In this document: piece after piece, positions 1 through 64,000 of the stretch | How the letters are laid out: each line of letters opens with the position of its first letter | Position numbering within the stretch: position 1 is the stretch's first letter | DNA from: Sphagnum compactum | Lineage: Eukaryota | Direction: 5' to 3' | DNA: 64,000 bases | Assembly: GCA_965153455.1 (NCBI GenBank) | Contig: OZ234494.1 | Location: 3,534,001 to 3,598,000 of the forward strand | Position numbers and translations under genes: made by a program | The notes under the pieces: generated by a model | Database searches by the model: none | What the model was told of the DNA's origin: nothing | The model's input: only the letters and a program-made list of their open reading frames with translations

Positions 1-293
1 TGGATTAAATAAATAAATCATTGAATGAAATTCATCAATGATTGGAAGATAAATAAATTAAAATTTATTTATATCCATTTTCATTTGTTGTCCAAATATT
101 AATATTTCAAACTTGAATGTCATTTAATAATGATGGATAATGTGACTATAGGGGAAAATATGATGATGGGACCAAAATAATTCTAAAATTTTTGTTTAAA
201 AAATCATTTTCATCAACAATGTTAAGAAATAAAACAATTATTGTCATGGGATGAGCGTTAAACCCCCCTTCATTGTCAGCAACATCAAATCCC

Positions 294-620
294 GAGGGGG
301 ACACTTAGTGTAAAGTTTGAGATATACATGCATGAAATGACCATTTTTAAGGGGGGGGGGAGGTAATTGTCCAACCCTTTTTTTATCACCCTATTATTAT
401 CTAATTTTTAAATATATACATATTAAAGCCACCCTATATTAATTATAATCTATTATTTCAGATTATTGCATATCCTATATTATAATTAAATTGATTATTT
501 GCATAAAATTTACCCTATTTTTAAATTAATTACCGTATAATTTTTACCCAACAACTAATATATTGCACCGTATAATTTTTACTCACATGTTTTCTATTTG
601 TTTTTACTAGTGTCCCCCCC
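294..620. mobile_element. MITE-like element with about 15-bp terminal inverted repeats
   Basis: GAGGGGGACACTTAGT at 294 versus ACTAGTGTCCCCCCC at 606-620. AT-rich interior with repeated accctat/taatt motifs. Confidence 0.45.
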
Positions 621-1339
621 AGGCATCATGTGTGTATTTTGTGAAAAATTAGGGTGCTTTAAAAGTAAATAATTATTAACAAAACCCCATTGTCATCTAT
701 GATAATAGGTTGGTTGAAGAAAGTTAATTAAAGTGTTTGCAACTAAATTTTAGTTTATGTCAAAAACCCATTGTCATCAATGACATTAGTTGATGACAAT
801 AGGCAGTTTAAAGATATTTAAAGCATTCAAAACCCATTGTTGTCAACAACATTAGTTAGATTTGATGAAATTTGTAACACCCTTGAAAAATAACGAAAAC
901 AAATTACCATATTATCGTCCACAACGCTTATAAATAGGTTGGAAAGAAGTTGTGGCACCTTTGGAAAGGAAAAAAAACCCCATTGTTGTCAACAACACTG
1001 GGTCAATTTGTTCGATATATATATATATTTGGGAAAAAAAAAAAACAACGACCATGGGATGGATGTTAGCATGATAATAGTAATATAGTTAAAATATATT
1101 GAAAATAATCACATTTTAAACCATAGCCATCAAATACATTTATAATGAAATTTATATTATATTATTCAACAAATGTTATATCATATAGAATTAAATTGTG
1201 TTTCATAAAGCTTTAGTTAATTAAAACTAGAAAAAAAAAAAAATTCGTTGATAAAAATTTAATGATAAAATAAAACATTTATCCATAACTTTGATGGAAG
1301 TTCCTTATATTAAAAACATGTAAGTTCAATTCTTTTTCA

Positions 1340-3260
1340 TCCATACATTAGATGATGAAACAAATCATTCATCCAAAATGAGGATGAATGCTTATGAAAT
1401 GAATTTGTGCTTCCAAGACACTTGGGTTCTGAAGTTGCCATGGGCAAAATTTGTTGTTGGTTTTGATTGGAGAGTGTACCAATTGAAATGTAAAATGTGC
1501 AATGTGATTGAAGGTTGGGGATAAGCTTTTTGTGGTGAAGTGGGATTTGTTGTGAAATCATGCTAACCAAAGGAAGGTTGTTATTATAATGTAGGTGTAG
1601 CAATAGGGGAATATTATTATTTGAAGACAAATCAACATGTGTTAAATGAACACTTGTATGTACAAAGAGGATGGGATTCTATTTTGCAATAAACAGTTGT
1701 AGGTGTGTGATGAAAAGAAAAAAAAAACTAGTTCAATTTGCATTCATTTTTCATTTGTTTTTACAAGGTAGAACCATTATTAAGTATGAGCAAATGCAAT
1801 CATTATTTGCTTTTCTCAAAATGTTTAACTACCCATCCAAGCATTGGGGTGATAGTGTAGGTTGAAAATCTTGGGCTTGCCATGTGTTTTGTCTATGTTG
1901 GAATTTGTCCATGATTTGACGAAGTTTGTGCAAGTTAGGGATGTCTTCATGTGTGATTACATTTTAGTTAGAAAAATCTACCAATTTGATTTGTATAAAA
2001 TGTACAATGATTCAACATTTCATTTTGGCCTCAAAACTTTTTTGAATTCACAAATTTTGTTGCAAACCGGAATTGTAAGATTAACCAAAATTGAATGATT
2101 GACCTCAATTGATGGCACATAACACTTAGCTTTCAACATCATTAGACAATCCCACATGGTTGACTCTATTGACTCCTTAATTAGCGGCCATCATGCAATT
2201 ATTCAATACTAGTTTGAACCCCGTGCCTAATGCACAGGTGTGTCATTTCAACAATGTTTGGTTCATGTTTTAAATTTTTTTTTAAAAATTTATATTTTAT
2301 ATTTATTATTTTTATGTGTTTTCTGTTTTTATTATTATTTTGTATAGTAAAAATAAAGTGTTTCTTTTTCACTTTTGTATTTTTGTTTATTTGGATGCAA
2401 GTTTGAAGTTTGGAGAAAGAAGACACACCTCATTCTTTTTCAAGTAGGGTTTTTCTTCATTATTATAAGTTTTATATTTTCTTATTTTCTATTCTTTATT
2501 TGGTTTCTTCTTTTTTGTAATTTTTTTCTCTTAAAATGATTTTACTGTATTTCCTTTCCTTGTTTCATTTGTTTTCATTCCTTTTTTATAGTTTTTGTGT
2601 TTTTCCTTTTTTTTGTTTCATGTTTTAATTTTTTCTATTCTTATTTTGTCTATCTTCATTTTTTTCCTATTTTAATGCGTTTATTTATTTAATTAATTTC
2701 TATTCTCTTTTCCAAAAAAATTCTAGTTTTTCTAATATTTTTTATAATAAAAATAATTAACTTTTTTTGAAAAAAATTTGTTTGATTAGATGCAAGTTTG
2801 AAGTTTGGAAAAAGAAGACAAACCTTTTTTTTTTTCAAGTATGGTTTTTTTTCTCTTTCTTTTGCTCTCTGTTTTGTATCTTATTTTTTGTCATCTATTT
2901 TTTAATTTTCTTTTAAGATTATTTTACTATATTTCCCTTTTTTGTTTCATGTTTAAGTGTTTACAAAAAGTTTCTAATTGTTAAAGTGTTTTTCTGGTTT
3001 TACTTTTCTGTTTTCTAGTTTTTTCCCTTTTTAAAAAATATATTTGTTCTATTTGGATGGATGACGGGACAGATGACGGGATGGATGACGGACGGACGGA
3101 TGGATGGAAAGCTTCATTTCATCCCGACGTCCTTTACTATATGCAATGGTTTTGATCAAGCAATCAAAGTTGTGAAAGTCGAATGCAACTTTGCATGTGA
3201 TTTGTTGGTGCTCGGATTGGAACAAAGGTTTCCATATCATGTCCAAGATATTGTCCATCT
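1340..3260 (+). pseudogene. Decayed hAT-superfamily (ZNF862/TTF-zinc-finger-like) transposase relic
   Basis: Colinear fragments with stops, frameshifts and an internal deletion: FQDTWVLKLPWAK..QLKCKMC (about 1410-1500), KKKLVQFAFIFHLFLQGR..PSKHWGDSVG (1716-1862), LGLPCVLSMLEFVHDLTKFVQVRDVFMCDY (1871-1960). After an AT-rich interruption comes ACDLLVLGLEQRFP (about 3190-3235). Family assignment is by motif recall. Confidence 0.65.
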
Positions 3261-6200
3261 TTACATGTTTTGGGCCAACTCTTATACACATGGATGTCTT
3301 GGTAGAGGAGCCACTAGGAACCTTTGCAATCCAAAACTTATCACCCAATTTACACTTTTGTCATTGCAATATAGCCCACTTACATCACATTAATTTTTTT
3401 TTCCAAATAGCCATAACAACTTACCCTCTTAGTGTAACCTCCTTGCCACTCATGCTTCAAAGTTTTAAACATTAAAAAAAAAAAAAACCCCTACTTGGGA
3501 GAATTGCAATAGTTCAAATGTTTTGTACTTATGAAATTAAGGTCAAAGCTAAATTTTTTTTTTATAATAATGAAGTTATGACTATTCCACCCAACCCATC
3601 TTGGTTCCTCAATTATTCATCTCATAGCAAAAATTGCAACAACCCATGTTCGAGATTCATATTAGTTCTCCTCCAAGTTCTATCATGGTGCTAGAGAAAG
3701 CCCAAGGCAAATGCAACTATTGCCAAGCCTTTCTTAAGAGAGCTTCTCATAATTCCTCCCTTGCCATGCCCTAGAAAATGGGGAAGGACCCATGGGGCCA
3801 ACCCAAGTGGCCAACTCATGTGACTTTGGGGGGTTTTTTTTTGACCTATGGAATGGTTTGGAATGTGAGATCTTTTTTCAACCCTAAATTTTCAAACCCT
3901 AAATTAGAGAGAGAGCTTTCTAGAACCACCCATTTGGTTTGTTTTTAGAATTCCTTAAAAAAGGCCAACCTAAAGTTGGAACCTGAATAATAATAAGGGT
4001 CTTGAGTTCACACCACCCAATCCTTTGATCAAGTTATCCTTTTGGGTTTCCAAAATAGACACTTGCTCTATCCACCAAACATGATTACCTTATAAAAAGA
4101 ATAGAAGAGATATAGTCTAGTCTCTTTGACACACACTTTGTAACTACCAAAATATGCTTAACATGGTAAAATGTTGTCCAATAAGTACCATAGCTTAACA
4201 TAAGTATGCATTGAGAGACCCCCACAAACTTTGCAGGGCCAATTTGTTATTTTTGTGCATATTTTTGTTGTTACATGTATGCTGAGCAAAAGCTTGAAAG
4301 CTCCAAAAAACCTAAACCCTAAACCCTAAACACATGATAGACTATAAAAGGTGCATTCACACTTGGAGTTAGTGACTCTAGTGTTGAGTCCCTTAGCACC
4401 ATTTCTAGTCCCTTAGCACTACCCCCTACCATACATACACTTTGACAAACTAGAGCTCATTTCCTACCCCTTGCAAGTAACTAAGAGCAACTGCAATTGA
4501 TGTGCCAAAAAAGTAACCCAAATAGTAACCCAAATATGGGTGTTTGGGGTGTTTGAATTTTGAATTTCAAAAAGAAAAAAAAAGACTAGAACCAGGGGTT
4601 AACTAGAGGTTAACCATAGATTGATTTTTTAATTTTTTTTAAAAAAATTTTAAAAGAAAAAAAAAGAGACTAGAACCAGAGGTTAACTAGAGGTAACCAG
4701 TGTTGAGAGTTCTACCTATTTAGCCATAATTCAAAAATGAATTTTCCCCAGTTACTGGCACTCTACCACCACTATACCCTAAACCTATATTTCCCCCCTG
4801 GTTCCCAATGGGTTCCCATCAGGTTCTCAATATGTTCCCCAAGTTCCCAATAGTAGTTATAAAACCTTTCCCATTCTTTATGGATTAAGTGTAATGTTTT
4901 CTTTTCAAGATATATATATACCAATGTATTGGTAAGACACTCTCCAAATACATTAAGAAATTTCTCTTAATGCCTTACATGTTTGATAATTTCATATTCT
5001 TTGCAAGCAAGGTTTGCACATGGAAAACAAGGAAGCAATATCTATTTCCACAATTGAAGCCAAAAAAATAAAATAAAAAAGGTTAGAACAAGGAAAGCTA
5101 AATGAAAATGGTATGATATGAAATTCAATGTTGATGAAATTTCATAAAATACTTGGGTCAATTTTAGGTGGCATATGTGGCATTGGTCCATCCTTTATCT
5201 TTGCACTTCAATTGACATTTTATTGTCCAACCTTGTATATCATGCTAGCTACATGAATGACTTCAAAATACAAATTTTGATTTTTTAAAAATTTCTAGAA
5301 AAATTTATGATAATACATGTCCAAATTTTAATTATAAAGCATGATGGTTTGTTGCCTTCCAATATGAAATAACAACATTATGATTCAAAGAGATTCATTT
5401 ATCACATCCATTTGCATTTAATGGCTTCCACACTCAATTGATGGAGGGTTATACAATGAATCACATCCATGCATTAAAATCATTTCATTTGTTGGCTTTC
5501 ATTTCATCCGCAACTTGGATTCACCCCATCCATTTTCACTTATTCACCCATCAACCGTTCATTTCATTCAATGTAGACAATTCCTCCATCCTAATTCATT
5601 TCCTTAGTAATGCTTTCATGGACCATGAAATCACATTCATCCATTCAAATGAATTTTTCATCCTTTAATGTCCTTATTATTTTGACAACATTCATCCATC
5701 AACGTTTAGTTCATCAATTTTACATTCATGTACATTAAGCATAGGATTCACAAAATTTCATGTGCCTTTGGCTAAGCTAATGCATCACCTAGTCCTTTCA
5801 AGATTTTGTTAATGAATTGATGTTCCACTTGGCATGAATGAGAGTACCTATCCCAATTCTTCATGCACAAGAAGATTAAAAAATTCTTCATTTCTCTTGT
5901 GAGTTTATATTCACTCAAATTCATGGCCATTGAAGTTGTAGTTGTCACTTGGACAATTTCAAATTGAAATGTATTATTCATACGTAAAAGAGATGTGGAA
6001 GTGTGTCTTTTCACATTTGAATTTTTTCAAAGTTTTTTTTCTTTCGATCATCATCCTCAAAAAATTTTTGAATATTTTTCTCCATCAATTGTCATGCCAT
6101 CTTTCTTCAATTGAATTGAATCCTAATCCAATTATTCGAGTAAATTGAATTGAAATTCAATTAAAATTTCATCCAAGTTGCATCTAATGTCATTCAATAT

Positions 6201-7778
6201 TTTCATTCAAAACAAAACTTAATTTTCAAATTGAAATCAATTCATTTTTTTTCATTAATTGATCAATTGAGAGTATCATTGTTAGTTAGTGAGTAGTAGA
6301 GTGGAGCCCAAGTGGATTTGTGGTGTCTATGAAGGCAACATCCAAAATTCTTGAAAAGTTCCTCAACTTACTAGAAAGAGTAGTACCTTTGGTGTCTCTT
6401 CAACCATAAGGTGTTGTTGTGCCTCTTCACCACCCCCTTTGGTTTAGGGTTCCTCTCTCCTTTACTCCTTAGAGGAAAAATAGCTTGAATGCCCACTTCT
6501 TCATTCCCACTTGCAACCCTCCTCCCAATTTCCCCCCTACCCAATTGTGGGTATAGCATCTACCACACACCTAATGGGCTTCATGTAGTTTTGCTTTTCC
6601 AAGTTATGAAGCCCTTTCAAAGCCTACTCTCTACATCTTCATTATTGGAGGAGAGTTACAAGTGCCCCCTAAATTCCCTCAGCAAAAAGGGGCAGGAAGG
6701 AAGAGGAGTGGAGACCATTGGAGATCAGAAGGCACCCAAATTTTCAGCTGGATATCCATTTTTTGGGTCATGAGCAAACTAACTCTTTCTTGCAATGGCA
6801 ATTAGGCCATGGTAGGTTCATCATCTATTCAGTCTTTAGCACCCACACACACACATGTGCACACTCCAATTTGAGAAGTTTGAAATCTGATGATTTTTGC
6901 GGATTGTTTTGATGGGTTTTTGTTTTTCATCATTCATTTCTCTTGGGCTTTTTTTTGTTGCTGGGAATTTTCAGTTGTGATGTGATTTTCTCAAATGGGG
7001 TTGAAGAGTTTTTTCTTTGCTTCAAATTTTTTTAGCTTTCTTCATTTTGATCTCTGGGTTTTACTCCCACCACGTTTGCTGTATGTTTGAATTTTGGGTT
7101 CTTTCAAAGAGCTTGATTCCATTTTTTGCTGATTTTGGGATTCAACTTTGGGGTTGAGATGTAGAATGAATGAGACCTAATTTTTACCTTGTCCTCCTTC
7201 AAATGGGAGAAGTCTCCAAAGATTGATATCAATTAGATAAAATTTGAATGTGTTTGTCAGCTTGTTTGTAAATTGCCAGGTCTCACCAATTCAGGGTTGT
7301 GCAATTGCATTCAGTTCATTGAGAAACATGAAGTCATATGTTAGCCCAGAAAGATTTGTTTTCCAGAGGATAATCAAGTCCATGCAATTGATATAAAATA
7401 CTTGAGAGCACATCCTTCACATGCTTTTTCAGTGGTGATGGAAAACACAAAACATCATATCTCTGATTTCTGATAGTGTATATATTTACAGAGAAAAAAT
7501 AAAATAAAGTTCACCGTGCTCTTGTGGGTGTGTGCTATGTGTTTCCCTCTTGGTTGAAGGCAATAAAATTTTCCATCTAGGCTTCAGGTTCATTGAAGCC
7601 ATGCTCAATAAGAGTTTTACTAATGCCTGAAAAACCATTCGCCATCCAGATCAACATCCTCATATCACAAGTCTTGAGGCAGATTTTATGGATGTACCCA
7701 AGTTTATGAGTTGTGGGTGTGTGAGAAGTTTTGGCAACTTGGATATATGTACAACAAGTTGATTAATTGACTCTCCCA

Positions 7779-8492
7779 ATGGCCATCATCCACAACATTC
7801 AAGCTTTCACCTCCCGAAAACCAGCGAGGAGCACAAGTCTTGTTGTTGGCTCAGAGACCCAACATCATCCACAACAACAATGGATTTATGTATGCAAAGA
7901 AAATTCCTTCAGCTTCCTCAAGGTTGAACCAAAACATGTGAATTTAAACACTCCAATTTTTACCAAACAACATGGACCACCCAGTAGTAGTTCATCACAA
8001 GCTGGTTACAAGGGGGCGTTGCGAGCCACTTCTGAATCTTCAGAGCGAAGTTCTCGTCTTCAACATCATCATCATCATCATCATCATCTTCCTCGCCCAC
8101 AATCTAGTGGCACAACAAGTCTTTGCAGTATGTCACTCAGCAATATTGAATCTGCTGTCGCAAGGAGGCGGAGATTCATTTGGCCTCTTAGCTACAAAAA
8201 AAAGAGAACCACCATTGCACAAATGCAAGGACCCATCATTGACTCTGTACAAGAGCAGGTACATATGCTTATGGGGGCTCATAAACAAAAGGACGACCCC
8301 CATTCTTCTTCCACACCCCCTCCCCTCGATGATACGCCACATTCAATCCCATCATCAAGATCTGGTTTGGAAAAAGAAGAAAGGCATAATAACAAAGTTT
8401 CCTCATCTACTTTCACTAGATCCCATGCAACAACAAACCATATACAAGGTTTCTCGCACCGAATTGGGCATCATTTGAGCCAAATGCCCTGA
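7779..8492 (+). CDS. Putative low-complexity Ser/His-rich ORF (237 aa from ATG 7779); possibly a truncated gene or pseudogene
   Basis: Long ORF with a poly-His run and a basic RRRR/KKKR patch. Upstream lie a donor (atg|gtaggt at about 6812), intron-like T-rich sequence and an acceptor (ttcag at about 7587). No domain recognised. Confidence 0.35.
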   Translation: MAIIHNIQAFTSRKPARSTSLVVGSETQHHPQQQWIYVCKENSFSFLKVEPKHVNLNTPIFTKQHGPPSSSSSQAGYKGALRATSESSERSSRLQHHHHHHHHLPRPQSSGTTSLCSMSLSNIESAVARRRRFIWPLSYKKKRTTIAQMQGPIIDSVQEQVHMLMGAHKQKDDPHSSSTPPPLDDTPHSIPSSRSGLEKEERHNNKVSSSTFTRSHATTNHIQGFSHRIGHHLSQMP

Positions 8493-9204
8493 AATAAACC
8501 AACAAACAATTAATTATGTGTGTAGTCTTGAAAATGAATTATGTGTTTTCATATTCATGGGTTTCATTCTATATGTGCAATTTGCAACCGCTTAACCCTG
8601 AAAGAAAGCATGGAATATAAATTATGGCCTTTGTTTGGTGCTTTGTATCATGGGTGTTTCTAAATATATCTCTGTCCATCATGACTTGCTTATCATATAG
8701 CCTAGCATTGTTAACAATTTCATCTCGTCAAATTGAAAAACTCAAGCAATTTTGGACATTTGTGTAGGTAATAGTGTTTCAAGCATTCTTTGGTTTTTTA
8801 AAGTTTTACTATGCTATTTGCTACAACAAAAAGCAAAAATGAGATTTTGGGTTCAATTTGGTCTAATTCTTTGACTATTAAAAAGTGATTGAAATCTGGG
8901 TTCAAGCTTCAATGAAGGAAAAAGCTTTACAAGTGAGTCAAAGTTCAGATGATGCTTAGAAGTAGATCTAGCATGATCATTTGATAAGCACCAAATGAAC
9001 TCCAAATTGGACTGGTTTGGAAAAACCTACACAAAACTCACCAATGTTCATTGCTTTACATAAATTTAAGGAGCCTTGGGTGTGTTGTGAAGCATGCATG
9101 GTCAATCTACTTGCAGACTTAAAAGGAGACTATGGCAGACAGGAGTAGTTGTAAGAACTAAAGAACCCCTCCCCTTCCTACACCTCATGATCCGCGGATG
9201 TCCA

Positions 9205-9932
9205 GATGGCGGGTATCACATGACACGTCGAGGGTTCTTTCTCTCATATGGCGGGTATCACATGACGTATATAGAGGGTTCTTTTGCTTGCATGGCGGGT
9301 GTCACATGCGATATAGAGGGCTCTTTCGCTCGTATGGTGGGTATTACGTGATATATAGTGGGTTCTTTCGCTCATGTGGTGGGTATTACATGACATATAG
9401 TGGGTTCTTTCGCTCATGTGGTGGGTATTACATGACATATAGAGGGGTTTTTCACTCATATGGTGGGTATTACATGACATGTAGAGGGTTCTTTTGCTCC
9501 TATGGTTGGTGGGTATTACATGACATATAGAGGGTTCTTTTGCTCCTATGGTGGGTATTACATGACATATAGAGGGGTTTTTCGCTCCTATGGTGGGTAT
9601 TACATGACATATAGAGGGTTCTTTCGCTCATGTGGTGGGTATTACATGACATATAGAGGGTTCTTTCGCTCATATGGTGGGTATTACATGACATGTAGAG
9701 GGTTCTTTTGCTCCTATGGTTGGTGGGTATTACATGACATATAGAGGGTTCTTTTGCTCCTATGGTGGGTATTACATGACATATAGAGGGGTTTTTCGCT
9801 CCTATGGTGGGTATTACATGACATATAGAGGGTTCTTTCGCTCATGTGGTGGGTATTACATGACATATAGAGGGTTCTTTCGCTCATATGGTGGGTATTA
9901 CATTACATATAGAGTTTTGCTCGTATGGCGGG
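9205..9932. repeat. 42-bp minisatellite, about 17 copies, with a 214-bp higher-order duplication
   Basis: Unit ggtgggtattacatgacatatagagggttctttcgctcatat. A 4-bp ggtt insertion recurs at about 9504 and about 9718 (214 bp = 5x42+4). Confidence 0.95.
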
Positions 9933-12502
9933 TAAACCCCTCTATGTGGGATTAGGTGTAAGTACTGAAAAATAAGGGGCCCTGCATTTACACAACAAAG
10001 AAAACTAGGGAGGGCTTTATGGATATCTAACCCTAAAACTCAAGCTCTACCTTGATGCTGGACTCAGTTGCATGTATTACAAGTCAGTATGGCAAATGAT
10101 CCTCCACAAAATGCATTAAAAAAAGCACACTTGAAATTAAAGTAGAATGTGTGGAGTTTTATCAATGCCATATGTGACCCCCAATTCAACCTCCAAGAGA
10201 TGAAAATTTGTGGTAGAGAATTTTAATTTTAACCATTTATAAGGAGTTCAAAGTTCAAGGTTTAGACTAATTTTCGGGCAGCTATATGAATTACTCGAGT
10301 ACACCCATGGATAAATATTAGGGGAATTATACATTTTGCTTGGTTGGTAAATTTTTTTTGTCACCCTTTTGATTGCTCTAGTGCAATTGGTTAATGTCTT
10401 AATTTTACCCTACTTTCGCCAAACTTTGCATGTAAGTAATTGAGTTTTATGTTTGCTTGGGCTTTGAGTTGCTTCGCACTACCGATGATGATTAATTATT
10501 TTTTCTCTCTTCTTATGTTCCCATATGGTTTTCAACAATTTATCATTAATTATGTCAATTTTAAATTTAATTTTATCTAAATTAAAATAAATATCATGGA
10601 CATGAAAGGCACATGTTAATTTATCTTTTCATGTCCATTTTGGTGGGTAAAGGAAAGGAATAAGGTAGTTAGGCTTGAAAATGAAATAAATATGAATTGT
10701 CTCTAGAATTTAGATATGGACAACCATATGATAGATTTTTGAAAAATTACCCATATATAATAGTTCCTTGTTCCTCTTTACATTGGAATTTAAAGGCATG
10801 TAATTCTTTTGCAACATATACAAATATAGTATATGACAAAATCATTGTACAATTAATATGCCTTTCTATATTTTCCAAATGAACTTGGTAATGAACACAT
10901 CTTTGAATTATGGTAATTATTAAACAATTTTTTCTTGCATTCAATTTTAGTTCTTTGAATTTATGAACAAAACTATGGTAGACATGCATATCTCCAAACA
11001 CAAGTCAATATCCAAACATTTATCTATATATTTATTGTTTCTGATCTTTTTCTAATGTTCTTCATGAGTGAAGGTTTTAAATACATGTTTGAAATCCATA
11101 GGCAATAGAGTAACAAGGAAGAAACAAGAAGAAAATGAGTGTGTCTAGAAAACAAATTGTTTGCAAAAAATGCATTAGACCTCTACCTCCCTCCCCCCAA
11201 CCATTTTCAAACCTCATATATCTTTCATTTCTTATCTATTTTGAACGATTTAAGACGATATAGATGTGTCAACTTGAGCTCTACAATCCCTCTTTGAACT
11301 CCATAGGTGATAAAGTTATGTTCAAATATCGTTAGCTGCAAATGCTTACCTTATCAAACTGAACATTACTTACAAACATCATGTTTTCTTCATTTTTTGT
11401 CCATTTTGAAAAATCTTCATATTTAATGGAGGTCCACAATATCTCTTTGAACTCCAAAGGCAACCAAATTATCTCCAAGGATTCAAGCTCTTTGAGCGCT
11501 CAAATGTTTGGACAAAGATTTATTGACCTTATTACTTCATACCTTCAAGATATTTTGGATTGTGTTACCATTTGCTATTTCCAGATCTATCTTATTATGA
11601 GTTCACATAATTTAACTTAGGCCCATTCTTAGAGTCCACATATGTTAAATCGCCCGTTAGTATTTACTTGAATAGTCCACATTCAATGACAACATGGATC
11701 ATCAAAATAAAAGGTTATTTTCACTTTGACACTTTGGGCAAATAATCTTACTTTAGACAAGCAATTAGTTTTTATTCCATAGAGAATGGTTGATAACAAA
11801 GAAAACATCAAAGTAATGGGCAATTTCTTGACTTCAATGTTATTTTGGGCAAAGCTAATTCCCATGGTGCAATAAGCATGGTCTATACAAAGAATTCGTA
11901 TTCATCATAACTTACATTAATATTTTATTCTAAATGACATAAGATTTTTTGAATATATTTTTAAAGGAGTCTAAAGGTTTTTTATCTTTTAAAATTTTTC
12001 TTAGGTTGTTTTTACTAATTGCACAGAAGTTACAATTATCTTTCTCTGCTTGCCAATATGTCATCCTTATACACATATTTCATTGATATATATAATGTTT
12101 ATCCTACATTCCCCTATGTTATATCCATGGGAACAAAGAAAATGTTGAATTTATTTGCTTACCCCTACATTATGAACAAAGCAAATAGTTGTCATTTGTG
12201 TTCAACTTTATTTGGATAGGTGATTTTGCAAAGCCTATGTGTGCTCATGCTCAAGTTGTAAAATTTTCAAAGCTCATATGTATAGTTAAATAGGTGGTTG
12301 TAGTTAAACTTTATGAAAATAAGTTCAATTACCTAGGTCCAAAAAATATATTAAGATCAATATCCCTACCTAATAATTGGTCACAAAGTTGAAACCAATA
12401 TTGTGCACATGTTGAGTGTAGGATATATACCACAATGTCCACATAGCTTGAATATCAAAACTCATTTATAATTAGTGTTAATTAATTGTACAAGGTTTTT
12501 AC

Positions 12503-12850
12503 CAATGTTGGGCGGTTATTTGATTTTTCAAAGAACCACTAGTTTAGGTAGTAGGAAAAATGGAATTTCAAAGAACTGGCCAATTCTTATTTTTTGAAAA
12601 TATTGAATCCTAAGAACCAGTTGGTTCCAGTTCTTTATTTTTTTGTTTTTCAAAGAACTAGTTGGTTCTAAGGGTTTCATGTAAACATGGCCAATGTTTT
12701 GTGGTTGATTTTTTAAGAAATAACCAGTTCATTGTTTAGTTGGTTATCAATTAGAACTTTGCATCGGCCTTGTTTTAATTGGGTATTTATTTGGGTATTA
12801 ACCCAATTTGTTAGTGCATGAGTATTCGGTTCTTTGAAAATTAATAAAGT
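12503..12850. mobile_element. hAT-like terminus with subterminal AAGAACC/GGTTCT motifs; likely the 3' end of the 13240-18560 element
   Basis: CAATGTTGGGCGGTTATTT at 12503, followed by repeated caaagaacc/aagaact/ggttc motifs. It matches the reverse complement of the end at 25468 at 17/19 positions. Confidence 0.5.
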
Positions 12851-14309
12851 ACACTATGCATTCTTTTGGGCGTACTTGTCTACTATAATAAACTACATAG
12901 TTTGCATTTTTTGGGTAGACAGAAGGACAAATTGTAAAGCAAAGATACACTTGTGACACAATAAAATAAATTTCCTTTCAACAAAGGTGTGCCAACAACT
13001 TAGTGCCAACAACTTACAATTAAAGCAAGGAAACTTTTGAGCAAGAAAACAAGCAAAGAAGTAGAAAAAATCAACGATGCATAAACAAAATCAGCTATGG
13101 CAACCATAATCCACAAAGTTATATAGCTTTTAAATGTATTTTAAGTCAAGAAAAGAATAGATTAAAGCCCATCTTGGGCTAATGACGAACAAGGAACATG
13201 TGCCAAAAAAAAAGGGGGAAATCGAAAAGGAACATCGCAAAGTTTTGAAAATTCATTTCGGTCAACTTCTTCCTCAAACTTTGTTTCAAGTTCTTTTGTT
13301 AAATTCAATTCTACCTTGCATGCACCTACAAGGTCAAAAGGCTTAAAACATCCAACCCTTGGATCGTCATGCTAGTTTTATTGCCAAATATCATCTAATT
13401 AAGGTGTTTAGTTTACAACTAACACCTTCAAAATGCAATGAAAATTTCAACAATCAAGAAAATCCTCTCTAATACTGGATTTTATTTGTTGGAATCCCAA
13501 AGATTTGTTGAGCCAACAAACCCACTACTTGGAACCTATTTTTCTCCGTGCACCACCAAGTCAATGCACATTTGCATTTGTCCAAATCAACGTGGGTATA
13601 ACAAAATGAATCAAGTTCTCATTCCACCACCTGGGCCACAACTTTTGCACTATTTTTTGTGGTCTGAAACAAATCCTTGTACTCAAATTTTGAGCCTTAA
13701 ACCTAAACCTTTTTAGCCACCACAAAGGGCATCCTTATATTATAACATTGCACTAGCAAAAACAACAACAAACAAACATCATATTTAGCAACCAACTAAG
13801 ATGTAGTTTCACGCTTTAAATAATTGACCACCGACCACATGTTTTTGAACCTTGGGTCGAGCATCAAAACCAACATATTGTACCCCCTCTTCTTATCAAA
13901 CCCATTGACAAAGGAAAGGAAGGTCAAGAACTTCCAACGTTCGGTGCTTCATGTGAATCATGAATTTTGTTAGTTCTGTACATTTGCCTCTGGATGACCC
14001 ATGCTGTCAGGGACAACCAAATTAACATCATCATGAAACTCACATGCCTTTGTGATGATAAATTGCAATGTATCCCCAAGTAGTTAATGTATGCAACTTT
14101 GATTCAAATCATAGCTAGTCACCATTGGTGACAGTATTTTCACCACCATGTCACAAATTGCCCAAGTTTTTGGAGATGGCACATGACTTTGTAATGCCAT
14201 TGTTTGCCAACTATAACACAATGTAATCGCACTTTGGTAAATCAATGCATCTTGGAAAAGCAAAACATGGCTTGCAAACTTGTAAATTACATTAATGAAC
14301 ACAAAGTTC

Positions 14310-15940
14310 AAATTAAGTCAAATGAGCCACCAAAGACCTTAAATTAAAACAAAGCAACCACTAGAAACTTCAAATTCAATCAAACCTTAACCACAAAGCT
14401 AAAACTAAATCAAATAAGCTGTGAAAATGGTGAGGTTCAATCAAATAGGCCATGACAAAGCTCAAATTCAATTAAAGGAAATATGGTTGAATTGAAATCA
14501 AGTCAAATGACCCACCAGAGCTCAAATTCAATTAAATAAGTTATGGCAGAAGTCAAATTAAAACACCTAAGCCACCACAAACCTCAAATTGATTCAAACC
14601 CTAACCATAGAGTTGAAATTAAATCTACCAAGCCAATACAAAGCCTAAATTAAATAAAATGACTTGTGGCAGAGTTCGATTCAATCAAAGACATAGTGGC
14701 AAAATTCAATTTTAATCAAATGACCAATGGAAGTGCTCAAATAGTTCAAAAAAATCATGGCAGAGCTCAAATTAAATCAAATGATTTGTGGCAAAGCTCA
14801 ACTCAATCAAAGACACTGCCATAGAACTCAAATTAGATCAAATGATTTGTAGCAGACTTCAATTACCTCAAAAACACCATGACAGAGTTTAAATTGAATC
14901 AAATGATTTGTGGCATAATTCAAATTAAATCAAATGACTTGCGGAAAACTTCAATTAGTTCAAAAAAACCATCACAAAGTTGAAATTAAATGAAATGACC
15001 CCTAGTAAACTTCAATCAAATAACAAAAAAACCATGTTAAACCTCATATTAAATCAAATGAATTGTGAAAGAGTTCAATTAAATCAAAGAGATAGTGGCA
15101 GGCTTCAAATTAATCAAATGACCCATGGCAAAGCTCAATTAGCTCAAAGACATTGGCAAACATCAAATTAAATCAAATGATCCATGGAAGAGTTCAATTA
15201 GCTCAAAAACATCATAGCAGAATTGAAATTAAATCAAATGACCTATGGAAGAACTCAATTAAATCAAAAGAAACCATGGTAGGGCTCAAATAAAATCAAA
15301 TGACTCGTGGTAGACATCAATTAGCTCAAAAAACCATGGTAGAATTGAAATTAAATGAAATGACCCATAACAGACTTCAATTAATTAAAAAAACCGTGGG
15401 GGACTTCAAATTAAATCAAATAACTTGTGGCAAACCTCAATTAGTTCAAAAAAATTATGACAGACCTCAAACTAAATCAAATGACCTATGGAAGATCTCA
15501 ATTAAATAAAAATGACCATGATAGAGTTGAAATTAAATCAAATGACCTATGGCAAATATTTATTAGTTCAAATACATCGTGGCAAAGTTGAAATTATATC
15601 AAATGATTCGATGGACCTCAATTAATTCAAAGAAATTGTGGTGGAATTGAAATTAAATTAAATTAAATGACCCTAGGTAGACTTCAATTAAATTAAAAAA
15701 ATTGTGGCAGACCTCAAATTAAATCAAATGACCCATGATAGAGGTCAAATTCAATAAAAAAAATCATGACAAAGTTCAATTCACCTCAAATGACCCACAA
15801 CAAACCTCAATTAGTTCAAAGAAATCGTGGCAAATCTCAAATGAAATAAAATAATCTATGGTTGAAGTAAAATTAAATGAAAGAAACCATGATAGAACTC
15901 AAATTGTATCAAATGACATGTGACAAAACTCAATTGGGAA
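14310..15940. repeat. Degenerate satellite of about 32-33 bp (tcaaattaaatcaaatgacccatggcagagc), alternating in dimers of about 65 bp
   Basis: aaattaaatcaaatgac and ttcaattagctcaaaa recur at regular spacing across 1.6 kb. Confidence 0.85.
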
Positions 15941-16141
15941 GGAATAAACTATCACAATGTAATCATTAGGAGGCATGTTAGAGGTCAGAGGTGGATGTCT
16001 AAAAGATGGTGAAAGATGTTGAACTTCATTCTTAAGCATAAGGAAAAGCTACCGTAGGATGTTATCAACAACATCATCAATGCAGTGGTTGATATGAAGG
16101 AGATTATGAACAAGGCCACCCAAAAAAATCACAGGGTTAAA

Positions 16142-17500
16142 CATGTATTTAAATCAAATGGGTCATTAGACAGACCTAAAATTAACTCAAAAGGTTCCAT
16201 GGAACTTGTAATGAACTCGGGATAATTGGAACCTTTAAAATAGAAAGCTACAATGGTGAAAACATGAAAAAATGAGCTAGTTGCACCAAGGTTAAAGTCC
16301 TTTCCAAAGACTATATTTTCCATGTGGTAATTTTTTATTGGTTTATATTGCATTTTTCACACAAGTTTTTAAACTAAATATCAAATTTGAAGCAAAATAT
16401 GACATATAACATGATAAAAAATCAAATTTTCTTGCATCAAGCCTTACATTATAGTCAAATCTATAACTTTATTTTGAACCATGATTACAAATTCAAAAAT
16501 AGTGTAAAAGGACATTCGAGTATTAAAATCTAAAATGATATATGTATTTTTATTTTGTGAATGTTTTGAACACATGGATCCTTTCTTGTGGATTATATTA
16601 AATTGAAACAATTTGGTGAACATTTGATAAGGGAAAAAGACTTTTGATCCAAAAAAACCACATGTCCACATGCTTTTCTTGAATGTTTTAAACATATAAA
16701 GGGACTTTTGAAGCATGATGAATTTTCATGGAAATTTTGTAATTGCAACTTTAAAAATGTCGCAACCCTAACCTTGGGTTTGCAACCAAAGCAAGGGCTT
16801 GCAAAGGTGCGGGCTGGGAGTCACATTTGAAGTTGAGTCTATTAAGGAGTTCGGGGGTATGTCAGAAAGTATAAAATTTATTTTAAAATAAAACATTTTT
16901 TGGGATATATAATGTTCCCGTGGTGATTTTCAAATTTTCAAAAAACAATTTTTAAGGACTATCCACACATTGCTTGGCTCCTTTTTTCCTACTTTCACTC
17001 ACCAATAAATCAAATGCTCCATGGAACTTGCAATGGGCTTAAAATAACTCGAACCCCTAAATTAGAGAGCATGTATTCAAATCAAATGTGCCATTAAACA
17101 GACCTAAAATGAACTCAAAAGGCTCCATGGAACTTGCAATGAACCCATGATAATTAGAACCTTTGAATCAAAGAGCATGTATTTAAATCAAATGCACCAT
17201 TAGACAAACCTAAAATGAACTCAAAAGGTTCCATGGAACTTGTAATGAGCCTAGGATAACTGGAACCCCTAAACCAGAAAGCTAAAAATAAATCAAATGT
17301 GCCATGGTAGACCTTAAATCAACTAAAAAGAGTCCATGAAAATTGATATGAGCCAAACACACCTTGAAACCTTAAACTAGAAAGCTCAAATTAAATAAAA
17401 TGTGCCACCATAGACTACAAACTTCAAATCAATTCAAAACAAACCATGGAAAAATGAAATGAGAGAAGGACAATTTGACAACCAAAACCAAAGAGTTCAA
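16142..17500. repeat. About 106-bp tandem repeat related to the satellite, interrupted by about 750 bp of other DNA (16250-17000)
   Basis: catgtatt(t/c)aaatcaaatg...aactcaaaagg(t/c)tccatggaacttg occurs at 16142, 17070 and 17176, with degenerate copies at about 17005 and 17290. Confidence 0.8.
16758..16864. mobile_element. Short TG...CA LTR-like remnant (internally deleted solo LTR)
   Basis: GC-richer 107-bp island in AT-rich DNA starting TGTCGCAACCCTA and ending ATGTCA. Flanks aaaaa/gaaag only partly match a 5-bp TSD. Confidence 0.4.
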
Positions 17501-20500
17501 ATTGAAAAAGAAAAACATGGAGAATTTCTAAGTACTTTGTCTTCATTGAGGTGTTCAATTTGTGGGGGCTAAGGCAAAAATCCATATATGGTTTTTTCCA
17601 CTCTTGCTTCCCCTTGTTGGATTTCTTCAGCCATGTGATATATTTCTGGATGTTAGCTTGGGTAAATTTGATTGGTGCATATTGTAACCCACGAGCCACC
17701 TTGTCACCAGAAGTAGCATATTGATATACCTTTGATAGTGTATGCCCAAAACAATGGCCATCAAATGGCTCAGTTGTGTCAAGATGACCACAAGACACCA
17801 TAACTTTCAAAGCTTGAACATAAGTTTGCAAATTGGGCCCTTTGTCTTTGACAAAGCCCACAATCTTGTGTGTGAGTGCAAACTTGTCAAGGATGTGTTT
17901 GAGCTCCACAACCATAATATCACCACTCATATCATTGGCCTCAAACAAGCCAATGATGATGTGCTTGGGCTCCTAATTGGTGGAGAGGAAATTAACAACC
18001 ATCGCAAAAACATTATGGGCCCCTTTGGACATCCACAAATCGAAAGTGCAGGTGGATGTCAAGCATTTAACCAATGCAAGTTACACATATTCAGTCACGG
18101 TTGTGTTCACTAATGCAAGAAGAATCTCATCAATGAATACCTTTTTCAATGGGAAGCTCACCTTTGGCCATAATCAAAAAGCTAATTTTTGCAACCAAAT
18201 AGATTCCATTATCCTCAAAGGCAAAAAACCCCTGATCACAAATAACATTACATCTTGCAAAACCTCTCCTAGCTATCATGGTTTTTCAAGAACGGGTTGA
18301 AGAAGCAAAAAATCCTAACATAAAACTTGAACTAACATTTTGTTGTTTCGTTGTTGGTCCGCGATCAAGATTGTTATGACAACAAGCGTGTTGTTCAATT
18401 TTAAACGTCTTAAGCAAATCAACACAATCTTGCTCCACGTGTTGTGTCATGGTAATATGCCATGAGCTTTATTGTAAGAAATAAATCTTTTATAACACCT
18501 TGTGTGTAAGGCCAAAATTTTGGGGTCCATTGTGTCCGCTGTGGCAAATAATGCAACGCATTAATTGACTTCGCTTGAAATTAAAATTTTATTTGTCATT
18601 TAAAATGAAGAAGGCCCAAGCTATTGAAGTCTTTTGGTGAGGTTTCCAAGAAGCTCATTATTTCTTTAAGGATCCCAAAAACACTTTGTGTACTTTAAAG
18701 TGATTCTAGTTAAGGATAATTCTTTTAGAAACAAGTCATTGTAAGTTTGCCATAGTTGCACATGTTGTGATGCCACATTTCCTATGAACAATTGAATAAT
18801 AAAAATGTCAAATAACCTTTCATGAAAAGAATATCACATGGTAGAAATGACCCATCTTGATTATGCTCCTAATCCATTCTTTGAGTTGTACTGCATACAC
18901 ACCCAAAGCTTTACAATAGTCTTTAGAGCAATTTATATCTAAATTCAACAAAAATAACAAGCTTGGTGTTTGTTTTCCATCAACAAACATGCATTATGTT
19001 TTGATCTCATCTGCTTCAAGTTTGATTGTTTGTATTTTACTTCAATGTATTACAACCTTTTTCTTCCCCTACTGAAATTCCGTGTGTTCTTTTTTATGCA
19101 CTTTGAGTTGAAGCCCTTTTTCAAAGACAAGAAAATATGGTTAGAGATATGCACAACTATAGTTAAATTGAATAGTTGTGTTCCCTTACCTTACACCTAC
19201 AACAAATGATTTTGTCAAGAGTATGACAAATGCATTCATGAGCTACGTTACACATGAATGAAATGAACGTCAATGGTGAGGAAAATATGCACCATATAGA
19301 ACAAAGGGGTGTAGCCAAAGAATGTGTAACCCGGTCTGCCATGTATTATGCTCAAGTTCAAGCTTTACTGCTAGCTCAAAGGGTAAGATGACTCACCTGA
19401 GAAGTGACTTATTCGGTGCTGCATCACATTAATAATTACAAATACATCTTTGTAAAAGTCACTCTTGAAAGGTACAAGCCACGCATCCCAAGAGTTGAAG
19501 TCAAGCCCCACAGATGACGGGAGGAAGCAATACCTCAATCTACACAAGTTGAGAAATGCTTTTGGTCAGTAGCTTGAGCTCTACTGCAATTGTTACGTTC
19601 TTTCATAAGACAAATTGACAGGTGATATAAAGCATTGCCCCATTTTCTTATACAACAAATCCTAGGATGAAACATGAGCAAACCCTTCTTAAGCTGTGGT
19701 GATGCATACTAACCTGTCTGATGATCTTGCTCAGAGTCCTGGGCTCAAATTCCAACAGCCAACAAACGATGTCTTTGCCTGTCCTTCCATACACAAACCT
19801 CTTTGCAATGTGCCTGTACTCACATGCACCAGATGCTGACATATCCATGTTTACCACAATCCATCAGTCCCTGTTCCTGAATAACAATTGTCAGATAAAT
19901 GGACAACATGGAAGGGAAGAATATTTCACGCTGGTCACAAGTACAAGTCCAACCAGAGATGCTTTTGGGGCCTGTTTCAATCTCCTTTTCCTCCACTGGC
20001 AAGGACATTGACACACCATGCACGAACCACAAGTGTTCAAGTAAGCTTTGTCTGCTACCTACAGAAGCTCCTATCAGCTTCATCAAATACCCACGGGGAC
20101 CATGCATGCCTCCAATATGGTCAAGCAGATCAGATTCTCTATACTGACCAGGGCAAGGAATGTCCAACAGCAGTTTGTCCAGCACTTGATCTAATCTAGT
20201 GCAACTACAAACCAGGACAACAAATGCAAGCAAATACAGCCCATTGTCTAAACAGTAGTAGAACAGCAGACAAGCTTTTATATTGCTGAAATCCACCAGT
20301 AGTGCTCAATCCATGCCTGTGGCCCTTATCAGAAGGTCAAATCCAAAATCCAAGGTGAGACATTGACCAAGTACAGACACCTTGTGTGCTGTTTCTCTGC
20401 ACATCCAGGCTTCACAAACCCTAAACTTTAGAAACTTGTACCTCCTTGACTTATGGGCAAATAATGTTGGTTGGAAATCTCTGAATCTCAAAATTCAAAA

Positions 20501-20573
20501 TCGTATCAGGATAGGCTTGACTTCTCTGGCCATAGGCTATTATACCCTACAAAAGCCTGCAAGTAGTCCAGTT

Positions 20574-23235
20574 TCAATGTGAGTGTTTGGAATCCCTTAA
20601 TCTCCAGTGTGTTCTACCCCGGAGGATTTCTGCACCATCAACTTGCAACCGCAACAAGTGTGTAAATTGCAAGCATGGAGGTATATGGCTGGTAACATCT
20701 GGAATTGATGTTTGAGATCCAGCTGAGTGAGAGCAGCCTGCTCCATTCACCTCTACTTCACCTTCATTCCCTGGCACTGCAGAAGCAGGACTGCACATTG
20801 ACTGCAGAACATCAGATTGGCTGCACTCTCTTCTGTACTCGAGTGCCATACTTGAAAGTTCATATTTTTCATGAACTGCAACTGGAACACTCTGCATCCC
20901 CAACCACATTCTAAATTAGACTGTAACCACATTATATTGCCTTCATTGCCACTTTTCCTATCAACCAGCCAAACAAAGAAGCAAGTATCCTCCATTGGCA
21001 CGAAAACAATAACTCAAATAACAGAGAACCTTAAAATGCCCCAAACATCAGGTAGAAAGAGCAATTAATCTTGCCAAGTGCTACTGAAGAGAGCTACCTG
21101 GACATCTTCTGGCTTCATGAACTGAGATACTTAGGTAAGCCACATATGAAGGAACATATATACCCTTTATTGGACTATTGAGAAACAGGCTAAGACAAGA
21201 TTACCTCCATCACCCATCCAACATATTTCACATTGTTGACATGTTGATTCATGTCCAAATCACTGCGTCTTGGCTGCAACAAGAGGGTCATGTGGAGTAA
21301 GATTACAGAGATTTTTCTGATGCCACATATGTGCAGCAATCATGAGAATTCTTCTGTTTTTCCAAGCTCTATGAATATGTGCATGAGCATTTAATTCTGG
21401 ATGCCAGGTCCAAGAGAGGAACACTTACGGTCAGTCCATACTGCACAAACTGGGCAGTATCATCAAGTCTATCTATTTTCTGTGTCACGGTGTTTTTGTC
21501 CTTCATGGAGAATCTTTCGAGATGGAAAGGAGAAATCTCAGCTCGAACTTCATCAGGCATCTTTGAAAGCCTCCTTGTGTTTTGATTCATTGTCACCCAC
21601 GTGCTGCAAGGCAATAAGATTCAGAGATTTCCTTTTGCAATCTGAACCAATCTCAAATTGTTGCACATTGAAGATAGAATAAGCATATGGGGAGGATGAA
21701 GCTTGCACCTTGTGGCACGGGAAATGATCTGCCCTGTTTTGTAATTGCGCACAAGCCAGTCACGTCTCATCCCATTCTTGCCTGATGCGGCTACCCATGT
21801 ATCCACCTCCACCACATCCCCCCTGTCAAGTACCAAGGGCTTTGTAAGATATTACTGGTATCACAGGTGACAAAAGTGCAACTACAGTTTGGACTAAACA
21901 AAGACCCATCCGTCCAACTTCCTAAATCTGACAGTGTGCAAAAACCTTGATAGAATGATCTGCAGATATGTCCCATGGGTAGTCTTTGATCTGCAGAAGA
22001 CAAGCATCAAAGACTAACCATCATGCACTTGTCAGGCTGCCTCTCAGCTAAACCTCACACAGGTGAAGACTTAATCGGCTGAACACTGCAAAATCACCAA
22101 CTTACCAAGCAGGGTAGGCATCAACTTCAATACGCATACAAGTAACAACCCAAATCAGGTCATTACGGATCATTCCATGTGTGGCACCAAATCCATCTCC
22201 AGCCAAACCAGACATCCATACTTGATTCAATGCAGTTTCCTGTTCCAAAACCCATCATGGCACTGTCATGAACAAGAATGCCCAAAAAGGAAGGATGGGT
22301 CTGTAACAAACATTATCACAACAAGACACCCTGGCCCACACTAAGCATTGTCAAGGAAGAGTTGTTCGCAAAGCCCCACTCTACTGAACATTCAAGTCTC
22401 TTCATCAAACCATAACAATTGATTTGAGTTTGTATTGATGATGTTTAGCACTCTGTTCTTTTGTCATCATCAAATTCAATTCTCATCGTTACAATTGAAT
22501 GAGCTTTCTGCTTGAGCTTCTCTCCTACAGAACTGCATTAGGGAAGAATGCTTTTAGGGATCCACTTACTTGCAGGTGATTCATGAATGTGTCAATGGAG
22601 GCAGCCTTATCAAGGCCCACTTCATATGAGCGTATCACAAAAGTTTGACGATACACACGTCTGCCTTCAACAAGCCTTCCCTGTCTAAAAGACTCCGCAG
22701 CTGACAAGTCCATTTTGTCAGCAAGAAGCTGTTCAGACTGCCGCTGCTTGTCTGCTGCCAGTGCAAAGCTAGCAATTGCACCAAGTACGGCATTGAATCC
22801 TGCATGTTTGGAATGGAGTTCTTCAAATGTGGTCGTCTTAGTAGGAGTAGTAGTAGTAGAAGAAGACAGGCTCTTATTGTTACTCATCTCTCCCTGCTGT
22901 GGTTTCTTCTTCTTCGCAGCACCTGGCATGTTAGAACCCTCGTACTGTGTACCATTGACTTCAGCGATCTCGTGAACACTTTGCGTAATTGTAAGCGTCG
23001 TCAATATTGATCTCCTTCTAGCAGGCAATGCAGACAAATCCTTATGTCTCCATTTCAGGGTAATAGACTTTGCAAGATTCTTGACGTTGTTGGATAGCTG
23101 AAGATCCGAGGATTGCGTTGCAGAGAACGAAGTGCTGCAGGGAGGAGCAGTGAATCTGATGATATGCTGGCCTTTTGCTTCTGCTGCTGCGCAGTTTGTC
23201 CTTCCTTTCCCTGTGCTTCTTGCAACTGCTTCCAT
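20574..23235 (-). CDS. FATB: Acyl-ACP thioesterase (FAT family, FatB-like), probably plastid-targeted; 6 coding exons, 491 aa
   Basis: Exons 23235-22570, 22239-22106, 21822-21709, 21603-21429, 21273-21205 and 20891-20574 are all GT-AG with consistent phases (1476 nt). Motifs: YRQTFVIRSYEVG, GDGFGAT, WGDVVEVDTWV, GKNGMRRDW, TRRLSKMPDEVRAEI, DLDMNQHVNNVKY, LEYRREC. The long Ser/Thr/Ala-rich N-terminus resembles a transit peptide. Subfamily assignment is less certain than family. Confidence 0.93.
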
Positions 23236-24051
23236 TGCACAAAGCGTTGCTGTGCGAGAGGGAGAAAAGAAGCTTTATGGAACTGGCGGGGAATTTTCAG
23301 ATGGCTCCGACGTTTTGCTCGATAGATGTGCTATCCGATGCGCTCTCTCCCGCACAAAAAAAAGTGCGAAGGTCAGATTCGCGTTAGTAGAACGTGATGA
23401 CGGACCTGCAAGACAAAACAGGTCGTCTCGAAGTGAGATGAAAGAATCATCGTTGTGCGATCGCTTCCAATTCACAGCATCTGTTTTCAAGAAAATCCTT
23501 TCGCCCGCCGCTCCTCCTCCTCCTCCCCCGATTCCTCTCCAAACGTAGAAATCGATGCTGTAAATGCTGCGAGACGGAACCGCAATTTCTGCAAACTAGC
23601 TGACTGACCGCTCTGCAACGCAGCAGCAGAGCACAGTGCTTTTGTTTTTGTTTCCGTACCTGCATTCAAATCCAAACGCGGCAAGCAACAGCATCATCCG
23701 GCGATCTCCAACGCTTCATCGCTTCAATCCAACTGGCTGAAAAACACCACCAGATCAAACCGGATCTCCTTTTTCTTTCAACCGCCAGACAATGCAGCAG
23801 CAGATCCTGCTCTTCCACTCTACAGATCTAATTTCTGCAGCCCCGCACACACACAAAAGAGCATGAAGAAGAAACCGCAGTAGCAGCAGCAACAGCAGCT
23901 ACTGATGAGTTTCCAAGACACGAAACTCCATCATCCAAGCTCATCGACAACACCTGCCTGCCTGCCTGCAAGCGACTTGTTCTGGTGGCGGACTAAACTT
24001 GCGGTAGGCGAGTTTTTCTTCCACAGCAATAGAACTCGGAGAAGAACCAAA

Positions 24052-24089
<38 letters not shown>

Positions 24090-24100
24090 CTCACTCACAG
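23236..24100 (-). other. Probable intron-containing 5' UTR of the FAT gene
   Basis: Minus-strand acceptor gttttgtcttgcag at 23406, donor CAG|gtacgg at 23659, and donor gtgagt near 24094-24098 followed by a long T tract. No transcript evidence. Confidence 0.4.
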
Positions 24101-24899
24101 GTGGTACTTAACGACTCATGACTGCTTCAACGGAGATGCGGGTCGATGCTCCCAAAGGATGTCCTTGACATTTTAAATCTACAGTTCTCTTCCCGCAAAG
24201 CCGCAGATCGTCACACCAAGCTCCACACGTCATTCCCCGGCGCTTGCTTCTCTCGTCTGCTGTCGTTGTGTCCGCCTCTGACCTCGTCGTCCGCCATCGC
24301 TATCTCCGTCTCTCTCGTTCTCCTTCCCTGAACACACACTCTCTCTCTCTCTCTCTCTCGCTCGCTGTGTGCCTCTACCGATGTCCCTTTCCGCATTGGA
24401 ATCATCCCGCTGTATTAACATTCTGCGGCGAATGAGCACTTTCTGGAGCTCCATTCTAGAATTCTGTCTCCGCTTCCGAATGTAAAAAACTCGGCCCCCT
24501 ACCCAGAACACCATTACGCGGACGATTGTCAGTTCCGCTCCGGAATCATCATTACAGCACAGATGCATATAACAGCAACGTGTTGTTAGACTTCTGTTTC
24601 CATTTCCCATTATAAAAAAGTATAATCGTTCCCGTCCAGAAAGCATTCTGCGGTTTTGAAAGCTGGCAGTAGCACGTTCCGCCCAGGAATCATCCATCAG
24701 AACTCAAATTCATTTAAAGGAAATCTTTTTTTTTTTTTTTTCCCGAATTTTCGTTTGGAATTATTATTATTATTATTATTATTTCATTTTTCCTGGGAAG
24801 ATGGGGATGATTTTTTTTTGGGTTTCTGTCCACAGGGAAAGAAGAGGGCAGATTCAACGAACAGAATACCGGCACATCGTCATTCATTGGATGAACCCT

Positions 24900-24900
<1 letters not shown>

Positions 24901-24930
<30 letters not shown>
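24901..24930. repeat. Poly-C tract (30 nt)
   Basis: Seen directly. A poly-A tract of about 34 nt also occurs at 24054-24087. Confidence 0.9.
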
Positions 24931-24932
<2 letters not shown>

Positions 24933-25468
24933 CTAAGTTGATGTCGTTGATAACCAACCTACCGAGTTGATACCAGGTCCTCGTGACTTGGTAGGTAGTT
25001 GGTACCAGGTCCTGTAACTTGGTAGGTAGTTGACACCAGGTTCTGTGACCTGGTAGGTAGTTGATAATAGGTGGCAAGTCGGTGGATAGTTAGTTACATG
25101 CAGATGGGTATTGAGTTGGGTAACCGCCGGGGTCTGATTCCGGGTACCAACAACCTGCCAGCCGGTTACTCAATTTTTAATAACCTGCCCAGATGTTCGG
25201 AATTTCATCCGGGTAGGTTATCAATCCTAAAACCCTAAACATGGTTAGGGTAACAAACTAAACATAAACACAGGAGAAACACTGTTTGGAAAACCCTATA
25301 ACCTACCTGGGAAGTATAACCGTTGGTTTTCAAGGCGGGTCTTTGAGAACCAACGCTTGTTTCTTCCATCTGACCGTGAGATTGATAACCCGCAGGTTGA
25401 CATTCTCACCAAAAAAACACTGCCTACCCAGCCGGTTATGAGAAAAAAGAAATAACCGGCCAACACTG
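24931..25468. mobile_element. Non-autonomous hAT/MITE-like fragment with an internal 31-bp tandem repeat
   Basis: Ends in AAATAACCGGCCAACACTG (25450-25468). Contains multiple TAACC/GGTTA motifs and about 3.5 copies of gtgacttggtaggtagttggtaccaggtcct at about 24965-25065. Confidence 0.5.
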
Positions 25469-25982
25469 GTTAGTGCGTAGTAAGGGGCTCATGGGTTTAA
25501 CAGGTGGGTAGTCAAAACATGAAGCTTGAGCTAAACAACAACTGGGCTGCACGATCCTGCAGTTGCGGCGGCAGAGAAGCTGAGAAGCATGAACCAGAAC
25601 AAATAGGACCTGACAAAGTGAGGACAAAAGAGAATCTGAGAGACCGGGAGGTGCAAAAGCCATGCAGGCGGAGAAAAAGAGAATGGGTGTTTTGTGATTT
25701 TCCATGGTAAAAAAAATCAAGGCACATTTTTAGGTAGAGGAGTTGACACAAGTAGGCATAATTTGACTTCAAGCTAAAAACTCGATAGCCACAACTCAAA
25801 TTTGCTCCAAAACACAGGATCAGATACATACCCGAAGCAAACACCATTTCTTGACCTCTTGTGGCTGCGATCAAGAACCCTCAGTGCGTTTTCTTGACTG
25901 AGAAAAAAAACTTTTTGTATTTATCATGAGTGCAATTTTGAGCGAGCCCCAAGTTGCGGGATTTCTGTAGTGCACGCAAAAA

Positions 25983-28900
25983 TTATGAAGGTGCGCCCAA
26001 GTAGGACGCGAGTCGCAGAAGGTCACTGAACACTCCAGCTGCTGTTACTTCTGCTCCAGCACCAGGACCCCTTACTATGAGTGGTTGCTTCAAGTATCTT
26101 CTTGTGGTGAACCCAATTATGTTGTCGCTGCCTGAGAGCTGAGCAAACGCATGTGATTTTGGGTACCTTTGAAGCTCAACCCTTCCCTCATTCGCCAGCA
26201 CATCCACCACCCCTACATAGCACAAGACCTGTAGGACGACAACCCTATCATCCTCAGGAGCACATCAGGCACCTTACTCCCCCAACAGAGTAACAGTGTT
26301 GCAATCAAATTCTGTCATCCTTCCACAGGTAGAGATCTCTGGCTTTCTACTTTGCACGATGTCTTGGAATGTCTCAAAAGTGAACAATACTAAAGTAGAG
26401 CATGCATGGAGCAGAAAGCAAGGTCAAGAAAAACTGACCTGTCCTGCGGCATCTGCATCTGCTCGCTGTGCCTCCATCTCTTGATCATAGTCAGGAAGTT
26501 TATCCAAAAACTCTTCTGCTGTTGTCAGCTCCTGAGTTTAAGATCACAAACAAGTTGGAGGTGGGGGTCTCATCAAAGTTCAGTTAGAAGATCATCAATG
26601 ACAGCTGATTGAAGTCTGGTTCACAGTTTGAGAGGGTGAACAGACGATAATGTATGCATTGTAGTCCAATTTAGGGTCCACAAAGATATATGGCTTGGTG
26701 AAGGTACCCAGTAGAGAATTTTTGGTCTTGTAGGCAGATCCCATGGACAGGAAGAACAGGACAAAACTGATTAACCTCCAGTCCACCACTCAGAAGCTGA
26801 CAGACACAGAGGAAGAAAGAGGGACTTACTCGCAGTGGTTTTGGAACCAAACTCTGGATTGGAATTTCATCAAGCTCCAAATGTAATCCAGCCTCTCGAG
26901 CAAGAATAATCACCTGAGAAGTTTCCCACAAACAGTACACATTGAAAACCTCTATTACAGAGATTTGGGCTGTAATATGGAGCTTGACTAATGTACTCAG
27001 ATTAAAAAGGCACAACAAGAGCATTTGGTCATAACCCAGTCATTGAACTCAAGAGGCTTTAGAGAGACCAACTTTGCGAGCAACATCCATTCCTGAGAGG
27101 TCATCCCTAGGGTCTGGCTCTGTAAATCCAGCAGCCTTTGCCTCTGTTACAATCTGACTGAAAGACTTGCTGCCATCAAAATTGTTGAATATGTAACTCA
27201 GTGTTCCACTGCATCATCCCAGAAAAAAATCCGGAGTAAAAGAACAGCTCAAACTGAAAAGCACACATACTACCACCTCTTCACATCCCAGAGAACAGAG
27301 CAAGAGATAACAATCTCATGAAATGCCATCGAACTTCAGCGGATGGACCAACCTATACATCACTATCACATGAAAGCAGACTGTTTCATGTAAATGGAGA
27401 TAATCATCATGCATATTGCTTCACAAGATTTACCTGAATATACCCTCAATCTTTTGGATCCTATCGCCAGTCTCAAGGAGACCTCTGAGTGTACTGATGA
27501 TGGGAAGCCCAGCCCCAACTGTGGCCTCATAAAAATAGTGGGTATATGACTGCCGCTGGAGAGCTCTGAGTCGCACATACTAGAACACCACACATGGTTG
27601 CATTCAGTTTTCATGGAACCAAAACACTTTGAATCATGATTGCGTACTAACAGAACAGGAAATGTGACAGAAAACTACTTAGAACTACATGCTGTGAAGA
27701 CTTGGATGCTTTCTTTGCTTACAAAGAAAGTGCCAGAAATTGAAGCAGGACACATTTTGCAAAGACAAAAGCTCTTGATTGAGAGAGCTTGCATCAATCA
27801 GCTATAAAAGATGAGAACTTGGTGATCTGGACCAATAATGCAAGCCAATGAGGAGATTAACCTGGTCAAATGGGCCTGAATTTGCTCTCTTGTTTGGGGT
27901 GATAATGTGGATGCCTTTGGAGAGCCACTGAAAGTAGTTATCTGCCACTTTAGCACTAGCAGTGCAGTCAATGATGACAGTGTTGGGTATAAAGTGGTTG
28001 TCCTTCACGTGTGCAGTAAATTTGGCAGAGTCAGCTGCTTCTCCTTTTTCTGCCAGCAGCTTTCTCCATTTTGACAAATCTAGACCTCTGCAGGGCACAT
28101 GTGCTACACTTCAACATGAACTGCTCAAGAAATTAAGTTAGATCATATAACTCAAACATATTAGCTCAAGCAATTTCTCCACTTATTTGACCTCATTAGT
28201 AAAGAGAAGGGACATAAAATCCAAAAGCTTCTACATTTAGGTAGGTACTTACGACTGATCAAGACACATAGTCTTGGAGTCCATAATCCCCATAACCCGA
28301 AGATCAATGTTGAACTCATTCTTCAATGTTGCCACCTGAACCATTCCAGAAAGAATGTGAGCTAGCCAGCATACCTAAGACACATTCAGGATTTGTGTAC
28401 TTCCACTAGTGTCTTTCAGCAGAAGATGGTGAGTAGAACATCCAAGCTAATGTGTTGCAAAAGCACATGAAAAAAATCAACAGGACACCAGGGTGAGGAG
28501 AAAACTACTTGGTCTTTCAACTGATCCAAAAGCGTCTTTCCAATGAGACCAGGTCCAACAAGGCCGACGGCCAAGGGTGTCTTTGAAAGATAGAACCGTG
28601 AATGCACTGCCTTAAGAGCCCTGATAGAATCTTCTTGGCGGACCACCACTGTGATATTGTATTCGGAGCATCCCTGTGCTATTGCCCTGACATTTATGTT
28701 TGCCTGACCATCGCAAAGATGACACAGATAACCTTGTCACGGAAAACTGCAACACAGCAAGATTTCCCTTCATCGAACAAACAAGTGGGGATGGCAAACC
28801 TCACACCAGATAATAATGCAAGTGGTTGTGAAAATGAAGTTGACTTTCTGTGGACAGATGATACCTTGGCAAGAGCAGTGAAGAGGGTAGCACTGACACC

Positions 28901-31900
28901 AGGTGTGCTAGCCATCCGTTGCCCGACTGCTGCTAAAATGCTGCAATTCTTCACCACCTCCACCTGCATAGCTAGCACACATACCTAGTCAGACCTTTCA
29001 TCTCCACTATACTTTCACAGGTAAAGAATATTGGAATCTGGGTATGTACACGTATGATTCTCATCTCCACTTGAAGAAGACCTGGATCAGATCAGTGCAA
29101 GCAGCTTAGGAACAAAAATATAGCAACATTGATGTGCAGAGTTGTCAGATTGGCGAATTTGTGATCTCAAACCCTGTGCCAACAAGAGTTCAAAGTGTTG
29201 GAAGTACCATACATTTGACAGCCGTCCTGCTTCCAGCTCCTTCCTGAACTTGCTCATCAATGACCGATAAACAGTATCTGCCTCTTTCTCTGGAACTGCA
29301 AAGCAAACTGAATGCTCACTACTGGCCTGCAATCAATTGAAAGCATTAGGCAAGAAAGAGAAGTGCCCTACATTGCCAAAAAATTGCTAAGTGGAGCCAC
29401 CATGGAAGCTAAAAGCATCCCAAGTTCAAGATTCAATTTGCATGTAAAAAGATTTGATCTCATACCTGTGAGATCATGACCACATTGGCACCCACACCTT
29501 TCACTGCTTCAAAAATCTCACTAGCTGTTCCTGGAACTCCTACCATTCCAGTCCTGCAACCAAGCACAGCTCATTTTAGAAAAATAGGGAGTACAAAAAC
29601 CAAATGCTGGTGTTCTTTTCTGTGCAAGTGAGGTCAAATCCTGGTGAGTGGAAAATCTTCAATCATTACAGAGAAAGGCGATGTGATAGCCAAGAAAGTT
29701 CCAGAAGGTGAGATTGTAGTTATATACCCTTCAACATTCACAAGAGCAATGTTGTCAATGGTAGCAAATCCTTTGACAAGTGAATCAGTTGAATTATAGG
29801 GGACTGGCTCAGCTTCTTCTGCAAGATCTGGAAGGGAGGACCTCCCAATCATGGTACCAGGTGCTCCAACATTGAAAACGTTGCGAATAGTGATTGGAAT
29901 ATTGTATCTCATCACTGGCATGGTAGTTCGAGGGTGTAATACATTTGCACCAAAGTATGACTACACAAATTCAGGCCAACAATAGGTGTTCAAGTTGCAC
30001 TTCTTTTTTCCAATAACTGGATACACGGTACTTCGACCCTGATAGTGATTTTCATATACCCAATAAAGAATAGGGTACCATTCTTTGGTCCAAGTTAGAC
30101 CTTCATTCCTTCCTACCATTACCAACATGGTCATGTCTGAACTTGAAAGGAAACCTTTCAGCAACTAAAGACTTCAACAGTGTCCCTAAACCAGCTCTTC
30201 GCAGATTTGAAGAGAACAGAATAAAGCTAATTTGTGGATGGTTTTTAAGACTCATTTAGTGAAGAAAACCTCATCTTGCAATGAAGGGCAGGCAGACAGA
30301 GAAGCTGCAAAGCCAAATCAGATCACAAGTTTGTACTCCAAAAATGGAGCCACAGGCAGAATAGGTAACAATTGAGGAGGTGACATACCATCTCCCAGGC
30401 CTCCTGATAAGAAAGGGTCTTGAGCACAACTGCTTCACTAACTGTCCAAACATGCCCCGGAAACATTGACTGTTATATGGATAACTTCAATTCCAGAACA
30501 AGGACTGCAGTACTGTCTGTGCCAAAGGAAAATAGCGTTCAAAGAGTGAGGAAAACTCAATAAGGAACAACAGTACAGAGATGTAATCCTGGTACTCAGA
30601 ATTCCCATAGATTCTGCAGTGGGGTCTAAGAAATCAATTACAAAACTTTGGTTGACTTAGACCAGAAACTGGGGTTTTTTCAGTTTACCCAGGTTTTAAG
30701 GTCTAGAGTAACTGCTAACCCGATGGTAATTCAACCTTGTGAAGCAGCAATGGGTACCTTTTCTAGGGTCAGCACTGTAAACACCATCCACATCTGTCCA
30801 GATAGTGACCTTCTTAGCCAGAAAAAGTGCTCCCATGATTGCTGCTGAGAAGTCACTGCCATCGCGCTTCAATGTGGTTGGAATATTTTCAGGCGTGCTC
30901 GCAATGAAGCCAGTGACAATAATGGTATCAGATGGGTGTTTCTCATACCATTTATCAAGTCTCTCACCAGAGGCTTGATAATCAGGGTCCACTTGTTGCT
31001 TATTCGTTGGATGTACCACCAGCACCTCTCTCGCATCCATCCAAACACAGGGCAAACCTCTCTGCAGGAAAATGCACAATCTTTGCTGAGTCCCAGCACC
31101 TCTCACTTTCTGTCATGTTTCAGTAACCATCAGTCTACACACAAAGGGGGTTTGTGCAGGATTGATTCCTGGGTTCAGCTTATATTTGAGGACAAACAAC
31201 TCTATAATAATACAAATACACTCCTAAAACCAATCAAGTCTTCAGTTCCACTGCTGTGAGTAGCACAATACACATTTCTATGAAATTGCAGAGAAATAAA
31301 TCTCCACAACAACCATTTGAAGCTAACAAGACAACAAGTGCAGTCATAACCTTTATGAGAGTCACTCACAAATTGTCAGACCCATACAATTGTGTCAGAT
31401 ACACCTACAATTGCATTCTATAGCAGGACATGCAGACAGGCATGCCTCAGATTTCCCAACACTTTATTTTCTACAGCTTAAAACACAAGGCCTTTCTGTA
31501 GTCAAACTGATATTTGTGAGACAGTTTCAAAAGGACGTGATTGATACCTTCCTCACGGCAGAAGCAAGCATCTGTGCTGACCATAATTCACCATGGCCCG
31601 CCACCCAATCTTCAAATGTCTCAGTGGCATGCCCAGCTGTATCCCAATAACATTTACAAACAAGAGATGTTTGGAATAAGCTCGAGGCAAAAAGTTGGCT
31701 CAGGATTAAATTCCTACAAACACAATTGTCAATATCTGCTTTTGAAACAACCAACTCCAAACAAGCTTGCTAGCTCTTTTGCTGTAACAACAGTCAGTCA
31801 ATCAGTGGTCAAAGGATTAGAAGCTATTACACACACCAATGTAAATGGCACGAAGCATGGCCCGCAGATTCTGGATATCTGATTCCAAGACACTCAAGAA

Positions 31901-33567
31901 ATTGGAAAGGTCATGATGGTCATCATCATCATCCAGCAAAGCAATCGCAGTCTCGCGATGCTTCTGATGGATCGTTTCCAGGGCAGCAACATACGAGTCA
32001 TCACGGGACTGAGCTTTGTTCAACAAGTCATACATCATGTCTGTCACCTTGGACATGGCTGACACGACTGCTACTTTGTGTGGGGATGGATCTTCCACAA
32101 TTATCTTTGCTACATTCTGTATCCTTTCCCAGTTGCCAACACATGTGCCACCAAACTTGTGCACCGACCATGTCGCACCCCGTGGCAGAATCTGCTCCTT
32201 ACTTTTCTCTTCAACAAACACATCCATGTCTGCGAAAAAAATAAACCCACAACACCAACCCTAAACATGAAAAGAGAGTATTGTGGTTGGGCAAAGCGAT
32301 TTGAGTTATGTGAGCATTTCCTACTTGAAGCACACAACACACAAACAATCTCTCTTGCATCGCTAGATTTTTTGTATCAAAGGGAATAAGCAGTAAAGGA
32401 AACCTTAAGGAAGAAAGGCAAGCACAACAACCAGAGCCTCATTACTGATTCTGTTGTTGATTGTCCTTGTACTACTGCAAAAATTCACAAACAGAGACCT
32501 CTTCTTTCTTCACACAAGAACTCCATTACAACAGAGCGACAACAGAACTACAGCAGCATGATTCATGCCACAACAGAACCCTAGCAGCATGATGATTCAT
32601 GCTGCAACAGAACCTAGCAGCATGATGCTACATGCCCAAAGAAGCATTGTTGACAGCAAAAAGCTTACAGACACCGACAGCAAAAAAGCCATGCAATAGA
32701 AACACAGGCATTGTTGAGAACTCAGACCTGTAAGAGCTGCTGCTTGTATAGTAGCTGAGCTTTCACTCCTCCTGCTGCTACTGCTGCCAATTTTTGTAGC
32801 AATATTGGGCTGAGAACTGGCAACACAAAAAGGAAAGCTCAGTTTTGCTGTTAGAAGGTAATGCTTGCTTGCTGAACACAATAGACAGAAGCTTTATGGT
32901 TCAACAACAGACAGGCAGACAGACAGACTGCACTTTTTCCAGCAGTTCTACATTCAGCAATGCTCTGAAAGCAAGCTTGATTGCAATAAGACATCATCAT
33001 CATCACTCTGTGTGATGTGCAGAATCCTCATGGTAATCCTGAAATCCTCCAAAACCTGCTGCTGCACACTACTCTACAACTCTGCTGCTCTGCTCTGCTC
33101 TCTCTCTCTCTCTCAAGCTTTTTTGCTCAAAGATCTTTAAAGAATTGTCCAGTGCAGTTGTTGTTGCAAAGCGGTCTTCTTCTTCTTCTTCTTCCAAGCG
33201 ACCAAGCAAGCATTTCTTCTTCCAAGCGACCAAGCAAGCTCTCTTACAAGCTCCAGATACAACTCTCTTCTTCTTCTTCTTCACAATTCGAGCAGGAATA
33301 AGAAGAAGATGAAGAACCTTACTTGGCAGCAGCAAGCGAAAGTCTCCGGCTGCTGTACAAGGAAATGAATCCCGAAGCTCCGATTCGTGTCTGCTTCTTC
33401 TGCCTGTGTCCGGAAGAAGATCTCGAGACCTGGAGCTGGTGCGGAGGAGGCGCTACTGCTGTTGCTGCCGCCTTTGCCTTTGCATTGAAAACAACAACCT
33501 TGACAGCAGGAGAAGAGGACAACAATGGCCTACAAACAACAGCCTGCGAGAAAAACAAAAGCGCCAT
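25983..33567 (-). CDS. AK-HSDH: Bifunctional aspartate kinase / homoserine dehydrogenase, chloroplastic; 18 exons, 971 aa
   Basis: Exons 33567-33323, 32816-32728, 32229-31837, 31636-31548, 31061-30758, 30441-30389, 29960-29728, 29553-29466, 29326-29213, 28963-28865, 28703-28509, 28335-28253, 28087-27862, 27579-27434, 27208-27073, 26913-26830, 26531-26439, 26228-25983 (2916 nt, phases close). Motifs: [40 protein letters not shown] domains ([21 protein letters not shown]), GPGLIG NAD(P)-binding, [28 protein letters not shown]. Confidence 0.97.
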
Positions 33568-33657
33568 CAATCATGCTCCCCTCCCCTCGCCTCCTGGTTT
33601 CTGCAGCAGATTCTCCTGTTTCTTCTTCTTCTTCTTCTTATAGAGGAGAGGAGAGGA

Positions 33658-33692
<35 letters not shown>

Positions 33693-34327
33693 TTTTAAGC
33701 TATGGCAGCAGCAGCAGCAGCAACAGTGTGCTGTCTGACACACGCACGAGAAGAAACGGACGACGATTCTCCTCCCAAGCCTGGCCCAGACCGCCACTCT
33801 CCTCACGATGCTCAACTCCAGACCTAGAATTCCTCCACAACGGAGGAGGAGGAGGAGGAGGAGGAGGAGTTCATACAAAACCTGCCTGATTAGCTTCTTC
33901 TCTCTCTAGCTCCAGATTTTTTAGGGTTTGGAGCTCCTCCAATCTGCTGTGCTGTTGCTGCTTCGGAGTTGATTTTGTACAAAGAATTGTGTTTGCTTTC
34001 TGGTCACACATACACACACACACACACTCTCCCTCTCTCTCTCTCTCTCTCTCGCTAACAGCTTCTTGTTGCTGTTTGGAGGGGAGCAGATTCAATCTCT
34101 TGGCAGCAACCATTTTAGCTTGCTATGTTGTTGTTCTCAGTGGAACTCTGCAACAACTGGTTTCATGTTTAAGGAAGAAGAGGAAGAAGAGGACAAGTAC
34201 CAGTCGTCAGAACTCTGCAAACTTGTTTTCATATGTGGGGAAGAAGAAGAGGAGTACAACAAGTCCAAAGGGAGAATCATAGGAAGAGTTTTTTGTCATT
34301 TTATGGGCGCGTGGTGACAGGAAGAAG
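33568..34327. promoter_or_regulatory. Shared bidirectional promoter / 5' UTR region between AK-HSDH and NAA35
   Basis: Divergent start codons at 33567 (-) and 34328 (+). The interval is rich in (GA)n, (CT)n, (CAG)n, (GGA)n and (CA)n, and has a TTAGGGTTT telo-box near 33921. Confidence 0.6.
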
Positions 34328-37300
34328 ATGGAGCTCGGCTTGCACCTGGGAGGAGGACAAGGAGGAGGCAGTGCTGCAATGCCCACTGCTGCTGCAGGAG
34401 ATCAGACAACATGGGTTGATGCTTCTGGGTTCTTCTTCTCTGTTTGTGCAGGTTCTTCCTCTCACCCCTTTTCTTTCCCATTTTGTTTTGCTCTCTTTTT
34501 TCCTCATTTCCTTTGGGGTGGACATCCCCACATGTACACACATGATAGGCATCTATTTGTTGTGTGTACTTGTGAATTAGGGTTTGGAGAAACAAGATCA
34601 GAGTTTTCTGGATAACTGAGAAAACCTCTGCACCAAAAACCCCCTTTTTTGTTCTGTAGACGGTTTGATTCCAATGTTTGACTTGATAGCTCTGTTGTTT
34701 GTTGTCACATGAGCCTTCTTGAGAGTGCACAAAAAATGGGTTTTGGGACTTTTGGGAAATCTTTCAGAATTGGATGTTGGGGAGCTGATTCATGGGGAGC
34801 ATTTCAACCTGTTTGAAGCCATGTCTGCTCTTGAGGTATGCTGGCATTGACCTCCATTGCTGCTGCGAGCTGATGAATCAGTTTTTCTGGGTTTGGTTTT
34901 TGGTGGTTTTACATTTCCACTTCTCTTTGGGGTTTGTCAGAATCCTCCTAATTCCAAGTGTGGGAGAATGTCTCATTACTTATGAAGATATATATATTAT
35001 CATAGTGCGGAATCCTGTGCCAATCAGCAATTGCTATGGAGGTGTACAGAGTGAAGAATGTAGTAGTTTTGTTTGTTAAAACTTGAATGCGTTTTCTGTA
35101 TTCCATCTATAGATTATGGATCCCAAAATGGATGCTGGAATGGCAACAACAAAATACAAGACAGCTGATGAAGCAATTGAGAGTGGTGCTGCTCCCATCA
35201 ACCTGTCAGTTCACCAGCTTGTTGATGTAATGGACCATTTGTTAGCCTGTGAGGTATTGCAGTTTCTCAACTTGCATTTTTGTAATTCTTGCCATCTTTC
35301 ATCCACAATGAGATATCGATTCCTAAACCTAGAACTACAAGAGTAACAGTGCACACTTGCAGTTGAGTTCTGTGAGAAGTGAGTTTTTCCCCTGTACTAT
35401 TTGGGTACTTTTTTGGCACATCAATTGTAGTTGCTCTAGTTACTTGCAAGGAGTAGGAAATGAGCCAAAACTGGCACTGATGGTTTTTGTCCAATATGGT
35501 GACAAATGTTATTTGCTTCCTCTCCTTCAAATGCTTCTAAGTCTTCTGTGATTCTGATGGAGAGCTTGATTTGATGTTATGGGTTTTTGGCAGGCAACAT
35601 GGCATAAGGGCCATCCACTGGCACAGACAGTTTTCTCCTGCCTTTATTTGCTCAAGCTAGAGCGCACTACCCCAAATTCCTTGCTTCATGCTTTTTGCAC
35701 ATCTGTGCGAGCTACTTGTAGCTTAGTTCGCACTACAGTGGCTCTTGCAGACATTCATGAGGTGAAGCAAAATTCCTTCCCTTCCACTTCTATCTTTTTA
35801 AAGTTAAGAGGACGGTAGCTCATGAAGGAAGTTATCAGTTTGTCAAAGTGTATGGTAGGGGTGGTGGTGGAGCAGGAAGAGGATTTTGTGACAATAGCAT
35901 ATGGGCTGCCAGTGGAGGGAGAAGGTGATGCCAAATGCTTGTCTCTCTTGAGCTCTGTAGAGGAGACCATTCTGCGCCAGCTGCGTTTCACCAAGGGCAC
36001 AGCATCTGGCAAAAGAAAAGGTGGCCAAGGTACCTACTCTCTCTGATAGCTGTTTTTCTGCATATAACATAAGCTTGTTGTGTGGGTGTATGTGTGAAGC
36101 CGTACCCAAGTCAGCCATGCTTGTGTATATAGTCTTCTGTATTTCTGTTTGCAGCTTCTTATGGGGTGATGCCATGTTTGCAGAGTATACAGGGATCAAC
36201 TGAATTTCATAGTGGAATATCCTGATAAAAATCTTTGGAAATTGTTCAATCGAAACTGACCAAAGTGTCTTTAGAGTTGTAGGAGGCTGCAGAAAGGGAT
36301 GGTGAAGAACTGCGTTTTTGTCACTTACAAAAAGTTGGTCTCTTGTTCTGATGTGAAAGGGTGTTGGGAATTCAGATGCAGAGTGTTTGCAGGATGATCC
36401 AGCCTTGGAAGAGGGCTATTGTCAAGCAATTCTTTGTCGATTGCGCTTTCGTAAGGTGCTGTTACACATCTTGCTTCTAGACCACTTGCCGACCCTGTGA
36501 CCAAGGTGATAGATAACCTGTGTAGTTGTAGCTTGAATACTCTAGTCAGGATACTCTGCAAAACCATTGGTCCTCTAGGGCTACTGTTTGATTTTGCAAC
36601 TTTAAGCATTTTTTTCAATGTGTCACCAAACAAGGATTTCTGTTTCATCCTTGTTATGTGCGCCTCTTACAGGCATTTTTTCGCACATTAAGCTACATGG
36701 AAAAACCACAAGGGCGAGGGTTGGAAATGGCTCGGAAGCATATTGCAGCAGCTTTGTCTGAGCTAAGGGACATACGTTTGTCATCTGCATTTCTTGACCC
36801 TAGTTCCAATGTGGACCTGGCAAAGACTCGAAATCAGAACCTTTCATCAGATACCAATAGTAGAGATTCTGGGTTGGTCACGGAGAAGCCATCGACTGCT
36901 TCAGGAAGGCCAGCTGTTGGATTTGATGAGAGTGTTAATCGGAGATTTTTGGCACCAACCCCTCCACGTTCGATCAAAATTCTCTGCTGGGAAGATGTAA
37001 GCGCTTTTTCCTCACACTTGGGTTCATAGCTGAAACTTCCCCTGTTGTTTGTGCAGTCAACTTCAGGCACCAAATATGATATGGGTAGTCAGTGACTCTC
37101 CAGTTCAATCTGTGTTATGTTCATCTTGTAAGGGAATGGTGGATCTTGTCCACAATTATCAGATGCAGGAAAAAGGGAGTGCAGGAAAAGCATGTTATCC
37201 ATATGTTGTATCAAGCACGGGAGTACTGGTAGTTTTCTCTACTTTTCATGCGTCCTAAGTTGAATCGGTGATGAATTTCAGGCACTGAAGTACTTTGAGC

Positions 37301-40300
37301 AACTTTTTGAGGATTTAGACCAAATCTGCTCACTTCCACTTTCCCTTGGCCTAGAAGAACTCCTTCAGTTTTTGGTTGACTTCCAACAATCACAACCTGA
37401 CCTTTTTGCAAGAGCTCAGTTGCAGGTAAGAATCATCATTTGGTTCCACACAAAAAGACTTGTAGGGAGCAAAGAACCTCCTTTTGTTGAAGTTTCAGTT
37501 CCTCACACTCAGGACATTTTCCATGGTTTTTTCTGGGGACAGACCACATTGTCTTGGGTAGCTTTGAGTAGGCTTCTTCAAATGATCATGGTCAAGGGTG
37601 GTCCAGTGCTTCAGATGTATTTTTTTGTAGAGATTTTGTTTAGAGGTGCTGATTGGAGGCAAGGGGGGGCATGGTGACAACAGTTACTTATATTACAGGA
37701 TGACAAGCTATTAGGGCAGGAGCCAATGGCAGGTGCTCTCTATAAAGTGTTGGGCATGCCTGCAAATGGTATCAACAGTAATCAACAAACTCAGACTTTT
37801 GTCACCCAAGCTTCCCGGGTCAGCTTTTTCTCAAACCAAACTTCCAAAGAAATTTTATAAGAGAGGATTGCTGTGAAGAGAATTCTCTTATGAGTTGTGG
37901 TTCCTTATGAGTCAGTTGTGTGCATGTCAGGCTTGATTTAGGGTTTAGGGTTTATGAGCCAGAGCAGTTAAAAGGATTAGGAGTTGGCACTTTAAGATTT
38001 GCTGCAAAATTAGTTAGTGCATGGATAATTTATATAACAGCACTAGGGCCATACAAATGTGGAATTGCCTTTGTATCCTCAACTGATATTTTGTCCCATT
38101 TTTTAACGTTAGGTATAGAGGTTTCTGATCTGGAAGTCGATTAATGGGTTGAAAAATGCATCAATGATGATCAGGTATTTAATCTTGTTTGGTTTGGTGT
38201 TAGGGATACCTTGAAAGTTTGCTGACAAGGATACTGATGAGGCTGTTTGGTTGCCATTTTTTGCTGTCAAGGGAACAGTTAATGCAACACTTATTGAAAG
38301 TTATGTGCACAAATACAGCATGGCAGCGGCGCAAATTGGGTCGAGTTATTCTTGACTGGGCAAATCTTTTGCAAGAAGTAAGGAACACACTCAAAGAAAA
38401 AGTAATTTAACAAAGTGAGCATGTCTTTGTTGTAAAGGACCTGGCAGCTCTGGTACAGTTCACTATATTGCAGATCCCTGATTGGTGCTCCGAATTTGCA
38501 TGCCCTCTAACTGTAGGGGACCAATTGTGCTGACAATTTCAGACAAACAGGACATGACAATTCAAGGCTGAGCACTCAGGATGGATGTGCAGAGTTGGTG
38601 GACAGATAATGTGATAATGGCCTGGGCAGCAGAGCAGACTTGCTGGATTGTCACTCATTTTTTGATGTTGGGCTTTCAGCTTGACCTCTATGCACCTAGT
38701 GAATACTGCATGCTTTACTGGTATCTTCCTTCAGCATCCTTGAGGCCCAAGAACAGGTTTTCTTTTTGAGTTGTATCAATTGCCGCCTTGTTACTGAATG
38801 ACCAGTTCTAATTTTTAGTTTGTGATTTGCTTATAAGTACAGAACCTTACATGCATCTGTTCCAAGCTTTACTCACGTTGGGTGGTTACAATGTGGGTTC
38901 CTCCTCCTCTACAATGCAACTCTTGAGTCTGGTTGGAATTGGGACTCATGTTGGGCCTCAGCATTTGATGGGTCAAATTCAGTTTAGGGTTTAGTTTGAT
39001 ATGAGTGCCTCATTACTTATGATTTTCTGATGTATGCAAAATGTATAGGTACTTGGACCATGCATTTTTGACACTATTACATTACAAGCTGGCTAAAGAG
39101 AAGAGCCTTTTTGAGCACCAGGCTTCACCTCTTCCTGATTCGCCTGATTCAGGTCCCATGAACCCCAAACCCTAAACCCTTATTATCTGACTTTTTTCTG
39201 CTACATTGCATGCAATTTGGTACAAAGTCTAGGGTCTATGGAAAAGCTTTTGTTGGTATATAAGGAAGAAATAAGCATGAGGAGCAATTGGCAATTTCCT
39301 TCCTTAAAACTCACACCAAGGCATTTGCTGCTCTATTGTATTCTTCACCATCAGCCAAAAAGAAGGGGAAAAAGAAGAAAGGAGGCACTTCCATGAAGGT
39401 GACAGGAACAACACTCAAGGATGCGAAACTCACATCCTCCATCCTCCTCATCCAATGCTATATTGACTTGTGTAAGGGTTTCATTTGGGTATGTTTTCCT
39501 CCTGATTGTCCACATGTTTAGGCAGCAAACTTTCCTTATGTTAGGGTTTAGGGTTTGAAGGGTATCCACATCCAGCCAATAACCCAGGTAGTTGTGGGTT
39601 TCAACTCATCACTACACTTTTGTAATATGCACCCAAAGACTACCATCAATCACTACACTGGACGAGATGGTGTACAGTACTAAGTGATGTCTGGTTGTCC
39701 ATGAACAGATGTTGGCCGCTTTAACACTAGATTGCAAACTCGTCAATCGCACACCAATTTTCAACACAGAGCAAGAGGTCTCTCTTTTGGAGGCCCCCCC
39801 TCCCCTTCCCTTCTTCAATTAGGTAGCATTTTATGAGATAAGTGCCATGCCCTGCATTGCTCCATTGAGCAAACTTGGGGCCCTGCATGCCATAAAGTCT
39901 TATTTTGGCTTATTCTGGAGCTTGTAAATTTTCAGCTCAAAGTTCAAATTCCCACTATTAATAAAAATCTGGGTGTTTGGTTGTGTGAGGGGACAGAGGT
40001 TCTTGCAACGGTTTGAGATATTGTTCAAAGTCTTAGCACCAGAACCCATGTCTTACTTTCAGTTCAAGGAGGCAACTTCTCGCAACCACTTCTCTGTACT
40101 TTTTCACTTCCCTTCCTCTTTCCAATCTTCTTTTGTATTGCCCATGGGTTTAAACAGGGTTACAGGACACAAGGCTTTGCTTGACAAGGGCATCAGTCAT
40201 GGTGTATTGACTGAGATTGTATTTGTAGTTTACATTTGATGGGTAGTTGGAAGTTGCAGCTTGATTGGTGTTTGACAATTGGTGAAGGGTTTCGGGCCAT

Positions 40301-40626
40301 CAGTGGTTGTAGGACCAGCAGGTTCTGATTGCAGTTGAGTTTTTGGTGCACAGGTTAAGGAACAGTACCAGAAGTCATATGATCATTTTGTGGCAGTTCA
40401 ACAACGGATACAAGAGCTAGGGCCAGCACCTACTAAAGCTCCAGAACTTTCTGCTGTGAGCCGTGGGCAGCGGGCAATTGATGTGAGAAAAATGGAGCAG
40501 GTGGCACTTCGCAACCGAATTGCTTTGCAAATTGTGCACCAGGCTGGTCCTGGTGATAATTTGCGTGTATCTTTTGAGTTCTCCCAGCACCCCTGTTTCC
40601 CGGTTGCTGTAGTCAAAAAGTCATAA
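34328..40626 (+). CDS. NAA35: N-alpha-acetyltransferase 35, NatC auxiliary subunit (MAK10 homolog); at least 16 exons, about 750 aa
   Basis: Exons 34328-34451, 34768-34835, 35113-35253, 35594-35761, 35876-36029, 36376-36455, 36673-36996, 37282-37425, 37684-37818, 38279-38377, (38593?)-38720, 39049-39152, 39355-39488, 39709-39777, 39997-40095, 40354-40626. Motifs: [102 protein letters not shown]. The exon 11 start is unresolved. Confidence 0.93.
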
Positions 40627-43600
40627 ACCATATTTTGTCATATTAGGTTTTATACCTTTTACTCTCACAGAGTTTGTCCTCTTTTGTTTCTTGGGCTTTT
40701 TTTTTGTGTTCACTTTCTTTCTGATTCCTCCAGCATCTGTTTGTTTTTTTTATGAGATGAAAAATTGAAAAGTGATGAAAGTATATCATGTTACTGTTGT
40801 TTTGAACATTGTGTCGGGACTGATTGATCACCATTTTTCCAGTGTCTGGAGCTTTACTTTAATTTTTATGCAATAAGGAGAAAACATTTGTCCAATTTTC
40901 TAAGATTGAGCAGACTTACCATGGATCCCAAACGGACTGTTCTTTTTGTTTGATGTATTTTCTTGTTTATTCAGTGGATTCTGTGTCTGTTCTTTAATTT
41001 CAGATGTCTGTTGGCTCTTTCAAATGTATGGTTCCAATTTTGAGCTCTTTTTGGACCTACTGATTCTCAGAAAACACCTCAAGCATGTGAATTTGTTTTG
41101 TTCTGCGGCTGGCCTTTTTTCCAATGTGCAACATTCTTTGAGAAAGCTTGCAGAAAATGCCATACCATGCATGGGCTCCAAAGCACTACCCATCTACCCA
41201 TCTACCCATCTATATCTCTGGAAGGTGCTTTCATAGAGTATGTATGGGGTAATAATACCATGCAAGCATTCAATGTTGTAAGTTGCGAAAAATAATGTAT
41301 GTACAAATCATGTATATTCCTCATGTATGTATTGTAAATGTATGGTGGCATGGACGAATGTGGATGAATGAAATTCATCCATGATTTATCATTTGTGATT
41401 CATCCATTCCTAAATGGCATTCATACATGCTAGATTGATGTCATTTGTGTAGGGAAGTTCATATGGATGTGATTTGAAATTTAAATAATTTCATTGTTCA
41501 CATGACAAATTGAATAATTTCGTAGTAGGTTTTGTTAGATCTTTAATACATATATGTGTTCTTAAAATTTTAATCAATTAAGTTCGTGGGAAAATTAATT
41601 ATGTGTTAATGTGGAAATTAACCCTATGTTCATATATATCAACATTATAATTCAACAAATCACCCTAGTTCAAAGTCATGTAATGTCATAGTCAATTCAT
41701 ATATTTGGGTTCAAATTCAACATGTAAACTAGTGGGAGCACATCACCCATTAAATGACAAGGCCAAAATTACAATGTGTATGGTATTAATTAACACATTA
41801 CACAGATGAAATTGAATATCTAGATCTAGATCACCATATTGATGAATTTGGTTACCTATAACTATAACTAATGTGTATTATTACCATCACACAAATTCAA
41901 GTCATCGATGATAGATAGGAGAAGTTAAATGTGGATATATAGGACTCCAAATGGTCCCTTACATTCATCATCCATTAGACTTATCCAACATCATTGCATC
42001 AAATTATGTGCAATTATACAATGGATGCAAAACTTGTATTGAAAAACGAAGGATCTATTGCATTAGTCAACAACACCTAATCATTCAATTTACAAGATGG
42101 ATGTCAGTTTTGTTCATCATGAATATGCATGAAGATTTGTGAAAATTGGCATTGAACAACAAAATATTCTATTGCTCAGAAGCAAAATGAACAACAAATG
42201 TGGATGAGGAATACCAAACAATTGACATATACAATCCAATTAACAACAAAAACAAACACAAGTGGAATAATGTTTAAATTATTGCCTTAGAATCTCTATG
42301 AAGTCTCTTGAATGTAAGTGCTAGAAACATTAAAATATGATGTTCCAAGCTTTGTCAAAGGGCTCACCATCTATGTAACAACGCATTCCATCGTTACAGT
42401 TGTGTGATGTTGATGATGATTCAGATGTTGAAGTTGATTGGGCATTGGACAAGTTAGCCACCTAGGTAGCATACATTGGTAGCCACGGACTTTGAAAAGG
42501 ACCAAAGAAAATCATCACATGCAAGAAATCTAGGACACCTCCGCCTAGGATAATTCGTAATGTTGAACACCTATGGTAACATCAATCCTAGAAAATTTGA
42601 CCATATTTGCATCAAACAATAGCTTGAAAGGTATTGGAGTCCAAAGCAAGTTTTTAGGGGGAAAGGAGTGGACGAGGAGGACTAGTCTACTATCTTTGGT
42701 TTGAATGAAGAAACAGCATGAAGAAGTCAATTTGGGAATGAAAAAATAGGTGAAAAATCTCATGATGCATTATAAAAAAACCACAAGATTGTTATAATTT
42801 ACATGTGCAAAGGGGATTGACCTTCTTTGTTGGATTTAAAGGTCGAACTAACTTCAACACAAGACTACAAACAATACATTTTTGAAAAACCTAAACGTTG
42901 TTGGCCGCAAGGTATGCATTGATTCAACACTCTTGGATCATCTAGATAAAAAAGAGTAGTGCAACATCATCATGAAAAAAAAAAGTGCAAAAAGAGAACA
43001 AACAATCCAAGAAAGAAAGGTTGGCCATGTTCCAATGACGCATGTCGTGACTTGGAGTGGATAAACCAAGAAAGAAACATTAATTATCAATTCTCACATT
43101 TGGCATCTGGTCCTCAAAGTTAGGATCCTTGAAGCAATTACAATGTGTCTGGCCTTCTCTCCCAAGGCACCTACAAGCCCATATGACATATTGGGGTGAG
43201 ATGTGCTGCCAAGATTGCTTCTTTTGTCAAGGGTTTCTTAACATTAAATTGTTCAACTACAATATCAAGCTTTTAAAAAAAAATTAGGAATCATCTTCCA
43301 AGGTCCTACCTTGTGTTTGACTTGGTATGACTTGGATATAACATTACATTTCTTGTTAGAACTCATTTTCACTTTTCTTGGTTGCACACTAATTACCATA
43401 GACTTGGAGAAGCTTGGATCAAAATGTTCCCATAGTGATTGTTCATTTAGGTGTTTTGTTTTTAGGATAATCAAAACTATTCCAAATGAGTAGGACCACC
43501 CTAGTGAATTGCAATGTGTTCATTATACATGGTTCATGATTATTTTAAATTGATTATTTTTGTGTATAATCTTGGATTGCTCAAAATTATACTAGTTGAT

Positions 43601-43877
43601 AACAATATGAACTTGTAAGGTACCTAGCAAAAACATTTAAAGGAGATAGTTAAGTAGAGACAATTATAATTTGTATGCATTTTGAAATCAAATAATAGTT
43701 TTTGCTAATTAAACATAAAAAACTTGATTCAAACAACTAACAATTACATCCACTGAATGAACAAATTCCAGATGTACACATTGTTGCCAATTTATCCAAG
43801 TGAAATAGTTACCTATACATAGCTCACTTCAAAACTTGCAAAGTTTCAAATTGCTTTTCCCATTCATTATTTTTTTA

Positions 43878-45303
43878 CACTACAAAAAAATGTGTTTTTT
43901 TCAATTGAAAAGATTGATAAAAAAAAGCCCCAATTGTCACCATGTTCAACTTGACCAAAGTGCCATTTTCAACAAGTTGATTTGAACTTAACCATTTTTG
44001 ACTGGGTCTTTTTGGTTGGTCTTTTTGACTAGATTATTTAACTAGTGAACAATATTTCAATAATGATTACATTATTTATTTTCAATATTATATTACTACT
44101 ACTAATAATATAGTATAATTATAAATAATAACATTAATATATATTAATTTATTTAACTACCTGCATAGCTTAATAATTAGTGTAAAAATCAATACTAATA
44201 AAATTATTTACCCACCTACCTATAGCTAGACTATTTAATTTGTGCCCCCTAAAATAAATAGCCAACCTTAGCCCAACTTGCTTAGGTGGTCTTGGTTACC
44301 TATCTAAACCATTTAAGGCCAAGGTAGCCTAAGTAACCAAGGTTGCAAGTGTGAGGATTTAAACTCTTCACCTCCATTTTGAGAAGTCAATTCCTTACCA
44401 TTATATTATCACTTCAAAAGATGATATATTTTGTCATCATATTGTAATGAATTTGATTAATTTTTTCATCTTGATGTACATATTGTAATATTAATCAATG
44501 AACTTTGAAAAGTTCATTGATTAGGTTTCTAATCAAATTTTATATTTTTCTTTTTTTACATTATTTATTTAGGTAGTAGGTTATGCCATGTTTTTAGATA
44601 CTTATTAGTAGGTACCATGTATGTAGGTTTATTTTACATGTACCTAAAACATGTAAATAGTTAAGCATAGTTAATTATTAACATGTAATTAGTTTAATCT
44701 TAAATTTTTATAATTTTAATAAATTTAAGTTATTGATTCTATAATTAAGTGCTGATTATGGATTATTTACTATTAATTATTAATTAAATAGCTATTATTT
44801 ATTGGCTATTAATTAACATGATTCATGACTCAATTAATTAATTAATTAAAACACTAATATTAAATTATTGAACATTAATTATTAGTTATTAAATATCAAC
44901 TAATTAATGTAGTAAGCCTAGATACTTACATGTGGCTCAAGGTAGCATGTAAGTAGCCTGTTAAATTTTATAAGTATCTATTAGGTGTAATAAACCTATC
45001 CTATCTTAGCTATGAACTTAGGTTAGATATGTACCCTAGGCCAAACAAACTTATAAGTTAAGTAACCAAATTAGTATCGTCAATTTGACTAGGATTTGTT
45101 CATTTTGACAAACCTATGTCCCTTTTGATTAAAAGTTTGGCTTGTCACATGGTCAAAAAGGGTCATTTTAATCAATTGTTCCAATCAAAAGTAACTCATG
45201 TCTTTCATACCCCAAGCGTTTAGTCAAAATGACCATCCCCCTTGGTCAATGTGAACATTTTAACCAAGTTGGACATTCTAAAAAACCATGTTTTCTTGTG
45301 GTG
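43878..45303. mobile_element. Non-autonomous CACTA (En/Spm)-type element
   Basis: Starts CACTACAAAAAAA and ends TTTTCTTGTGGTG (reverse complement CACCACAAGAAAA). The 3-bp flanks tta/cta match at 2/3. Subterminal TTGAC/GTCAA repeats occur at both ends and the interior is AT-rich and non-coding. Confidence 0.6.
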
Positions 45304-45559
45304 CTAGATACCAATTGCTTTGATGAGTTCATTGAATTCCTTGAAAAAACATGTTTCCCACACCTCAACCTTCTAGTGTTCAATATAATCAACAAGGGGG
45401 CTAAATGTCGAATCCAAGTTCACTTTGCATATAACCAGAATTTTATTTTATTATTATTTTCAATTATTACATACCAAACACTTTGTGTAGCCACTTTGTG
45501 AAATTTTGTTTTGAGATATCCTTTTTAGAAATCTCAAATTTTCTTTGATTAAATTTTTT

Positions 45560-47160
45560 GAATTCCACTAGTTCAACTACTCAATTTTTTGAGCGGGCTC
45601 AACCAAATGCATGATTCAAGGGCTCAGCATGTAACTTTTCAAATGTCATTTCTACATCCTCCTCCCTTTTAAATCATAGTGATTAAAAATTTCTTTAAGA
45701 AATTCCAGACCAAGTGCAAGATTTACCACACACCATCTTCCCAAAATGAATGTCGAAAGTCTTTCTTTTGTCATCTATTTTTTTGCACATGAGTTGTGCC
45801 ATTTCTTGCTTAAAACAATTTTTTACTTTAGGTAGACTTTCATAATAATGATGGACAACCATATTTCTTGCAATAGTTATCTCTTGCTACAAATTTGAAA
45901 AACCATGCACATCAATGTCTTTTGTTAGTTTTAGAATAGTGGAATATGCCAACACATCCATAAGTCAAATGTAACTTGATAGGAAACCATTTTTTACTAG
46001 ACACATTTAAAACTCAAGATTAATCATTTTCATATAGCCAATGTTTTTATATGAATTTTGTAGTGTTTATTGTTCTTTAACCCCTTCCACGAATGAACTA
46101 TGCTAGAAAAATATTTTAATTTTCAAGCTTAAAAAGGTAATCAAGTAAGAAAAAATTATGCATTAATTAATCTTACAAACATGGAAAATTTTAAAAATCT
46201 AAGAGAATCCAATGGTCCACTGTGATCAAATTGGAGTCTTAAATCTAAAACCATGAATTTCTTTTTAAATTTTAAAACCATGAAGGAAGGTAAAACAACA
46301 TACTAGATTCAATTGCAAAGAAAAAACAAGTACCAATCATCATTTCATATCCACAATCTTGAACACAAGTCTTTTGTTCATATATGTAGGAATGAAAATA
46401 GAATTCATACATCATATAAGTAATTGATCATGGCCTTTCTTGTTTTGTACCACACACACTTTTTTCTAGCCAATGTTGTTTTGTATTGTGAGTTGGGAAT
46501 AATACATTTAAATTACTCCAAGGGGATTTGCCCCATGCTTTGAGTGTGATACAACATGTGGAGAATGATCCCTTTCACATGGTCACCTTGAATTACAACA
46601 TCATTGCACATGAATGTATGAACCTCCCAGCCATATATATATATATAGTTTGAGATATCCTAACTTGTTAAAATTTGTCATGGTAGTAAGTAATTGTATC
46701 ATGTTGATTGTGCCCTTGAAGATGATGCACTTAGGCATGATGTCCCATTCCCAATTTCATGGTGGACTTTGTCAATGAAGTGATACCAAGCTTTCAATTT
46801 GTGATTACCAACCCAAACAAAAAACATTTTGTTTGAAAATTTGTTGAGGCCTATAAGAACTTAGGCCTCAACAAATTCCATGTTCTTATTTTTTCAATGT
46901 TTGTTTCAACCTTGCACGATCTTTGAGGTCACATCCATATCCTCTAAACCAAATTATTTGTTTGGAAAACACAAAAAACCATGTCATCTTCCTTGTACCC
47001 AAATTGGAAACTAGTTTCCATCTTTTGGATATCCACTAATAATGCAAGATGCATTATTGCCATGGACACCATTTTGCATAAAGAGATACAAAATTTGGCC
47101 TTGGTATGAGGTTAAATTTTCAACCTCTCTAACCAAGACATGCTTGAAACCTTATGTTCA
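45560..47160 (-). pseudogene. Decayed, probably TE-associated ORF with a ParB/Srx-like (DGNHR-type) motif
   Basis: Minus-strand fragments KFCISLCKMVSM..LLVDIQKMETSFQFGYKEDDMVF (about 47100-46975), LNKFSNKMFFVWVGNHKLKAWYHFIDKVH (about 46850-46760), GDHVKG..LHML (about 46580) and EMTFEKLHAEPLNHAF (about 45650-45605), with stops and frameshifts. Assignment is by recall of the motif pattern. Confidence 0.4.
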
Positions 47161-50100
47161 GCTTGTAGGGACATGATCCTTTTGTCAAAGCATAGTGATT
47201 CATCTTGATTTTGTCGGAAATATTGGAAAATAATAATATAGATTTGCATCATTTGACATATGCACATATTTCAAACCACATCTTTGCAATTGAAATATGT
47301 AACATATGTAAAAAAATTTCGTTTTTTTTCCAACATGGTTTTTAACTTGTTTGATTGTGATTTAACCTTGATAGATCCATCCAAGATTGACAATTTAAGT
47401 TGTTTTAATTACTATACATAATTTTTTAATTTTAAACCAATTAATTATAAATTTCACATTATATATATCTTATTAACATATATGTTGGGGTTGTTAAATG
47501 TGGTCCATGACACACATGCCACACATGAATGAATGCAAGGCCAAATGTGTAAAGTGTAAATTTTAATGTTCATAATTTACATATTTCAACATGTTAAAAC
47601 AGTGAAGGTCAATGGCATAAAAAATGAAAAGCCCTAAGGCTCACCATTACATTGTAGAATTGGCTTTACTAGACTATTCTCTAATTCATTCCATTTAATA
47701 GGAGAAATCTTAGAGGCTTGCAAAGCATAACTAGTCCACTGGGCTCGATTTTTAGTCCTTTCTTTTCTTGTGCCTCAATGATAGAATTATGGGACCTAGC
47801 ATCCATCATTGAACCATCCATCAACAACCACAAGAAGAAATCCCCCAAAAATTAACCAATGCATTTGCAACTATTTCACACCCTTGAAAATTTTGCAACT
47901 ATACTATAATTACATTTGCAACTAATAACATTTTCATCCTACACTTTATAATTGTTTTCATCCATGATCATGCCCATATGTCACAAGTTTAGTTGCAAAT
48001 AAAACAAACTTAATCACACCGTTAGGGTGTTAGCATAGCCCATAATGGGGTGCAATCACAGTCAAATGAACTAATAGTGACAAAGGACTCAATCACAAAT
48101 GGGCCGTTTTTGAACTTTTTGACTTTTTCATACAAAGGATTTTTTTTGCAATGTGTTCTTAAAAATATTGACAAGTCCAATAATAAATTACATTATTTGT
48201 GTTAATTTTTTTGAATAAATATGAATTCTCTAAAAGTGTACAAATTTTGCCAGATTTTATGTTTCATTTTGAAAAATGATCATAATTTCAAATCATGCTA
48301 AAATATGACAACTATTTTAAGCTTTAGTTTTTTGTATCATAAGCCAAAACTTTGTTCGTATGTCATACACATTATGACCCATTTACATCTAGTAAATGAT
48401 TTTAAAAATTAAAAAAATTTGAAATGATATTTTGAATTTCTAAAAATTTCAAGTACCACAATTTTTAAATTATGAGTGCTTTTCATATGTGGATGGTATG
48501 TTATTATCATTTCAAATTTTTGCCCATCAAAATTTCTTTATTGAAAGAGTCCTTAGCCTAGTGCTTTGTAAAACTGATTTTGGGGTGTTCAAGTTCAAAA
48601 GTCTTAAATATTAGAACCAAAACTCAATTTATTAAATTAAATGATTTTTTTTTGAATTTTTCAACACTCATATAAAATTTTTAGCACATATTTCCTTGAT
48701 CAACATGAAATTAAAATGGCATTAAATAAATATGTTTGAAAAAATTGACGATTTTTCGATCGTTCGACATGGTTTTTGGTTCATTTGATTTATGATTACA
48801 CCCAATGATATGCATAGGTGTATTAAATTTTTTTTAAAAAAAATGCACTCTTGCAAAGTTCTATTAGGGGTATATTGGCGGGTATATTTCCATTGGTGTA
48901 TTTATAAAGTTGTGTTTAATTTATATTTAGGCAAATTAACTACCTACTTACCGATATATGCTTGTTTACCTACCTATTTAACCTAGGTTACCTACACACC
49001 TAACATAGCTACCTACTTGTTAATTAATTGATAATCAACTAATTACATTAATTATTAATTAATTGATAACTAATAGTTAATATTCAATATTTATAATAAA
49101 TAAATAATTATTATTTAAATTTTAATATTTTATTTATTTATTGATTATTTAAGAACCATTAATGAGAATTTATAATTAATAAGTTAGTTAATTAATTATC
49201 TACTTAGTTATATCATATAAAATTTATAAAATGAAAACATAAGACAAAGGATATGAAAAAAAATTAGTTATAACCTAGTTTGTAACTAAGTTGCAATTTT
49301 AATTTTTATCCCATTTTGTCTTTTGCTTCCATTTTGATAACTGTATAATGAGGAGGCTTTGTCATACATTTTCACATTAAAAAACACATGTCAATTGGGA
49401 TGAACCAATCAAAAGAATTTAACCCTAAGGTTAAACCTAAAAGAAATATTTACTCACTTCCCTAGTTTATTTACCTACTTACCTATCCACATAATCCTAT
49501 TTACATACTTACCTAGTTCGACCTATCAACCTACTTAGTCCAGCTTACCCAACTAAATATTGATTTTAATTCATTTTGATTGGAAAATTCAAAAAATGTC
49601 ACATTACATATTTATATTAATATGTCATGTGTCATAATCTAAAACCATCTAAATTAGACAATGAAGATGCACTAGTTTAGAGAGGCTAGTCATAGTACAC
49701 TTAAGGTAGGGTTTCTCGCCATTTTTGCAAGAAGGCCTCATTATTTGTGGTGCCCAAAAAGTAGAGGGGGGTGCAAATGGGATAACACAAGCTACACCCA
49801 CTTTTTGAGCTTTTGGAAAAATATTTCAAGAATATTCTTGGAATATTAAAAAAAAGCCTTCAAAAAAAGATTTAAAATTTGTAAAAAAAATTCATACTAT
49901 TTGGCAAAAAATGTCATTTTCAAAAAAAATTGAAATCCATTTACAAGTTTTTTTACTTCTTAAAAGCAAGCATTACACTGCTTAATGAGTGCCTTTGTTA
50001 ATTTTTATTCATTGGTTTAATTTCAAATAATTCACATGATATATTAAAAATACAATTATATTAACAAATTTTATAATTTCAACATCAAATTAAATTATGA

Positions 50101-51288
50101 CTTTAAAACATGAAAAATTAAGCAAACATTACATTTGCTATGGTACGTGTTATTGTGATTACACCCATGGAGCCCTTTTTTGGCGCATCTATTGCACAAA
50201 AAATCAACGAAAGTGAACTAGAGGCGGGTCAAAATGAGATCAAAGGAGCCACAAATGTTATTTTACATTAATCCTACATGTCCTTTTTCCCCAAAATAAT
50301 TTTTTCGTACGAATGAATTTTTGAATGGTTTTTTTTGCAACTCATTATGAAAATGATTAAAATTTCCCTCTTAAGTCAAAAAAAATTTCTAATCATTTTC
50401 GAATAAATATGAATTTGTAAACATGTATAGATTCTTTGCAGATGTTATGTTTCATCTTGAAAAATGATGATAATTTGAAATCATACAAAAATGTTAATCT
50501 TTTAAAATTTGATTTAATATAATATAAACTACGATTTTTTTATAATACATCATGTATATTATACCTGGTAAACTTTTTTTGAAGTTGTGAAATTGTGAAT
50601 TTAAAATGTGTATATACTTTGAATTTCAAAGTTTTAGAATTCCACATTTTATGACAGAATAACATCTGACACCCTTTGTGACTCCTTGGATTGTTTTTTG
50701 ACCCAGGCAAGAAAGTTATGGCCCTTCAACGTAGGGAGGGGTCATTTTTATAGAAAATTCTTGATTGAACAGCTCATAGCCTATTTTCGAACCCTTCAAA
50801 AAATCTTTAAATTTTATTTTGTTGCATTTAGAGTTAAAAGATGATTTGTAGAACTTAAGATGGTAATTTTAGAGCAGTTTGAATGGTTCAGTTTGAACAA
50901 AAAATGAGAAAGTAATGCATTGATGAAGAAAAATGAAAAAAATCGCGTATTGGAATTCAAAAAATGTATTTTTTTATTGTTTTTTTTAGCTACTTCATTG
51001 GATTTGCATTTCAAAGATGATTTATAAAGCTTGAAAAGGCACTCATATAACACTTTAAATCACTCAAAATGGAGAAGAATTGAAAAATGGGTGCAAATTT
51101 TTTAAGGTGTTTCAAAATCTTATCACACTGTCTCCTTTTTTTGTCTTTTTTACCTAGTTCTTTTTTACTATGTAAAAACACATTTATGGATGATTATGAT
51201 GGAATCTAGAATTGTGATAATCTAAAATATAATCCTTTTGAAAATTTTGACAACTTTTGATTCATTATTTTTTATGGGGATCAAAATA

Positions 51289-51455
51289 TAGGATAAAAAA
51301 GGATTGTAGTAAGGACTAGGCCCTTTTCATCTTATGTGATACACCTTAAAGGATTTTCACCCAGGGATAAAAATATAAGGTGAAAAAATATTGCAGTAAG
51401 GACTAGGCATTTTTCGTCTTGTGTGGTACAACTTAAAAGATTTTCACCCAAAGAT
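51289..51455. repeat. 87-bp direct duplication
   Basis: gtaaggactaggc...ttaaa.gattttcaccca at 51309 and 51396. Confidence 0.75.
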
Positions 51456-54400
51456 TTGTCGAAATGTTCCATGATAGGCTAGTGTTCAATGATTGGACCA
51501 ATTTACCCTATCTATTTTTAAACAAAATAATGTAATTAATTGTTTTTTTGCCACACGTCATAATTTAACTTGCTGATTTTTATGATAATATATTAATGGC
51601 ATACAATAACATACATATGATGAAATATTTGTTAACCATTGACTTCATTCACACTTGTAACTAATGTTTTATGCAACGTGTTTAATACAATTAAATTTTT
51701 TTTAATAATCTTTTATAACTAAAATATAGTAACAAATGACAGTTATTTTTTGAATTTCCAGTTCCCGTCTATTGAACCATCAGAACTCAGTTATGGATGA
51801 AACATTTGACTGAGGTACCAAGGTTCCAGCCTATATATCCAGTATATAACTGTCCTACTTCCGCCTAGTGCACTGCCAAGGTTACTATCTATGTAAGTGG
51901 GTAGTTATCAAAGGTCAACTTAATTAGCCAGGGAATGTCAGTGGAGCTAGTCTGTAGCTAGGAAAGTAGGTAAGGCACACTTGGTGGGTATCAAGTAGGT
52001 GGATGGATGTAGTTAGCCTGGACATGGCTAATTACCACCCTCGTTAGCTATGGGACAGGAATTTGCAATGAAAAAGTGTTTCCTATCCACATACTATCAT
52101 CCATCCCGCATGGTGAGCTTGTGGGTGGTGGTGCACTCTAGGGGTAGAATTAATCATCTGAGCCAAAACCCACCACTAGTGCACCATCCTGATTACAACT
52201 CAGTTGTGGTTCACCCTTGCTTGGTAGCTTATTGTGTGATTAAAATCCTCACACTACCTCACACTAGATAGACTAAGGTTAGTCATAAATACATATATAT
52301 GTAAGTGGGTAAGTATCAAAAGATGACTAGCTAGGCAGAGAATGTAAGTGGTTACCATGTAGGTAGAGAGGGCACTTGGTGCTCACTGGGTAGCTGGATG
52401 CACTGTGGATATATAGTTCTAGTCTATTGCCAACCATTGTGGTTAAAGCTCTGGGATGCCAGGACAGAGCTGCCTTCTTCCAAGCTTCTCGACACACAGT
52501 GGAAAGCAAGCCAACATCACAGCCAGCTTTGGGACACACACATGCATCCACAACAAAAGATCCAACTGCTTTGAACTCGGACCTTCCGTGATCTTCTGCT
52601 GGTGGCCATCTTGTGTCTCATCAATTCTCGTCAAATCTCTTCAGACCAGAGACAGACTAATGTTGTAAGTACTGCATGAAAGTTGAAGCTGGGTGGGAAC
52701 TCCAGCACTCAACCTGCCGTAGTAATTTGGAAGATTCTCTAAAGGCAGCAGCTGGGATGATCATAAAAATAAAATATTAGGGGTACTGAATAGTAAGTCT
52801 ATTGGCATTTTGCTCAAGTGATCAATATGAAGATCTGATCAAAACTACTCCATATAGTAGAGTTAGGTTTGTAGCTTGGATGGGTGCCTTCATGTACAAT
52901 GGTTGTTGGGTATATCTGGTAAAGTACTGGGGGTCTTTGGTACTGAACTACCATAATATTAAGTCATCAGCAATAGAACTGAATTGGCAAGTTTAGTAAG
53001 TTGCATACTTAAGTGCTGCAGGATTAACTCTAGATGACTTAATCAACTCAAGGCAGATGATCATGGGTAACTTGCAGAACTTCAATCAAATTATAAGTCC
53101 CAGCAAGAACAGATGAATACTACACTCTAAAAAATTATGTAAGTTACTGTAAGATACCAAGAGATGTGCAGAGCTTTCCCAGACTTCATTTGAAACTGAT
53201 CAAAACCTAATTTGAACAATAAAATTAACTATGCAACATTTTGGAGAGAGATTATAATTCTGAGCTGGAGTTACCTACAGGGTGTTCGAAATTCTTGTAC
53301 CTACCACTACCACCTTGTCTCTGATTACTTTGCTTTCCTGGACAAAACAATTTATCCACAAGAAAAGAAAGTACATTTTATTTTTTGCACGTCAAATCTA
53401 CATATATAATATATTCTACATGCATGATGAAACAGGGTGTATAAGTTACCATGCTTAGATGGGCTTTATTTACTAGTTTTATCATCATTTCAAAGAGGTT
53501 TTGCTCAACCTTGAATTTGCAGAAGTATATATCTCTACAACCCATGATCTTCTCATTTGTTCTTGCAACAACTTTGGGTGATTGCAATTAGTTGTAAAGC
53601 CACTGAATTTGAGTATTCATGAAGCACAGGATTTTGCTTAAAAGTCAGTTAAAATATTTGGTATGTATTTCATTTAAGAAAAACTCTTGCATGACTATCC
53701 AGGCCCAGTGTCAGTGAGATATGAGCAGCAGCTGTAGTGCAAGTGTGATCTCTTTACCTTGGCCTTGAGCCTTTGGACATTAATAACTAATTGCTCATGG
53801 TTAGTGGTTACCTGCACGTGTGTATGCATAAACAAGTTGGAGATCAATTTTCTTCCAAATATTCAACACAAAACTCAAAAAGTCTACCACAATTTTGCCC
53901 AAGCTCCTACATGTATATAATACTAGTTATGTGGAGGAACTTGGGGCAAAATATCGACAGTATATTGAGTTATATAAGTTATTTATAATGGATCCCCTTA
54001 TTTATGCAATTATTTGTTTATGAAGTTGAGTTAAATGCTACCTTAATTTACTCAATATATTGTTGACCCTGATATTTTTGTACAATTTTAACTAATCTAA
54101 AATGCAGGTGGCAAGTCATGAGAGCGGCCATATGGATGTGAATTGTCTATGAAAACAATAGATGGACATCCAACATTGATAATTTAAACCTAGTTTAATA
54201 AATCTGGCCCCATGGTTTTATACTTTGAAACCATCTGGGTTTTATTATCATTGAATTCCAGCTATCATGCCCAGGCAAGCTTCACAGAGTCCACAAGACA
54301 AGATTATTAGATATGTATTAAAACTACTTAGACATTCCCTGGTCCTATTATCTAGCTCCCAGCTTTGGAAGTGGTCTCAAGGTCTTTCACCACCTTGAAT

Positions 54401-56499
54401 TAGGACATGACATATTAAGTAAATACTATTTAGGAGATGCAAATTTTTTGATGTCACATCAGTGTATTTAATAACAAACCAAATTTTTAGTTTGTGGTGG
54501 GTATAGAAAACCATGTTCACTTCAATGCGGCAAGTTGGGCAACTCAGGTGTTACATCCTTAAAATTTATTGGGACCCACACGTGTGTTCACACAAATGTA
54601 AAATATTTTGGAAAGTTGAAGTGCACTTTGGAAATATTTCCCTATTACATATAGAGAGATCTAATTATATTATCTGAAGGTCCCTAATTATAATGTAACC
54701 CCAACAACTTATTAGATATGAAAAGACATCACTATCAAACAATTGGGGATGCCATCATGGGATAGTGGCTACCATGAATGCTGTAATTATGATTTGGACT
54801 GTAGGGAAGGGTCTTCCTTAAACGCCAAGGAGAGCCCATGCCCCAACCCTAAACGGAAAAACAATCTCATTTGCAACAACCCTTTTGTCATGTCTTTCCT
54901 TTTTGTGACCCAACCACTCAATAGGAATTGAAGGGCAAATAATACAAAAGAGACAATCTATAGCAAAATTATCACAGTTTCAACAAGTTGCACAGTACAA
55001 ACGTGTTAACCATAATCCGTTAACGAAAGACTTTGTGCAAGCCTAATATGGATAGGAGATTAGAGAGTTTCATTTGCCACAAACATTAGGTTCTTAAACT
55101 ACGAATTTGAAATATTCACTATTATGAAATGATTTTAATTATCTTGATGATCATGTGTTTAACATCATCCCTCAAATAACATTGAAAAGAAATTCAATAG
55201 TTAAAATCCACTCAGACAATATATAATTTAGTATAACTAAGTGGATGGATATATTATTAAGCAATCTATCATCCATATTAAATTATATACATATCATATT
55301 CTCATAAAACCCAAGTGTGATTAGTATAGGTGGGAGGTACAATTAAGCAACGCCATCAATATTTAATCATAATTTCATCCCATCATATTCTCACCAGCAC
55401 CTTGAGATTAGTACGTGTGGATGTATGGTTGTTACGCAATATCAGCCATATTTAAAATTACACATAACACCCCATTATGTATTCCCACCAACATCCAAGT
55501 AGTGATTAGTACATATAAACACCTTGAAGCTGCTGCAGTTATTGAACTAGGGTAATTCATGGAGCGCAAAATTTAACCCTGTCAACAACACCGCCCATTT
55601 GATCCATAGGTCCCACTGTTGTTCATCTGGGCGTACTTGCTTGTAGATTGAAAAAATAAAATAAAATCACAAGTGCATTTGTTATGGACAAAAAACATGC
55701 TATCATGACTTAGACAGCTTCTATGAATTATTAGTTCAATTTGTCTACAACTCTTAATAATCCGTCCTGTACTACTACGACTACTAGACTACTACATTTA
55801 CATTTACGTCGTCCTCCAGGTCCATTGTGAATGAGTGAAGGTTGCGAGCATCGCACGCAAGCCCCAGGCCTGATTGTAAGTCGCTATTTCCAACCTTTGG
55901 AAACCTTGCATGCAAGCCCAGGCCCTAGGTGTCATCACTATTCAACCTTTGGAAAAAAAACCTGGCCCCAGCAGATGTCTCTCTCTGGGTACGCACCAAA
56001 TTGAAGCTATTCAGTGGTTGCCTCCATCCTTTTGAAAACGGGGAGAATATGTATTCACACGGTGGCCGCTGGGTTCGTGGATTTGTTTGGGCGGTGTGAA
56101 TGAGGGTAAATTATACAACGATGGATGGCAGCTAACGCACTAACTACCACCATGCGAGTACCCGGCGGGTCAGTGGTCGCTATCGGCCCCCTTTTAAAAA
56201 GCCGGCCGGGGGATGATCATTTCCCGGTGATCCCGGGTTGGTCAGTAGTCGCCATCCGTTGGAAACCCTAGAGCCAGCTGGGGTCCGGAATGGATGGATG
56301 GATGGATGAATGGATTGGATTGGATTGGATTGGATTGGATGTCCGGGCAAGCGCCTAGCGAAGGAAGGTAGACACAAGGCAGCAGGCCGGTCTCGAGAAG
56401 CTTTAAGAACTTTCCAACGGGTGCGGTGCGGGGCGGGTTGTTCTATTGGTTGCAGTGCGCTTAGTACAGTACGTGTATGGAACGACCAGAGAGGAGGGA

Positions 56500-57580
56500 G
56501 GGAGGGAGGGAGGGAGGGATGGAGGGAGCGAGTAATTAGAGAGGTCGTTTAAGCAAGCTCACTTTCTCTATCGTTTGCTCTGCAACAGATGATCTCCAAC
56601 TGCCTAATCACGATATTAAGCTTTGTAAGTTGTTTTTTTTTTTTCTCGGCTTTTCATGCAAACAAGCGACGTCTGTGATTTTTTTTGGGGTGTCGTCTCA
56701 TATGTATGAGCACTGATCACGTTGTTCTCTGTATTTTTTGTTGTTTGTTGTTGTTGTTGTTGTTGTAACTCCGGAGCTGTGCCTAGTTTTTTTTGTGACT
56801 TCTTCTCATATACATGTATGAGCACTGACCATGTTGTTCCATGTATTGTTTCCTCTTGTTGTAACTGCGGCGGCAGAGTCGACAGAGTCGACGAGTTTTG
56901 TACTTACAAGTAAGCCTTTGAGCAGTTAACAGTTTATGTCCTGTGGTTGCAGCTCCAGGCAGACTGCGTAGGCATAGCGCGCAGGGGAGCTCTGGAGGGC
57001 CGTGGGTTGCATTCAATTTGTGCTCTCTGAGATCTCATGCGCCGCAAGCAAGCAGAAATACATTGGTATATGAGTATTGTCAATCAACGTATACCTCTTG
57101 TTGATGTTATTCATGTCTTTTGGACTTGTAATTAGCATTCGAGCAGATGTCTTTTGGTCTTTTAATCTTTCGAGCAGTGAAAACCTGATTAATCAATCTG
57201 GTTGCAACTGCAGGAAGAGTTTAGGACACGCGGGAGTGAGTAATACTAGGGACGACGGGCATTTTGGGTTGCAGTCATGCTCTAGCCTTTTACAAGCCAG
57301 CAGCGAGAAGATTGCAAGAGTAGCCGAAGTCGAGCTTCCTCAAGTCATATTCGTCAGCCGCCTAGGACTGACCGTTGGGAAGTAATCTCAGATCTCTTCA
57401 GGTATGGGGTAGTAGGTAGTTAGTCTCATGCTGCACGTCCGGCAGGTGTGCCTTGCCATGCGTATGTATGTATGTACGTCCATACGCAGCTGCTGCTGCA
57501 AGTGTTTTACCCTTGCTTTCTTAATGTTTGAGCGTATAATTAGTGTTTGCAGGAATAGTAGTAGCAGCAGCAGCATATCG
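56500..57580 (+). promoter_or_regulatory. Putative spliced 5' leader of the 1025-aa gene
   Basis: GC-richer proximal region with (GGAT)n/(GGATT)n and (GGGA)n tracts at 56290-56527. Donor acaa|gtaagc at about 56909, acceptor ctgcag at 57213, donor cag|gtatgg at 57402, acceptor tttgcag at 57552. Confidence 0.4.
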
Positions 57581-60500
57581 ATGATGGAGAACAAATCGCT
57601 CAAAAGTGTTCAAAGCAGCCGCGGCGATGCAGGGCCTTCGCAATCGGCCTCCACTTCTTCTTCGCGACGACCAGGAGTAAGACTTTCTGCCATGCATGCT
57701 GCTGAACTGATCTGCCTTGTGGATGATATGCTGATGATGAGATATGTAAACTAGTCACGTTTCATGTCTCTCTGAAATCTCTACTCCGAATGGTGTTGTG
57801 TTTGATCATTTTCCACAATGCTGAAGGTGTAGTAGTGAAAGTCTAGATATTGTGGTGATGATTCCACATGAAGAGCATCATCTGTTTCATGTCTATTTCA
57901 CATCTCCACTTCTACTCCTCATGGTGTTGTTTTCAGCGCATGAATGGCGTTGTGGTTTGATGTTTGTCCACAATGCTGAAGTTGTGGTAGAGAGAATCTA
58001 GATATTGTGATGATGATTCCTCATGAAGAGGTGCTTCTGCATGAGCAGCCATTGTATAATATTGTCTGCAGATGTATATTCTGCTTCTTAATGCTTTCCT
58101 CTGGCATTGGAAGCTCGTAGAAATGGGTGAGCTGGTGGCAATGGGCCGCTTGATTAGACTCATGTTGAGATCTACATGGCTTCTAGGATTGATGTTTGGT
58201 CACGGTGCTGCTGCTGCAGAGTGATCAATCTAGCAGCTTCTAGCTCTGTTTGATTCTTTGGGTCATGATCATGAGTCACCACATACAATTACAGTTTCCC
58301 TCTGACTACGTTCATGTAAACTCTTCTTCTCCATAGCACTGGGAGCATCTCATTCCCTCACATTTGAGAAACTTATACTATGAGTTCTGCACATGTGTAA
58401 AATACAAGATATGCATTGATGAAGCTTCAGTTGCATGTGCAGCCTATGACACCCTGCTGATGATCATGTTTTCATGTTTATTTGTATTGTGATCAGTCCA
58501 TCCTTGATTCAGGATTGAGCTGTTCCACATGACCAGATCTATATTGCATGTTGAGATCTTTTCTATATATTGTGCTTGCATATCCAGCTGAGGAGATTTC
58601 TTGCTTAGATCACATGGTGCCTTAGAGGTCTTCAGATTGTCCACATGAATTATTTCTAATATGTAGTACCCTGGAGTAGTTAATTTCATCAAATGCACAT
58701 GAGGATCATGGTTCCTGCATGGGTGGATGCTCAGCAGTGGCACAGTTTCAACAGACTGGCCTGCATGTATGTCATCATTCTTAGACCCATCCTTGAATTT
58801 GACATCCTGAATGTATGTGTGTTACATTCATGACAGAAAGAAAAAATGGAGGAGGAGGAAGATCAGGATGACGTCTCAGGGTTTCGTGCTATGCTTCGTT
58901 TGCCGCCCTTCTATAATGTGCCTGCTGCAACTGATGATGATGATCATCAGCAATATGCAGCTCCTTATTCATTTAATCCAATGCCTCATGGTGGTTTGTG
59001 GCCATACCCACATGTGCCTGCTGCAGCAGCTCTGAATGATGAGCATCAAAATCTGGCAGCAGCTGATGCTCAGCAGCTCCCAGTGGATCTGCATGATCAG
59101 TCCAAGGATTGGGATTGCAGCTTCTGTTCCTCCAGTTTGTGGCCGTACTCACATGTGGTTCCTGCTAGTGCAACAGCAAGTGATGGTCAGGAGCCAGATC
59201 GTGATGATGCTCATGATGCACAATTGTGTGGTGGCCATGCTGAACATCAGCAGCTCCCACCGGGTCATCAGTTCAAGGATTGGGATTGCTGCAAGGGGGG
59301 ATATTGCTGCAGGTTCTGCTGCAGCTCCAATGGTGCAAATCATCATGTGGCCACGCATGATGATCAGCTGCCGGATCATGACTCGCATGACCACGACGGC
59401 CTGGCACAGCAGAATGATACTACTGCTGCTACAGACCCTATAGGCCCAGGAACAGGCACGAGCTTTGGAATCACATTAGGGATTCCGTGGGGTACGTTTG
59501 GAATGATTGTGTTCTGGACAACAGGACAGGAGCTACAGAGCCTAGTGGAGAAGGCAAGAAGGAATGACTTGCGTCTGGAAGTCATGGCGAGAGTACCAGT
59601 GGAGATGGATTGTCGTCTAGTGCAGGGGATTTGCAGAGGGGATTGGTACGCCTGCGTGAATGAGGAGAATGTGGTGACAGAGGTGTACAAAGTGGATGTG
59701 ATGGAGTCAGATGCGATAGCATGTGCCAAGTACAAAAGAAAGGTAGATCCCATCAGCGGCAGCGAACGGTCATATTGGGGAGGAGATGCCAACAAGTCCA
59801 ACGAGTTACAACGAGCATGCCGGGGTCTAGTGTCTTTGCCCAAGAGCAGACCCATGAAGAAGGCAAAAGTGGTAGTAGTCTGCGATGGGGAGGGGGAGAT
59901 GGCTGTAATCAATCCGGAGTGGACACCAAGCTCCAGATTGCGATTGTTTCTGCACGGCTCAGGTCTTGTAACCAACAGTGACCTTCAGGAAGAGTATTGT
60001 GAGTGGGTGTGGAACGATAACAGTACTGGATCAGCTTTAGATGAAGATGATAAAGATGAGGAGCTGCATCGCCTTCATTTCCACTTCATCGAGTACTGCT
60101 TCAGCGTCCTGGTGGGGTTCTCAAGTCAGCTGATTGACATAAGAGAATTGGGTGATCCCATTCCTGCCCACTTCATGCAACATGGCGCAGGTTTCCTCTC
60201 TGCGCCCGGATTCCCTGGAATCCCTGGAGTTAATCAAGAGTTTCCTGGAATTAGTCAAGTGGGTTTTCCTGGAATCCCTGGAATTACTGTACTGGGAATT
60301 CCTGTAATTCCTGGATTTAGCCCAATGGGATTTCCTGGAATTGGTCAAGCTGGATTTCCAGGATTTGGTCAAGCTGGACATCCTGCATTTCCTGGATTTG
60401 GTCAAGTTGGATTTCCAGGGTTTGGTCAAGCTGGATATCCTGCAATTCCTGGATTTGGTCAAGCTGGATTTCAAGGATTTGGTCAAGCTGGATATCCTGC

Positions 60501-61818
60501 AATTCCTGGATTTGGTCAAGCTGGATTTCCAGGATTTGGTCAAGCTGGATATCCTGCATTTACTGGAGTTGGTCAAGCTGGATTTCCAGGATTTGGTCAA
60601 GCTGGATATCCTGCATTTACTGGAGTTGGTCAAGGGTTTCCTGGAATGAGTCAAGTGCAGCCTCAGGGAACTGTTGATGATGACCATGCGCAGGAAACTG
60701 GTGGTGATGATGATGATGATGATGATGACGAGACAGTAACAACTTCCACACCTCTGTGGCAGCAGCAAGCCAGCAATGAAGCTTATAATGTCCTGGAAGC
60801 GACCACAGCGGAGGATGGGGAATGCAGTAACAACTTCGGTGGACTAGGGTTCCAGGATAATCAGCTGAAGCAGACTCTGCAATATTGTTCAGGGGAATGT
60901 TGTTCAGGCGAATGCAGTTACAAACGGGAACGCAGTAACAACAACGGACTAGGATTGCAGCTGCAGGATGATCAGCAGCAGCTTCCTCCTCCACAACAAT
61001 ATTGTTCAGTTTGCTCACCGCATTATCAGCAGCTGCAGATCGATGATGCCAATGAATTCCATGTGTTATGGGAGTGCACGGGTGCTCGGGAGATTTGGCA
61101 CGTGGTGAGAGAGGCGAGACGCAGACTAGGGTTGCCGAGATACTACGATGAATATGAACACATTACTGTTAGCTGGGTCCGCGGCGGAGCTGGTGTTCAT
61201 GCAGCAAACCAAGACTTAGCAGCTGCAGTTGTTGGTGACCCTATGCGATCATGGGATGTTCTGAGATCCAATTTGGTAGCCAATATCCGGCGTGAACGTA
61301 CTCAAATGAGGATTACTGGAGAGGGTTTCAACACGCAACGAGTGTTGTCTAGAGCATGGCAGGAGACCATCCTTACGGCGAAAGTGTACTGGAACTGTCT
61401 CCTGCTGCGGTTTTCTTGTGCAGCAGAACTAGAGGAGGAGGTGGTAGAACAAGAAGCTGATAACGATGATGATCAGTCTCATGCACTAGTACCCGTAATT
61501 GCTGCTGCTGGAGATCACAACCACCGCAGCCCTGCTCCAGCAAATCCTGCAATTCCACTTCCTCAGGCTGAAACCGCCCAGGTGCGTTACCATGCAGCTC
61601 TCGCCGTAGCATTTCACACTACATGGACTAGCGAGCGGTTCTTCGCACTCCGCATCGGCAGCATCACTGCTGCTCCTCGTTGGCAGCAAACTGTCCCTTT
61701 GAGTTTTACTTGGGCTTTTCACAACAGACCTGCCAATCCTCCTCCTGCTGCTGCTGCTGCTGCAGAGGCTGCAGGTGATGAATATTATGATGTTGTGCTT
61801 CCAGAGTCCTTGGACTGA
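57581..61818 (+). CDS. Uncharacterised protein of about 1025 aa with LINE ORF2 C-terminal (zf-RVT/CCHC-like) similarity and Gly/Phe/Pro/Gln repeats; 2 coding exons
   Basis: Uninterrupted 990-codon ORF 58846-61818. An upstream ATG exon 57581-57676 (32 codons, donor GGA|gtaaga) splices in frame to acceptor gacag|AAA GAA AAA ATG at 58837. Contains CSVC-x15-H-x4-C (CSVC...EFHVLWECTGAREIW) at about 61003-61098. LINE similarity is motif recognition only. Confidence 0.75.
60208..60650 (+). repeat. Coding tandem repeat, 57-bp unit (GFPGFGQA-GYPAIPGFGQA), about 5 core copies plus degenerate flanks
   Basis: Repeated ggatttccaggatttggtcaagctggatatcctgca, in frame within the 990-codon ORF. Confidence 0.9.
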
Positions 61819-61898
61819 AAACAACAACAACAACAACAGGGAAAACAAAACAAAGAAAACAAGGAATGTTGGTTTTTTGGTAGCAATGAGTCACAGCT

Positions 61899-62256
61899 TC
61901 TCACCAGTGGTCCCATATTTTGAGACATTCTCACCAGTTGGTCCCATATTTTGAGACATTCTCACCAGTTGGTCCCATATTTTGTCAGATTCTCACCAGT
62001 TGGTCCCATATTTTGAGACATTCTCACCAGTTGGTCCCATATTTTGTCACAATCTCACCAGTTGGTCTCATAGTTTCAGACATTCTCTCACCAGTTGGTC
62101 CCCATATTTTGAGACAATCTCACCAGCTGGTCTCATAGTTTCAGACATTCTCTCACCAGTTGGTCCCCATGTTTTGAGACATTCTCACCAGTTGGTCCCC
62201 ATATTTTGAGACATTCTCACCAGTTGGTCCCCATATTTTGAGACATTCTTACCACC
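61899..62256. repeat. 31-33-bp tandem repeat, about 11 copies, just downstream of the 1025-aa gene stop
   Basis: Unit ttctcaccagttggtcccatattttgagaca. Confidence 0.92.
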
Positions 62257-62274
62257 TGGTGTAACTTGTTACTG

Positions 62275-62450
62275 CGAACTGACTGTGTGAGTTCCTTTTT
62301 TGTTTGGGAACTTCAGGGAACGTTTGAGAGCTCTTTAATGTTAACTGTGAGTTCCATTTTTTAGGGAACAACTTCTGGGAACCTTGGGAGTTCTAATGTG
62401 AACTGTGAGTTCCATTTTTCTGGGGGAACTTCAGGGGAGCTTTGGGAACT
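62275..62450. repeat. About 60-bp degenerate tandem repeat, 3 copies
   Basis: actgtgagttcc(a)ttttt...gggaacttc(a)ggg at about 62282, 62344 and 62402. Confidence 0.6.
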
Positions 62451-64000
62451 TATTTCATCATTTATTTAAAACACTCATTTATTCTGAACTTTGTCATTGT
62501 TGGAAAAAAGAGTTAACTAGACTTCTATCTATGGATGCCTCTTCTTACCCATGGTTCAGCTGCTGGGTGTTTCCTAACCAGCTGCTGTGGTTAAGCTAGT
62601 ATATACTTAACCCAGCTTATAATTCACCATTGCCTCATTTTGTCCAAGTTATGTTCTCAAATTGAATTGATTCAAATTTTGAGGTCTTCATGAGATCAGT
62701 GTTTTCTTTTAGGGGGTGACTTTTTTTTTCTCTTTTTAACCTAAAAAAAATATGATTTCACACATACAAAGGATTTTCATCAAAAGAAAATAGCCCTAAT
62801 TTGCCAGGTTTCTAGAACAGGTTCCAGCAGGTAGCCAAAATTCATAAATTTTGTGAAATTTTATATCTGGTCTATAACCAAAATATTGCTATATCTTCTT
62901 GTGGATGATCACCAGTAGCCATCACAAAATAGGAATAAATAATAAATAGTAAATAATAATAATAACCTAAGTCTTTATCTGAAAAGACTTAGTTATATTT
63001 TTCACATTTTGGAACTCGGAATATAATTGTTGCAATGACGTTTCAATTGACAATTGTTATGTATACATATACATTGGTGAGTGAATTTAGTATTACCTAA
63101 TTTGAACACTCACTACTGAGCAAAGAAATCCTTCTCTCTCCCATTTGCATCAGTAGTAGTTGGGAAGTCCTAAACCCTAATAAGCCCTTTGGTCCTCAAA
63201 GGAAATATGTCCATCATGTGTAGTAGTAGTTCCCTAAAACCTAAACCCTAAACCCTAGGTAGAGTAGTTCATAGAAGCAGAGCAAGAATTATTCATTCAT
63301 ATTAAAAATGGCCATTTTCTCCCGACCACCCAATGCACCACCCCACTTGTTAAATCCATTCATCTATGGTCGCAAAACACGATATTTGTATGTGAAAATT
63401 TGATCTAGAGACAAATTCTCTAGAGACCATATTAGAAATTTGGCCATTGCCTATTATTGGAATTTTTGAAATTATATTTCAATTTGTACTATTGATATTT
63501 CTAAAATAAGTTGGTGCATAAGAGGGAAAAAAAATCAAATTAAATATTTGAATAAACTGCCAAAAGGACAAAAAAATGTAGATTTCAGATCTGAATAAGT
63601 TGGCAAAAAAATGGGGAAAAAAAATAAATAATCAGATTTTAAAAACAAGTTCGTAAAAGAGGGGGCTTAAATCATATTTTCAGATCTAGATAACTTGCCA
63701 AAAGAGGGGAAAAAATTCAGATTTTAGATTTAGCCAATTTGGCATTTAAAAAGGCCTTAGCCTTAGCCCTTTGCCTCCCTTTCTCCCCAATTTAAGGGTG
63801 CTTAGGGTTTTTCACAAGGTGGTTCAAAACTCACGACCTCTTTGGTTTAAATTTTTCAACTAACTTTAGGCTATACCTTAGGTTGTTTTATTTTAAGTTA
63901 ATATATGTTATTTCAAGTTATACTCTAAATTATTCAAGGTCATTCTATTTTATGTTATTATAAATTATTTTATCCTAAGTATAATAACTTAAAATAATCT

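Follow-up and report, generated by a model that had tools for sequence, protein, structure and literature searches.

Transposable-element proteins can be kept by their hosts, and the question raised by the present locus is whether a piece of a LINE has been kept in this way in a moss. The window, which is the whole stretch of Sphagnum compactum DNA that was analyzed (64,000 nucleotides), contains between positions 57581 and 61818 an intact coding sequence in which a CCHC knuckle of LINE type was suspected. The locus could be a host gene built around a LINE ORF2 fragment, a mobile element in its own right, or a gene that only resembles a LINE or carries a LINE relic without using it. The zf-RVT domain is a LINE ORF2 domain. 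To our knowledge, the source of nearly all transposon-derived host genes is a transposase, an integrase, Gag or an envelope protein, and pieces of LINE ORF2 have rarely been kept.

Gene model and transcription

A + strand open frame of 994 codons, stop to stop, occupies 58834..61818. Starting at ATG 58846, the translation continues for 990 residues without a stop, and the intact 990-codon exon of the preliminary description therefore stands. Upstream lies a second coding exon, so that the gene has the following parts:

57581..57676, + strand: coding part of the upstream exon, from ATG 57581 (32 codons, 96 nt)
57677..58836, + strand: intron of 1160 nt, GT..AG
58837..61818, + strand: large exon of 993 codons and a stop; the 990-aa protein P0001 begins at its annotated ATG, 58846

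The upstream exon is followed directly by GTAAG after 57676, and the acceptor of the intron reads ..GACAG before 58836/58837 and AAA after it. Since the two exons join in frame, the full product would be 32 + 3 + 990 = 1025 aa, which is the length that had been proposed from the sequence. The start of the upstream exon may lie near 57553, just past an acceptor-like site (TTTGCAG) ending at 57552. Two related loci, L001 and L002, were recovered by a metagenome scan queried with an alignment; the same scan queried with a single protein found nothing. In both loci the upstream ATG, the frame and the GT donor are all kept, and 31 of the 32 residues are identical. Relatives that bear the N-terminus, whether annotated or predicted, start at the 58846 ATG or later in 6/6 cases. 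Residues 700-990 of P0001 are 100% identical to an 857-aa Sphagnum compactum model.

Transcription was examined in three metatranscriptome runs with coverage of the locus, which come from two studies. The predicted joint 57676->58837 (GT..AG, 1160 nt skipped) is present in one RNA contig from one of the three runs (run X3, record 16). This contig covers 57599-57676 and then joins 58837; its shorter side is 78 nt, its depth is 2, and it derives from a relative. The canonical GT-AG intron, and the expectation that reads would cross 57676/58837, are borne out by this single spliced contig of low depth. Bins within the intron (57736-58820) have zero depth in all three runs, which are from relatives, and the large exon is covered. 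A polyA run from the same species (X9) has 0 reads at the locus and is no test of the model. Farther upstream, where additional 5' UTR exons may lie, a contig at ~57302-57476 in two runs continues into sequence that is absent from the 64-kb window. Sequence hanging loose at 57476 and at 61196 has no match in the window (up to 3 mismatches allowed) or in the loci (exact matches).

Organization of the protein

Residues are numbered from the ATG at 58846. The large exon can be divided into the following regions:

58846..59487, + strand: residues 1-214, acidic, His/Cys-rich N-terminus with an internal duplication
59488..60195, + strand: residues 215-450, conserved orphan region with the GDWYAC..VVVCDG..INPE..EWVW block
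60196..60654, + strand: residues 451-603, coding tandem repeat rich in Gly, Pro and Phe, with a 57-nt unit of the GFPGFGQAGYPA type
60655..60999, + strand: residues 604-718, linker of poly-Asp and Gln-rich sequence, CSGEC repeats included
61000..61101, + strand: residues 719-752, CCHC knuckle (C720-x2-C723-x15-H739-x4-C744, then ..AREIW)
61102..61425, + strand: residues 753-860, post-knuckle segment, predicted helical; LINE homology extends to residue 846 (61383)
61576..61815, + strand: residues 911-990, conserved Trp/Phe-rich tail

The C-terminal motifs first read from the sequence, C-x2-C-x15-H-x4-C, AREIW and WDVLRSNLVANIRRER...VLSRAWQET, are all present in the translation.

Outside the knuckle and post-knuckle segments the protein is lineage-specific, consisting of the acidic Cys/His-rich N-terminus, the orphan region, the Gly/Pro/Phe repeat and the poly-Asp/Gln linkers. 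Residues 1-214 (net charge -28, pI 4.4) are probably disordered. Their duplication is seen as a cross-match between 59070-59121 and 59239-59292, with a KDWDC.. motif present twice, and no Pfam family was found in them. The repeat region is 44% G+P with K and R absent; TRF reports a period of 57 at 60330-60634 (5.4 copies, 95% matches), and length differences in the alignment of relatives indicate that the copy number differs among species. The linker has a net charge of -20 and a TRF repeat of period 15 at 60881-60914, and the sequence just upstream of C-x2-C is Gln-rich and of low complexity. The post-knuckle segment is the sole basic region (pI 8.4). The protein as a whole is strongly acidic (pI 4.6), an unusual property in a nucleic-acid binder.

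The orphan region has 186/236 invariant columns within Sphagnum, and no relatives of it were found outside the genus. Part of this region (59530-60012) had been considered a candidate for the post-RT or "wrist" segment that would precede the knuckle in ORF2. That assignment is not supported: in the hhalign comparison with full LINE ORF2s the block has no match, the search for relatives gives none, and the ESM Atlas gives nothing for the region (best score 0.79). The AF2 models of residues 215-450 and 700-990 have mean pLDDT values of only 33.4 and 40.8, respectively; both are unusable, and thus neither provides evidence of a fold. When the C-terminal alignment was used as a profile against PDB sequences, the sole match was that of an acidic tract to nucleophosmin (E 0.16).

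Homology to LINE ORF2

A LINE origin is indicated by an exhaustive phmmer search with residues 640-990 against 1.84 billion representatives. Three matches were obtained: the protein's own cluster, P0009 (E 2.8e-5) and P0010 (E 3.7e-4). The P0009 match covers query positions 80-207, which are residues 719-846 of the protein. P0009 itself carries PF13966 (zf-RVT; E 7e-11, 43.1 bits vs a cutoff of 27.5). Among 57 longer relatives of P0009, zf-RVT is found in 56, RVT_1 in 40 and Exo_endo_phos as well in 14. The arrangement is illustrated by P0019, with an endonuclease at 10-256, an RT at 545-787 and zf-RVT at 1222-1292. This LINE family is considered L1-like because, among solved structures, human L1 ORF2p is its best relative (E 6.7e-66 vs 9e-24 for R2).

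Profile methods give the same segment. When eight Sphagnum rows were compared with 17 LINE ORF2s by hhalign, a single match was found (Prob 89.7, E 1.9e-6), in which Sphagnum 719-846 aligns with LINE ORF2 1266-1390. An HMM of the LINE family gives 29-34 bits, with 28.9-33.2 bits on 5/5 Sphagnum proteins. With tblastn, three full-length ORF2s and the fragment P0009 match the window only at 61000-61380. The combined Sphagnum and LINE rows share 27 invariant columns, in the same order, over more than 120 residues. The anticipated match to LINE ORF2s was obtained for residues 719-846 by phmmer, hhalign and the family HMM.

In these alignments the Sphagnum CCHC, which leads into an A..W helix start, is placed on a C-x2-C-x9-H-x4-C stretch of the LINE family, which is the last part of the Pfam zf-RVT match in P0019 and lies within the zf-RVT match. 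The loop of the knuckle is 15 residues in Sphagnum vs nine in the LINE, and the six-residue insertion is variable. All alignments start at C-x2-C, and the N-terminal two thirds of zf-RVT (model positions ~14-57) are absent. A direct profile match to zf-RVT, which had also been expected, failed: PF13966 is found in 0/8 Sphagnum proteins and 0/3 sub-fragments, even at E<=10. The homology link to zf-RVT is transitive and runs through a single LINE family, to which identity is ~30%. Pfam searches with the whole protein, three pieces and eight orthologues found no relevant family. The matches to P5-ATPase, a ZNF462 finger and Sporozoite_P67 were sub-threshold and of low complexity. In the ESM Atlas, residues 700-990 match zf-RVT-named clusters at 0.87-0.88 (scores to 0.89), values under the 0.9 line that count only as a lead.

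On sequence similarity, residues 719-846 (~128 residues) derive from the far C-terminal end of the ORF2 of an L1-like LINE. The retained piece consists of the CCHC knuckle that closes zf-RVT and the ~100-residue helical segment behind it. Neither the endonuclease nor the RT has survived, and of zf-RVT the first two thirds are gone. For RT and endonuclease there is no Pfam match in the protein, and tblastn with the LINE ORF2s finds nothing in the window beyond 61000-61380, in agreement with the earlier view that both are missing. The Trp/Phe-rich tail may be a further remnant of the ORF2 C-terminus: MAFFT aligns residues 911-990 with the next conserved LINE block, although an HMM of this block gives only 3.5 bits, a score equalled by 25/2000 shuffles.

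Locus and constraint

Few copies of the gene exist. Only seven protein clusters at least 90% identical were found, and every one with a named source is from Sphagnum. There is one annotated copy in S. compactum, and there are two in S. troendelagicum, on different chromosome-sized contigs. Within the 64-kb window tblastn detects a single locus of the LINE-like segment. L001 and L002 are collinear with the window over 56061-62471, flanks and intron included, and L001 continues to 63845; the upstream reach of this synteny is bounded by the ends of the contigs. Exons and intron are similarly close to L001, at ~96% nucleotide identity.

Purifying selection acts on the coding frame, at a moderate level of constraint. 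For one species pair dN/dS is 0.51 (39 synonymous and 70 nonsynonymous changes, 968 codons; binomial p 0.001), and for the knuckle plus the post-knuckle segment it is 0.41 (five synonymous and seven nonsynonymous changes). The probability that no stop would arise after 111 random substitutions is 0.0048. Indels are multiples of 3 in 11/11 coding cases vs 8/34 non-coding cases (Fisher p 7e-6); the intron differs from that of L001 by three indels (1, 8 and 13 nt), of which 0/3 are multiples of 3. Both the synteny and the constraint that had been proposed as checks were found, the latter for one species pair.

Within the protein, constraint is strongest in the LINE-derived stretch behind the knuckle, where 101/108 columns are invariant vs 641/812 elsewhere (Fisher p 1.3e-4). 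In the knuckle (residues 719-752) 25/34 columns are invariant, and the four ligands C720, C723, H739 and C744 are invariant in 8/8 Sphagnum rows.

Origin of the gene

These observations indicate that the locus is probably a real, spliced, single-locus protein-coding gene, confined to Sphagnum and encoding 990-1025 aa around a LINE ORF2 C-terminal fragment. That a LINE-derived piece lies within a functional gene is, by itself, a likely conclusion. Homology, splicing, the collinear locus and constraint thus support the original proposal of a LINE C-terminal module kept in a spliced host gene and padded with disordered repeats. An ordinary mobile element, or a non-autonomous LINE derivative, is largely refuted and can be given almost no weight. 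Nothing more than the LINE-like segment itself speaks for it, whereas the window holds one locus, the annotated copies number one in S. compactum and two in S. troendelagicum, the flanks and intron are collinear with L001/L002, an RNA contig shows the intron spliced out and the indels preserve the frame. The dispersed multi-copy insertions of an autonomous L1-like LINE, with their poly-A tails and target-site duplications, are seen neither in the window nor in L001/L002, nor are they suggested by the few protein clusters. It is also very unlikely that a Cys/His-rich, Trp-rich helical region has come to resemble a LINE tail by chance or convergence. Such a resemblance would fit the missing direct Pfam match, a hhalign probability that stays below 95, and Atlas values of 0.87-0.89, under the lead line. 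However, it would have to account for an E value of 2.8e-5 against 1.84 billion proteins, for the 27 ordered invariant columns spread over more than 120 residues of Sphagnum and LINE rows, and for the same boundaries being returned by phmmer, hhalign, the family HMM and tblastn, which are independent methods.

The relationship could in principle run the other way, with a host gene resembling the Sphagnum one as the source of the post-knuckle extension in the LINE family. The ~100 post-knuckle residues do lie outside every Pfam model, and the exhaustive search matched them to one LINE family only. But the shared segment begins within zf-RVT, at the CCHC, and zf-RVT is a LINE domain; moreover, the host gene is known from one genus, against 57 or more diverged clusters for the LINE family. 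This direction is accordingly regarded as hardly credible. A LINE origin is granted by a further alternative, in which exonization brought an old LINE 3' fragment into a young orphan gene of Sphagnum, where the fragment is tolerated as a passenger, the function residing elsewhere (in residues 215-450 or in the repeats). The modest dN/dS (0.51 overall, 0.41 on the knuckle and post-knuckle segment, with its five synonymous and seven nonsynonymous changes) agrees with this, as do the similar identities of exon and intron to L001 and the knuckle loop, with its variable six-residue insertion relative to the LINE and 25/34 invariant columns. A tolerated passenger would not be expected to include the most conserved part of the protein (101/108 invariant, p 1.3e-4) or to keep 4/4 CCHC ligands invariant, and we consider it unlikely. 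The preferred reading remains that the C-terminus of a LINE ORF2 left a fragment which was domesticated within this one genus, and for which binding of single-stranded nucleic acid would be the likeliest function.

Proposed function

The retained module may still fold around zinc and may bind single-stranded nucleic acid, as the C-terminal domains of ORF2p are presumed to. Disordered spacers or interaction regions could be provided by the repeats and acidic tracts. If the module folds and binds in this way and the repeats are spacers, the protein would be an RNA/ssDNA-binding adaptor, and it might, for example, compete with the ORF2p of LINEs for RNA or target. That nucleic-acid binding is the activity kept by the module is a tentative assignment, with chances put somewhat below even. 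A more specific idea, rather improbable at present, is that the gene encodes a genus-wide, LINE-derived restriction factor, in which a free-standing knuckle module is tethered to disordered acidic and Gly/Pro/Phe repeats. Such a factor would damp retrotransposition in Sphagnum, either by competing with the ORF2p of active L1-like LINEs for the template RNA or the target DNA or by sequestering LINE RNPs. If true, it would be the first case in which the C-terminal domain of ORF2 has been domesticated on its own.

Comparison with known systems

The closest comparison is with the L1-like LINE family of P0009 and P0019, in which the knuckle and the next ~100 residues align with the Sphagnum protein at ~30% identity; the 27 invariant columns include ...GLP..Y..., WD.LR and ...W[QR]..I. 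In contrast to that family, the Sphagnum protein lacks the endonuclease, the RT and all but the last third of zf-RVT, has a knuckle loop of 15 rather than nine residues, is encoded with an intron at a single locus, and carries ~860 unrelated residues.

The CCHC-containing CTD of human LINE-1 ORF2p occupies the same place in the ORF2 architecture, and human ORF2p is the best solved relative of the donor family. However, the Sphagnum segment has no detectable similarity to any solved chain in the PDB sequence-profile search. PMC3821027 reports non-specific RNA binding in vitro by the C-terminal segment of human ORF2p and no significant change of that binding in vitro when the knuckle is destroyed. 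In PMC10830420, the human CTD is described as needed for retrotransposition, and what the CCHC region at the C-terminus of ORF2 does is described as still unclear. A natural protein that keeps only the ORF2 CCHC module under selection would offer an independent handle on the role of this module.

Within plants, zf-RVT is described in PMC4759884 as an integrated domain of NLR immune receptors. The likeness is that a zinc-binding piece of LINE ORF2 lies within a host protein-coding gene; the NLRs contain a Pfam-recognizable zf-RVT, whereas the Sphagnum protein has only the knuckle end and the post-knuckle segment, with no NLR or other known domain. A full-text literature search for a zf-RVT or ORF2 domesticate found only NLR integrated domains and general reviews, which does not prove absence. 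We know of no stand-alone domesticate of the ORF2 C-terminal knuckle module.

Domestication of transposable-element proteins as host genes is already known, and the Sphagnum gene would add to that class, as a bryophyte case. Established TE-derived host genes include L1TD1, from L1 ORF1, and FHY3/FAR1 and MUSTANG, from plant DNA transposases. As in these, a fragment of a mobile-element protein is kept as a single-copy, constrained and, in Sphagnum, probably expressed host gene; unlike them, the Sphagnum gene has as its donor module the C-terminal knuckle region of ORF2.

Structure of the gene and its product

The gene model has a short, putatively coding exon followed by a large one:

57581 to 57676, + strand: coding stretch of the upstream exon, opened by an ATG; 32 codons, then a GTAAG donor
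58834-58836, + strand: acceptor (..CAG), joining the upstream exon in frame
58834-61818, + strand: stop-to-stop frame of 994 codons
58846, + strand: ATG of the coding frame of P0001, the 990-residue protein

Since the upstream 32 codons join the large exon in frame, the extended product would be 1025 aa. This agrees with the spliced product of about this size proposed in the preliminary description, and the motifs quoted there (C-x2-C-x15-H-x4-C, AREIW, and WDVLRSNLVANIRRER...VLSRAWQET) are all found in the translation. Translation may start at either 57581 or 58846, both being candidates from sequence: in two orthologous metagenome contigs (L001 and L002) the upstream exon keeps its ATG, its frame, and its donor, and the acceptor is conserved too; protein alignment places the start codon of every annotated relative at 58846 or later. 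A TTTGCAG site ends at 57552, upstream of the first ATG, and further 5' exons may exist. Over residues 700-990 the protein matches, at 100% identity, an entry of 857 aa titled 'unnamed protein product [Sphagnum compactum]'.

The whole protein is strongly acidic (pI 4.6) and is composed of the following parts:

N-terminus: Cys/His-rich, net charge -28
Orphan region: conserved, between the N-terminus and the repeat
Gly/Pro/Phe repeat: 57-nt unit, copy number varying across species
Linkers: poly-Asp and Gln-rich
Knuckle segment: the sole basic stretch, pI 8.4

The coding repeat (60330-60634) is long in one Sphagnum orthologue (P0003) and nearly absent in two others (P0005 and P0007). The N-terminal acidic region is duplicated internally (59070-59121 and 59239-59292), with a Cys-rich KDWDC.. 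motif in each copy. The S. troendelagicum orthologues are labelled 'C2H2-type domain-containing protein' in UniRef; despite this label, Pfam finds no zinc finger in the Sphagnum orthologues.

Elsewhere in the window, two exon-sized ORFs look like parts of ordinary host genes, judging by their Pfam matches: 30696-31112 (-) matches AA_kinase (E 4.3e-16) and 37264-37677 (+) a NAA35-like TPR family (E 1.7e-7). The 13 other window ORFs of at least 130 aa match no Pfam family.

Origin of residues 719-846

A direct match to zf-RVT (PF13966), the test suggested in the preliminary description, failed: searched with the entire protein, Pfam returns zero families at E<=10, and with three protein pieces no relevant one, and zf-RVT is missing in 8/8 aligned Sphagnum rows. 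The relationship emerges from more distant comparisons. An exhaustive phmmer search of 1.84 billion representative proteins with residues 640-990 gave three matches: the protein's own cluster, P0009 (472 aa; E 2.8e-5, aligned to residues 719-846), and P0010 (126 aa; E 3.7e-4). P0009 itself contains zf-RVT (E 7e-11, 43.1 bits vs the Pfam cutoff of 27.5), and among its 57 longer relatives zf-RVT is found in 56, RVT_1 in 40, and Exo_endo_phos as well in 14. P0019, a full-length ORF2 of this family, has the following domains:

10-256: endonuclease
545-787: RT
1222-1292: zf-RVT

The donor family is L1-like, since, among solved structures, its best match, human LINE-1 ORF2p (E 6.7e-66), far outranks R2 (9e-24).

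When a profile of the 8 Sphagnum rows was compared with one of 17 full-length LINE ORF2s, a single match emerged, joining residues 719-846 to P0019 1266-1390 (Prob 89.7, E 1.9e-6). The same segment is recovered by an HMM of the LINE C-terminus, which scores 28.9-33.2 bits in 5/5 Sphagnum proteins, and by tblastn of three full-length ORF2s and P0009, which matched only 61000-61380 within the 64-kb window. Since these three comparisons and phmmer agree, the common segment comprises the CCHC knuckle (C720-x2-C723-x15-H739-x4-C744), formed by the final ~27 residues of zf-RVT, and a further ~100 residues that no Pfam model covers. This accounts for the failure of Pfam to detect the segment. The joint Sphagnum and LINE alignment has 27 invariant columns. 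At the level of sequence, these comparisons show that residues 719-846 originate from a LINE ORF2 C-terminus whose enzymatic domains have been lost, in agreement with the earlier proposal of an ORF2 piece lacking RT and endonuclease. An Atlas look-alike search also points to LINE ORF2, listing zf-RVT-named clusters at 0.87-0.88, scores under the Atlas's own lead threshold.

No support was found for a LINE relationship of 59530-60012, previously suggested, as a weaker idea, to be the post-RT segment: the region has zero match anywhere along the full ORF2 profile, no relatives beyond Sphagnum among proteins of 544-1733 aa, and nothing in the Atlas; its AF2 model was unusable. A tail block (residues ~920-955) aligns with the next conserved LINE block, with an HMM score of only 3.5 bits that is equalled or beaten by 25/2000 shuffles. 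The stretch before the knuckle (60850-61010) looks duplicated by eye (..NN.GGLGFQ...QYCSGEC.. then ..NNNGLGLQ...QYCSVC..), and in the MAFFT alignment the first copy lies opposite 'LGFNSD' of the LINE.

Transcription and splicing

RNA data from four runs were mapped to 56000-62500. For the polyA run X9, of the same species label, about 12% of the data was covered and 0 reads mapped, which is no test of expression. The metatranscriptome runs X1, X2, and X3, drawn from two studies, gave 15, 8, and 12 contigs, respectively, at 90-99% likeness, and these therefore derive from related Sphagnum. The contigs cover exon 2 and the 3' flank, with zero coverage of intron bins 57736-58820 in 3/3 runs. In X3, a contig of 253 nt at depth 2 carries the 57676/58837 joint, bounded by GT..AG, and so reproduces the intron predicted in the preliminary description to the base; this is direct but scant evidence for a spliced mRNA including the upstream exon.

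Contigs of X1 and X2 also cover part of 57302-57476. Some match the window until 57476, or from 61196 onward, and the rest is other sequence, absent from the window and from L001/L002. The breakpoints possibly reflect a distant exon reached by alternative splicing, a paralogue with the post-knuckle part in common, or an assembly chimera. X1 and X3 contigs also overlie a 31-bp tandem repeat (61898-62254; 11.3 copies, 87% matches) that begins 80 nt past the stop codon. This repeat could belong to the 3' UTR, or it could be dispersed and draw its coverage from elsewhere. In the S. compactum annotation, model P0002 (857 aa) has an intron (approximately 60187-60586) in place of ~133 Gly/Pro/Phe-repeat residues. 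RNA contigs of X1 and X3 fall within this annotated intron (60512-60623), with no joint reported there, and it may be a prediction artefact.

Host gene or mobile element

The spliced gene is under constraint. A word-based search turned up just 7 clusters, each at least 90% identical, among them one from S. compactum and two from S. troendelagicum on separate chromosome-sized contigs. Across 56061-62471, promoter side and intron included, both L001 and L002 keep collinearity with the window, and L001 does so in the downstream flank to 63845 as well; this fits the domesticated gene proposed earlier, as do the substitution and indel statistics.

Comparison of the window with L001
Substitution identity: about 96%, exons and intron alike
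dN/dS: 0.51 (39 synonymous, 70 nonsynonymous, 968 codons)
Synonymous-change excess: binomial p 0.001
Chance of staying stop-free after 111 random substitutions (non-coding spectrum): 0.0048, with 4.8 stops expected on average
Coding indels divisible by 3: 11/11 (adjacent 7+8 pair counted as one 15)
Non-coding indels divisible by 3: 8/34 (Fisher p 7e-6 vs coding)

From these statistics, which come from one species pair, it follows that the reading frame is kept by selection. The four CCHC ligands are invariant in the 8 Sphagnum rows. Among seven non-redundant, closely related Sphagnum proteins, 101/108 columns of the post-knuckle segment (residues 753-860) are invariant vs 641/812 elsewhere (p 1.3e-4). 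Thus, among these close relatives, no other part of the protein is as constrained as the post-knuckle portion of the LINE-derived segment.

Possible function and known parallels

By analogy with ORF2p C-terminal domains, as treated in PMC3821027 and PMC10830420, the retained module would most likely bind single-stranded RNA or DNA around its zinc knuckle. The human ORF2p C-terminal segment is described in the former as binding RNA non-specifically in vitro; according to the latter, retrotransposition requires the CTD, which may bind single-stranded nucleic acid or melt it. The disordered tracts would presumably act as spacers or interaction surfaces, and, in a bolder form of the proposal, the protein would compete with LINE ORF2p. 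Arguing against this predicted binding are the overall acidity of the protein and the human knuckle mutants, which retain RNA binding (PMC3821027).

The domestication of transposable-element proteins in general is well established. In full-text literature searches, no case came up of the knuckle from the ORF2 C-terminus domesticated by itself, which is no proof of absence in print. Among plant host genes, NLRs are known to have captured zf-RVT as an integrated domain (PMC4759884).
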